DNA of 64,000 nucleotides, taken from the NCBI GenBank assembly GCA_965113315.1, contig OZ220365.1; one strand, 5' to 3'. The DNA comes from Podarcis vaucheri. Lineage: Eukaryota. A program made the position numbers and the translations under genes. Shown piece after piece: positions 1 to 64,000 of the stretch (within the stretch, counting starts at the first letter, position 1; each line of letters opens with the position of its first letter). The notes under the pieces are model-generated. The model did no database searches, was not told where the DNA came from, and was given only the letters and a program-made list of their open reading frames with translations.

Positions 1-595
1 GCATTTTGTATCTCATCTAGTTTGATCGTGTGTTGTCCCTATAAAGTAATGATGGATAATACATATATTAAATGCCACAACAAATACAATGGGTGTGTGG
101 CTAGCTCCAAAGCTAAATGGTGACATAATTTTATGTCTTTGAATATGATGGGGCAAAAATCTAATTGAAAGACAACCACAGGCTTTGGAATAGAATTTTT
201 TTTTACACACCAGGAATGGTAAAGATTCAAGGATTTTGAGGATCTAAATGCAAGGTATACGTCTGTTGGAAAATAGCTATTGTGATTTTGAGAGGTTGCC
301 TTAAATAGACATTGTTTCCATCCCAAACATGGGCCTGAAATTGGATTTGAATGTATCCTAATTATCATCCAGAGCCATCCAGAACACTCCCTCTCCTGTT
401 TCTTTAATCCACGGATGGGGAAGCTATGGTTGTCTAACTCCAATCAATTCTTAACATTGGGGCTGATAAGAGTTGGAGTCTCAAGAACATCGGGAAGGGC
501 CACAGATTCCTCATTTCTGCTTTAAGCTACTGTTGACCAATGCATGCAGCTGTTATACTGAATAAATTATTGAGATGCTTATTTACATGTGTTAT

Positions 596-601
596 TTTAT
601 T
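596..601 (-). terminator. Candidate poly(A) signal of ARMT1 copy A
   Basis: AATAAA about 390 nt after the stop; copy B has one at nearly the same distance. Confidence 0.55.
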
Positions 602-991
602 AGATTTTGTCCAAAGCAGCTATAAAAACGTCTGCTAAAGAACTGTAAATGTAACATACAACACAAGGCAAAGTGCTATACTGTAATAACTAAAACAGTA
701 TAAGAGGACAGATGCAGGCAAACCATTAAAACACGCACCTCTTGACCCTATCCAAAAATATTTTAAGAATAGAGGAAAGATAGCCTTTAAGATGGTTCTG
801 ATACTTTAAGAATAACAGGAAAGCGTTTGTAAACTTTCACAATTGCACACAACTTTAAAAAATATGAAGATCTGTAGAAGAAAATAAATAACATTAATAT
901 TGAACCCCAGTAAACCTTCCAATCTTAAACATCATAATCTTAAACATCATAAACAGTGTTCATGAACCGTGCAATGCTTTACACAAGCCAA

Positions 992-1753
992 TCATGAAGC
1001 AGCATCAAACTGAATTATTCCATATTTCCCAATGATCATCCATTCAGGTTCAGTTTTAGTAAGTTGTTCACCTTGCCCAGGTTTCAGCCCAACCTGGATA
1101 TCACATTTTAGCGTTCTTAAGCTACAGAGAGGGGCAGGGTGAAAATTGTTCAAGGCTTGATGGAACGGCACTGTGAATTCCCACTTCCGATCAGCTATCA
1201 ACTTTCTGTAGTTCAAATCACCTTTAAAAATAATTAAATTTGACTTCTGCAATTCACTGTACAAATCAGGAGCCACTTGAGCCATCCTACAATATTCATG
1301 TGGTGAGGTCCAGAACAAGTGATCATAAAAAATCCAAGCACCATTTTTCAAATAGCCCTCCCAGCAGACACCACACCTAGACATCCCCTTGTGATTAGCT
1401 GCCTGCATTTGCTTAATTGTCCAATTCAGGTCACGCCTTGTAGTATCTGAGACATACCATGGGATGCTTTTCCCATGGAAATGAATTTCAGTAGCTAATT
1501 TGGAGGATAACAAGAAGTCGGCCAGTATAAGGTCAGCAGTAAGTTCAAAACCAGCATTATCCAGGACTATGTCAAGTCTAGTAGTCTGCTTATTCATGTT
1601 CTTTTTGTTTATAAGCAGTGACCAAAGCATTTCCATGTGATCCACCAAGAGAAAAGGTTTTAACTCTTCCACAGACAGTAATGGGTCAGACTTCTGAGAA
1701 TTATCTGCCCCAGCTGACATTGACAGGTCACACTTATTACCCCACAGAGAAAC
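992..1753 (-). CDS. ARMT1: ARMT1 copy A exon 5 (catalytic core, ends in TGA)
   Basis: Acceptor ...ctttag|GTT; VSLWGNKCDLSMSAG...IIQFDAAS*. Confidence 0.95.
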   Translation of the reverse strand, partial: VSLWGNKCDLSMSAGADNSQKSDPLLSVEELKPFLLVDHMEMLWSLLINKKNMNKQTTRLDIVLDNAGFELTADLILADFLLSSKLATEIHFHGKSIPWYVSDTTRRDLNWTIKQMQAANHKGMSRCGVCWEGYLKNGAWIFYDHLFWTSPHEYCRMAQVAPDLYSELQKSNLIIFKGDLNYRKLIADRKWEFTVPFHQALNNFHPAPLCSLRTLKCDIQVGLKPGQGEQLTKTEPEWMIIGKYGIIQFDAAS

Positions 1754-4700
1754 CTAAAGAAGGAAAAAGTACACCTTAATCTGTAAGCCAAGTGATCCTT
1801 GCTCTACTATATACCAAGTGCATCTTCGAGGACTGCAGTTGAGGGACTACTGAGAGTTCTGCTTGTTGTAACAGGAGAAAGTAGGTCAGAATTGGAGTAT
1901 TTCTTTTTACTTCCATTGAAACCAATGTGAAAAGGCAGTGGGTTAATTCCCAAGAGGCAAGTATAATATTAATAAAATTTAATAAGAAATGTAAGAAAAA
2001 TGAGAATTAATCCACTTCTTTTGACCTTGAACAGGCTTAGGAAGTAGCAGTTTCTCTGCCAAGACACACTTACTGTTCTGTCAGGTTCCAATCCACTAAG
2101 CCAGGGAACCTCAGGCTCAGGGGGCCAATGTGACCCTCCAGTTCTCCTTCCTCCTTCTAATGTGTTATGTATGAAACACCTGTTAGTGAAAGAACATAAC
2201 TAAACCAATAAATTGGTTTTTATTGAATACTAACAAGTGATGTTGGGACGCAAACCACAGAGCCTAGGACTTGCTGATCAGAAGGTCGGTGGTTCGAATC
2301 CCCACAACGGGGTGAGCTCCCGTTGCTCAGTCCCTGCTCCTGCCAACTGCTCCAGCAGTTAGAAAGCACGTCAGAGTGCAAGTAGATGAATAGGTACCCC
2401 TCCGGCAGGAAAGTAAATGGCATTTCCATGTGCTGCTCTGGTTCGCTAGAAGCGGCATAGTCATGCTGGCCACATGACCCGGAAGCTGTACACCAATGCT
2501 CCCAATAAATCGAGATGAGCTGTACACCAATAAATCGAGATGAGTGCCGCAACCCCAGAGTCAGTCACGACTGGACCTAATGGTCAGGGGTCCCTTTATC
2601 TTTAACAAGTGATGTTACAGAAAAGTTGAGGCCAAAGTGTAATTAATATAGTTTCTGCTTATGCATTTAGCAGTTTTCTGCAGATGGGTTATATAATTAA
2701 TCTCTCAGTATAAAGCAGACTCCTGATTTAGCTAAGAAGGGATGGGGAACCTGTGGCCCTCCCAATGTTTGACTTCTAACTTCCATCATCCCCATCAAAC
2801 ATATGTGCCTTCCTGTAGCCCTATTTCATTTTGGAGAGGCCTTTAAATGTTGTAGAAACTTTCTGAACCTTCTCTCTCACAGTAAAAGCTGTAGCAATAT
2901 TTTTGGCAGCATGCCCTAATCAGGTTTTGGCAAAGGAGAGATCAATACCTATGAATTAATAGTTTGGCAAACTACAAAAACAAAAAGCAAGCTAACGATA
3001 ATAATTGATGTACTGTTTTCTGAAGAATCATCATAGGAAGGTATGTGTATGACTTGAGAATAAATGCCAGAAACTCTCCATAAAAATATTTTTGCCTTAG
3101 TTGTTAAATCCACTATGTGCATGGAACTGACTGGGGGTTCCATGTATTATTCCAGGTCATTTGTCATGCTTGTTTCTGGGTCTCAGTAGTAACTGAGGTT
3201 TATAGGACAGGAACTCACTTAAAATGATTCTGATGGCCTGAATAGTTTCTGAACATATTATCACTAATGGTTTCCATTAGGTCATATTTGAAACTAGATA
3301 TTTAAACTGGATTTTAACATTACAGAATATGTGCAACAGATAAATTATTTAAACAAAAAGTACTACCAATTTTACCTGTAGCAGCTTCAAAAATTCTTCC
3401 TTCAGGGATTTTTCATCTAGGCCCTTTATGTTTTTCAACAGCTCTTGTAGATAGGTGCTTAAAACAATAATAGCTTCCTGAGATTCAAAGAAACCATGAT
3501 CCTTTTCTTTTTTAAATACATCATAGTCACTGATGGGTGGACTAAACAGAAGGGATAGAAAAATAATAATGCATTAGTCTTTGACATCACTAAATGCCAA
3601 AAACTTTCTCCCATAGCCGTTGCAGTCTCTGCTGAGACTGTAGTATGTCATGTCTAGTATGGTGCTGTGGGATCAATGTAAGCTGATGGGGCCTGAAGAT
3701 GTGGACACAGTCATGGGTGTAGCGAGGATTTATGGGGGGGCAGAACCTCGGTTAGTTAAGTATTTTTATTGATTTACTTGCTCGGCGGGGGCAGTTCCCC
3801 CCCCACTACACCCACAGACACAGTGCTTGCAGCAATGTGTTCAAGCTCTCTTGACAGGATAGGTTCAGAATGTAGCTCACAGTTCTCTGTATAAGGGTCC
3901 CAGGTGTCCTCAAGGAGAGAGTAGTGTGGTCACTTCCTCTTTTTTTTTTAAAGAGATTTTCTTGTGTTACAAAACAAACAAATAAATGGGGAAAAGTACA
4001 TATAGCATCTCCATTTCTGATTTATAGAGCCTTTTTCACAGTTCATTTACATTGTGTATGAGACACTGTCATTCTAGAAATGCAGTTGGGGGGAAAGATA
4101 GGGGAGAGGTGGAACGATAACGTTACAGTGGATGCTCAGGTTGCGAACGTAATCCGTTCGGGATGCACATTCGCAACCCACAGCGGCGGATCTGCACATG
4201 CACGGGTTGTGATTCGGCGCTTCTGCGCATAGCACGATTTAGTGCTTCTGTGCATGCGCGACTGCTGAAACCCAGAGGTAACCCGTTCCAGTACTTCTGG
4301 GTTTCGGCAGTCCGTAACCCAAAAAAAAGCAACCTGAAGCATCTGTAACCCGAGGTATAACTAAAATAAAAAATTCCAGTAGCTACTGGAAGGAATTTTT
4401 TATTTTGACTATGGCAGACCAACACGGCTACCTATCTGTAACCGAGGTATAACTGTATTTTGTTCTATTGCATAGCATTTGTGTATGTTATCATGTCAGC
4501 ATCACATGGGTAGAGCTTTTATTTGTACATTTAATTTTTATTGGCATTGCGAGAGAGGGTCCAGAGCCTGGTTGGTTGCATTCAGTTGGTTTCAGGATGG
4601 TTTGTTTGTGAGTGTGAGGGTTGTTGGGTCAGGTTAGTCATATTTCATATGCTGCTTGTGGAGGGGATAGGTCGTTGTCTTGTGCTGTGTATGTGATAAA

Positions 4701-7700
4701 GGGGAACCACTGGGATGAAGGCGTCACTCTCCACTTGATAAGAGTTGTGTGCTGCTGATGGAAAGCCTGTTTAAAAACCTATCTTGGCTGACTATAGCCT
4801 ACCAGGCCAAATTCACAGTTTTACTGTTAGTATATAAAGACCTAAACAGCTTGGAATCAGCTGACATGAGGAACCACCTTTCCCCATATACCTGATATTT
4901 TAAGTTGGAGATGCAGCTAAGGGTTCCATGTTTGTGTTGCTTCTACAAGACAAAAGGCATTTAAGCATGATTGCACCTAGGTTGTGGAACTCCTTGCCTA
5001 TTACTATTAAGCAAGCACCATTGGTACTTTTCTGCTATATAACATAACTCAACTGTCCAGTGATATGCAGTTTGCTGCTGGCAAACTATCTTTGTGTTGT
5101 TTTATGGATGTGTTATGCTCGCCACTGCTTACTATCTGATATATAAACCTATGTACTTACTTCTGAGCGAGTGCCTCATGAATTCTACGATACATATAAC
5201 ACTCTGTATATAGCCAAGGAGACTGAAACCAGCTTGGTGGTCCATCTGATAATTTTTGATGATATTCTAAGCACTGGTTCCACAGAGTGGTGTCAGGGAG
5301 GCTATCATTCAAGGCAGTCAGTGGCTTGTCTGCCTGCAGCTCATCTCGTAACTTGGTCAGAAGGACTATAACTTTCTTCGCTGCTTCAATACCTTTCTAA
5401 AATAAAGTAGGAAATAAATATTTTCAATCAAATGTGTGTGTTGATAAAACTTACTTTTCCCCCACAAAAAACAAATCTTATTTGATAAATACAGTGCTTT
5501 AAGGACCAGAACAGCTATAAAAAGTGTAAATCCAGATGACATAGCTCTCAGAGCAGGGAACATAACAAACAACATAGTATTTGAATTAAGCTGAATGAGC
5601 ATTGGCATTGCTAACCTGTCTGTGATCCTGGATGTTAATCAAGTAAATGTGATTTAAGAGTTAGAAACAAATTTCTAAGACCAGGGCTGCCATCCCTGTG
5701 CTCATGGAGCATAGTGGTGCCTGAAAGACTTTAACTGGTGCCCCTAGACATGGTAAGTTATAATGGAAAATGTATAGATACACTTCTAAGCAATTTCTGT
5801 GAAATGAGCAAACCTGGCTGCTTCTACCTGTCAGGTGTTTTTAGCTGATGAGTGAAGTCAGAGCTGTGATTTGTGCACTAGGTAATAGGAATCCACAGGG
5901 TCTTAAAGAGACACTGCTTCTACCTCCCTAAATGTCCTTTTCCTGCTTCTGCCTCGTGTGCAAAACTTCAACAGATTAGGTATGCAGTCCTGGGAAGTTT
6001 CAGTGTTATTTTATCCTTAATTTTGTGTTATGCCATGGCCACTCCCATAGCAGTCATGTTGCTATATTACACCTCCCATGGTAGCCATTTTGTGACTGGA
6101 ACCCCCAGCATGGTCTCAAAGTTAAAAACTTAAGGCCAATGAAAATAACTGGCAGCAGATTCAGGACAAAAGAAAATGCTTGTTCACACAAAGCATATTT
6201 TATTGATATCACTGTGCACAATATGTGACTGCCAAAAGTTAAATGGCTTGAATGGGAATGGCAAATTCACGGGGCGGAAAAGTCTTATCACTATCTAATA
6301 GTAACAATGGCTACAGAGAACCTCCATGTTCAGAAGCAGCTATGCTACTGCAAGCCAGTTGATAGTGAAAGACAGTGGAAGATGCCTATTCCCTTCATTG
6401 TATCTAGTTTGCCACTGGAGAAGCATAATGCTGGATAAGACAGATCTCTAGTCTGATCTAGCATGGCTCTTCACATGCTCAAATGAAATCTGATGTTCTC
6501 TAGGCATTTGAAACAATTCTCAAAAGGTACGGGTAGACCTAAGATTTCCAATAAAATATCAAGAGAGAAAAGGTCAAATATACTGATTTCTTACTTCACC
6601 ATGTTCTTCAAAGAATTCATTTTTATGTTGCTCCAGATTATTGATAACTCTAGTCAGGATTACTGGCAGCTTGTCTTTAATTGTATTGTATGCAAAGGAT
6701 CTATGAAGAACAAAATATTATATCTATATAATATCTAAATGTATTTATATTGTAATGTATCCTTTTCTTAGGATTTAAATATTTTTAAAATCACAACTTT
6801 CTCCCTGTGTAGGACCCAAAGTGGCTCACAGCATAAATTAAAACGTACAACTAAAAACAGTTATAAAGAAACATTAAACTGCATAGATCGTATGCTTCAG
6901 AACACTGTAGCTCCAGGCTACAGTCCTAAATACACATCACAGTAGGGTTGGTTGGCCTGTTAAGAGCATTGTCGTATCATCCTCTTTTGGCTCCTGCCTT
7001 CTAACATAGCCAGCCTAGGGGGTGGACCTGGTTGTCAGTTTCATCTTCCTTAGCCTCAGTGCTTCCTTTGTGGAGTTTGGAAGTGAGGAGAATGGGTACA
7101 AAAGTAGGAATAGTTGGTCCCCCTTGTCATTAGCTTTACCTACTGTTGGCTACCCTACCAGTCATCAGGTCAGGATTAGAACTATTAGCATCCTAAACTG
7201 TTATTGGACACTTCCACATAGCAGTTTCTGGAGAATGAAAAAAACAAACCACTATTGGATTTTCCACAAATACCATAAATTCACGTTAAATAGGGAAATA
7301 CCATGGTACATTTTGATGTAGCTGTGAGGATTCAGGTAAGGAGCACAGAATCCACAGCACACTGCTGTATGGAAGAGCCCTTCATTTCCTTCATCCAACT
7401 GTCATTTCCCAACTGTCACTCCATGCTCCCTCCATCTCTTATATACGAAGTTGTTTTTATCATCTGTACAGTATTCTAATACGATTCGTTTTTCTATTCC
7501 CTTACACTTTAATTATTTTTTAAAGATCATTTTTGCAAGTTTTTAGCTTTCCATATTTCATCCGCCTTGTTGTCATTTGTGCAAGCCGCTTTCAAACCCG
7601 GTCTGGGGGTGTGGGGGGAATATACTAATAAAAGTCCTGTTGAACACAATGGAATTTATGCCATGAGAGAGAAAACGCTTACGATGCTCTTGCTAGTCAA

Positions 7701-7965
7701 GGAGCATGGAAAATTGATTTAAGATAAAATCTTATTAAAGCCTTGCGCGAAAAAGGAGACTTTGGACACCGGCCTTGTGCCCAAAGCAAAGGAGCTCAGG
7801 GTCTTGGTAAGAGCGGGAGGAAGACCCTGGAAGAGACCTGGACACAAGCTCCCTCTCCCAGCCCCATTTCGCACAGCCCCGACGAAGCAGCGGCGGCGGC
7901 GGGACGCACCCCTTGAACTTGCCCGCGAGCTGAGGCGGCAAAGTTGCCGCCACCGGCGTCGCCAT
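992..7965 (-). CDS. ARMT1: ARMT1/DCPH1 damage-control phosphatase (DUF89 subfamily III), distal tandem copy A; 5 exons, 441 aa
   Basis: join(7910-7965,6595-6700,5161-5396,3376-3541,992-1753) = 1326 nt, all GT-AG, in phase, no internal stop. Motifs SLWGNKCDLS, VLDNAGFEL, PWYVSD, FKGDLNYRKL and RTLK are present. Confidence 0.95.
2245..2602 (+). mobile_element. Sauria SINE (Squam1/POM-like) in ARMT1-A intron 4
   Basis: tRNA-like B box ggttcgaatcc, Sauria body, ctttatcttt tail; 14-bp TSD taacaagtgatgtt at 2231-2244 and 2603-2616. Confidence 0.88.
3376..3541 (-). CDS. ARMT1: ARMT1 copy A exon 4
   Basis: 166 nt, (N)PPISDYDVFKKEK...EEFLKLLQ, ag/gt flanks. Confidence 0.92.
3712..3816. mobile_element. 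Short hAT-type MITE
   Basis: Imperfect TIRs (catgggtgtag / ctacacccaca) and perfect 8-bp TSD gacacagt. Confidence 0.7.
4126..4455. mobile_element. Tc1/mariner (Tigger-like) MITE interrupted near its right end by a Penelope-like fragment
   Basis: TA|cagtgg...ggttgcgaa ... aaccgaggtataactg|TA; related to the element at 24719-24903. Confidence 0.7.
4785..5030 (+). mobile_element. Degraded L2-clade LINE 3' fragment
   Basis: Decayed WL..YQAKFTVLLLVYKDLNSL motif and a tgtggaactccttgcc (WNSLP) signature. Confidence 0.55.
5161..5396 (-). CDS. ARMT1: ARMT1 copy A exon 3
   Basis: 236 nt, KGIEAAKK...SPWLYTECYMYRRIHEALAQ, donor gtaagt. Confidence 0.93.
6150..6482 (+). mobile_element. Degraded CR1 LINE 3' end in ARMT1-A intron 2
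   Basis: ggcagcagattcaggaca...ttgttcacacaa...ctagcatggctctt; an equivalent copy sits in ARMT1-B intron 2. Confidence 0.6.
6595..6700 (-). CDS. ARMT1: ARMT1 copy A exon 2
   Basis: 106 nt, SFAYNTIKDKLPVILTRVINNLEQHKNEFFEEHGE, donor gtaag. Confidence 0.92.
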
Positions 7966-8400
7966 TTTGCTCACTGCGGCGCCTTCCCGGCACGCCACCC
8001 GGCGCAGCTAGGCGCTTTCCCAAGCAACGCCTGTTCTCATTGGTCCGCGGCTGCGTTCCCTCGCGCAGCGGCCTTAGAAAGGGAGCAGAGCGAAGCAGCT
8101 CCTTCGGTAAGGAGGCAGAGAAGAGGGGCGGGGGGCGGGGTTGATGTAGAGGAGCGGAGGAGCCTCCTCCTCCCCCCGCTCTCGGGAAAAGGAAAAAAGG
8201 GCACTGGTCTCGTTCTGAGTGGCTATTCGAGATGCGCGCGCATTCCCCTGTGAGACTATCTTCTGTCCTCTTCCGCCCTCACTAGGACCGGGCACAGCTG
8301 GCTTGCGCCTCGGATCCTTGGCGCTGAGTAGCTGCGGAGCGAAGAGACGCGAAGTGGGCGGGCGGGGAGAGGGAGCTATTCTTAAAAAGTAAGCTGCAGA
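7750..8400. promoter_or_regulatory. CpG-island promoter of ARMT1 copy A
   Basis: CpG-dense stretch over exon 1; YY1-like CGCCATTTT at the ATG, CCAAT (attgg near 8039), GC boxes, NRF1-like TGCGCGCGCA near 8233. Confidence 0.75.
7910..7965 (-). CDS. ARMT1: ARMT1 copy A exon 1 (coding part)
   Basis: aaaATGG Kozak context, MATPVAATLPPQLAGKFK(G), donor GG|gtgcgt; phase 2 matches exon 2; lies in a CpG island. Confidence 0.85.
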
Positions 8401-9495
8401 AGGTAGTTAGGATTCTTGTGTATATTCTATAACCGCAGACTTACAAAACGGGGCACGCAAGGGAGAAGGGACTGGGAGGGAGGAGGAAAAAATTAAACTC
8501 AGGCACCAGTTCTTAGAACAGTTGTTCTTATAATGACCAGCTGGCACAGTTGATGGGTAGGAGGTGCCTGATAGAGCTGGGCTTTCAGCAAAGCTGATGA
8601 TGGAAGGAGCCTTCTGCCTCCCAGATTGCCCACTGAGTTTGGTGGAATGGCTACACTAAGGAGACAGTTGAGGGAGAGGATGGAGCTGGTCACAGCAGAG
8701 CCAAAGGAGCGAGACACCTCTAAATTTTATATACAGGCAGCTACATTTTTGTGCACCTCCAATTGATGCATGACCCCCAGCACACATGTTGTTTTTGGCC
8801 CTGGAACGGGCTTAAGGGACAGGGAGTTGCTTGTCATTCATGTCTCAGTTGAGATTATCCCATGTTGTCAGTATCCCTGAACAAGAGTCTGGGCTCTGCA
8901 GTAGACTCAAAGCTTAAGATCAATCTAGGCAAGACAAACTTGGAGTAAGAGGGACAGACTATACAGATGAGGAAATACTGGTCCTGGGTGCATATTCTTC
9001 TTTAAAGGTGAAGGAAGACCCTTGGACCTGGGATTGTTATTGAAGAACCAGGTGACAATATTAGCTAATTCTTAATAATTACAGGAATACAAAATAGATC
9101 TTGCCACTGTCTCAGTGGCAGGGAGGTACAGAGGTGTACCTTAGGTGTTTGTGTAATTTGGTATTGTATGCACCCTAATGGGACTCCAACTAAAGAAAGT
9201 ACTGCCAGCACCACAATTTTAGCATCAATGTGGGTGTACTAGAGGGAATGTTGAAAATCCATTTTGATTCTACACTTAAAAGATAAAGCTGCTTGACTAT
9301 CCTTGCACCATGACTCTGAGGAGGTCTGTTAATAGATGCTGGTGTTGGAAAAACAAGAGCTTATTGGGATTGTGGGACTGTTTCAACAACTGAAAGTACA
9401 ATTGAAAAGCCAGAATATATCTAGAATTATGTAAGATGACTGCACCTGAATACCTTGTTGTATCATAAACCCATCTACGCAATAGTACTAGATGA

Positions 9496-9755
9496 CTGTA
9501 TTTTTCGCTCTATAAGATGCACCAGACGACAAGACGCACCTAATTTTTGGAGGAGGAAAACAAGAAAAAAAAATATTCTGAATCTCAGAAGCCAGAACAG
9601 CAAGAGGGATCGCTGCACAGTGAAAGCAGCAATCCCTCTTGCTGTTCTGGCTTCTGGGATAGCTGCACAGCCTGCATTCGCTCCATAAGATGCACACACA
9701 TTTCCCCTTACTTTTTAGGAGGGAAAAAGTGAGTCTTATAGAGCAAAAAATACGG
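9496..9755. mobile_element. Mariner-type MITE with an internal hairpin, between the two ARMT1 copies
   Basis: TIRs ctgtatttttcgctctataaga / tcttatagagcaaaaaatacgg, TA on the right side; internal inverted repeat at about 9583-9660. Confidence 0.8.
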
Positions 9756-9844
9756 TAATTTATAATAACTACCACCAACTGATGCAGATACCGCTTATAC
9801 TGGAGAAAGAATTCAAGCCTATCCATTGAATACATTTGAATCCA

Positions 9845-9850
9845 TTTATT
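9845..9850 (-). terminator. Candidate poly(A) signal of ARMT1 copy B
   Basis: AATAAA about 395 nt after the stop. Confidence 0.55.
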
Positions 9851-10243
9851 TATTTAAGCTAATCTTGACCAGAGAAGTTCAGGCAGCTTTAAAGTAAGAC
9901 TTGAGCTACAGAAAAGCAAAAACGTTTAGCAAATCAAAGTGCAATATTTTGTCATTAATGTTAGAATAGAGGTCAGACAAACTGCAGCTACTAAAGCTGC
10001 TCTCACTCAGTGTTTCCTCTGTCAAGCATTCTTTACTTACAAATATCTAAGAATAATGAGGTTTTCATTTTTTAAGACCATGAATACCAGAAAAGGGTTT
10101 GTAAAATGTCACAATTGCACACCACCTTAAAAATAGCAGTAAGACCCGTAGAAGAGAACATGCATATTGAAAGCCAGCGGTCTTTCAACCTTGACCAACA
10201 AAAGCATTTAGCACAGCATTGTCCTTTAAACTTTGCACATCAA

Positions 10244-11005
10244 TCATGAAGCAGCATCAAACTGAATTATTCCATATTTCCCAATGATCATCCATTCAGG
10301 TTCAGTTTTAGTAAGCTGTTCACCTTGCCCAGGTTTCAGCCCAACCTGGATATCACATTTTAGCGTTCTTAAGCTACAGAGAGGGGCAGGGTGAAAATTG
10401 TTCAAGGCTTGATGGAACGGCACTGTGAATTCCCACTTCCGATCAGCTATCAACTTTCTGTAGTTCAAATCACCTTTAAAAATAATTAAATTTGACTTCT
10501 GCAATTCACTGTACAAATCAGGAGCCACTTGAGCCATCCTACAATATTCATGTGGTGAGGTCCAGAACAAGTGATCATGATAAATCCAAGCGCCATTTTT
10601 CAAATAGCCCTCCCAGCAGACACCACACCTAGACATCCCCTTGTGATTAGCTGCCTGCATCTGCTTAATTGTCCAATTCAGGTCACGCCTCGTAGTATCT
10701 GACACATACCATGGGATGCTTTTCCCATGGAAATGAATTTCAGTAGCTAATTTGGAGGATAACAAGAAGTCAGCCAGTATAAGGTCAGCAGTAAGTTCAA
10801 AACCAGCATTATCCAGGATTATATCAAGTCTGGTAGTCTGCTTATTCATGTTCTTTTTGTTTATAATCAGTGACCAAAGCTTTTCCATGTGATCCACCAA
10901 GATAAAAGGTTTTAACTCTTCCACAGACTGTAATGGGTCAGACTTCTGAGAACTATCTGCACCGGCTGACAGTGAAAGGTCACACTTATTTCCCCACAGT
11001 GAAAC
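10244..11005 (-). CDS. ARMT1: ARMT1 copy B exon 5
   Basis: 762 nt, VSLWGNKCDLSLSAG...QFDAAS*. Confidence 0.95.
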   Translation of the reverse strand, partial: VSLWGNKCDLSLSAGADSSQKSDPLQSVEELKPFILVDHMEKLWSLIINKKNMNKQTTRLDIILDNAGFELTADLILADFLLSSKLATEIHFHGKSIPWYVSDTTRRDLNWTIKQMQAANHKGMSRCGVCWEGYLKNGAWIYHDHLFWTSPHEYCRMAQVAPDLYSELQKSNLIIFKGDLNYRKLIADRKWEFTVPFHQALNNFHPAPLCSLRTLKCDIQVGLKPGQGEQLTKTEPEWMIIGKYGIIQFDAAS

Positions 11006-14000
11006 CTAAAAGAAGAAGAAAAAGTACACAATCCCTGTGAGCTGAGTAATGCCTTGTTGCACTATCTATCACATATATTTAGATTCAGATTTAACGGCAT
11101 ACTTAAAAAAGCTGGATTCCCAGTAGTCAGCTGTTTAGCAGAGAAGAGCGTCTCCTTACTTCTGAACAACTAATTGAGGGGATTCAATCTTATTTTAAAA
11201 ATATCAACTACCTTTGTTGGATTAAGCTGGGGAACCATGCACACAACACCCATTTACACAAGCTATTGCCTAGCAAGATAGGGTTAAGGATAGGGATATG
11301 GACACTGAAGCCTCCTTTCAAGTACATATATCCCTTATTTAGAGCAGGATGCTGATTTATTGGGAGAGGGGATAATTTTATTATTTATTCAATTTATATT
11401 CTGCCATTCCCCAACCCAGGGCAGCAAATCATCTTGTGAATTGCGGAGCACAGCTAACTCCCAGGTTTCTAAATTCAAAAGCAAAAACTACATCCATCAT
11501 ACTTTAGTCGCAAGTTTAGGTGATGTTTATTAGTTTTCAACAAATGAGCATCACATCAGTAACTTTGTAAGGACAGGTTCCAATGAGGAATAAGTGACAA
11601 CAGATTATAAGTGAGAGAGAAAAAACAGAAGGAATGTAAATGCTATTTTGTGAAAGATAATCAGGGGAAGCCATGGGTATAGCAGAAAATAAATTTCTGA
11701 GAAATTAACATCTCAAAAACATCTATTTCAGAGCTGTGAAATAATTATGTGCATGAAAAAGAATTATGTGCTCGTTTCTGTGCCCCAATATTAGAAGTGC
11801 AGCCAATGATATAAGAATTTTACTCACCGTTTAAAACAACATTGCAGAGAACAGTATATGAGTTGTTGAAGGATCTTAACTTTCTTAAAATTATTCTGCT
11901 GGCATGGAATAACTTTTCAACATTTCTTATCAGAAATGTGATACATCTCATGTTTTACATTAGGCCATCTTTGAAACAAGAAACTTAAAAATTAGAAAAT
12001 ATGTGCAACATTAAATAAACAGTAAGTATTACTAGTTTTACCTGAAGCAATTTTAAAAATTCCTTTTCCAATAAATTTTCATCTAGTTTCTCCACGTTTT
12101 TCAATATTTCTTGCAGATAAGTACTCATTAGAATTATAGCTTGTTGAGATTCAAAGAAATTGTGTATCTTTTCTTCTTTAAACACATCAAAGTCACTGAT
12201 GAGTGGACTAAACAGGAAAGGTGGAAAACATAAATTAGTTTTTGACCTTAATAAATACTGAAGACCACATCCACATGTTGAGCTCCCTGCCCCGCCAATT
12301 GCTTACCCTGTGACATGGTGCTATGTTGTATACTTCTACACCCCAGCTCAAAGTCATGGGCCTCATTCACAAAATGCTAAGCCAAACCACTGCTTAATAT
12401 ACATAAACAAGTATACTTGTACAAAACTAGGGCACTTCACTCCTTCTTGGGTCCTGCTGTTGCTCCGCTATTGGGAGCTAAGCCATGGTTTGGCTTAGTG
12501 TTACCTGTGAATCTCGGCTTGTGGTTTGTCTCACTCCAAACCTTAGTTATACAGCTCATTGTCTGTCTAGAGAAAAACAAGCTAGGAGCACATTTGCACA
12601 GAACCCTAAGCCAAACCATGTGCTAGCTCTTGGTAGTGTAGCAGCAGCGGGAGGAGTGAACTACCTGTGATTTCCTAACCGCACTAGCACATTTGCTTAT
12701 TTATGTTAAGCCACGTTTTGGCTTAGGGTTATGTGTGAATCAGGACACATAATGTAACATGTAACACTCAGCCAAACCATGGCTTAGCTCCCAATAGTGT
12801 AGCTACAAAGAACAACAGGAAGTTCCATCCTTAGTCAAACAGGTTTCATTTTACTATGTAAATGTTAGAAAGGTGTTTGAGAACAAATACAAAAGTTCTC
12901 AGATTCTCCCTGCCCCTGCTCATCATACTTGTAGCATTCATCATAAATACACCAATCCATCCCACCACTATTCTGTTTCCTTGGCCAAGAGCCGAAAGCA
13001 GGAATGTTTAATCTGCAGTACATATTTACCAAATAAGATACATGCAACAAATATATAAAATCAGAAGCTGCCTTCTGCATTGGTCCAATGTAGTTCAGTA
13101 CTGTCTACACTGACTGGCAGCAGCTCTTCAGGGTTTTCATACAGAACATTCCCATTCCTACATGGAAATGCCAGAGATTGAAACTGGGAGCTTATGCTTG
13201 ATAAGCAGATACTCTATTACTGAGCTGCAGTTGTTCCCTATTACCCAACTCTGACCAGTGGTTTGGATGTGGTACACAAATGCATGAGAAGGAAACAATA
13301 GCTTGAGTTATAAATATACCAGGAATATTTCATATTTTTTTCCTCCCTTATTAACACACATGGCTCCTGTCTAATAAAAATGACAGAAGTACAGAAATCA
13401 AATATCTGAAGTTGTTCAATATAAAATGTTTTTTGTTATTTAAAATAATTAATTCATAAGCAAAGCACACATTTCTTGACATTTTAATGAGCTTATACGA
13501 CCTTTTATAGAGAAATAATTCCAAGCAATAATATATAACAAATAAACATTGTAATTATGAAACACAGAATGGTTTCAAAATTGAAACGAACTTTACATTT
13601 TTTTCTTCCCAAGAAACAAGGTATTCCTTCATCCTTCCAGGAACAGGAGAAAATAATGTTAACAATTTTTTCCTCATCATTTCAATGTCATCTGATAGGA
13701 CTCCACATGCAATCTGTACTCCAGATTTGGGTAACTACTATATCCTGAGGCACTGTATAAGCTGTGAAAGTGGGTTATAAGTTACGTAAATTAATATAAT
13801 TATTATTAACACATTAACTTTACAGTATTTTTCAACTGATTTTTTTATTTTATTTGATGGCTGTTTTTCTATGGATGGGGGTTCAAAAAAAAGTAGCCAA
13901 CAGTTTTCGTTTCATTCAATTAAGCTGTAGGCTAAAGTGAACAAATCACTTTACAGGTCTATCATTAATCAGAAAGCAAAGGAAAAAGAGAATTACAAAG

Positions 14001-17000
14001 ACTTCAAAATTTGTAGCAAGAAGTGACACTAAAATTCCAACTTGTAGTTATACTATACCTACTAAATTAGGTTTTGAGGTGGATTAGAAAATATTAAAAA
14101 TGCATGAAATAGACAAGAGTCACTAGGAAGGAACAAAGTTCACCTTCCCCAGTCTTCAGATGTTCCACTGGCACTCTGCTGTTGATCTGTGTACCGCATA
14201 GCAGGTTTCAGAGGAAATAACCGAAGCCCAGAAATGGCTGTTGGAGTCCTTCACAGGATGGTGTCTATTTACCCAAACTGCTGCTATGTTGCTCTGGCTC
14301 TTGGTGCCAGATGCAAGAGGCAACTATCACTCTGTTGCTGACTAGAAGTCAGGAGAAGGAATAAAAAAAGGAAAACAGCTGGCACTTAAGATTGAGTTAT
14401 TTTCTCTGTTTTACCTTAAGCTTGAACTTTATTACCCAGTTCCCCATCCCACAGACAGAAACGATACAACAGCAAACAACACACATGCTTACTTTTGAGC
14501 GAGTGCCTCATGAATTCTACGATACATATAACACTCTGTATATAGCCAAGGAGACTGAAACCAGCTTGGTGGTTCATCTGATAAACTTTGATGATATTCT
14601 AAGCACTGGTTCCAGAGAGTGCTGTCAGGGAGGTTATCAGTCAAGGCAATCAGTGGTTTGTCTGTCTGCAGCTCATTCCGTAACCTGGAGAGATAGGCTA
14701 TAGCTTTCTTCTCAGATTCAATACCTTTCTAAAATTAAGAGAAAATGAAGAGATAAACAAATGTTTTCAATCTGAATGTGTTTTGTTCATAAAGTTATGT
14801 TCTTCAATAAATTGTAGAGTTGCAATAACTTGACTGAATTCCAATCAAAAGCGAAAGTCCAGAACCCAAGTGTCAAACATGATAACCAAATGCTTTAGTC
14901 CATAGGTAGGCAACTTGTAGCCTCAGGGTGACTGAGACGTTACAGGTTTATAAAATTATACATGGCATGGGAAAAGTGGACAGAGAATTCTAGAACTTGG
15001 GGTTATCTGTTTAAACAGATGGCAGCAGATTCAGGACAGAAAAGTACTTGGTCACACAAGGAATAATTTATGTAATTCACTGCCAAGAGATGTGATGAGG
15101 GCCACTAGCTGAAAAGGCTTAAATGGAAAATTGAGACAAATACATGGGCCACTAAGGATACTGGCTTTTTAGTTTGTGCTAGCAAGGCTCTTTGTATGTT
15201 CTTATGGAAGCAGAAAAATATTTCCTTAAGCATGCAGAAATAATTACACAAAGTTTGATTTGCTTAAGGTTTTTAAGAGAACAGCATTGAAAGAGAAAGA
15301 ATAAAAGGCAGCAATTTCTTACTTCTCCATGTTCTTCAAAGAATTCATTTCTGTGTCGATGCAGAGTATCAATAACTTTAGTCAGGATTAGAGGCAGCCT
15401 ATCTTTAATTGTATTGTATGCGAAGGATCTATGAAGAACAAAACAATATTGTTTTAGGCTTGTAAATAGCCACTTACATCACCATCAGAATCACCATCAG
15501 GCAACTTTATTAAAGTTAATTTCTACACAGAAGGAGTAAACTGCTGTGTTCAGATATCATGGTAACCCATAATTATGTTGGCTCACAAAGTGAGTCTCAC
15601 CTCCTCCCAAGCTTGCATACTCCTTCCCTCCCTGTTGTAGATAAGACAAGCTTGGAAAGTTTTACTTCCATTTTCAATAAACCAATGCTCATCTTCTTGC
15701 TTGAACTTGACGAACTGGTTAAACTTTGTTTGAAACATGACATATTTAAGATTAACCACAATTTACGGTTGTAAAAAACTGAAATTAAAAGTGAAAGCTT
15801 CCCATCACCGCCTTGTGGCTCTGGAGGAGAAAGAGCAGAGGGAAGGAGCCCAGGTCTATTATTCTTATACACAATAAATTATGGTTTATCATTATGTCTA
15901 AACACAGCCTTTTTCTAAACCTCTCATACCCCTCCACACCACATCTCAATGCAAACACAGTATTTATCACACTGAAACATTGAAGCCATTAAGATTTTGC
16001 CCAACTGATATGCAGTCCTAAGCAATACACTGATTCCATATATGAAAATTAAGCAGAAATATTACTTCCAAGTGTCCAGACTTGCAGGGGGGAAGTTTTG
16101 TGGTCTTAATCTCACACAGTTTACCATGGAAAATAAAGGATGGATTATTGCAGTTACACTTCATCTTCATATGTTCACAGCAACTTCCTTAAACAATGTC
16201 CCAGACCAATAAGAACTTGGTCAAATAAGCTAAATATTCTAATTCATATCTAAAGGATGGTATTTATGACTCTGGGTAACACTTTTAATAATCCTTATCT
16301 TAAAACCAAAATGTCAGTCTTCAGACATTCATTTAATTTGTTGGAAGCCGCCTAGAGTAGCTGGGGTTACCCAGTCAGATGGGCACCATATTATTATTAT
16401 TATTTCTTTACTATTAACAAATAAACAACTTAGTTCTCTTCAAAAAAAGAGGAGGGGGAGACAATGCCTTGTTTCTGATGTCAGTACATCTGAATTATTG
16501 TCTAGAATAGTAAGAAAATGTATGATTTGTTAATCAATGGCAATTCAAGTATTATTGCTGGGTTTCACAGTAGATAAACATATTTTCAAAACTGGTTTTC
16601 ATAGAATTGTACAGTTGGAAGGGACCACAAGGATCATCTTGACACCCCCCTCCAAGCCCTTGCACTGCCTTCCCAAATCAAAGTAAGGAGGCGCTTAGCT
16701 TTGGGAAGGAGGCATGAGGGCTCTGACAGGGTCCTAGAGCTCTCACGCCTCATTCCCAAAGCCTAGTTAGCACTTCCAAGCTTTGAGGAGGCAGCAGGGC
16801 TCTAGGACCCTGCCAGAAGGTTATGGTGTGTGTCAAATTTTGGCCTCACTAACCCCCCCCCAGCGCCCCACCTCCCATGACAAGCAGCATGCAGCCCATA
16901 GGTTCTGTGTCAAATAAAACTGCATGGTTAAAATAAAATGTAATACGCGAGAATACAAATATATTGATTAAATAGTCCTCTGTCAAAGACATTGCTCAAA

Positions 17001-17689
17001 TCATGATTTGGACATCTCAAACTTAGCTTCACATGCGCTCTGTTCCTCTGACTTAACTTCCTGGTTTTGCCTCAAGCCTGAATGGGAAACTCACTTCTAA
17101 TTCCGGCTCAGAAACATGTATGGTTTATGCTTTGTTGCGACGTAATAGAAAACTTGGTTTTGCAAACCACCGAGTGATTTGCAGGAGGAGCAGGGAAGAC
17201 GTGAATACTTGCAGCACGAGGGTTGGAGCGGACCCAACCACCCACTGACAGCCGAAAAAGGCCACTGTGTTCCTGGCTTCTATTGCGAAACCTCCCTTTC
17301 CCAAACAGAAGCGGTTCAAAGTGCGGGGAACAGACACCCTTCTGAGACCGCAAATGCCACACTCGCAAATAATTCGCGGAGGCAGCTCCGAATCTGGAAG
17401 CCGGCTTTCCGTGCAAAGCGAACTGGAGCTCGGAGGAAGAGCAGAAATGGAAAACAGCGGCTCACTGGAGTGCCGCGTTTTCAGCCGCCCCGGCTCCCCG
17501 AGCGAGGAGGGGAAGAGACCCGGACCCTTGTCCCCTGGTACTCTACAGCTCCAGCCTCCCCGCGAATGGCCGACGGTTCACCCCTCGCCCACCCGTTTCT
17601 CAGAGCCCCCGACGAAGCGGCGGAGACGGGACGCACCCCTTGAACTTGCCCGCGAGCTGAGGCGGCAGCGTTGCCGTCGGCGCCGCCAT
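10244..17689 (-). CDS. ARMT1: ARMT1/DCPH1, proximal tandem copy B (head-to-head with RMND1, probably the ancestral position); 5 exons, 440 aa
   Basis: join(17637-17689,15323-15428,14493-14728,12042-12207,10244-11005) = 1323 nt. Exons 2-5 have the same sizes and phases as copy A. An in-frame upstream ATG at 17698 would add MSK. Confidence 0.95.
12042..12207 (-). CDS. ARMT1: ARMT1 copy B exon 4
   Basis: 166 nt, (N)PLISDFDVFKEEK...KEFLKLLQ. Confidence 0.92.
12355..12810. repeat. Cluster of inverted MITE-like units (aagccaaaccatg / catggtttggctt), possibly Harbinger-like
   Basis: Motif repeated in alternating orientation; 12468-12509 is the near-perfect reverse complement of about 12757-12797. 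Confidence 0.6.
13062..13238 (-). mobile_element. Old tRNA-derived SINE with a CR1-like tail
   Basis: Reverse complement reads gggaacaactgcagctcagtaatagag...ccagtttcaatctctggcatttcc (A/B-box-like head). Confidence 0.55.
14493..14728 (-). CDS. ARMT1: ARMT1 copy B exon 3
   Basis: 236 nt, KGIESEKKAIAYLSRLRNELQTDKP...ECYMYRRIHEALAQ. Confidence 0.93.
14935..15205 (+). mobile_element. Degraded CR1 LINE 3' end in ARMT1-B intron 2
   Basis: gcagcagattcaggacaga...cacacaa...cactgccaagagatgtgatga...ctagcaaggctctt. Confidence 0.6.
15323..15428 (-). CDS. ARMT1: ARMT1 copy B exon 2
   Basis: 106 nt, SFAYNTIKDRLPLILTKVIDTLHRHRNEFFEEHGE. Confidence 0.93.
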
Positions 17690-18350
17690 TTTGCTCATCG
17701 TAGCGCCGCCCGGCGCAGCTGCGCGCTTTCCCAAGCAACGCCTGATCCCATTGGTCGGCGGCTGAGCTCCCTCGCTCAACGGGCTTAGGGAGGAGGGGCG
17801 CTGAAGCAAACCAGCCCCTTCGGTAAAGGAGGGCGGGCGGAGGGATACATAGCCAAACGAAACGCGAGGCCTTGCGGGTAATCGCCTCCTCAGGGGGAGG
17901 CGGCGACCTTCATCGGCGCTCTTGGGCGGGGAATATGACGTCGCGCGTCAACCGCACAGACGGAGGGGGCGGGGCTGACTCTGTGGCTCCGCCGGCCCTC
18001 CGTGGAGAGAGCGGGTCCTCCTCCCACCTTGTGCTTCGGCGCCAGGTTGGTAAAAGGCTCCTGCGCGTGGAACTGGGTCTCCCTCTGATTGGATGGTGTT
18101 TGGGGCGCGCGCATGGGGCAGAGTGCGAGCGGAGGGGGGGGGTCATTCCTCCCGCACCCGCTTAAAACGCCCTAATCGGATACTGTGATGGCCACCTGCG
18201 GCGCTCGCAATATGGTTCCCAGCGGAGTCCTTCCCCGCAACCTTCCGGTCTTGTTAGTGGGAGGAATGGAGGCGCTCTGGCATGAATGCGGGAAGCGGTG
18301 TGGGTTTCACCCTTAATTTCACCTGTCACCTGGGCGCTGTAAGGGAGGGT
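17200..18350. promoter_or_regulatory. Bidirectional CpG-island promoter for ARMT1 copy B and RMND1
   Basis: CpG-dense with head-to-head genes; CCAAT boxes (near 17751 and 18088), CRE-like TGACGTCG 17936-17943, GC boxes; candidate RMND1 exon-1 donor cag|gttggt at 18046. Confidence 0.8.
17637..17689 (-). CDS. ARMT1: ARMT1 copy B exon 1 (coding part)
   Basis: MAAPTATLPPQLAGKFK(G), donor GG|gtgcgt. Confidence 0.85.
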
Positions 18351-19540
18351 TTCAGGGCAAGGCTGGGAAGATACTGAGGCCCTACGGCTCCCATGATTCC
18401 TGGGCATTTCCCATGTTTCCTGTAGTTCCTGGGGGCCCCGGAGTCCAGCTTTTTCTGATCCAAATAATACTAATATGATTGGTGCAGGAATGGCCTGGCC
18501 TGAGGGAGAAAATTCTGCAGTGAAGGAAAGATTGGACCTGTGTTGAGATATCCGGCAGTTGTAGGGGGAACGATCATGTGAGTGACAGTCAAATGCAAGA
18601 TAGACCATTAAGGCAGCACTTCTCAAGCTCTTGGAACTGGGTTCTACCGTAATTCCATTCCACCCAGCTCAGCGCTGACAATCTTTATGCAGGCAAGTGC
18701 CTAGTTCTTTCACAAAGCTGTGTTTATGTGGCCTGAAGCTAGGTAATATGGCAGTAGCTCCTCCATCTGTACATTGAGCAGAGCCAAGTACATTGAGCAG
18801 TGCCAAGTCTCACCTGCAGGGATGAGAAGTGGAAAGTGTCATATGAGCTTCTGTCACTATAACTTCATCTCCTCACACCTCACAGCAAAGTTGTGCCATC
18901 TACATGAAGGCAGAGGTGACTGAAATGCCAAACCTTCACTAGTGGACCCCAGCTACTGTAGGGCCATTCCCAAATAATTTTCCTTTAGGTGCCCTATGCC
19001 ACACCACAATCTAAGAACCTAGGGTCTAAGGAATACATTTTGACCTTATTCAGTCAGAGTACCATGCTATTCAATGTGTTTCAGTGTATGATGTGTCTAA
19101 TTTATTAGCCTATCCTGCCCCCCAGTTGGTGAAACTGAACACTCACTGTCTTAGTCATTGGCTGACTCACAGATTCTGTTGAGTATAGACTGCACTATTT
19201 ACCTTTGGCTGGTTAAAGTTATGCTAAAAGGAAGAAAGATGCATCTCCCTGTTTGCCGTTAACCAAATTTTAATATGTTTGCGAACAGATATTTTGATGA
19301 GAATATTTTGATCTGACCCCGTGTTTGGCCATTATGTTGCTGTGGTGGGTAAAGTAAATGTATTGCTGCAGTCTTCCTTGCTTGCTTCATTTGAAGCTGA
19401 GCCTATGAATGCAGAACGAGCCCTATTATTGATGTGATTGACTTGCTGTAGTGCAGAACTGTTTTTATAAAATGATAAATATTGCTCCTTGTCAGAAAGT
19501 TGATGCACTATAACTCTCTCATTCAGGACACAGTGAAAAG

Positions 19541-20038
19541 ATGGCAACTAAACTACTGAGATTCCTGGCTAGATCTTCACACAAAACAAGCCACTGCCAA
19601 CACTTGCATAAATATGGGCTTTCAGCATCAAGCAACAATCTTCAAGGGGTGTCAAGCAATTCTTTATTAGCATGTAGATCCATCAGTATGTGCATTCCAG
19701 AGGCAACAACTTCTTGCTTAAGCAGGCTTTGTGTGCAAGCCAAGGAATGGCAGAGACCACAAGCTAACGTTCCTATTGCAGCAAAGACTGTGAATTATTT
19801 GAGTATGCATGTTTGTCCACCACACAGGGAACAATTTTGTGCTCTTAAAAACACAAGTTTCAAGCACAATGCAAAGTGTATGAGAAAATTTACAGATATA
19901 CCAAATAGACATTATTCAGTGTTATCAAGTAGTAAAATTATGCCAGATCAACATATTTTGCCAGCTAAAAGGCTACCAAAAGCATCGAGGACCAAGCAGC
20001 CATCTAGAGCTAATCTGCCACTACCGTCTGAAACTGAG
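19541..20038 (+). CDS. RMND1: RMND1 first coding exon (acceptor at 19527; basic presequence-like N terminus)
   Basis: ttcag|gacacagtgaaaagATG; ends ...PSETE|gtaagg. Confidence 0.9.
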
Positions 20039-22397
20039 GTAAGGTATTAAAACTTTGAAGTGTAGTACTAATAACACTGAAGGGTTATGAAGACCAGAAT
20101 AATGTTTCATAACAAGTATTATGCAGGAATGAGAAAACTCCTGTCTTCCTAACAGTACAGGGTGGGACAGCCCATGAAAGCATGAACTCTTTCTTGACCC
20201 AATTCCTCAACTTTGGCTGTGTCGATGACTGCAGACCAAGGAAGAGCGTTCATGCACAAATATGAGGTTTCGTTTTCTTTTTACTAAAGTCCCTATGGCT
20301 CTTGTCATGTTACTTCTATTTTCATTCCTGCCTTAGTGGTGGCATTTGAGTGCTGTTGAAGATATGTTGCATCAGTTTTGGTGTGAGGGGGCTTGCTAGG
20401 CACAGTTTAAGACCCTCTGTGAATTAAAAATAATATTCACTTAAAATGCATGATAAAAACCCTAGATAGAACAAAAATGAACCTGCTTAAATTGTGAAAA
20501 GAAAACCAGTATTTGAATAGATGTGGCATTTAAATATACTCAGCAAGCAACTGCTTCAGGGATAGGGAACTGAATCTGGATGGTGATTTGGATTCCTAAT
20601 TCCCTCAATCCCTGCAGGCCGTCTTGGACAGGTGGGAAGGAGCACCCACTCATAATGACATCAGGGGATTGGTACCTGTTAAATCTGAAAGGAGGTAGCT
20701 GTATCTGCCAATCAACTGATTGGTGGATTTGGCAACCTCCTTTGAAGATGTACTTTCAGCACCAAGCAGCTGATTGTTCCTTGGAGCGTGTCTTCAAAGA
20801 GGCTTGCTGTAAATACTGATTGGCTGACTGGCAGCTACAGAGAGCCCCTCTGAAATCTATGGGTAAAGTGGGCTTGCTGCTCTCTAGAAATAAAGAGCAG
20901 GCAGAAGGCTCTTCTAACATCAGAAATACCCCCTGCCTGCTCTTTAAGAGTAGAAGGCAGCATTTCTACCTACCTTCATTCCAGCGCTGAAGTGGGGTGG
21001 AGATAAATACAGCTGCTTACTCTGCAAAGTAAAAGGCAGTGTTTTCAGCCACCTGGAGTGGACAGACATGGAAATGTTGGTTATGTGACTGCACCTGTGT
21101 GTGCATGTGTTTATATGTGAGAGTGTATGAATGCATATATTTCAGAGAGACAAGAGACCATCATGTCTAGTGAGAGTATATATGTGTGTTGTGTATGTGT
21201 GGTGAGGGGTGTGTATAGAGTGTGTGTATACAAATGTGAATATGTCATCTATGCACGCCACTGGCATATAACCCTTAGAGGGGTGGTTGACCGTCAATGC
21301 AGCCCTTGGGCCAAAGCAGTTTAGCCACTGCTGCACTGTAGAGCACAGCTCTGAAAACCCTAGCTGGCTCACAGATGGTATCAATATAGACTAACAGTAA
21401 ACTATGGCTACTTTTCCAGTCTCAGTCTAAACCAGGGGTCAGCAACCTAAGGCCCATAGGCCGGAAGCAGCATTTGACTGGCCCACGAGCCGCCCCCAAA
21501 CCGAGCTGCCTGCTCACACACTGCGCTAAACTGGTGCAGCATGGCACGGGGACTTGCTTCTGCAGCGCCGAAAATCGCGTCTGTGCAGACGCAGAGGCCA
21601 AAAATCGCACGCACGCGATCCGGCTCATGGAGGGATCACCGTGCGACCGAACAGGCCAGGCAAGATAAACCTTACTGACCCCTGGTCTAAACCATTCCTT
21701 TTTTAAACATCTGCAGTGAACCACATTGTGAAGTAGGCATGAGAATTGTAGCTGGAATTGATACCTGACAGTATTTTTTACTAGTCAGCTGAAATGTGCA
21801 AAAAGTGACTCTGAGCACAGGCAAGAATGCTTTTATTTTCCCACCAAACCTCTCCTGCCTCAAAGAAAGAGAAGGGCTTTCATCAGACAGAAGGCTTCCT
21901 CCCAGGCTGGAGTCACTGTACTTTCCTATTTAGAAGCTACACTACCTGCCCCCACCTCCCTTGCAAGTATCCTCAATACAGGAACTGAAAAATACAGACA
22001 CCCCATCCAGAAATAAAAGAAAACCACCATTCTTTCCAAATCAAGCATCTTTTTATAAAAATGTTTCCCCCAGAGCTTGCCAACTTTTTCTTTGGCCCTA
22101 GGCAGTACTTTTTTTCATAATAAATGTTTAGGGCTACTCTCATTTTGACTCAAGAAAATCACCATTTTATAGTTCAAAATAAATACAGTAAATGGACAAA
22201 AGTACAAAGATTTACAAAATGCGTAGGGGTATGCGTACCCCCAGGGAAAAAAGCACTGGTCTTAGGTAGGTTCTTTTTTTGCTCCCTCCACCAAAGAGCA
22301 TCGTTTTTTTCATAATTGTTATATATGGTGAAATTTCTGTGTAACTCGTGATGCATTCTCCCAAGTGCTGCTCCTGGTCAAGTTACATTGCGACAAG

Positions 22398-22439
<42 letters not shown>

Positions 22440-25400
22440 CATGCACATATTGTGCTGTGTGGAGTATGCTCTTAAGTTTCCATGTCACTGAAATGCAGGT
22501 TGGTTTCTGAAAACACTGATGTTTTAAACACCCGAAACGTTTGGGGGGTTGTAATTACCGTACACACAAATAAATGTTTTGCAGACACCTTTTTCTGTTG
22601 CTGTGGTTTTTTCCATCTCAAAAATACAGGGCAAAGTGTCAGACATGGTGAAAGGGTAGGTTACTTCAGTGAAAGCTGCCACATGGAAAAACCTTGTGCC
22701 AGAGATTGCACTGACTCAGACTATAGTACATAAAAACATTTGGAGTTACTAAATTGTCTCTTTCTTTGATGCAGAGCACCACCTGCTGGATGTTAATGTT
22801 GGATTTTTTGCGAGGGCAAGTGTTAATCTTGACACACACCAGATAACAAAATACTTGTCAGTAACACATTTTTTTAGATTATATGAAGTGCTGAAGTTAA
22901 CAAAAAAATACTTTATTCCAGTTACAGAAAATGAGAGTAATCTTTATAATGCTGCCTTTTTAAGGGGAGAGAAAGAAGGGGATAAAACATTTGAGCAGTA
23001 ATTTACTCAAGTACTTCACTTGCAGCCTGGTTTTATTTATTTGGAATTGAATCCTACAAAATCTGTTGGGCTTGCACCCAACTAAGTTTGTATAGGATCA
23101 TAGCCATATTGCATTTGAGTCTTTTGCATCTCTCTACACCCTGCAAATTCCAGGATGCTTCCAAAGGGCCGCTCTGGGTCTTGTTCAACAGGCAAAATGA
23201 ATAAATAAGCCTATTGCAAGATCTTACACATGGAATCTTATACCATGGTATTCATGAAAGGCTTGCAGTTTGAAACTTAATTATAGGATTTGTGAAGCAC
23301 AGTGATTTTACCTATTAGCAAAAATCCTAGGATAGCTCTCCTAGTATTTGTGTGACATTTGCATTTTGATACCAGGGGTCATAGAACAGTCGAGTGTATC
23401 ACAGTGCTGGTGAATAAGCCAAATAAATGTCCTCTAAATATATCACTTGATTGTTTTCTTAAACTAAACTTTGTTCCTTTGGCACAGGATCTGATGCAGT
23501 GCACAGCCTTTGCAACAGCAGAAGAATATAATCTTGGTACCCTATGCCATGATCTGACGTCATATGGCTATGTTGAAATAACAACATTACCTAGAGGTAG
23601 GCCTCTGAACAGTTTGCCCCTCTTCTGTTGAATGCATGGAACACAGTTCCTCTTAGTAATAAAATTGCAGTGTTTATATCAACTGTGGAATAATGATTAT
23701 CACCTTGTAAAATTCTCTTTCAAAACATTCTGAACAGAAATGCATCTTGAAACATGCTCCATTGCATGCTGTAATGTGGTTTAGCTGCCACTTCACCAAA
23801 AGCATGCCTATTTAATCTTTCTAATGCTTTGAAATGAGACAAACACTTTAAATACTTAGAAGCACATTGGCAAAACATTTTCCTACGACCTGTTCTTTGT
23901 GGTAATCCTCTCCATTTTCTTGTATATTTTCTGATATTGTTTAAATTCATAAGAGCAATTTGGTAGGCAAGCATTGTAAAGTAATTCGGAGATATTATTT
24001 ATTACATGAGTAAACTGAGGAAGGGCGTCGTATAACGGCTTATTGGTTCTTAAACTGAACATAAATTGTCACTCTAGATCAGAGGGTAAAACAATACCAC
24101 TGTTGAACATACTTTTATTTGCAGATGTTGACAGCATTTCTTTTCATCAATGCCTGTAGATCTTTAATCTGAAAATAGCACTTCTACACATGCACAAGTG
24201 AAAAGAAAAAGTTGCCATGTGTATTCTGCATGCAATAGAAGTACTCCTATTCACATCACCAGCCATCCTAGAGCATGAATTCTGTAATGCTTTTGGAAGC
24301 GCTGTACTGCAAACTTCCTCTGCTGTGCTATATAGTGCTAAAGGGCTTGAGGCTTAGGTGTGGAGCTGTATGAGTACTTCAAACCCCTAATTCTGTTTTC
24401 AGTATACAGTGGTACCTCGGGTTACAGACGCTTCAGGTTACAGACTCTGCTAACCCAGAAATAGTACCTTGGCTTAAGAACTTTGCTTCAGGATGAGAAC
24501 AGAAATTGCGCAGCGAAAGCGGGAGGCCCCATTAGCTAAAGTGGTGCTTCAGGTTAAGAACAGTTTCAGGTTAAGAACAGACCTCCAGAATGAATTAAGT
24601 TCTTAACCCGAGGTACCACTGTACTAGGAACTGTTATGGACTCAAGCAGGCCAAATCTCTCTCTCCCCACATCAGCAAGTGGTACCTTTAACATTTCAAA
24701 GGTTCTGAAATAGGACTACAGTGGTACCTCTGGATGCGAATGGGATCCGTTCCAGAGCCCCGTTCTCATCCAGAAGCGAACACAACCCGTGTGTGTGCGG
24801 GTCGCAATTTGCTGCTTCTGCGCATGCGCGTGACATCATTTTGACCACAGCACGCAACCCAAAAATACTTATCCCGAAGCTACTTCAACCTGAGGTATGA
24901 CTGTATATTAAATGGACACATGCAATGCAACCCAGTAGTTTTACTTAGATGTAATCACCACAGTTCTCAGTGGGGTTTAGCCCAGATAATTATATCTGGG
25001 GCTGTAGGGTAAATGTTTTACAGGGTTTTAAACGCTGTTTCTGTGTCTCAGAATATGATTCCAAATCTGCTTTCTTTTAAACAAGATGCAGCAAACGTTT
25101 TGGTGATTGGTACAGAAAGCTCAGCGAAAGAATATGATCCTGGAATAATTTTTTTCTTCAGGTAAACAATGCCCAGCAATAAAGTGCATGTGAACTAAAA
25201 AAATTATTGTAACACAAAATGATAGGTTTTATTGCTTAGCTTGATAGCAACTCTGGGACTTGGGCTTCAAAAGGCCTTAACCCCCAAGCAACTACAGATC
25301 TTTCCCCCTGGGGTGGCAGCGCTTCCCTAAGGCCATCAGCTATACACAAACTCCAGAGTAATTCCCAATGAGTACAGGGGCAAGGACTGACAACTGCAAT

Positions 25401-28400
25401 TTCATGCCTTTCTAGATATGTATAGAATTGTACTATGTCATGGCCAGCCTCTGCACTCTATATTTTTTTGAGAATAAATAATTGCAATCATTTAAAAGTT
25501 TTTTTAAAGCTATTTAATATTTTCTTAACCCTCATAAACACACCATCACCATAGTAATTGGTTAATTGATCACATGAAGCCAGATAACTAAGATTTAAAA
25601 TTTTGGATGAGTTGAGGACTGTAGGTTTAACAGTCTATATTCAGTCTGCGTCAGTTTCACATCAGTACAGTCATAAATTGATTCCATGCTGCTGCTGCCT
25701 TATTCTGGGTTTTTTTAAAGTCCATTAAAAAATTGTATTTATGTACTTAATTTTTAATCACAAAATATTATTTAAATATGTATTTTCCCCTCAGTGTATG
25801 CATCTGTATGTTTCTGAGCCACATATTGCCACTAAAATCTTAAAAGTATAATTTTGTTTTGATTGTGTATTAATTTGGGTGTGAATTATGTCAGTTCACT
25901 TAAAGTGGAACAAACTAAATTCTTCTCCATCCTTATCTAGAATAGAGTATTTATTCTTGCCAAGAAACACACATGTAAGCATGAAACATAATCTGTGCTG
26001 CTAACACCACCTTGAAATTCTATTCATACAGGGAAGGATCTGTTGTGTTCTGGAATGTTGAAGAAAAAACAGTAAGTGGAAGCCAAATTTTATAAGGTAA
26101 ACTCCATGGGTCTTTGCAGTTCCACAAAATAAAATGGTTTGGCTAGATATAAGTGTAGATTTAGCAAATGCTATTAATGTATCTTTTTACATTTTACAGT
26201 CTAATTTTTCAGTTTTTTTAAAAATTGTATATGAAGGGCAGTGGGAGTTTTTGTCCCATGTCTTTTGATGCTTTTATTTTTTTAAAAAAACTAAGTTATT
26301 CACAATGATGTATTTCTGCAAGTTATTATTTGAGAATAAAGACAATGTTGTCAGTGTAGAAAATTGTAGGAAATCGATGAGATGAGACAGAAGATATTAT
26401 GGGTCGTGGCCATGTGCAAAGTAGAGCCAGACTCTGAGAGGAGTTACATTTTGCCTTTGCAAGCACAGAGTCCCACATCTGCGCCTAGCAAAGTTACAGA
26501 AGTGTGGTGTCAGAGGTTGCTTGTAGGGGGGAAAGTAGTAGGAGGCAGGGATGCTTCACCTCTCTCACACATACCATTTTAGCCTTCCTTCGCACACCCT
26601 CCTCTTTTTAAGGTTTATTCCTCTAATGGGCTTGCTTCCAGTTTCAGAGCCCAGATTAAGAAAAAAAAACAAAAACTGCCTGAGACCATTTTCTGGGGGA
26701 GGGATTGAGAGATGGGAAGTGTGAAGCATCTCCTCTCTTAGGTCAATTCTCCCTTTGTAAGTATGCCTCTCTCTGCCCTTGTATTTGCATTGTAAGGAAA
26801 AGCTGGAGTTGTTTTCCTTGTGATGTGCAGTTCCACCCTCCCTTTCCATGGTATTTCAAAACTGGCTGAAGGCACCATGACTGTTAGCCTGCAGGTTTAT
26901 ATGATGACCTCCTAGCATTTGTCAGCAATTCTAATATGCAGGATCTTTTCTAGATGAAGAGTATCATGCAAATGCTGGAAAGGCATGAAATTCAGCCATA
27001 CGAAGTTGCGCTTGTTCACTGGGAAAATGAAGAGATGAACTACAGATTAGGAGAGTAAGTGTTTGTATGTCATCAAGTGCTAGTTTCTGTGCAATGTAGC
27101 TTCTTGCATATATTTGTTTCCTGAAAACATTGCTAAATATTTACGCTACTCTGCCAGCTTGTTTAGACCTCCCATAACCTTTGTAATAAAGCTGCATTTG
27201 CAATTCCTTTGCAAAGTAAGAAAGTATTGCCATTGCCATCTTTGAGGCAGGGAGCACAAAAATATTCTTATTTAAATAATAATAAAAACCTTTAGGGAAC
27301 TGGGGACCAATGAGGTACTGTATTAATAACTTCATTGGTCCCTTTATAAGCCACAAGGGACATGGATCAGCAAGCGATTGCACATATCCAACCAGTATCT
27401 TCAGTCTGCACCAACTGACACTCATTCCAAGATAAATTAACCTTAAGAATCACCTGCACTAACTTAAGAGAAAGTAATGGTGGATGCAACTGACCTCAGA
27501 AAGGAATTGCAATGGGCCACTGAGAGTTCTGTCGCCTCAGTCGGCCAGCATATATACTTGGCCCTTTAAAAAAAAATTCCCAAATAACTTGCTAAGCAGC
27601 TTTTGAAACTCCCTGTTCAGGCGAAGAGCTTTTCTTGTTTGACAAATAGAGTTGAAAAAGAAGCTCAACAAGTCTGAAGTTTTCTTCCATTATCTGTGAT
27701 GGGAACTAAGCATGTTCTTAGGTGCTCTGATTTGTTTTTGTTTTTAAAGTATAGTATAGCTAGTTCCTATGTGTCATGGATTCATACTAGGCATATTCTG
27801 TTTTGGTGCATGTGGTCAATTAAAGTATTCCTCTTGCTCTTTACAGAGCACAGTCAAAGCTTCATAGAGGAGAAATCCTGATAAATTCGGAACTAGATCC
27901 TGATGAAATTACTCTAGAGAAGTTTGCTTTTTCAAATGCTCTTTGCCTTTCTGGTAAGTGATATATTGCATCAGGCTTTCTAAGCAGCATTTTGCATCAG
28001 AATTTGGGATGCGTAGCATGTGCTGCGAAAAACTTTCCCCCAAAGTGTTACCTAAAATGTGTGTATGAGGATAGCTTGGGAATGTGCACCAGAGATAAGT
28101 TATGTATAGTAGTATTACTTTGGCATGATGCAAAGAACTTGAAGTGAACTTCAGAAATCATTACAGAGGTACACTGATAAAGTATCCTTAAAATGTGTGT
28201 TGCTATGTCTGTTTTGGACAATTCCTTCTTGATACCAAATTCAAATGATAAGCAATTTCTTGAGTTACTTCTGGAGTTCAGTGCCACTTAAAGCAATTCA
28301 GCTTTGCAGGAAGTAGCCTAAGGCTAATAATTTGTGGTGGGGAGGATTTAGATTGGGAGTTTAGCACCTATTACCTGCTGTCACTTCTAGAATAAAACCT

Positions 28401-31400
28401 GGACATCCCTACTCCATTGCTGTTTTAAAGTTTCTTTTTAATTCCTAACAACTGGGAAGTCTGATTGCAAGTCTCCCACCTGACATCTGTTTTGGCCCTC
28501 AAGCATGCATTTTTTAGGTTCCTTGCGAAGACATCATATACCATATTTTTCCATGTATTGGACGAAGTTTTTTGACTCAAAAATCATGTTAAAAAATTGG
28601 GGTCATCCAATACACGGATAGTGGCATATGGGGGGGGGGAAGCAGTGTGCTACCAGCCAGCCAGTCGGCAGGAGCGTGGCTTCCCCCGATGCCGCAGCGA
28701 GCGATCTGGGGGGTGATTCCTGCCCGCATCTGCTGGGGGGGGGGGAGAAGCTGCGTGCAGCCAGCCAGCTCATTGGCGGGAGTGCAACTTCCCCCAATGC
28801 TGCTGCACATGGTGGGTGCTCCCTGGGTCATTTCCCGCGTGCGGCGGCATTGGGGGAGGTTGCACTCCCGTCAACCGGATGGCTGGTAAATGATGCAGGG
28901 AGTGTTTCCTGCCTGCAGCTGTGTAGGGGGAGAGGCTCAACAACTTTGGGCCATCTCCCCTTGTTTTCTTAAAATTGAGTCCCCAAAAATGGGGGGGGGG
29001 GTCCTTATACTTGGGGGTGTCTTAAAGACGGAAAAGTACGGTAATTGAAAGTAGGGACTTGGTTTTGTGAAAACATTAAAGGGTAGTGAACTTGAATAAT
29101 AAATCTCCTGTACTTTTCCCTAATGTAGTGAAGCTGGCAATTTGGGAATCATCATTGGATAATTTTGTAGAATCTATCCAGTCAATACCTGAGGTATTCA
29201 CTACTTCATTGGTCTTACGTACTATTATTAAATTGAGCTATTTGCAACATATATTCGCTCTTAACGTCTCACTACTCTCTTTTTAACAGATACTAAAGTC
29301 AAGAAGGAAGGTGAAGCTCTCTCATGCTGATGTGATGCAGAAAATTGGGGAATTATTTGCGTTGAGGTATCTTCATTAAAACAAGGAAACTTAACTTAAT
29401 TCCCAGGACACTTCGTTGTTATTTATTTCAATTATAAATAGCTTCCCACAAGGCATCCTGAAGACGTTTACAATATATTTTGATCCTTCACTTCCAGCCA
29501 CCTTCGTTTTCTACCCCCTGCCTTCACTACCAACACAGTTATTGGTTCCCTTTTAAGAAGCAAAACTTCCTATAGAAATCTAGCATCATCTTTTTAAAGA
29601 TATCCTAAGCTCATACCCAAAGTCAAGCCTACTAATTGCAAGAGGTGGATCAATTTAGGGCACCAAGGATTAGAAACAAAAATGTTAAATACAGTGGAAG
29701 AGCACGATGCAGTCATGTCTCTTCCTACACACCCCAGTTAGCACCATATTATCTAAACACTTGGATGTTAACTGGTGTTTATTAAACATGAAACTAGAAT
29801 CTTCAGTTGAATGGAAATTTTATTGAATAACATTATGGATTTATTGTAACAGTTTTTAAGAGCTACAGTGTACGCTGCAGCTGCATTTAAGCCTTCATAT
29901 GTGATAAGAGCATAAGCAAGTGTGTCTGTTATAACCTTAACAAGTTCTGTATTTTCCCCAAATCCTGTTTCTAGGAATGTTTGTAATAGATCTGTATGAT
30001 TTGTGAAGGGTAATGGTAAATAAAGCTTAGATCAGCTGCTGAGAGCAGGGAATCTCTTTTTGTTTAGAGATGGGAGATAAGCCCTAAATCCTTTAATCAT
30101 AAGAATTTAGAAGTACCACTGAGAAGTACTAATCATGAGAAGTCCTGCTGCAGGAACAGGTCTTAACCAGAGAGCAGGATTGTTTCCAGATCTTATTGGT
30201 AGGATAGTGTAGTCAAGGGGAAAAAGCGGTTCAGTAACAAACATAGTTGTTTGTTCAAAAATAATGGGTGGAATTCAATGTCCTGCTATTCCAAAAGTTC
30301 TATCTGCGCAAGTGTATCAGTGTGCCAGACAGAACAATTTCCATGTGCTGTTCTGAAGCTTCTCCTGCGCCAATGGGGGGCATGGGGGGGAGCCCTGTTG
30401 TGGAACCCCTTCTGCAGGACTTCCACTAACAGGATTCATTAGGTGAATCCCGCCCAATTTCTTAATTAAATTTGTACCTTTTAAAAGTAATGAATATTTA
30501 CTTTTTAAATTTATAGTCCAGGCTTCCTCTCAAAGAAGCCCATAAGGGAATACGAAAATCATCACTTTGTTTTGAGTGACCAGTATAGCCTTCATAGAGC
30601 CTTCATGGTTTGGCACAAAAAGGAGCCTGAAATACCCCTTTTTCACTCTGATAAAATCATATTTTCCTGGTGTGAGGCACACCATAGGTTGCCATTTTGT
30701 TGGTACTGGGAAATTATTATTTTTCTTCAAGCAAGTGAAGCAGCTGTAGCATGTGATAGAAAAATGGATTGTGTAAGCCTGAGAGTTTTCCAGTGCTTAT
30801 TCATTTTGTGTCAAACCATGGTTTGGCATTACATCTGAACCACCTAGGTATAATTATTAACTCAGATTAGGAGGGAAGAACCACCCATAATTGCTCTGAA
30901 TCTATGTATTTACCTACCTTTCCTCAGGCACCGCATAAATCTGAGTTCCGACCTGCTGATGACTCCAGATTTCTATTGGGATAGAGAGCATCTTGAACAG
31001 TTATATGATAAAACTTGCCAGTTTCTCAGCATTAATCGCAGAGTTAAGGTAGGCACACAATTCCAGCTTTCCTGCCTCAGCAAAAACTTCAGTTTTTGCC
31101 AATTGTTCACAGATTGGTTCACCTCAAAGAAGTCTTAAACTTTTCATCCTTCTCCATTTTCTTCTTCTGTTTTCTTGGTCATCTTGGTCGTGTGTGCCAC
31201 CTTGGGCTTCTTGGAGGAAAGACAGGACATAAATTTAAGTAAATAAAGGCACTTGATGTGTACAAGTATTTCATTGTTGATGAGCAAGAATATGGGCATG
31301 GACTCAAAGTGACCCATGTGTAGTTAGAAGATACTTCTGCCTAGTATTGGCTGGGGGATTGTTGATTCTTCCCACTTCACAGGGTGTATACTACCCTCTT

Positions 31401-34229
31401 TACAGGCCATTCCAGAGGGTCCACCAAATTTTGGGAGCATCTTTTCTAGGAGCAGAGGGCTTCCATGGGGCAGTGCACATGCAGAACATTACGTGGTTTG
31501 GGGCTTCATGCCATTAATTTTAAACAAACAAAAAAACCCAATCCCAGTAGTAAACTGGTATTCTGTTTGCTTTCTTAGCAAGGTGAACTATTTGGAAATC
31601 TTATTCTCTCTTTCTCTTGGGTAATATGTCCAGTTTTTTTCCATTCCTACTCAGAGCTGGCTTGCTGGTACTGTATTTAATTTTGTTAATTACAGTATAG
31701 TTTTCTCATATAGCAAGCTCATCCCGTGTTATAGTGGTACCTCGGGTTAAGAACTGTTCTTAACCTGAGGTGCCACTTTAGCTAATGGGTCTCCTGCCGC
31801 CACTGCACGATTTCTGTTCTCATCCTGAAGCAAAGTTCTTAACCCGAGGTACTATTTCTGGGTTAGCGGCCTCTGTAACCTGAAGCATCTGTAACCTGAT
31901 TCCCATGAAGCCAGGTTTTCTCTCCTAAAGGATATTAATCTGCTTATCACAATGAATCTTTTGACAATCTATTAACTGCTGTTCCTGCTGATAGGTGTGG
32001 TTCCATAGCTGCCTGTGAAAACTCTGGCAGGCCTGTACAAGTCTTACATTAGTGAGTTTCTCTGATTCCTATGTGGCTGGTACTTGGTTTGAAATAGGGT
32101 CTCCATTGGTAAGAACTAGGAGCTATATTATGTAAACAAGGTCTTGAGGAAGTGCTGATTTTTGCCCTCCAGGTGATAAGAGTCCAAAATTGCACTCTTT
32201 TTGCTAAAATGCATTTGAAAGGGACATTATTTTGAAAATATGTTGCAGTTAGGGCAGTCCAGCTTGATTGTCACTTGATTGAACAGACAGGAGTGTTTGA
32301 TGGAGATATGAGAGGAATGCAGTCATTTCTAATTCATTCTTCATGGTTTGCAGCTATCCCATGCTTATGCACACATGGATGTAGGGGAGGAGAAATTATA
32401 GTTCAGTTAAGTCTATGGGAATCCTTTACAAGTTGACGCTTTGCACTGGATTGAGTTGGATTTTGCCTTCATCTTCCATTACTTAAACCCAAAACTTTAG
32501 AAACTGTTCAATTTTAGTAACTATTAATGAACAAAGTTCCGGCTGATGTAGTCATTGTGGTCTATATTTGTAAACGACAGTTCAATAAATCTGCTAACAC
32601 TGAGATGCCAAAACTCCTAATGCTAACTTTATGGTGTTGGGTGCTCTGCTGCATTCATTGATAGAAACATCAGTTCTGATATAGTTCATCAAACTTCAGT
32701 ATGTTCATTAAGCCCCATTCAGTGGATAAGCTGTTTAGGTGAGAATACCTTGAACAAGTTGTTTACCCAAGGATTTCTGAAGTATCAGTTCCTCTATTGC
32801 AGGTGGTGAATGAAAAGCTCCAGCACTGCACAGAGCTGACAGATTTGATGAGAAATCATTTGAGTGAAAAACATGCTTTGCGTTTAGAGTGGATGATAGT
32901 GATACTCATCACCATAGAGGTAAGTCTGCAACAATGTGCTGCTGTGCAGTGTTAGTATGAACTTAACAGCTTTGTTGAAACAAGCATGTATTGAGCTCTT
33001 TCCTTGTGAGTACAATCAGTATATCACTTCCTATAATGTTAGCAAGTTCACTGAATCACGTCTTGATACAATTTCAATTTAATTAAACATGATGAGGGAA
33101 AGTTGGGGAGAAGTTTGTAAATATCCTCTAGGAATTTATGTAGATATAGCACTCTCTAGTGTTCAAAATGGTTCACACACATTATTTTGATGATTCTGGC
33201 ATCAGAACTATAAAGTAGGCCAGTATTATCCCTAAATCATAAATGCCGAACTGAAACTGAGAGAATAGGGACTTTGATTAAATGAGATTTGAACAAGCAA
33301 CTTGGCCACCACGCTGCACCAGCATAATTTTTACCTATATGTAAGAAGAAGAAATCAAAATTAGTCATCTAGGACGTCTTCACATCACAAAATTCCATCA
33401 TGGGATGGTATGTAACCTGCATGTAGTTCAAGTGCCAAGCGTATTCATGGCTTTCTGAGTTTACATGCCCTGAAAGCCACAAGTTACATTGTCTACACTG
33501 TTTTCTATGTCACATGATGCATTTCTAAGTTAAGAATGCATATTGATCTATAATTACCTCCTTCCTGTGTTACTGGAATTTGTGTACTTTTTATTTCGCA
33601 AACTACAAATGCATTTGGTTTCTGGGGGCAATCAACAGCAGTTACACCTGTTAAGTCAAGCAATGGCTGGGAACTGTTCTCTCCAGTTAAGGAACTGCTA
33701 TGTACAAAATCAGAGCCCCAGTCAGTCTCCACACACTGAGGTGCAAGTGCGAGAGCAAAGCAGAAGACTTTGAATAGCAATTCAAGTAGTACCTGCTGAT
33801 GAAAGTGACCACCTTTTAAGTCAGTGTCTGAAAGAAGGCTGTTATCCTGTCATCCTATCCCCTCCCCACCTGCCTACCTCTGATTTACAGAGGCCTTTGC
33901 TTGCATGAATAGTACTGTTTCTTTATCTTTCTAGCCACCAGGCTTATATCGGTGAGTGAGCAACATTAGAATCATCCGTCACTTATGAAAATGTTAACCA
34001 TCCCTTTGCCTTTAGCTGCTGAACAGATTGCTTGTGCTGGAGTAAGGGGCCCTATTTGTATTAGTTAGCATTAGGGTGTGCGTGTTTTTAAGTGTGGTTT
34101 TAAATACCACTGTAAGGAAGAGTTTGGATCTGTTGACTTTCATTACCAATGAAAACACTTGGAAAAAAATATAATAAAATTCTATTTCTTTTGCAGGTCA
34201 TGTTTGAACTTGGCAGAGTTCTTTTCTGA
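19541..34229 (+). CDS. RMND1: RMND1 (required for meiotic nuclear division 1 homolog; mitochondrial, DUF155); 11 coding exons, 447 aa
   Basis: join(19541-20038,23488-23596,25086-25161,26032-26071,26954-27054,27847-27953,29129-29193,29290-29366,30928-31048,32803-32919,34197-34229) = 1344 nt, all GT-AG and in phase. Motifs [29 protein letters not shown] and [24 protein letters not shown]. Confidence 0.95.
21433..21684. mobile_element. hAT non-autonomous element
   Basis: TIRs caggggtcag / ctgacccctg, perfect 8-bp TSD gtctaaac. Confidence 0.88.
22403..22436. repeat. (GT)17 microsatellite
   Basis: Read directly. Confidence 0.95.
23488..23596 (+). CDS. RMND1: RMND1 coding exon 2
   Basis: [17 protein letters not shown]...TLPR. 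Confidence 0.92.
24407..24621. mobile_element. Tc1/mariner (Tigger-like) MITE
   Basis: TA|cagtggtacctcgggtta...taacccgaggtaccactg|TA; further copies near 31732-31898 and at 58702-58910. Confidence 0.88.
24719..24903. mobile_element. Tc1/mariner MITE, second family
   Basis: TA|cagtggtacctc...gaggtatgactg|TA. Confidence 0.75.
25086..25161 (+). CDS. RMND1: RMND1 coding exon 3
   Basis: (D)[24 protein letters not shown](R). Confidence 0.92.
26032..26071 (+). CDS. RMND1: RMND1 coding exon 4
   Basis: [13 protein letters not shown], donor gtaagt. Confidence 0.9.
26954..27054 (+). CDS. RMND1: RMND1 coding exon 5
   Basis: [33 protein letters not shown]. Confidence 0.92.
27847..27953 (+). CDS. RMND1: RMND1 coding exon 6
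   Basis: [17 protein letters not shown]...[12 protein letters not shown]. Confidence 0.92.
28541..29041. mobile_element. Mariner-type non-autonomous element with GC-rich internal repeats
   Basis: TA|ccatatttttccatgtattggac ... gtcttaaagacggaaaagtacgg|TA. Confidence 0.75.
29129..29193 (+). CDS. RMND1: RMND1 coding exon 7
   Basis: (V)[21 protein letters not shown]. Confidence 0.92.
29290..29366 (+). CDS. RMND1: RMND1 coding exon 8
   Basis: [25 protein letters not shown](R). Confidence 0.92.
30928..31048 (+). CDS. RMND1: RMND1 coding exon 9
   Basis: [40 protein letters not shown]. Confidence 0.93.
31732..31898. mobile_element. Truncated copy of the 24407 MITE family, inverted
   Basis: agtggtacctcgggttaagaac...ctatttctgggttagc...gtaacctgaagc. 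Confidence 0.75.
32803..32919 (+). CDS. RMND1: RMND1 coding exon 10
   Basis: [39 protein letters not shown]. Confidence 0.93.
34197..34229 (+). CDS. RMND1: RMND1 last coding exon
   Basis: ttgcag|GTC; [10 protein letters not shown]; AATAAA at 34346-34351. Confidence 0.92.
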   Translation, partial: VMFELGRVLF

Positions 34230-37200
34230 TAACTTGTGAATGATAAGAGAAGTTTGAGAAGATTGTGAAGATAATCCCAACAGCCTTGTGTTTGCTGGAC
34301 TTCAACTTTATTCTTCACACTTCTGAAAAGTTCAGCAAGTGTTATAATAAATGTATGGACACTTGCTGCTAACGAAACAATTGAATTCACTGAGGTTAAA
34401 CCAAAGCTTGAATTGGGGATTGTTTCCAAGAAATCATGATCCAGAGTATATTGATCCTTCTTTAAGATATTGTACCTTTGTTTAGAAAGCAGACAACCAA
34501 AGACTGGCTTACTAAAGCTGTACCCACAGCTTTAGTTTTTTTATCTGCTGTATAGCAGGAAATTATGTAATGATGCAGTAGTCTGTGCCATGTAAAATAA
34601 GGCTTTTATATGGGTTATGTCTCACTGTGTGGTGCGTATTTTGCCACAACTGTGACACATTTGCCAGAATTGAGGGAAGCGCTTCCAGTATTGTACTACT
34701 GTGTATGTGGGGAATAAGTTATCCATAGAAAAATAAGTGTGTTGGGAGAAAAATAGGCTGAACTCTTCTCCCAAACATGCTAATTTGTTTTGTGCAGTTT
34801 TTTAAATAGGGAAAGATTTAAACATGTTTTCCCCTGTCTGCAGCATACGTAGGAACAGCTCAGGAAAAACATGTCCATGTTACACTGCCAAGTATAAACT
34901 GGCTTTTGGCCTGGGCCAGAAGTAGGAGCCCAAACTGATGAACTGGTTCAGTCTTGAAACTGAATCCATAAACAGAAAAAACCAGTAACTGTCCCAGGAC
35001 GTTAGGCGATTATTTTGAGGATGAGGGCATTTGTCTCTTCTAACTCTAGAGACATGGACAAAAGAGAATGTATTTTGTAGGAAATTGGAAAAAGGACTCA
35101 GAAAGTAAGTTATCCTGCATTTATCTCAACTCCCCACACCAAGCACAAACAGTTTCTTTCTGATTAGTTATTTTGCTGTCCTGATCTAAATAAACCATAT
35201 TCAAATTTGGAATGACCCCAAAATTTCTATTCAGATGATGCACTAAATATGACGGTCTCTTCAATCAGAAGCACCTAGCTAGTTCAGATTGACTTTAACC
35301 TACTTCTCCAAGGAGCAACAGTTATCAAGTTTGCTTGTGGGAGATTTCAAGCGGGACTAATAAATGTGTAGGCATAAATTTCATCAAAATGTTTACAGAT
35401 GTCTTAGTCCTACTTGAAATCTCCAACCAACAGGCTTTGTCAAAATGAAAACATGGGAATAGGGTTTTCTCCACTGTGGCACCCTATGGATCTTCTCCTA
35501 AGAGTTAGTTTCCCTGCACAAACATCATTCCACTGACAGCTAAAGGCCTATTTGTTTATCTGGATCTTTGGGGAAGGGTGAAAACGGCTGATGAAATGTT
35601 CTTCCTTGTCTGTACTGTGAATTATGTATTTTAAATTGTTTTGCTGATACTGTTTTGTATCCCTTCAAGATTTTAACTGCCTATCTATTTGTTGCCCTGG
35701 GATCCTAAAGGAAGTGCGTGGTCAAATTATAGCTAATAGTAATTAAAAAAATAATCATCTTTTCCCCCTCTAAGTCAGTAGTTATCAAATTTTGTGGTTT
35801 TATGCATTTTGAAGTACACCAGGAGTGGGCAATCCCCCCCCAAGTGTCACATACTACTTTGGAGGTAGGGGAATGTGAATGTGTTTGTGTGTGCGTGCGT
35901 GCAAGAAATGGTTGTGGTAATATATATTTCTTCCTCTTCTCACTTAGTGTTTTCTCTCCTCATCACAACAAGTACAAGTATGAGGAAAATAAGTCAGATA
36001 GCTCTAGGGAACAGACAAAAGCAGACTGAGGGTGGCCCACTCCAGCAGTACGCCCACCAAAAACAGCATTCACATGGCAAAATCTCCCTGCTGTCGTGTT
36101 ACAAGTACACTTGCGATTTGATAGGTTATTACGAGTTTCTCCCACCACCACTGGCAGCCAGACATTTGAAGAGGGAGCTGGGAAACACTCATCATAGTGC
36201 TTCATTGCATGCAGAGTACCTAAAATGCTACATGAGAGAGAGAGAGAGAGAAGAAGGGCACCATTTTGGGCAGCATACCAGCAAGGCTTAGCGTGTGCTT
36301 GTTTTTCTTCTGGTCAAGTGAAATGACAAACTTCTGTAGGGTGTGTTACTAGTACAAGGAAACGACATGTTTTAAACATTTGAATATTCTCATTTTACAC
36401 TTCATGTAGCACTCAAAAGAATTTGATTACCTGTACGAAATGTATCTGAACTGCTTCTTAGTGGGTTGAACAAGTTACTGAACCACTTCTGAAAGGCAAC
36501 ATGAACTGGAAATAAACATAGTTGAATGATGAAATTTGGGCTTAACATCCTGGGTAGCAGCTTTGATATCCTTCAAATTATCCTGAATCTAATCCCTTTT
36601 CTTGCTTAATGATGGGACGTGTGACTGTTCTTAAAATGGGGGGGACTTCAAAGAGAGCTCAGAGACTCCACTGAACTACAATTTATCAAAAGGTTCAGTT
36701 CTATCATTTATGGGTTGAATTGGAATAACGGGGTTTTAATTACACATTTGTATTTTACGAGTGCCAGAACGTGTGTCCTTGTCAACATTGCTTTATGGTC
36801 ACAATCTACATTCTGTATTACGTATCAAATGCTAACTGCATTTTAAAGCAACTATTAAGCATAGTTATTTCACATATTGCAGTAACAGAGATTCTGGTTT
36901 CAGATTGATTACAGTACATGGGTTACTTGTGATCAGGCCCCCTTGATGGGCTTCCTGCAGGCATCTGGTTTGCCTCTGTGGAGATGCTGGACTAGATGGG
37001 ACATTGGCCTGATCCAGGCTCATCTTACATTCTGTAGTGAGCTAAACAAAGTCCATAAGCCAGACTTCTACAGGAAGTGTGTTTTTACTAACTTTGTCCA
37101 CAACTGTATTGTTTGTGTTCATATAACAACCATGAATTCCTTAATTCCAGCAAGTGTGAAGGGAGGAAAATTCTTCCCAGGTTTCTAAACGTATTTTAGT

Positions 37201-38545
37201 TTGGCAGCTGGGGCAATAGATTAACCAGTAACAGGGAGAGAAAATTATTCTACTTAATGACGAATATATGGAGATGAACTATAGATCCAGAACCACACAC
37301 AAAATATGAAAACCTGTGAGGTAACTATGGCGGGGTGGTGCATATGCTACAATTCCTCTTTTCTAGCATCTCTCTGGAAAAACATCCATTTGTGAGTCTG
37401 CATATTTTATTTCAATGTACTGAAGAACAAGCAAATTTATTTCCTATACTGCAAAAGACAATAGGAATTTGAAATAGATGAGGATTTGAGAACTGTATCT
37501 ATAGCACCTAGAGGTTTTAATAACTTGAGAAAACTGAGGAAATAATTTCAGACAAAATGAAAATACCCTAAGAGGGTTTTCTTGTTTGCCATATAATTTT
37601 TTGATTTTTGCCATCCAAAACAGAATGGAAGGTTTAATCCCATTTAAAGGATCACAGCAGGCCAGGGAAACACCTATCTTGCAATCAGAGCTGCTAGGCA
37701 GAATACACCACTAGGCTGCATGAACCCGTGATATAGCTTGTCCCTAATAAATTTAAGGCTTAAAAGGTGCTAGGAAGTCTAATTTTTGCTGCAGAATATG
37801 GTTATCCCTCTAGAAACTGGTTCACATAGCAACCAACCATGTGAAAGGATGCCTTCAGGCTGTTCAAAACCAAAGGCTCTATTCCAGCATTCACAACTCA
37901 TCACTACCTGAAGGGGCAGGAGATAAGTGGGAAGAGGTGCTGCCAATGTCTCACTAACACATCATCCTAGCACTACTAGTTGTATAGCTCTAAAGCAGCT
38001 GTTTGCCCTAGCCAAGCGTGGAGGCTATTGCTCCAGCTGTGGAAAACGGAGTTCCCAAAAGGGCTTCTTTCTATTCAGGGCTTGCAAATTGACAGAAGGG
38101 AGCCCATCCCCAATAGCATGTAAGCAACCAGCAAGCTCTCACACCTCAATGTGTAAACTGCGCCCAACGTGTACAAATCTGAGTGGGCATGGATCTCTTA
38201 CGTACCTAAGGCCCATTCCTGTTTTATACTTAAGAAAAGTTTCTCGCAAGTCCTAACTTGATCTCGGCACTAAGAAAAAAATCACTAATATTTAACATCC
38301 CCAAACAAAGTATTTAAAAAAAGAAATTCAAAATTTGCAAGATTATTAGAAGTTATACAAACCTTCAGTGCATGTAAGGATCACGTCTAGCTGGGATATT
38401 TGGAAAACAGCATTTTGTCCAATTCCATGGGTAGCTGCTACAGCCTTAAGTCCTGGTGATCGCGAAAGAAGCCCTATTACGCACCTGACACTCACTACTG
38501 TGCTTCCAGTAAACCTTTCAGGCAGTGATCAGCTAGACTATATAG

Positions 38546-39735
38546 CAGTGGTGGCAAACCTATGGCACGCACGCCAGAGAGGGCACTCAGAACCCTCTCT
38601 GTGGGCATGCACGCCCCAGCAGAGCCATAGCTTCCATGCTGGGGGTGGGGGGGAGGAGGGCTCGCAAGCGAATCCAAAGCCTGCAGCCCTGGTGCCGTAG
38701 CTTCCGTGCCAGGGGTAGGGGAGGAGTGAGGAGAGGACTGGGTAAGGGTTAGGATTAGGGTCAGTGTTGTTTTATGTTTTCTTGTGATTTTGATTCATTT
38801 GCAGTTGGTTTGCTTTTTTCAATTTGTTGTGTTGCTGCTTTTTCACGAGTTGCAAGTTTGTTGGCTTTGTGGTTTTCTGGAGTTTCAGCTTTTATTTTGA
38901 ATGCAGCCCTGCGGCCCCCAATGCTGAGTGAGGGAAGGCTGGGCCTGGGCGGTAAGCAAGGGATGTCACCCCCTACCCCGCCTGCTCCACTTCTGAGAGA
39001 TCCCTGCCTCCCCTCCTGCTTGCAGGCAAGTAGGAGTGGGATTGGGCTGCTCTGCTAGGCAGCGTTGTTGCTTGCATGGGAACAGGAGCTGGATCGGGGC
39101 TGCTCAGCTGGGGAGGTATAGGCTCACTGAAGGGTTCATGGCTGCACTCCCCTCAAGGGAGTAGTTTAAAGGAGTCCCCACCACTGCATCAGATCCCCTG
39201 CAAGCCCGTGAAGGCAGCCAGGCTGAATAGTTGCTGGGGTTGGGGAAGGTGGAGGCAGCCTGGAAGCTGCATGTGAGAGCCCCTGCACCACTTGAAGGCA
39301 ACCAGGTGCTCCTCAGCTTCCAAAAAAAGTTCCAAAACCGGAACAGGTTCAGGTTCCCAGTAGTTCAAGAACTAAGCTGTTTGAAAACTGAGGTGCCACT
39401 GTAATTATTTTCTCCAATTTGAACTGTATTTATTTTTCCCCTGGTGGTGATTTTCTTGAGTCAAAATGAGAGTTCCCTTAAACATTTTTTTTAGAAAAAA
39501 AGCACTGAGTTATACCATAAAATTATATATAAATGGAAAGATAATTTAATGAAGAATGTAATGAAATAACTTTTATGAAGCATTATTTATTACAACAGTC
39601 ATAAAGAAGAAACATGAAACACACAGAAAAAAATAAGATACAAAGGTTAAATTGCTGTGTTGGCACTTTGCGATAAATAAGTGGGTTTTGGGTTGCAGTT
39701 TGGGCACTCAATGTCTAAAAGGTTCGCAATCACTG
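38546..39735. mobile_element. hAT non-autonomous element of about 1.2 kb with nested sequence
   Basis: TIRs cagtggtggcaaacct / aggttcgcaatcactg; 8-bp TSD ctatatag / gtatatag (7 of 8 match). Confidence 0.75.
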
Positions 39736-40221
39736 GTATATAGATTCCTTTCTTCATGAATGTGAAGCACAATTTCCCACAAAAAATAACAAATAAAACA
39801 TACAGATTAATCACACAACCACATTAATCCTCAGATTCTGTCTTGTTCTTAATTTACATGTGTAGCATTATTGTTTTATACCATTTAAGTAGTGAGCAAT
39901 GTTTTGATCCTATGACTGCTTTTACCCAGCAACCAATCACATGCCACAACATATTTATCATTTCCATACATTAGGTGTAAAGCAGCTCTTACACATACGA
40001 AGTCTCACATTTCAAAACTCATTAACCAATTGTTAAAAGCAGAACTCATACACTAAAGTCCTGCTAATTTATTTCACATTAATGTGGAAATTGCACAAGT
40101 TTACTGACCTTTTGAAACTGCTTTTTTAAAAAAGTCTACAATCAGTGCATGAAGGCAAACTTTCATGTTTTGTTTCAAATACCTGGATATGTACTACATA
40201 TGAACACTTAAGTACTGGAAG

Positions 40222-40400
40222 CATAGGAGCCAATTTCTAAGGGCTGAGGGCCCATTCGCCTCCCCAAATAAAATATTTGAGGGCGTCACACCCCTGCAAA
40301 GTTGATGGGCATTGCCATTCAAATGCTGTGCGTGTGCCATGCAATGTGATTATGTGGGTCGGGGCTTACCTACCCTATTTTATTCAAGTTGGCACACCTG
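40222..40400. mobile_element. hAT-type MITE
   Basis: cataggagccaa / ttggcacacctg ends; TSD actggaag / actgcaag. Confidence 0.6.
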
Positions 40401-43400
40401 ACTGCAAGCATACCTCAAGGTTTGACAGGTGCGAAGCCACTAGCAGAGCAATCTTAGGTGGGATTGGAGGAAAAACATGGTAGATACACCACTACATCCC
40501 AAACACTGTTGGCTCATGCCAGCTGGGCTGAAAAATGGAGAGAATGGTTTCTTGAAATTATTCATGCCATCTCCAGGCTGGCACAACTGTGAGGCCCAAG
40601 GATACACAAGGCTTTGGCTCTAAAACTGCCAGTACACCACCCCTGTGATACTTACCACTTCAGGACTTACCACTGGAGATAGCTTCTGCCCACCTGGGTA
40701 GCACCCCTCACAACTAGCCGTGTGACTCAATGCCAGCAGAGTCAACTACAGTGCTCAGCCTTCAAACATTGGGGATGGGGTTAGAATTGTATACCTACCT
40801 GATATTCAAAAGCTGTTTTTAAGACATGTGATTACTTGTTACTGTGTGGTTTAACAGAAGTGATTTGGAGTCCGTATGTATATCACTGAAATGCCGCGAT
40901 AGGTTAGATGAGCACTAAACCATCTTAACAAAACAGAGGTTCTGGGCACAGATAGTTTATTTGCTCAGGGAGATGGGTGTTCAGCCTGTTCTAGATGGGT
41001 TTGCACTCTACCCTATAAGATAAGATTCAGTCTGGGTGTGTTTATGGATCTTGTGTCTTGTGGTACATAGTACCTTTCATTAGCTGTGAGTGCTGTACCA
41101 GCCATAGTCTGGCTTGGACAGAGAGAGCCTGGCTATTCTCCATACTCTGATAAACCACCCAGTATTGTTTACTATAATGAATTATATGTGGAACTGCATC
41201 TGAAGTCTTGCATGATAGCTACTGATGGTACAGAATACAGCTACCAAACTACAGGCATTGCAACATTAGGCTTAAAAACTTCACCAGCTGGTTTGTTTCC
41301 AAGCAGAATTCAAGGTATTGATGCAAATTTCGCAAACCATAAACCATTTTGAGTACTGAGTTCCTAAAGGACATCCATCAGCCCAACGATTTAGGTCAGC
41401 AAGCAAGCCTCTCCTTTTCATGAGAGGTAGATGGCAACCATAGGGAAAGCCTTTTCAGAGAGGATCCTACATTTACAGAATTCCCTTTCCAGGAATACCT
41501 GCCCTGCCTGTTTTATATTTTCAGCATCAGGCAAAGATGTTTTTTGTTACCACAGGCCTTTAAAGCTCTGGACTATCTTTGTTTTTATCTACTTATTCGA
41601 CTCAATCTTACTTTTTACTATTTTATTCTGGGTTTGCACTGTTTAATTGTTTTGAATTGCTCTGGGAACTAGTTGGGTGAGGTGATGTACAAATATATCC
41701 AATGCTTATCTTGAGGGCTGCACGTGGCCCTCGAGGCATTTCTGGGTGACCCTCAGCAACATTTGACACACACACACCTCAGCCCTCACACTGACTTCCC
41801 CAAGCCAGTAAAGTGAAGTGCTGGGCTTTGGGAGGAAGCCATGAAGGATCTGACAGGGTTCTAGAGTCCTCACACCTCCTTCCCACCACAGCTGGGAAGT
41901 GCTAACTAGGCTTTGGGAAGGAGGTGTGAGGACTCTAGGACCCTGCCAGAGCCTTGCACCTTCTTCCCAAAGCCTGGCTCCTTGCTTAGATGCCTATGGG
42001 AAGGGGGTGTGCGGCCCACGGTTTCCATGTCAAAGTAGTCTTGTGGTCCATTTGGTAAAGCTTGACTGCCCCGGTATGGGCACAAGGATGAGACCTGAGG
42101 CTACTACCTTATGCACACTTAAGTCCGACTAAATTCTGTGGGGAATTAAGTCAGTATAAGTAAGTCAGACTGAATGAAATACTTAATTTCAAGCCTTTTC
42201 AGATCCATTGAACTTATATAATAAAATTAGTGGTATCAAAGAAATGCAAATATTATGTATTAAACATGTATGTACAATAGAGCCTGACACTCCATAACAA
42301 AACATTATTAGAACTCCTTTGCCTATGGCAGTTTTAAAACCACATCAACTTTCTGGAACCAACAAAGAAGAGCTACACACAACAGAACTACACAAAACAG
42401 AATCTTCAATTTTAAACCCTATGGGCTCCTTACATTTTCTAACATATAACTTTTTTCTCTAACAGCAAGCTTCCAGTAAATACATAAATGCAGATTATTA
42501 GATCCTGGTTTGAGTAAAATTAAGTAAGTAAAATATTCTGCAACCTTTTCTCTTAACATCATTACAACATAATATTTGTAACACCTAGCATTGTAGATGT
42601 TTGAAGCTTAACAGGAAAGGCAGTGCACAGCTACAGATCATACAGAAGAACACAAATAGCCTGTCTAAGTTGTTACAGGAAGCAATTCAGGGAACAAAAG
42701 CATATTCAGCAATTTTTAAGTATTCCAGACCCATGCCCCAACATGACTGGGGGAAAATATCATAAGTATGTATTATAGCCGCAATCCTATATATTGAGAA
42801 CTCACTATTGCAATCGCATTTCTTTCTATCTTCAGATATAAGGACACCTATTATTCAAAGCACTAGCAAGCAGAAGCATATACACTTTGGGGCAGATGAT
42901 GCCATTTATAGATTAAGTTAATTCTCATATGCACTATTGTTATTCGGATTTCTCTCCTTTTTTAAAAGCACAAAAGGCTACTCAGCAAGTTCTCTTTTTT
43001 TACTGCAGTTCTAGAGTCTCAGCACTCCAGTAGTGAACTGACATTTGACTATTGTCACAAAGCATCGAAGCAATAGCCACATGTAATCAAAACATTTCAA
43101 CAGGTGCCAAGCCAAATGCATGTATTTTTGTACCGATTTTGACCTATATATCTATACTGCCAACTATGGCATAGTACTTTCAGTTACTTATGACACCACT
43201 GGATCCCTTTTTTAAAAAGGGTTAACTCATCTTCAAGCCTTTTTCTCAGTACAACTACTGATTCAAAAAATTACATTTTATCTGGCCCTCCATAAACACC
43301 TACAAAAATGCACTGAAGAGTAAACATATTTGATATTCTAAGCAAGGCTTAAGTAGCCGCTTAAAATTGCATATTATATTGTAGTGCCAATTCAATCCTT

Positions 43401-43549
43401 TGAAAATAAATAAACCTCACGTTAAAAATAGTATTGGTCATTAACCCTAGGTGCTGTAGCTCTCCCCTCATCGCACCTTTATTTTCTTACCCTCAAATAA
43501 GCGTATCTTATTGTTGTTTTGGCCACCTCGTGGCAATTCCCTCCCTCCT

Positions 43550-45330
43550 ATAACTGCTCGGGGGAGAGAACATCGCATGGAGCGAATGTTTGAAGATGCA
43601 GTTCTCGCTCCAGTACGCCGCCTATGTCGGTGCATTACACCCCAAAGCAGCCACAGCCGACAGGCCCGGCTTCGCTTTTCCCTCTCCCCGCCGTTGCAAA
43701 TGAGCGCCCGCTCGCCCCGAGCCCGGTGCGGCCTGCGCTTGCTGCTCGCTGGAAGCGGCGCGCGAAAAGGCGAGGCGAGCGGGGAAGGAGGCGAGGGGGG
43801 AGGGGTGGCTCCTGCTGCTGTTGCCGCCACAGCGCTCGTCGCCGCCTCCCCTCCCCCTCCTCTCTGCCTCTCTCCCCGGCGGGGGCTCCTCGCCACAGCC
43901 TCTCTGCTCCGCTCTCGGTCATGTGACCCTAACGTAACCGGACAGGAAAAGCCGCCGCCGCCGCCGTCTCCGACTCCGTTGTTGCTGCTGCTGCTGCTGG
44001 GCGCGCGCCGAGGCGGCGGCGGGGGCTCCCGGAGAGCGCGAGCCAGGTGAGCTCCGTCTGCCCCCCCCCCGCATACACAAGGTGAATCGGGGCGGCGGGG
44101 GGGGAGAGGGAGGGGGAAGCGTGAGCGGCGGCGGAGGAGGAGGCCGAGGCGTCCGGCTGCTCCCCCACCCCGCTCCATGCCCACCATTGTGCTGGCGGTT
44201 GGGCTAGGCCAGGTCGGGACCCGAAAGGAGGGAAAGGGCGGCCCGAGCACCTGAGGGGGATTTCGCGACTAACCGGCGGCGGCCTCGAGACGGTGGAGGC
44301 TGTTGCCCCCCCCCGGGGTCGGCGGGTGGGAAGGTCGCCCGGTCAGGACCCGAGGGGGGGGGATTTCTGCTCCCACCAGCCCTGGCCGGCGGGGTCAGCG
44401 TGAGCTGGGCTTGGTTCGGGCCCCTGGGCGCCTGCTTTCCCCGCTCCCTCCGGTCTCCCTCCCTCCCTCCCTCGGAGCCGCCGAGCTACGCAGCGGCCTT
44501 CCCCGCTTTTTCTCTCACCAGCGGCAGCAACAGCAGCAGCAGCCCGGCCTAGAGAGGGGGGAGGGGCGGGCGCTGAGGCAGCCGCGCGGAGCGGGAAAGG
44601 GAGGGGGAGGGAGGGAGCGAGAAGGAGGGAGGGCGGGGGGGTTGATGGTGGGCGGCTCCGTCTGCGTCTCTTCAGCAGCCTAGGCGGCCCTGGCGACAGC
44701 GGCGGATCCCGTCTCTCGCGCGCCTTAGGCGCCGCAGCTCGCTCGCTCGCGCTGCTTACGTCGCCTCGCGCCGCCGTCCGTCCTCGCGTACGCCCCGCCC
44801 CCCTCCGGGAGCTGCGTGTACGCGCACGTGGAGACCTCGCGTCGCCGAGGGGAGGGGGAGGGAGGGCAGGGGGCGTGGCGTAGGCGGAGCTGCGGCTGCG
44901 AGTGCCCGGGGGCGCGCGCGATGGCTGCGGCGGCTTGGCTTTGCCTGTCCTCTTTCCCCCGCCCGCCCACCGACGGGCAGCCAATAGGAAACGCCGTCAG
45001 CGCAGGCACCCCGTGATTCACCGCGGGAAGCGCCGGGTGAGGAGCTAAAAGGAAGGTTGCGGCGCTCCTCCGCTATTGGTTGCTGTTGATTTCTCTCCGT
45101 CCGGCTGTCGCCTATGAGCGCCGCCTCGGAGTCTCGCTGGCTCTTGTGGGTTGTTTAGAGAAGGAGCCGGGCGGTCTGCTTCCTTGCCGAGCGAGCAGCC
45201 GCTTAGTTTGCAAAATGCTCCTTTCCCCCGCTTCCTTCCTGTCCGGGATGCAGACGGGATTTGCCACTTTTATTCGGCGCCTTAAAGCTCTTAAGTGTTT
45301 TATTTCGATAATTTCTGTTTGCGCGCAGTA
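43550..45330. promoter_or_regulatory. ZBTB2 CpG-island promoter and intron-1 island
   Basis: About 1.8 kb, very GC/CpG-rich; E2F-type GCGCGAAAA near 43760, ETS-like GGAAG, E/M-box GTCATGTGAC 43918-43927. Confidence 0.85.
43850..44046 (+). other. ZBTB2: Probable non-coding exon 1 of ZBTB2 (5' end approximate)
   Basis: Consensus donor CAG|gtgagc at 44046/44047 within the CpG island; the matching acceptor tacag| at 47905 lies 10 nt before the ATG. Confidence 0.6.
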
Positions 45331-45523
45331 GCAGACGAACCAGGATCACAACCACAAGAGCCTCAAAATTTTATTTAGTGCCCCAAACCCAATGTCCTGG
45401 TCATCTTGGACTGAAAAACAAATCCGTTAAAGGGGGATATTTAACTTTTAAGTTATCACCAGATTCCCTGGGACTCCTTTGTTTTAAATCCAATTGTTTC
45501 AGGTCTGTACATTGGAATAGCAA

Positions 45524-45795
45524 TGTTGTTTAGTGGTTTAGTCGCGTCCGACTCTTCGTGACTCCATGGACCAGAGCACGCTAGGCACTCCTGTCTTCCA
45601 CTGCCTCCTGCAGCTTGGTCAAACTCATGTTCGTAGCTTCGAGAACACTGTCCAACCATCTCGTCCTCTGTCGTCCCCTTCTCCTTGTGCCCTCCATCTT
45701 TCCCAACATCAGGGTATATTCCAGGGAGTCTTCTCTTCTTATGAGGTGGCCAAAGTATTGGAGCCTCAGCTTCAGGATCTGTCTTTCCAGTGAGC
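45524..45795 (-). mobile_element. Bov-B / RTE LINE 3' terminal fragment
   Basis: Encodes LKLRLQYFGHLIRREDSLE..LMLGKMEGTRRRGRQRTRWLD (RTE/Bov-B ORF C terminus), followed by a short aacaaca tail. Confidence 0.9.
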
Positions 45796-45929
45796 TCTCA
45801 TTTGCATATAACACTTAATCCAAGGATCTGAGTTTCACACCATAAAAATACAATATAATTTTTAAAAAACCATACATAAAAACAACAAAACCCTTCCCTT
45901 CCACAAACACATTTAAAAGAGTATAGGAT

Positions 45930-46240
45930 GTTTAAATAGCCAAAGGCATGGTGGAAGACGAATGTTGTTGCCTGGCGAGAAAAGACCTGTTTTTGTGTTG
46001 CTGCCCTCTGGACATCTTGTGGAGGAGGCACATGAAGAAGATCCTTAGAAGAGAATCTGCGGGTCCGGGTAGGTTCATATAGAAAGAGGCAGTCCTTGAG
46101 GTATTGTGGTCTTGAGCCATTTACAGATTTATAGGTCAAAATCAGCACTTTGAATTGGGCTTGGAAACTAAATGGCAGCCAGTACAGTCAGGCAAGGAGT
46201 GGTGTAATAAGCTACAACCATTGCCCTGGTGAGCAACTTG
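45930..46240 (-). mobile_element. L2-clade LINE ORF2 C-terminal fragment
   Basis: LYWLPFSFQAQFKVLILTYKSVNG..PQYLKD matches the L2 LHWLP..R..FK...L.YK motif. Confidence 0.75.
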
Positions 46241-46505
46241 GCCATGGGATATTGTTAATAATCTGGGGTGCAAGACAGCCTAAAAATCCAGATCAAGATA
46301 GTGCCATAATTTAATTAAGGTTTTATGTGTTTAATTTGTCTTGCGTTACAAATTATGTGCCGTGGGAAGTGATGTATTCTAAGCATCAATAATTACTGTG
46401 GGTAAGCCACTAATTAAATTAGGCAGTTTTCTGAAGTTGTGTATCAGGTCAGTAATGCTAGCCAATCAACAAGTGTTGATTGAAAAGACTAATTTCCTTG
46501 TTTAG

Positions 46506-46677
46506 ATAAAAAAATTCCTTCCAGTAGCACCTTAAAGACCAACTAAGTTAGTTCTTGGTATGAGCTTTTGTGTGCATGCACACTTCTTCAGATACACAGA
46601 TACACACACCTTGTTTAGGTGAAGTGTGCATGCACACTTCTTCAGATACACAGATACACACACCTTGTTTAGGTGAA
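46506..46677. mobile_element. Penelope-like terminal fragment with a perfect 54-nt tandem duplication (46570-46623 / 46624-46677)
   Basis: aaattccttccagtagcaccttaaagaccaac...gtgcatgcacacttcttcagatac; family assignment from memory of squamate repeats. Confidence 0.6.
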
Positions 46678-46754
46678 GGAGGGGGAGGGGCATAGACCAT
46701 TTGAAGTTCAAAGCCTCAAAAGAGATGTGTGAAAAGTTAATCCCCTTTGAGGTA

Positions 46755-47119
46755 GGTAAAAGGTAAAGGTAAAGGACCCCTTGGCAGCTAAGTCCAGTCA
46801 AAGGCGACTATGGGGTTGAGGCCAAGGGAGCCAGCATTTGTCCACAAACAGCTTTCCGGGTCATGTGGCCAGCACGACTAAACTGCTTCTGGCACAACGG
46901 AACACTGTGACAGAAACCAGAGCGCACGAAAACACTCTTTACCTTCCCGCCACAGTGGTATCTATATATCTCTTGCACTGGTATTCTCGACCTGCTAGGT
47001 TGGCAGGAGCTGGGACAGAGCAATGGGAGCTCACCCTGTCATAGGGATTCGAACTGCCAACCTTCTGATCAGCAAGCCCAAGAGGCTCAGTGGTTATACC
47101 ACAGTACCATCCATATCCC
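46755..47119 (-). mobile_element. Sauria SINE in ZBTB2 intron 1
   Basis: (aaaggt)n tail, homologous to 2245-2602, TSD (ccc)tttgaggta at 46743-46754 and 47117-47128. Confidence 0.88.
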
Positions 47120-47327
47120 TTTGAGGTAATTTGCTTTAGCATAGCAAAGGAGGGACCAGAGCTGAGGCTAGGAAAGAAGCTCTGAGGTTAGGGCTGGACT
47201 GATGTAATCAGGAAGCAGAAAGGAACTGCTAAGCTATGTTGTGCCCTGCAGTGCAAGATAGGCTGAAGAGAAAAGATGGTGCTGAGCTTATTGTTGTTGC
47301 TGCAATGGAATAAGCTGACATGTTTTG

Positions 47328-47328
<1 letters not shown>

Positions 47329-47363
<35 letters not shown>
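47329..47363. repeat. (GCT)11 trinucleotide microsatellite, intronic
   Basis: Read directly. Confidence 0.95.
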
Positions 47364-47915
47364 GAACTTCCTCCATTGTAGGCTCCAGGTTGTATATACG
47401 TTATGTGTAAATAAACCCGCTTAACATCATGAAAGGATGGAGCTCTGTTCAGGCACTGGCTGAGTTCACAATTCCCCCCGCATCGTGTGTTTTTTTGTGC
47501 ACGCACACGCACATCATAGTCAGGTCAAAAATTATGAAACCAGTATCATGATATGGACTTCAAACTGGTTTTGGGCAATATATTGCCCAGCCCTAGTGAC
47601 ATTACACCACCTGTAACCTCCCCCTCCCAACTCTGCTATATACCCTGAGCTTAGGAACAGGGTCAATCACTGGCCATTGTCTGGTAATTGCACCTTGATT
47701 GCACTTTTCCCCAGGGCAATTTCCTAATGTTGGGCATGTTCCCTTCAATACTTCAAATATTATCTAAATTTTACCATTTATTTATTTCTAACATTCACTA
47801 GCCCTAGCAGTTATGGGTACCCTTTTACTCCCAAATTCTGTTTACCCCAGATCTGTAACAGTATGTTTGAGGAAATTGTTTTAAACAAGTATATTTTCTT
47901 TACAGAATTTAAAAG

Positions 47916-49918
47916 ATGGATTTAGCCAACCATGGACTGATTCTTCTGCAGCAGCTCAATGCTCAACGGGAGTTTGGTTTCCTGTGTGACTGTACAGTTG
48001 CTATTGGTGATGTTTACTTCAAGGCACACAAATCTGTCCTTGCCTCTTTTTCCAACTATTTCAAGATGCTGTTTGTTCATCAAAGCAGGTACAGTAGTTA
48101 TAAAAGAATACACTTTAAAAATGGTATTTAGTTAAGGTAAAATAGTCTGAAGGAATTAGAAAGTGTTAAGGCAGCCTAATGTGAGTTGCTTTATAAATCA
48201 CAATAACTAAACATCCAGCTTCATCCACAAATCAATTAACCCAATTACAGTGCTAATCCTGTGGATTTCACTCCTAACTAGTTTGTGGATCAAGTTCATG
48301 AACTGCTGCCCTGAAGGTATATATTCTGGAATAAATTAGATCACATTTTGCAGATATATATATATATGTATATATTGCAGCAGTAGAAGTAATGCCTAAA
48401 CCATGATAACAGATTTATTTTATTTATATGAACATGTGTAGGATTGCATTCTTGTATACTTAAAATTGTGCACTTAGTTGTATACTTAATTACTGTAATC
48501 CTTCAGAAGCATTTTATCTTCCTCTTTAATACTGTTTTGAAATTTCTTTCAGTGAATGTGTCCGTTTGAAGGCAACTGACATACAGCCAGATATTTTCAG
48601 CTATCTGTTACATTTGATGTACACTGGAAAAATGGCACCTCAGCTCATCGATCCTGTTCGATTGGAGCAAGGAATAAAGTTTCTGCATGCGTTCCCGCTT
48701 ATTCAAGAGGCCAGCCTTGCCAGTCAAGGAAATTTTACACACCCGGAGCAGATTTTTCCATTGGCATCTTCATTATACGGTATTCAGATTGCAGATCACC
48801 AGGCAAGAAATTCCACAAAAGCAGCCGCCACAACTGACAAACCTGTTCGAGGACCAAGGCCACAGTCATCAAGAGCAAATCAAGAACAGATGCATGAAGC
48901 CACCCAACTGTCACAGATACCACCACCACCGCTGCCTCAAGTGCCCCCAACAAATATGTCCACTTCAGACTCATTACAGCCTCCATTGTCTCCTGAACTG
49001 GTTTCTACTGCTCCTCATCCTTCTCCTCCAGGTGATGAAAACAACATGGAAGCCTCCTCCTCAGATGATCAGCCTGCTTCTCTCACAATTGCGCACGTCA
49101 AGCCAAGCATTATGAAAAAGAACGGAAGCTTCCCCAAATACTACGCTTGTCACCTCTGCGGTCGGCGATTCAATTTGCGAAGTAGTTTGCGTGAGCATCT
49201 CCAGATTCACACAGGGGTGCCTTTCTCATCAAGCCAGCACGGGGAAAGTAGTGTTCCTTTATCTCTTTGTAATAATGCTCCTGAAAAAGATTCTATGGAA
49301 GTTGCTGAAGCTGGAATGATTAGCGATAGCGAGCTGCAGCAGATCTCGGATTCACCCATCATTGATGGACAACCGCAGTCTGAAACACCGCCACCCTCTG
49401 ACATTGCTGACATAGACAACTTGGAGCAAGCAGATCAAGAAAGGGAAGTTAAAAGGCGGAAGTACGAGTGTTCCATTTGTGGGCGCAAATTTATTCAGAA
49501 AAGCCACTGGAGGGAGCACATGTACATTCATACTGGCAAGCCTTTCAAGTGCAGCACCTGTGACAAAAGCTTCTGCCGGGCCAATCAAGCTGCTCGACAT
49601 GTATGTCTAAACCAAAGCATGGACACCTACACCATGGTGGACAAGCAGACTCTGGAGCTTTGTACTTTTGAGGAAGGCAACCAAATGGACAACATGTTGG
49701 TACAGACCAACAAACCCTATAAATGCAACTTGTGTGACAAAACGTTCTCCACGCCTAATGAAGTCGTCAAACATTCGTGCCAAAGTCAGAACTCTGTCTT
49801 TACTCTAGACGAGGATAGATCCATTTTGCTAGGTGGTGGGGATGCTGAAACCACAGAGAGTGACCATTCGGTCTTAGACTCTATCAAAAAAGAACAGGAA
49901 GCAGTGTTGTTAGACTGA
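47916..49918 (+). CDS. ZBTB2: ZBTB2 (BTB/POZ plus C2H2 zinc-finger transcription factor); 2 coding exons, 512 aa
   Basis: join(47916-48088,48553-49918) = 1539 nt. BTB start [26 protein letters not shown]; fingers [30 protein letters not shown] and [10 protein letters not shown]; ends [11 protein letters not shown]. Confidence 0.96.
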
Positions 49919-51543
49919 CTGTGAGGCTCATATCATTATTATTTTTTAAGAAAACAGTTTGTCTTACTCATTTTTACTAAACCAATCCTCCTCCCCTCCC
50001 CACAACCATAACTACACTGACATGGAAGGAAGTCTGGCTCTGTTCCTTTTTCCAGCAAAAGTATAAAATTAATAAAGGGTGTTGTATCACATTATAACAA
50101 TTGATTTTAACCAAGAAGAAAATGTATAAGGGTAACTCAGCTAACTATGTGAATAATGCTAAAATGCATCTGTAACATACTCTAAGCGAGTTCTAAGACT
50201 GTTTCTATATATATATACTTGAATGCAGTGAGATGCAATGTGAGAAGAAGACAGAAAGGAAACTAAACATGTTCATTAAACTACAATATTTTCTCTCAAC
50301 AAATAGCATTTTGAGGGAATACTGAAGATACAAAATTCTCACGGTTACACACCTATAAGCTGTGTAAAGTTGTCATTTTACAAAAGCTTGGAAATTCCCT
50401 TAATGAACCAAGAACACTATTTTAATCCACATGATTATTGTCAAGTGTTTGTTTCCAGGTAACTTCATTGACATTATGTCCATTAAAAATGTATTATTAA
50501 GGCTTGACTCCAAGCGCAGTGACTTGGTAGTCAACCCCACTAACTGCAGTGGGACTTAAAACTTCCAGATAAATGTGTTTAGGACCAGATTTTGCTAAAA
50601 TAGCAGTAATAATGTGATGGCAATCGTTTTATATGCATAAAAATGTATGTATGTGTGTGTGTGTGTACTTCAGGTAAATGCAGGTAAAATGTGTGCATGC
50701 ACCCTTTCCAAACTGGCCACTGCTTGTAACCTCTCACAAATTGGTCCTTTTTAAAAGCATATTTACATTTGAATTGGTACAGGGTGTATGCATTTTTTTT
50801 ATCCTGCTGACTAGTAATTGATAATGATGAACAGTGCTATCACCCAAAATGTGAAGGAAATCAGAGATTAGAAGAATTGTACATAGTGAGCCCTGTGCTA
50901 AATGTGGGAATAATAGATTTGAGCCTTTATAGTGTAACTGAAAAAGGAAAAACATTGTGGCTTTTTTATTTTATCAAAGCAGCAATCTGAGTTTATGTGA
51001 TTAACATGTAGGAATTAAGGGAAAGGAAATCTGGTCTTAAATAATATTTAGCTACTGGCATCCTCTTGTAACATAGCAAATGGTATAATGATGAAACTGT
51101 ATCATGGTTGGTTTTTAAGTAACAGTGCAACATTGAGTGGAAAGCTATATATTCTTTATGTTCCTTCAATTTGGGCACCAGTCAAAGTGCAAAAAGGAAT
51201 AAAGGGGACGCAGTGTACATTCAAGTTTCTGCTCTGGATAGTACCGTATGCAAATTTAAAATCAAGTTGCTGATTTTTATCTTTTTAATATATAAATATA
51301 ATAATATTCTCCAATAGTATAAATAACCAGAGAGGAGGGAGTCCATTGAAAGGTCAATTGTCCTGGTGGGAAAGTTTCAAGAAACAGAGGCATTCCACCA
51401 GAAATGGGGGCAGTGTGTGTTTTGATGGGGGAGAGAGAGGCAGATACAAATCTGCTTTTGTATACATGTTTTATTTGAGTATCATCCTATTTTGTGTCTA
51501 GTTATGTTTTCCAGTTTGTAAGTTTTTATACATTATTTTATGG

Positions 51544-51549
51544 AATAAA
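51544..51549 (+). terminator. Candidate poly(A) signal of ZBTB2
   Basis: AATAAA at the end of an AU-rich 1.6 kb 3' UTR-like stretch, followed by a U/GU-rich tract. Confidence 0.55.
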
Positions 51550-52916
51550 AAAGGTATAAAACAAAATTTGATTTTTGTCAAGTCAAAGGTGATTGAATGT
51601 GAGCTGATCATACGTACATGCTGTGCAGATCTTAGAAATGAACTCAACATGCAGCACAAGGCTGTTTGGGGGCCAAAGCAGCAGGAACAACTGATGTGGG
51701 AAATGTGTGTGTTTGCGAGGGGAAAGTCTATGCAGTTTGTGATCATGGGCCTCTTATGTCCCCAAATTACTGCACTGCACAGCCACTCTGGAAAGGGACA
51801 CACAGAATGTAACTGTTCTGTCATGGGCCTATGCTTGCATCAGATCAAGCATGTGAAGGGATAGAATCAAACTATAAGGCTTTCTCTTTAAAAAATTGAA
51901 GGACTAGAGGTAAGCATGTTCTTAGATATCAGATTTCATGACTGCAGCTCAGAGTCCACAAAGAAAAAAATGTAGTCGCCATGTTTAAACAAAGTTCCTG
52001 ATCCAAGAAGCTGCATGTGAAGACCTATACACAGAGTGTGTCCCCACTGTTCCTACCCTTTACTCCATTATCATTTGCTTGGACCCCAGAAATTTAAAAA
52101 GCACACTGCCTCACACTCGTGACAGAGCCCCACTCCAGAAAATGTCAAAGCGCTGTGTGTGCGCTATACCAATTCAGACTACAAGCACATGTGTTGCATG
52201 TTTAAACCAAGCTCCCTTTAGGTACAACAGGGAATAAGGGGCTAGTTGAGCCCCTTCCTTGCTGTGCTATTTATAGGAAATTTACAAAGTGGCGCAATAA
52301 AATACATGTTTTGCCACCTGCAATTTCAAGTGGTATAGGTTGGCTGTCCACCGTAAGGGGCTACTCAGATCCACACAGCCTCACTGAAGTCAGTGGCACA
52401 AATTACTTGCTGCCTATTAAATTCTAGGCTCCATTTAATTTATGAAGTGCTGGTATTAACCTTCACAGCTCTATAAAGAGTTTGGGGCCTGGCTACTTAG
52501 AAAGATCACCTGTACCTCTAGGCACCTAACCTTTTAAATCAGCTCTGGTTCACTGGTGAAAGAAGTTAAGTTGGTACCATGATGGCTATATATCTGGAAT
52601 GCCTTCCACAGGCTAATTTGAAACCCCCCCCCCTTTTGATGCACTCTAAAAGATTGACTATTAAGCCTATTAAAAAAACCCTCAAAGAAGTCCCACTGCT
52701 TTCAAAGGGTCTTACACCTAAATATATGCAAATGATTGCTATCTAAGGGTTAAATTCAGTGAAAAGCCATGGAAAGGTACTTGTAGACTTCCCCAACTCC
52801 CCCTTTTCCCTCCCCAAACCTGTTGGCAGTTCAAGGCACTTGGTGAATGGGGTGGCTTGTGGCACAGTGAAGCTTGTGGAGGCGGTGAGATCTAAAAATC
52901 AAATGGGTAAGAGTTT

Positions 52917-53157
52917 GAAGAGAAGAGTTTGGATTTTATATCCCGCTTTATCACTACCTGAAGAAGTCTCAAAGCGGCTAACATTCTCCTTTCCCTTCCT
53001 CCCCCACAACAAACACTCTGTGAGGTGAGTGGGGCTGAGAGACTTCAGAGAAGTGTGACTGGCCCAAGGTCACCCAGCAGCTGCATGTGGAGGAGCGGGG
53101 ACGCGAACCCGGTTCCCCAGATTACGAGTCTATCGCTCTTAACCACTACACCACACT
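52917..53157 (-). mobile_element. tRNA-derived SINE with MIR-like core (Squam3-like)
   Basis: Reverse complement reads agtgtggtgtagtggttaagagcg...ccgggttcgcgtccccg (A/B boxes), gggtgaccttgggccagtcac core and a ctcttctcttc tail. Confidence 0.85.
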
Positions 53158-56100
53158 TTTGATTTTTGAAAAAACATCATTTTTGAAAAGGAGACACTTT
53201 TGGGGGGTGGATTGGGATCAGGGACTGACCACATTCTCAATTTTTCTCTAAATTCAACCCGAAATCACCATTTTAGCTGGATTGGGTCAGTGTACCTTTA
53301 GGTTCAGTGATCTGATTATTCTAATTGTAATGTAATTGCCCTTTTGGCATGTTCATAAAGCTTGCAGAGATTGTACCGAGCATCTCTTGTCAAGGCTATC
53401 GAGTTGAAATAGCAGGGTTATGAGATACCCCATCACACTGTTTCTATTGCAAAAGATGTCAGCATGCATAAGGGCAGGATCATGGGCATGCCAAATCCAA
53501 TTCTTCGTTTATTCTGCATTAATCTAATCTCATTTAATATTTGCTTTGTACTAGTAGGCAGTGAGGACTTGGGTCTCCAAAATCCTTTAGGAATGACAAG
53601 CTATTTTAATGACAGTGGATTAAAGGGGAGGAACTAAACTGCATAGAGTGCAAATGTTATTGGGACAGATATTATAAAGACAATGCTAATGCAAAACAGA
53701 AATGTTTCCATTTCTAGATGTTCACATTCTAAGCTGCTGCACTGTCCAGAAATGTGGATGGGTTACAACTGCTACACCATGGCACAATTAGCGCAAACAC
53801 ACCAGATGCTCTTCTGCAAGTCTTCAGAATTGCTGAACATGCTCCATTAGTAGCAATTTTCATAAATGAAACAACTGCACAGAATCTTACTGTAGCTGCA
53901 TTAGTGCGGATCATATGGTGGATTGCTTTAACAACGCTTGCTGCCAGTGTATATTTAGCAAGGGTTATTTGCAACAATATGAATTCTTTCTATGTAATAA
54001 AAATGCAGATAATTACCTGACCCTAAATATATGTACATAAAAGCATGTTCCACTGAGAATTTCAGAGTAACTGTTTACGATTGCAAAAAGCAAGCTATAC
54101 TAAAACCCCACAACCACAATTTAGTCTTAAACCAAAAGGTTTTGGTATTTCCAAGATGCCCAGGCTGCAATTTGGCATTTAAAGCAGTAGGGAATCCCAT
54201 AGCTTTATGTGCACCTGAAAATGCTTCTGCAAGTGGTCCTTGTCACAAGCCAAAGCCTGATTTTCCCTTACCCAGTTGGTGCATTCCACCATTTCTTGGG
54301 ATCAATGGAGTAATGGTGTTATTTCATGGGCCCCTCAGCTTTCAGGAAAAGATGAATGCTAGTTCCCTGCCTAGAAGTTCTCAAAGTTGCTCTTCTCAGG
54401 TACAAATCCCATCAGTGTGATGACAAAGAGACTACAAAGAACAGCAATTATAAGAATGACAAAGGACACAGTGAGCATGAATTGTGTTTGTATTTTATTT
54501 AGTCCATGAAAATCTACCTTAAAAACAACATATAAAATCAAAGTATCGGTTAATCCAATACACTGGATTAAGAAGAAACTGCAAAAGCTTGGAGTTGTGG
54601 CACAAGCTAAAAGTTTGCAGCCTCGTCTTGAGTATTTCTGAGGCCAAAGCAATACACTGTAACAAAGCAGTATCTGTGTATGGAGACATGCTCCCTGCAC
54701 CATGGAAAAAAATCTACTGGTGCTTTTGGTTTTTGGAGACGGGTCAGTTAAAAGCAGAAATATTGGTAATGTGATTTGTGTTCTTTGCATTGCTTAGAAA
54801 GGCCCTAGATCAGTATTTTTTTTAAAAAAAAACAAGCAAGAACTAAGCGCTTGTTCCCCAACTTCTAGCCAGGTAATTTACATTGTGATTACTAGGTTTT
54901 ATTTAAATGTTTAGATATCTTTACATATTTATTAACAGCCTCAGAGCTATAAAGATTAGAACCAGGATAACATAGGCCATGCCATTGTTTTATTATTATT
55001 ATTTAGCTTGTTGCAGCTACTGCAATATGGCTTTCCATACACACGTTACATTTCACAGCGGGTTTTCCATTTGCTTAGCACTGTAAAACAGGGCTGTGAA
55101 ATTCACAGGCCATGTTTTGTGGCCTGTCGGGTGTGAGATAAACTTATTTCGAGGTCCCCTTCGGCTATGAAAGGTTCATCAGGCATCAACTAAACCCATG
55201 ACTGGTAGGCCACATGAAGTTCAGGGACAATGACTTTGACAGACTTGTTGTAAAGCACGCAATGAAAGTGATCAAAATAGCATTTGGCAATCAGAACAAA
55301 CTTTCTAATTCATACTCTAACTGGGGAAGCTGCCACTAAGGTGGGGGAGAACCAAAGATTCCCCCAAATAATTTTGGAACACACCATGTTACTGAATGTT
55401 TTACACATTTGTACACATTGTAGACACACACATGGAATACATCTAACTGATCCACAAACAAGCGCCTACCTGTATTTCTTTTTTTTCTTCTTCTTGGAGG
55501 CCATTGAGCTTTAACCTTCAATACTTTTTAAAGTTTCCATTTTGCACTGAATAAACTAAACTTTCTTACAAATTCATTCATATCAAGAAGTTCATATCTT
55601 ATCACACTAAGTCCAGAGAGATGCACGTGCTAACTTGTGTTCATACATACACCACCTACTTTTCAGGGAGACAGACTGATGCGGTGCTATTCACTAGCTC
55701 ACTGTTTTGCTTAGTGAAGAGGCTTCATGGACTAGCACCCACTAGGAGTGAAAGGGTTACTGGTTTTGATTATTCTCTCCTACCCTGTCTTACAAAGGTA
55801 AGACACATTTATCCCAAACTTGATCCAAACTGAACAAGCAAACTGCTCACAAAAGTGGCGTGATTGGGGGTGGGGGGAGGCCATCATTTTGGAGAAAAGT
55901 TAGCAGATACATGGAGAGTCTTCAGTTGATGGGCCTAGGGAGGTGGGTTGGGAGAGAATACCTTGCCACTGTTACACCGTGTGTACTAGCTGCAATCAAG
56001 AGACAGAGATGGAGGAGGCTTACTAGCAAGCAGCTGCCATCTGTTCTGGCAGCACTGCTCAATAGCTGCCATTAAAGAGATGGGGGAACCCACCCACCGC

Positions 56101-56539
56101 AATTTACTATTCAGTACTTCCTGGCCCAACTCATGGGCTAATTTGAAAGCTAAACAATTATCCAGGCTGCCAGTTTGGCAACTCTGTAATCCAAAAGGGT
56201 TCAATGATTATACCAAAATGATGTTATTATTTCTTGCACAGTGACACCAGTGGATCTTCGTCAGAGAAGGCAGTAATTGAAACTGAAAGAACGGCTGTAG
56301 ATAACGTACATGTTTAAATAATGGCCACTCACCTTTCTTATCCACCTAGCTATTTAAAATTATTTCAGAGTTATATTTTGAAACAAACTGATGTATTAGT
56401 GTTTCACTTTTCTGATGTTCAAAGAAACCCTGTTGTCTTTATACCTTTTAAGAGGGTTTATAAAAAGCATTGTTCCATTTTTAATTTTCATAAATCAGCT
56501 ACTTCATTGCAGAACTGCAAATTTTGCCAATACACTGAG

Positions 56540-58350
56540 AAAATTGCATATTATTATTTTGCATTTTATTAGCAGAGCTGTTCCAGGTAAGTTAGATGAA
56601 TTTTAAAAAAACTCACAACTTTCCATATTCTATTTGAAGGCAGTATTGTTAGCTAAAAGTATTTCTAAGCTACATTATGCATACAGCAACCACTAGATGG
56701 TACTATTAGACCAGTGACATTTTTCTTTCTTTACTCACTGTGCAGCTCCCCAAAGGTCTTATTTGGCTCACTTAGATAATTTCCAAATAAATTACTATAC
56801 ATGTAGGACAATGAAGCTGCTGAGCCATGCAAGACACAGCTGAGACAGGTACGAAGGCTACAAAGTGCAATATAACTTGACCTGCTAGACATGTTTGGTG
56901 TCTAGAAGATCAAACACTAGATGCTTTGAATATTTTAATTATCTTTCAATTATTTAGCATTTCAAGCCTGCCCAGTTTTATGCACAACCTATACTGACCA
57001 GTACTAAACTCTGCAATTCTCCATTAACAAAACAGAAGAGTGACTCCTGCTCAATGTTTCCTAAATTCTGGGGCTTTTAAAATTATTAATTAAGAGCTCA
57101 GTATAAGCCAAATTTTTGTTTAAATCACTTTTCAGAAATCAGAGTTTTCTAAATGTACACAAGCATAATGAAATATACTTTCCTACTGAGGGGACACACA
57201 TATAGAGCAAACATAATCCTTTACTCATCAAAAACCTTTTGAAAATAAATTGTCTTACTTCATGACATGGATGTTCCAAAAACAGGAGAGCATTAAATGC
57301 TACGCTAAAAATTGAACCATCTTTATTTTTCTTGATAGCTTCAAACCAGTTCAGCATTTGCCTAAAGTTATGATGGTATGACAGTTTCTTAAATGGACTA
57401 AGGGAAGGCCGAAGAAACATTGATGGGGCTATTTATTTGTCTGGCTTCTAAAGACTTTCCACTTTCCCTTAGAATTAAACTGTACTCAGATAAATGTGAA
57501 AGTCAGTGCAGACTTAGGAAGGCTTAAGTACACTGAAATCTTTCTTTTAAAGTACACCTAACTCTCCATTTGAATGTAACTGACATATTTTCAACACACA
57601 ATGCCATAGTGCCATGCTTATAAAAGGTGATGGAAAATAAAGTCCTGTTTAGTAAACCAGTAACACAACTATTCCAAAGCAAAACTATGCCTTTTGAGTA
57701 TGACTTGTACCAAATCAAGACCCAATACAACATTAAACATGGTTCTCACACCATTCTACACCATGGAAAGCCAATGCAAATGTATTCTGATCTATCTGTG
57801 GCCAACTGTAGCTCACTCACAATTCTTCCCTATTGGTCACATATATTGTTTCTTTACTGGGTGAGACAAGTGAGATCATTTTCTTTCATTCTCTTTCTTT
57901 CTTTTTCTTTCCACATATAAAGAGGAGGAAATATACATTAAAATTGGATTTTGCTTGAAGATATACACATAAATACACAAAGAATTACAATCCAGTTTTG
58001 GAAGCACTGATAAAATGGGGAGCTTAAAAGATGCCAACTTCCTTCCCAGGTTAAGGTATGGACGTCATTTCAGCAAAAGTTAACACTTTCTGCCCCCCAC
58101 TCCAACTCATCAGCAAAAAAATATAAAAGAATATTGTGAAGAGCAAGTGTTGACAATCAATAGTAAAAGACGACGGTTCAAGCTCCTGATGGTATCTCAG
58201 GATTGTCAGGTATATTTCTCAGAATGACATCAGACATCTGTTCTCTGTTCCAAATCAGTGACCTCCAACCCAGTTAAACAGAATCCATTATCTTCTGCTG
58301 CTGCTTCAGGAACTGGTCCGTCCAAATATAAAGACACAACTTTTCCAGAA
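56540..58350 (-). other. AKAP12: AKAP12 terminal non-coding exon (3' UTR); 3' end uncertain
   Basis: Donor gtaagt at 60511, 8 nt after the stop codon. Strong acceptor tttttctttacttctgtttccacag| at 58351. Minus-strand AATAAA candidates at 57322-57327, 56565-56570 and 54928-54933. Confidence 0.65.
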
Positions 58351-58701
58351 CTGTGGAAACAGAAGTAAAGAAAAATCAACAAAATCTTGCAGCCCGAGCC
58401 TTTTATCCAGAGAGATGGCAGTACCATCATATTATAATAGATTTTTTCTATGCACACCATGAACCAAAACTAGATGCCACATCAATGGAAGCAGTCAGTA
58501 GTTAAGCATGATGCTGCTATGCAGCGGCTGGCAACAGTGGCACTATGTGGGAAACTGCCCAGGCTGGAGATGACTCAGTCATAAGCCCTTAAAGGCAGGA
58601 CAGACTAACCCTTCACCAACCTAAGGTAGCATTAAAAAGGGGCTAACGGTGTGTTTTTCAGCTTGGAAAAGTTAGCAAAATCTCATGACATAAGCAGCGT
58701 A

Positions 58702-58910
58702 CAATGGTACCTCAGGTTACATACACTTCAGGTTACAGACTACGCTAACCCAGAAATAGTACCTTGGGTTAAGAATGTTGCTTCAGGATGAGAACAGAAA
58801 TCGTGCTCCAGCAGCGCAGTAGCAGCAGGAGGCCCCATCAGCTAAAGTGGTGCTTCAGGTTAAGAACGGACCTCTGGAATGAATTAAGTACTTAACCCAA
58901 GGTACCACTG
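58702..58910. mobile_element. Tc1/mariner MITE (24407 family)
   Basis: TA|caatggtacctcaggtta...taacccaaggtaccactg|TA. Confidence 0.85.
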
Positions 58911-58946
58911 TAATTTATTCCTGCCTCCAGCACCCAGCTATAAGGC

Positions 58947-59082
58947 CAGGCTTCCTCATACTCGGCCCTCCAGATGTTTTGAGACGACAATCCCCATCAT
59001 CCCTGATTACTGGTCCTGCTAGCTAGGGATCATGGGAGTTGCAGGCCAAAAACATCTGGAGGGCTGAGTTTGAGGAAGCCTG
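58947..59082. mobile_element. Palindromic hAT MITE
   Basis: TIRs caggcttcctca / tgaggaagcctg, perfect 8-bp TSD tataaggc. Confidence 0.9.
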
Positions 59083-60519
59083 TATAAGGCTGAATTGTTA
59101 ACTTTCCCTTGCCAGAAAAAAGGAGAATGCAGTGGTGCAAAGGTGGGAAACCTGTGGCCATCCAAATGTCGGACTACTGTACAACCCTTACTTGGTATTT
59201 CACCATGCTGGCTGAAACTGAAGGAACTGAACTCCAATAACCACTGGACAACCACAGGTTCATCTTCCCTGCAGTAGTCGGTAAGCAAAAGAAGCAGGCA
59301 AGCAGTGATTAGCTTTAATCGGTGTTTCGATTTGTCCGATAGTTTGCTTGTGATAGGTATGCTCTAAGCACAGCTGAGGAATATGCGGTTGACTCCTCTT
59401 TTTACATTAAGAAACCTATTGGAAGGTAGCCAGGAACAGCCTTGGCTGCTATCTTACTAGATCTGATTATTGTGCTAGAGAGGACGTGGTATGGCTGCAG
59501 GAACAGCCTGAAGATGCTGACTCAGCTCCCACCTGCATATAAGGCAATATGTGGGATGGCGGAGGAGAGGCAAGCCCACACAGCAGCAAATACAGGCCCA
59601 GCCACAGCAGATAAGATTTAAGGTGGGGGCAGCTAAAACAGCATTGCGAGTGGAGCAACTACATGGTGCTGGTCACTGGATATATCCTAGGGCGAGGGAA
59701 AAGTGTATATAAAAAAAGCTTGGGTAGCGATTAAACCTGTACAGTTAAGCCTCACAGGAACCTTATGGTAAGAAGAGTTTCAGACCACCTTAATAAAGGG
59801 GTAAGAGACTCAAGTTGCTTCTACAAACCCGAGTAAAATTGGGGCTCTGAATATATCCTGTTAACCTGCTGCATCATTCGGGGGGGGGGGGAACAGACTA
59901 GGACAATGCCATAAAGCCATCTGTTGTAATTACAGAAATGAACATTTCCTGTTCAGCCACAGCTGTATATGGCTTTAAGTTGTGTGAAGGCCTCCTCCTC
60001 TAGGTTTCACTGTTCTTTTAAAGAACATCCTTTGAAAGTGATGGCAAAATAATGGATCTTCGCAGGCTTAGTTCACACATAGTTCTAGGCCAAAAAAATG
60101 GGTTAGTATGAGCAAGCAAGCATGCTGGTGCACATTTAGAAAACCAGTTGTTTTGCTCCCATCGTGCCATTAGGCGCTAACCAGGCCATATGAAGGCAAG
60201 CATATGCACGAGGAGTCAAGCTTTGTCCCATAAACAGTCTGCATTTTACCTGGAACTTGTTACCTGGAACAAAGTTAAATTCTGAAGTTCAATTGAATGC
60301 AAAAGACAGCTTAAGAGATATTTCTTAAAAAATACTAAATACTAAGTACAGTCTCTCAAACAAGAAACTGAAAACCTGTTCTAAGCCATTTGACAATGAA
60401 ATATTTGACCACAATTTGTAGTTCTGATAGCAAGTTATCTAGCTCAGTTATCTAGCTTAAAAAGCCACTGAAAATAGTTAATTATTCTGAATTTAAATAG
60501 TAGATACTTACATTAAACC

Positions 60520-63500
60520 TCAGGATTCAGTGAGCTCTAAGCTTAGCTGTGGACTCTCACTGATGGTGTAGTCTTGATTATTTACATCTTTCTCTGTGTA
60601 TGTCTCCACGAATCCTGTTGATTGGCTGTGGTCATCTTTGTTTTTCACAGGTGTTTGTTGTTCTATAAACTGCTGTTGGATCTGAACAGTCTGCCCAGCT
60701 TCTACATCCGTCAGCCTTGGTTGGGCCACTTCAAGTGACTCTTTGGGTAGATCTCCTGGGGCAGTATCTTCTACTGCTGGTCTCTGAATCTCTGTTGGAG
60801 TGGCTATATCCCCTGCAGAATGCAGCTTTGGTTCACCATTTTCTTTCTGGAAATCTGTCTCTTGCTTAATTTCTTTCACAATTTCATTCAGAGATTGAGG
60901 GTCTTGTGCTAGTGTTGTCACAGTGCCTGATCGTTCATCTGGCTGCAACATCAGTTTCATTTTAGCGTCTTCAGATTTATCAGATGCAAAAGGCATTTCT
61001 TCTGCCACTTTGAAGGCCTCTTGATTCTCTGCAGATTGAGTTAAAATTATAGTTGATGGCTGGATCTCTAGATTTCTCTCTCCTCTGCCTTTTACAGGAA
61101 GAATCTGACCAGTCTGCAAACTTTCCTGAAATTCAGATTTATTTACACTCTTTAGAAATGGCTCACTCTGTTGCTTTGACACAGATGGCAACTCTTCTGT
61201 TTCCTCCAATGTATCAACAGCATTCTGGATGATTTTCAGCACAATTTTTGTACTCTGTGACTCTATAGTCACCGATTGAACCACATCTTTTTGAAATTCT
61301 ATATGAGTTAAAGAGGGGCTTCTTTCTGGAGGTGTCTTTTTTTCACCTTCTTGACTTGATTCTAATCTCTGAAGCTTCATTTCTGGGCTGGAATCCAATA
61401 CAGACTTCTGGATCAAATCATCTTTGGTGCATGTTACTGCTGCTAAAACTGCCTCCTCTACTACTGAATTTGCTTTCCCAGACCATGACACTGTATCCTT
61501 ATCAGGACCTAGAGCCCCAAGTCCTGGTTGAGCAAAGCTCACCTGCTGGACTGTTTTGAACGTGGTTTCTTTTGGCTCCTCTAGGACAGACTGCAGGTTT
61601 TCAGTTAATGTTTCCGTAACTGTGACATTCTCTGCAATAACTTGTTCTTCAGCTGTTGCAGCTGTTACTGTTACAGAGGATTTATGAACTCCATAACTTT
61701 GTACTTCAGGAATGTCAGTGGTGATAACCTCCTTCTGCTCAGTGAACATTTCTTGCTGCACTGGAGCTGCACCAAGTGCATCAGCATCAGCAAGTTTAAT
61801 TTTCCCTGTTGATTTTTCTGTTTCTGTTACTAGCACCTTCTCCGACAATGCTTGCCTTCTCTCAGAGCTATCTGAAATTGTGGCAGATTGTGGAAGCGGA
61901 AGGACTGTTTCCAGGGGCAATTTACGAGGACACACTTCACTCTGTACACAAACGCCATTTATACCTGCTTCACTGCCTTCTGTGACAGAACGCTCTCCTT
62001 TCTTTTCCGAGATGACATCTGATAAAGCACCAGAGTCAGAGATGAGGGTGTCTCCAACTTTGGTCTTTACTGCTTCAGTTGCTACAGTTCCTGTGAATTT
62101 CTCTTCAGTTGTTAGCTCTATGTTTTCAACCTCTTTTTTCACAGAATCCACAGTTGCCTCACTTTTCACAGTGCTGTCCTCTATTGACTCAGCCTCAGTG
62201 TGTTTTGACCCCAAAGTAAGTGCATCTTCCTTTTCATTCTGCACAGATCCTTCAGTTGCAGTTACAAGTGTGACATCCTTCAGTTCATTACTTTCTGGAA
62301 CGTCAACCGCAATTCCTTCTGTGCCTTCCAATTTCAAGGTATGGCTGGCGTCTGCTGCATCCTTCTGGATGACATCCACTGCATTTTGATCAGGTGTGGA
62401 GACTTCAACTAGTCCCCTTTCCACAGATCTCTCAGCTACAGCTTGCTCTGTTGATGTTTTTACTAGGGGAGAGTCATCTTTTACTTCGTTCTTTGAAAGC
62501 TCCTCAGTAACAACTGCATCAAAACATTTTAATTCTGAGGAAAGGGAAACATCTTGCATTTCCGTCTGCTCAGGAGCTTCAGTCTTGTCACTAATTACAG
62601 AGGCTTTATCATAAATTATCTCAACGGATGTTGCTAGGGAATCTGAAGTATCTTCAACCTCAGAGTTGAAACTGACCTCATTCTCCACATTCTTCAGGAT
62701 CTCTTTTACTTCTTGCTGTTTGGTGGCAGTGGTTTCTGCTTCCATAATTTCTTCTGACTGTTCTGAAAAGACCTCCTTATGCACCTTCTCAGAAGGAAAT
62801 TTCACTTCCACTTTTGCATCCTCCTTCTCTGCAAAGACCTCCACACCAGCCTTGATGGCTGCCTTCTCTATGGGGGCTTCTGTTTTCTCTTTAAGAATAG
62901 TATCACCTTCTGCTTTTTCTACAGAGGATGCCACTTTTGCCTTCTTTGCGGAGTCCTCTGCATCCAACTTCTTTGCAGGAACCTCCACTTCACTCTTTTT
63001 CTTGGCAATCTCTACAGCAGACTCTATATCCACCTTCTCTACAGGAGTTTCCATATCCAGCTTTTCATCTGGCTGATCTGATGAGGCCACTGTTTCCGCC
63101 TTCTCTGTAGGAACCTCTGCTTGCACCTTCACATCTGGCTTCACTGTGATGGCCTCCACACAAACAGGTGCATTTGATTCTTCTGCTGCAGCTTTTGTCT
63201 TTTCTATAGGGTCCTTTTCTATAGGCTCCTCCACTTTCATTATCTCTGAGGGAGCCTCTGATTCCCCCTTGTCCGTGGAGGTCTGCACTTCCATCTGTGT
63301 TTTGGAAATCTCAACTTCCACCTTTTCTACATCTGCCTTCACATCTACTTTCTCTGTGCAGGCATCTGCCTCCAACTTTGCATGTGCCTTTTCTGTAGAG
63401 ATCTGTGCTTCTGTGTCTTTTATATGTTCCTCCACTTCTTTTTCTGAGGGGGACACTGCTTCAGCCTTTGTGGGAAGCTCCAAGTCCTCCTTTAATTCTG

Positions 63501-64000
63501 CCTTCTCTGCTTCTACCCTCTCTTCAAGGAACTTCATTTCCACCTCTTTGACATGGCCATCTGTTTCTACACTCTGCTTATGGGTCTCAGTCTCTGCATT
63601 CTGCTTGTGGACCTCCACTTCCACCTTTCTTGTGGGCAAGTCTTCTTCTACAGTCTCAGCATGGAGAGGTTCAAGTTTCTCATTTACCATAGAAATATTG
63701 GTTTCTGGTTTCTGCAGTTGGCCCTTGGGTTCCACCTTCTGTACATGGGTCTCAGTTACCAAAGAAACCTCTGTGTCTTTGTTCTGGATGCAGGCCTCAA
63801 CTACAACATTCTCTGTGCTTCCTGGTAGTAAGCCAAGTGTGGCATGTTTGGCCATACCTAGGTCACTGACTTCAGTTACTGCATTCTGCACTGGAACTTC
63901 AGTTATCTTGCTCTGGATGGGTGCCTCAAGCACAAAAACTTCAGCACAGGGAGGCTCAGCTTCTTTTATTTCTTTTTGCACAGGGGCTTTTACCTCATCT
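60520..64000 (-). CDS. AKAP12: AKAP12 (gravin/SSeCKS) large coding exon, 3' part; frame open to the window edge
   Basis: More than 1150 codons of acidic E/K/V/A/T-rich sequence. PKA-RII-binding helix IESQSTKIVLKIIQNAVDTL at about 61207-61266. C terminus ELTES* as in mammalian gravin. Syntenic tail-to-tail with ZBTB2. Confidence 0.9.
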   Translation of the reverse strand, partial: DEVKAPVQKEIKEAEPPCAEVFVLEAPIQSKITEVPVQNAVTEVSDLGMAKHATLGLLPGSTENVVVEACIQNKDTEVSLVTETHVQKVEPKGQLQKPETNISMVNEKLEPLHAETVEEDLPTRKVEVEVHKQNAETETHKQSVETDGHVKEVEMKFLEERVEAEKAELKEDLELPTKAEAVSPSEKEVEEHIKDTEAQISTEKAHAKLEADACTEKVDVKADVEKVEVEISKTQMEVQTSTDKGESEAPSEIMKVEEPIEKDPIEKTKAAAEESNAPVCVEAITVKPDVKVQAEVPTEKAETVASSDQPDEKLDMETPVEKVDIESAVEIAKKKSEVEVPAKKLDAEDSAKKAKVASSVEKAEGDTILKEKTEAPIEKAAIKAGVEVFAEKEDAKVEVKFPSEKVHKEVFSEQSEEIMEAETTATKQQEVKEILKNVENEVSFNSEVEDTSDSLATSVEIIYDKASVISDKTEAPEQTEMQDVSLSSELKCFDAVVTEELSKNEVKDDSPLVKTSTEQAVAERSVERGLVEVSTPDQNAVDVIQKDAADASHTLKLEGTEGIAVDVPESNELKDVTLVTATEGSVQNEKEDALTLGSKHTEAESIEDSTVKSEATVDSVKKEVENIELTTEEKFTGTVATEAVKTKVGDTLISDSGALSDVISEKKGERSVTEGSEAGINGVCVQSEVCPRKLPLETVLPLPQSATISDSSERRQALSEKVLVTETEKSTGKIKLADADALGAAPVQQEMFTEQKEVITTDIPEVQSYGVHKSSVTVTAATAEEQVIAENVTVTETLTENLQSVLEEPKETTFKTVQQVSFAQPGLGALGPDKDTVSWSGKANSVVEEAVLAAVTCTKDDLIQKSVLDSSPEMKLQRLESSQEGEKKTPPERSPSLTHIEFQKDVVQSVTIESQSTKIVLKIIQNAVDTLEETEELPSVSKQQSEPFLKSVNKSEFQESLQTGQILPVKGRGERNLEIQPSTIILTQSAENQEAFKVAEEMPFASDKSEDAKMKLMLQPDERSGTVTTLAQDPQSLNEIVKEIKQETDFQKENGEPKLHSAGDIATPTEIQRPAVEDTAPGDLPKESLEVAQPRLTDVEAGQTVQIQQQFIEQQTPVKNKDDHSQSTGFVETYTEKDVNNQDYTISESPQLSLELTES

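Follow-up and report, generated by a model that had tools for sequence, protein, structure and literature searches.

Very likely interlocus gene conversion of the catalytic-core part of exon 5 in an old tandem pair of ARMT1 genes in lizards

Introduction

Concerted evolution that is driven by gene conversion and confined to coding parts is known from the primate gamma-globin genes HBG1 and HBG2, the exons of the red and green opsin genes, and RHD and RHCE. The tandem ARMT1 genes of the lizard Podarcis vaucheri resemble these classical cases in that old paralogs carry homogenised tracts, synonymous sites included, between diverged introns and flanks; furthermore, trees built from the tract group by species and those from the other parts by paralog, and the tracts are polymorphic among individuals. 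The lizard pair is unlike them in that a persistent border separates the lid and helical module of an enzyme from its catalytic core, and does so in two lineages. A literature search for ARMT1 together with gene conversion or Podarcis returned nothing relevant, and in the literature searched this family and clade (Lacertidae plus Rhineura) are absent among the described cases. The gene pair appears to be undescribed; the mechanism is a textbook one, and the case is one of clear but ordinary concerted evolution.

ARMT1 belongs to DUF89 subfamily III, of which human ARMT1/C6orf211 (PDB 6UMQ and 6UMR) and yeast YMR027W (3PT1) are members, and whose proteins range from ~380 to 480 aa (PMC9062747). 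In DUF89 enzymes, roles have been described for a metal-binding Asp-Asn and Asp and for an Asp in the lid (PMC9062747). As in the lizard, two DUF89 paralogs occur in one genome in Schizosaccharomyces pombe (Duf89 and Duf8901), in which the metal site is closed off by a three-helix lid with a conserved Asp, and the levels of activity differ (PMC9062747). In contrast to the lizard pair, the S. pombe paralogs are described as differing along their whole length, and no shared converted core is reported for them (PMC9062747).

Results

Two Tandem ARMT1 Genes

The window, i.e., the whole stretch of 64,000 nucleotides of contig OZ220365.1 (assembly GCA_965113315.1) that was analysed, holds two intact five-exon ARMT1/DUF89 genes, which form a tandem on the minus strand, in the same orientation and 9.25 kb apart. 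The exon borders of both copies were placed by canonical AG/GT sites, and those of copy A are backed by spliced contigs that join 1753 to 3376, 3541 to 5161, and 5396 to 6595 (first to third joints below). The gene models are as follows.

760 to 988, minus strand: 3'UTR of copy A, diverged from the 3'UTR of copy B (10030 to 10240) save for an island at 810 to 861
992 to 1753, minus strand: exon 5 of copy A (the downstream, "ARMT1-like" gene, 441 aa), with PF01937 match, motifs, and the first joint in run X15
3376 to 3541, minus strand: exon 4 of copy A, 166 nt, first and second joints
5161 to 5396, minus strand: exon 3 of copy A, 236 nt, second and third joints
6595 to 6700, minus strand: exon 2 of copy A, 106 nt, differing from copy B at 15 sites
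7910 to 7965, minus strand: coding part of exon 1 of copy A
10244 to 11005, minus strand: exon 5 of copy B (the upstream, ancestral-type ARMT1, 443 aa), with PF01937 match and motifs
12042 to 12207, minus strand: exon 4 of copy B
14493 to 14728, minus strand: exon 3 of copy B
15323 to 15428, minus strand: exon 2 of copy B
17637 to 17698, minus strand: coding part of exon 1 of copy B, start MSKMAAP...

The stop codon of copy A (992 to 994) closes its exon 5, and its exon 1 has GTG where copy B has its upstream start ATG. The PF01937 profile matches exon 5 over profile positions 109–311 of 311 in both copies (E = 1.2e-66 for copy A and 2e-68 for copy B), and a Podarcis copy B protein from the database matches human 6UMQ over nearly its full length (E = 5e-203). 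The catalytic residues that the sequence-only reading had assigned to exon 5 were located there in both copies as LDNAGFE, VSDTT, GDLNYR and RTxK, the last of which reads RTLK in copy A. Together with WGNKCDLS, which contains the lid Asp (CDLS), LDNAGFE and VSDTT make up the metal-site and lid motifs, with roles predicted after PMC9062747; the human and yeast proteins share the lid Asp, LDN, VSD, GDLNYR and RTxK motifs with both window copies. Judging from GDLNYR and RTxK and from the lengths of 441 and 443 aa given by the exon sums, both genes are members of DUF89 subfamily III, and each is predicted to encode a metal-dependent damage-control phosphatase. Exon 5 of copy A codes for the lid and the alpha/beta catalytic core.

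Divergence Changes Along the Copies

Re-alignment reproduced exactly the differences that had been counted by hand for exons 2 (15/106), 4 (41/166) and 5 (22/762), and gave 23/236 for exon 3. Exon 4 is the most diverged, and 16 of its 55 codons have amino-acid-changing and 13 purely synonymous differences, again as first counted. Synonymous divergence (dS) falls from 1.20 in exon 4 and 0.33 in exon 2 to 0.20 in the 5' part of exon 3, 0.147 in the 5' part of exon 5, and 0.015 in its 3' part. Within exon 5 there is a gradient, with eight differing sites in the first 77 nt (10.4%), 13 in the next 350 nt (3.7%), and one in the last 335 nt (0.3%; 992–1326 vs. 10244–10578), which is synonymous and lies at 1064, as the sequence-only reading had stated. 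At third codon positions, 1 of 112 differs in the 3' part of exon 5, vs. 35 of 168 in exons 2–4 (Fisher p = 7e-8). The longest identical run between the copies is significant by permutation (p = 0.0002), and the best breakpoint for the shift in divergence is at 1326 (p = 8e-5). The differences in exon 3 are also uneven, 19 in the 5' 120 nt and 4 in the 3' 114 nt. The resulting segments are listed below.

989 to 1326, minus strand: youngest conversion tract of copy A, differing from copy B (10241 to 10578) at 1 site in 338 nt
10241 to 10578, minus strand: copy B counterpart of the youngest tract
1327 to 1676, minus strand: portion of the homogenised region that is older or has partly re-diverged, 13 of 350 nt different, copies identical in run X4
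1677 to 1753, minus strand: start of exon 5 that escapes conversion, coding for the lid around the CDLS Asp, 8 of 77 nt different
5164 to 5241, minus strand: 78-nt patch of identity within exon 3, paired with 14496 to 14573

The exon 3 patch is either a second, weaker conversion tract or a stretch under strong constraint.

The borders of near-identity had been described as abrupt at both ends. At the stop codon this description held, the identity ending 3 nt past it (988/10240); at the splice acceptor it did not, because eight sites differ within the first 77 nt of exon 5. The term "exon-restricted" is likewise apt only in part: the core of exon 5 is homogenised, but its first 26 codons are paralog-specific, and exon 3 has the weaker second patch. 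The flanks are indeed only patchily alignable, the 3'UTRs beyond the stop codon at ~60–70% with indels and the introns in blastn matches that lie only beside exons, to which a word size of 7 added nothing further.

These flanks bear on the possibility that unequal crossing-over or segmental replacement (loss of a copy and re-duplication of the 3' part), or a variant with RNA- or cDNA-templated repair, made the stretch alike. Tandem paralogs in the same orientation and 9.25 kb apart can misalign, and an RNA template could explain why the border is sharp and falls at a coding landmark. However, the product of a crossover would bring one flank along, and both flanks are diverged right up to the stretch (intron 4 and the first 77 nt of exon 5 on one side, the 3'UTR on the other); a cDNA template would take in the 3'UTR and stop at the splice site rather than in mid-exon. 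In addition, the tract ends vary by sample (see below), as repeated short tracts predict. We therefore consider such an origin very unlikely.

Trees Conflict Between Exons 1–4 and Exon 5

Comparisons across species were made at the protein level with annotated database proteins, and DNA was compared only with Logan contigs; the window genes themselves were analysed one exon at a time. Proteins of both the A type and the B type were found in Podarcis muralis, P. raffonei, P. lilfordi, Zootoca vivipara and the amphisbaenian Rhineura floridana, and among the proteins found for Lacerta agilis there was the B type only. Beyond lacertids and Rhineura, the A-type N-terminus occurred in no further squamate within the protein search; the other squamates in these searches had one ARMT1 type each, in contrast to the two types of this lizard with their paralog-specific N-terminal helices and lid. 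Because both paralog types are present in lacertids and in Rhineura, the duplication is old and predates the split of Lacertidae from the amphisbaenian.

The protein tree of exons 1–4 contained an A clade that includes Rhineura (support 100/99) and a lacertid B clade (99/98), and grouping by lineage was rejected (AU p = 0.02 and 0.0035). In the exon 5 tree, which has no resolution inside Lacertidae, the lacertid A and B copies formed a single clade (99/98) and Rhineura A paired with Rhineura B; monophyly of paralog A was rejected (delta lnL 80, AU p = 1.7e-60). The split predicted by the sequence-only reading, exon 5 by lineage and the upstream exons by paralog, was thus borne out at the protein level, with the opposite topologies rejected. 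The same pattern was seen in single residues. Fixed differences between lacertid A and B proteins numbered 8/35 in exon 2, 10/78 in exon 3, 12/55 in exon 4 and 3/253 in exon 5, and all three of the latter (exon-5 positions 12, 18 and 26) sit in 1677–1753. At about 20 exon-5 sites, Lacertidae differ from Rhineura while the two paralogs within each agree, and Zootoca I129/S130 and Ala/Ser118 co-vary in both paralogs. The residues M42 and F142, which occur in the copy A of some species, may have arisen late in that copy rather than through conversion, or may be old A alleles that conversion removed elsewhere.

A recent duplication, in which exon 5 shows the true young age and only exons 2–4 diverged fast under positive selection, might be considered here, as dN/dS in exon 3 is fairly high (0.74) and exon 2 of copy A is rich in derived residues. 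It is nevertheless exceedingly improbable, since the synonymous divergence of exons 4 and 2 is itself high (dS ~1.2 and 0.33), the introns and UTRs do not align, and both paralogs are already distinct in Rhineura.

Independent Samples Share and Extend the Homogenised Region

Four independent runs were compared as contigs, one from another individual, one from a second species and two that are RNA-like. Run X4, whose sample carries the species label of the window, has a single contig over 989–1676 (depth 34.4), which is fed by a contig with the A 3'UTR (15.4) and one with the B 3'UTR (20.1), and has the letter of copy B at 10 of the 14 sites at which the window copies differ there. A similar collapse was found in X15 over 1009–1650 (depth 111 vs. 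67.6 + 37.4). The collapsed contigs end at 1677 (X4), 1701 (X3) and 1651 (X15).

These depths bear on an artefact of assembly or polishing, in which short-read polishing or collapse would have made the exon-5 copies look too alike. The window letters are as assembled, and reads of a few hundred bases have no unique placement in a near-identical stretch of 338 nt. However, the single exon-5 contigs of X4 and X15 have the summed depth of the A and B 3'UTR contigs, and the depth in X3 is also consistent with collapse of the exon-5 copies; in these samples the copies are identical over ~640–710 nt, longer than in the window. The read-derived contigs thus show the copies to be at least as alike as assembled, and the same pattern is present in the annotated proteins of five other assemblies. 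An artefact is extremely improbable.

Between the window and X4, copy A differs at 14/688 sites in exon 5, of which 13 were identified, at 1/402 in exons 3 and 4, and at ~1.2% in the introns. Two synonymous CpG changes and one Ala/Ser118 change are private to both window copies and absent from X4. At the synonymous sites 1301 and 1304 both window copies share a T, in place of which all four runs have the other state, and site 1402 is the same in both window copies with the other state in X4 and X3. In X4 the other states stand on the one contig that represents both copies. The changes at 1301 and 1304 are CpG transitions, a class more prone to recur than other changes.

The sequence-only reading had argued that purifying selection does not freeze synonymous sites, and this was confirmed in that synonymous sites of the tract differ between samples yet co-vary between paralogs. 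By constraint only, we mean that selection keeps the protein and also its synonymous sites alike (the latter for splicing enhancers, RNA structure or an overlapping element), with no exchange between the copies. The core protein is highly conserved across vertebrates at 60–80% identity, and near-identity that ends at the stop codon is also expected from pure coding constraint. Against this, none of the four runs has the window's letter at 1301 and 1304, although both window copies have it, the ~20 exon-5 residues that split Lacertidae from Rhineura are common to the paralogs within each, and paralog monophyly of exon 5 is rejected as given above. We consider constraint only to be most improbable.

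Discussion

Based on these results, it is very likely that interlocus gene conversion between the members of an old tandem ARMT1 pair has repeatedly overwritten the catalytic-core part of exon 5. The recent or recurrent conversion proposed from the sequence alone is upheld by the tree conflict, the double-depth contig and the variants that co-vary in both copies. Paralogs are closer than orthologs within the tract and the reverse outside it, homogenisation is clustered and includes synonymous sites, variants born within a lineage occur in both copies, and the 3'UTR and intron 4 are diverged up to the tract. We infer the non-reciprocal transfer from its outcome; heteroduplex repair as its mechanism, and a limit of homology and/or selection as what sets the boundaries, are likewise inferred.

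The history may be reconstructed as follows. A duplication before the Lacertidae/Rhineura split would have yielded two tandem ARMT1 genes, after which short non-reciprocal exchanges would have overwritten, repeatedly, the part of exon 5 that codes for the alpha/beta core. The tracts would stop where homology stops, at the 3' end just 3 nt beyond the stop codon, where the 3'UTRs have diverged, and at the 5' end in the already diverged, lid-coding first ~80 nt of exon 5. Because the tracts end at these limits, exons 1–4 (seven helices) and the lid would keep their paralog identity and the core would evolve in concert. The process is probably ongoing, because the extent of the tract varies among samples with the same species label and among related species.

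The motif positions, the AF2 model and the lid structure known from the literature all agree with a description of the pair as "constant catalytic core, variable cap", and the pair may have a broader range of substrates or partners. It is possible, but in our judgment rather unlikely, that the border is held by selection, beyond the loss of homology. If so, for >100 million years and independently in Lacertidae and Rhineura, one core with two specificity modules (the N-terminal helices and the active-site lid) would have formed a natural domain-swap pair that broadens the range of substrates or partners, with the core perhaps identical to stay interchangeable, e.g., for a shared partner or for mixed transcripts across the tandem locus.

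Exon 5 of the ARMT1 pair is unfit for orthology or dating, and short reads will be mis-placed there. The pair is a clean, datable case of domain-limited concerted evolution, as it is older than the lacertid–amphisbaenian split and homogenisation continues in its catalytic core alone. The physiological substrates of ARMT1/DUF89 enzymes are still unsettled, and a natural A/B pair is relevant to this enzymology: a comparison of the two proteins, with a near-identical core and different N-terminal helices and lid, would directly test which module sets specificity.

Structure of the two ARMT1 genes

A tandem duplication occupies positions 1–18000 of the window, with units of ~7.5 kb at a spacing of 9.25 kb. 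Each unit contains five exons on the minus strand, and all introns are canonical GT-AG. The downstream, ARMT1-like gene is called copy A here, and the upstream, ancestral-type ARMT1 is called copy B.

Exons of the two five-exon genes
7910–7965, minus strand, copy A (downstream) exon 1
6595–6700, minus strand, copy A exon 2
5161–5396, minus strand, copy A exon 3
3376–3541, minus strand, copy A exon 4
992–1753, minus strand, copy A exon 5
17637–17698, minus strand, copy B (upstream) exon 1
15323–15428, minus strand, copy B exon 2
14493–14728, minus strand, copy B exon 3
12042–12207, minus strand, copy B exon 4
10244–11005, minus strand, copy B exon 5

The summed exons give open frames of 441 codons in copy A and 443 codons in copy B. 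Exon 5 matched Pfam PF01937, the ARMT1-like damage-control phosphatase domain, in both copies (A, E = 1e-66; B, E = 2e-68), and the database proteins closest to exon 5 of copy A were annotated Podarcis ARMT1 and ARMT1-like proteins (98% and 96% identity). Copy B retains the upstream ATG (MSKMAAP...; 17690–17698), as do many squamates; the copy A counterpart (7966–7974) reads GTG, which moves the start of copy A three codons downstream. Identity between the blocks of promoter and 5'UTR (7851–8115 and 17582–17832) is 78%, and they have a CCAAT box in common.

Divergence between the copies

The two genes were compared exon by exon. The counts from which the sequence-only reading had proposed gene conversion of exon 5 were all recovered: 15 of 106 nt differed in exon 2, 41 of 166 in exon 4 (of its 55 codons, 16 had amino-acid changes and 13 synonymous changes only), and 22 of 762 in exon 5, with a single difference, synonymous and at site 1064, in its 3' 335 nt. 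In exon 3, 23 of 236 nt differed, 19 of them within the first 120 nt. Nei–Gojobori dS was 1.20 in exon 4 and 0.33 in exon 2; the two parts of exon 3 gave 0.20 and 0.05, and exon 5 gave 0.147 in its 5' part and 0.015 in its 3' part. The latter differed at 1/112 third codon positions, vs 35/168 in exons 2–4 (Fisher p = 7e-8), and the best single breakpoint within exon 5 was at 1326 (p = 8e-5). Near-identity did end at the stop codon, as had been claimed, the last identical stretch reaching 3 nt beyond it; intron alignment was confined to sequence beside the exons. The claim that near-identity extends to the splice acceptor failed: similarity decays inside exon 5, the first 77 nt of which diverge by 10.4%.

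Beyond the stop, the 3'UTRs were poorly alignable except for one island with diverged surroundings (810–861 and 10082–10133; 52 nt, 87% identity), which may have a conserved regulatory role in the 3'UTR of ARMT1. In exon 3, the copies are identical over the 3'-terminal 78 nt (5164–5241 and 14496–14573; PPSWFQSPWLYTECYMYRRIHEALA), synonymous sites included; either another short tract of conversion or strong constraint may account for this patch. The two paralogs of the amphisbaenian Rhineura floridana also have several exon-3 residues in common.

Age of the duplication

Database proteins matching copy A or copy B (A-type or B-type) were taken from the two 90%-identity clusters containing the nearest proteins. 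In these clusters, both types were present in Podarcis muralis, P. raffonei, P. lilfordi, Zootoca vivipara and R. floridana, and Lacerta agilis was represented by a B-type. With the N-terminal 190 residues of an A-type protein as query, no further squamate yielded an A-type. Based on this distribution, the duplication predates the split between Lacertidae and Rhineura, which squamate time trees place well over 100 million years ago.

The exons show mixed ancestral and derived states, copy A being derived in exon 2. In exon 4 (3376–3541, 12042–12207), copy B has derived residues in common with the teiid Salvator, and copy A resembles skink, gecko and snake; the duplication may therefore predate the divergence of the teiids, or exon 4 may have had a history of its own. 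"ARMT1-like" annotated proteins were also matched in several marsupials (Dromiciops, Monodelphis, Phascolarctos, Trichosurus and others), so that extra ARMT1 copies may not be confined to lacertids.

Conflict between exon trees

The proposed per-exon tree check, run on proteins, gave the predicted pattern: exon 5 grouped by lineage and exons 1–4 by paralog. The tree of exons 1–4, built from database proteins only, contained an A clade including Rhineura A (support 100/99) and a lacertid B clade (99/98); constraining both Rhineura proteins together cost 33 lnL units (AU p = 0.02), and constraining all lacertid proteins together cost 41 (AU p = 0.0035). Single-exon trees of exons 2 and 4, with the window's genes included, were concordant with it. 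In the exon-5 tree, all lacertid A and B copies formed one clade (99/98), Rhineura A and B were placed together (93/85), and monophyly of paralog A cost 80 lnL units (AU p = 1.7e-60).

Residue patterns followed the same division. About 20 exon-5 residues are common to both paralogs within Lacertidae or Rhineura and differ between these lineages. Both Zootoca copies have I129/S130. At residue 118, the window and P. muralis carry Ala in each of their copies; P. raffonei, P. lilfordi and Zootoca carry Ser in each of theirs, as does the L. agilis B-type. Fixed lacertid A/B differences numbered 8/35 residues in exon 2, 10/78 in exon 3, 12/55 in exon 4 and 3/253 in exon 5, the last all within the first 26 residues.

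Independent read-derived contigs

Four sequencing runs (X3, X4, X15 and X17) were compared with the window, all as Logan contigs. In X4, a separate sample with the same species label as the window, one 688-nt contig (depth 34.4) spans 989–1676. It shares a 30-nt overlap with a contig of the copy A 3'UTR (depth 15.4) and, at its other end, overlaps a copy A intron-4 contig (depth 17.3); another contig (depth 20.1), best read as the UTR of copy B, jumps from 989 to the conserved island at 861. Because the depths sum (15.4 + 20.1 vs 34.4), the two copies are identical across this stretch of exon 5 in that individual. X15 showed a similar collapse over 1009–1650 (depth 111 vs 67.6 + 37.4), and the depth in X3 was also compatible with one. 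The collapsed contigs end at 1677, 1701 and 1651, which are positions of paralog-specific sites in the window.

The X4 exon-5 contig differed from copy A at 14 of 688 positions. Among the differences listed, at least 10 of the 14 were A/B difference sites of the window, all with copy B's letter, and at least 3 (1301, 1304 and 1402) were sites at which the window's copies agree; the changes at 1301 and 1304 are CpG transitions and synonymous, and 1402 lies in the Ala/Ser118 codon. Across exons 3 and 4 of copy A, 1 of 402 positions differed between the window and X4, and the introns differed by ~1.2%. A polishing artefact was rejected on the basis of the collapsed contigs with summed depths in independent runs, and frozen synonymous sites were rejected on the read-derived contig evidence, including sites 1301 and 1304. 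The contig comparison shows that the conversion is recent and polymorphic.

Summed contig depth in introns 4 and 3 of copy A (2150–2750, 4150–4550) reached hundreds of thousands to millions, indicating very abundant interspersed repeats, and these account for many loose contig ends and joints in the runs.

Transcripts

X15 and X17 were taken as RNA by guess only. X15 carries the copy A splice joints 1753/3376, 3541/5161 and 5396/6595, and X17 carries 5396/6595 at low depth. A 2348-nt X17 contig (depth 98) aligns to exon 5 with 22 differing letters and stops short of the copy A UTR and most of copy A exon 4; it is read as B-type mRNA. Annotated 749-aa "CCDC170-like" isoforms of L. agilis, P. 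muralis and P. raffonei (P0142–P0144) begin with copy B exons 1–4 (12042–17698; 93–100% identity to the window's copy B exons) and then run into coiled-coil sequence without a match in the window, so that copy B exon 5 and the whole of copy A are skipped. The phase-0 exon 4/5 junction is thus a module border in read-through transcripts.

Probable conversion and protein architecture

In an AF2 model of the P. raffonei A-type protein (mean pLDDT 76.5, moderate; C-terminal 60 residues poor), residues 1–192, corresponding to exons 1–4, form seven helices, and residues 194–207 are disordered and followed by the alpha/beta core. A lid of three helices, one conserved Asp of which is Asp195 in the human protein, closes over the metal site, and the metal ligands are an Asp-Asn pair and one more Asp (PMC9062747). 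In the alignment to 6UMQ, Asp195 corresponds to the Asp of CDLS, at the beginning of exon 5; the regions that escape conversion are therefore the N-terminal helices and the lid. Homogenisation affects the core, which contains LDN, VSD, GDLNYR and RTLK.

Taken together, the divergence mosaic, the tree conflict and the collapsed contigs make gene conversion in exon 5 very probable. Exchange by crossover, or templated by cDNA, fits poorly with the diverged flanks and with a border inside exon 5. In the proposed mechanism, short-tract interlocus gene conversion recurs wherever the copies stay similar enough, its tracts limited on one side by the diverged 3'UTR and on the other by the first, lid-coding part of exon 5, which has also diverged; the 5' border may be strengthened by selection against conversion of the lid. 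Events of this type are textbook; neither the gene pair nor its long-lived module border appears to have been described in the literature searched. Escaping helices and lid beside a homogenised core fit the earlier hypothesis of a paralog pair with a constant catalytic core and a variable cap.
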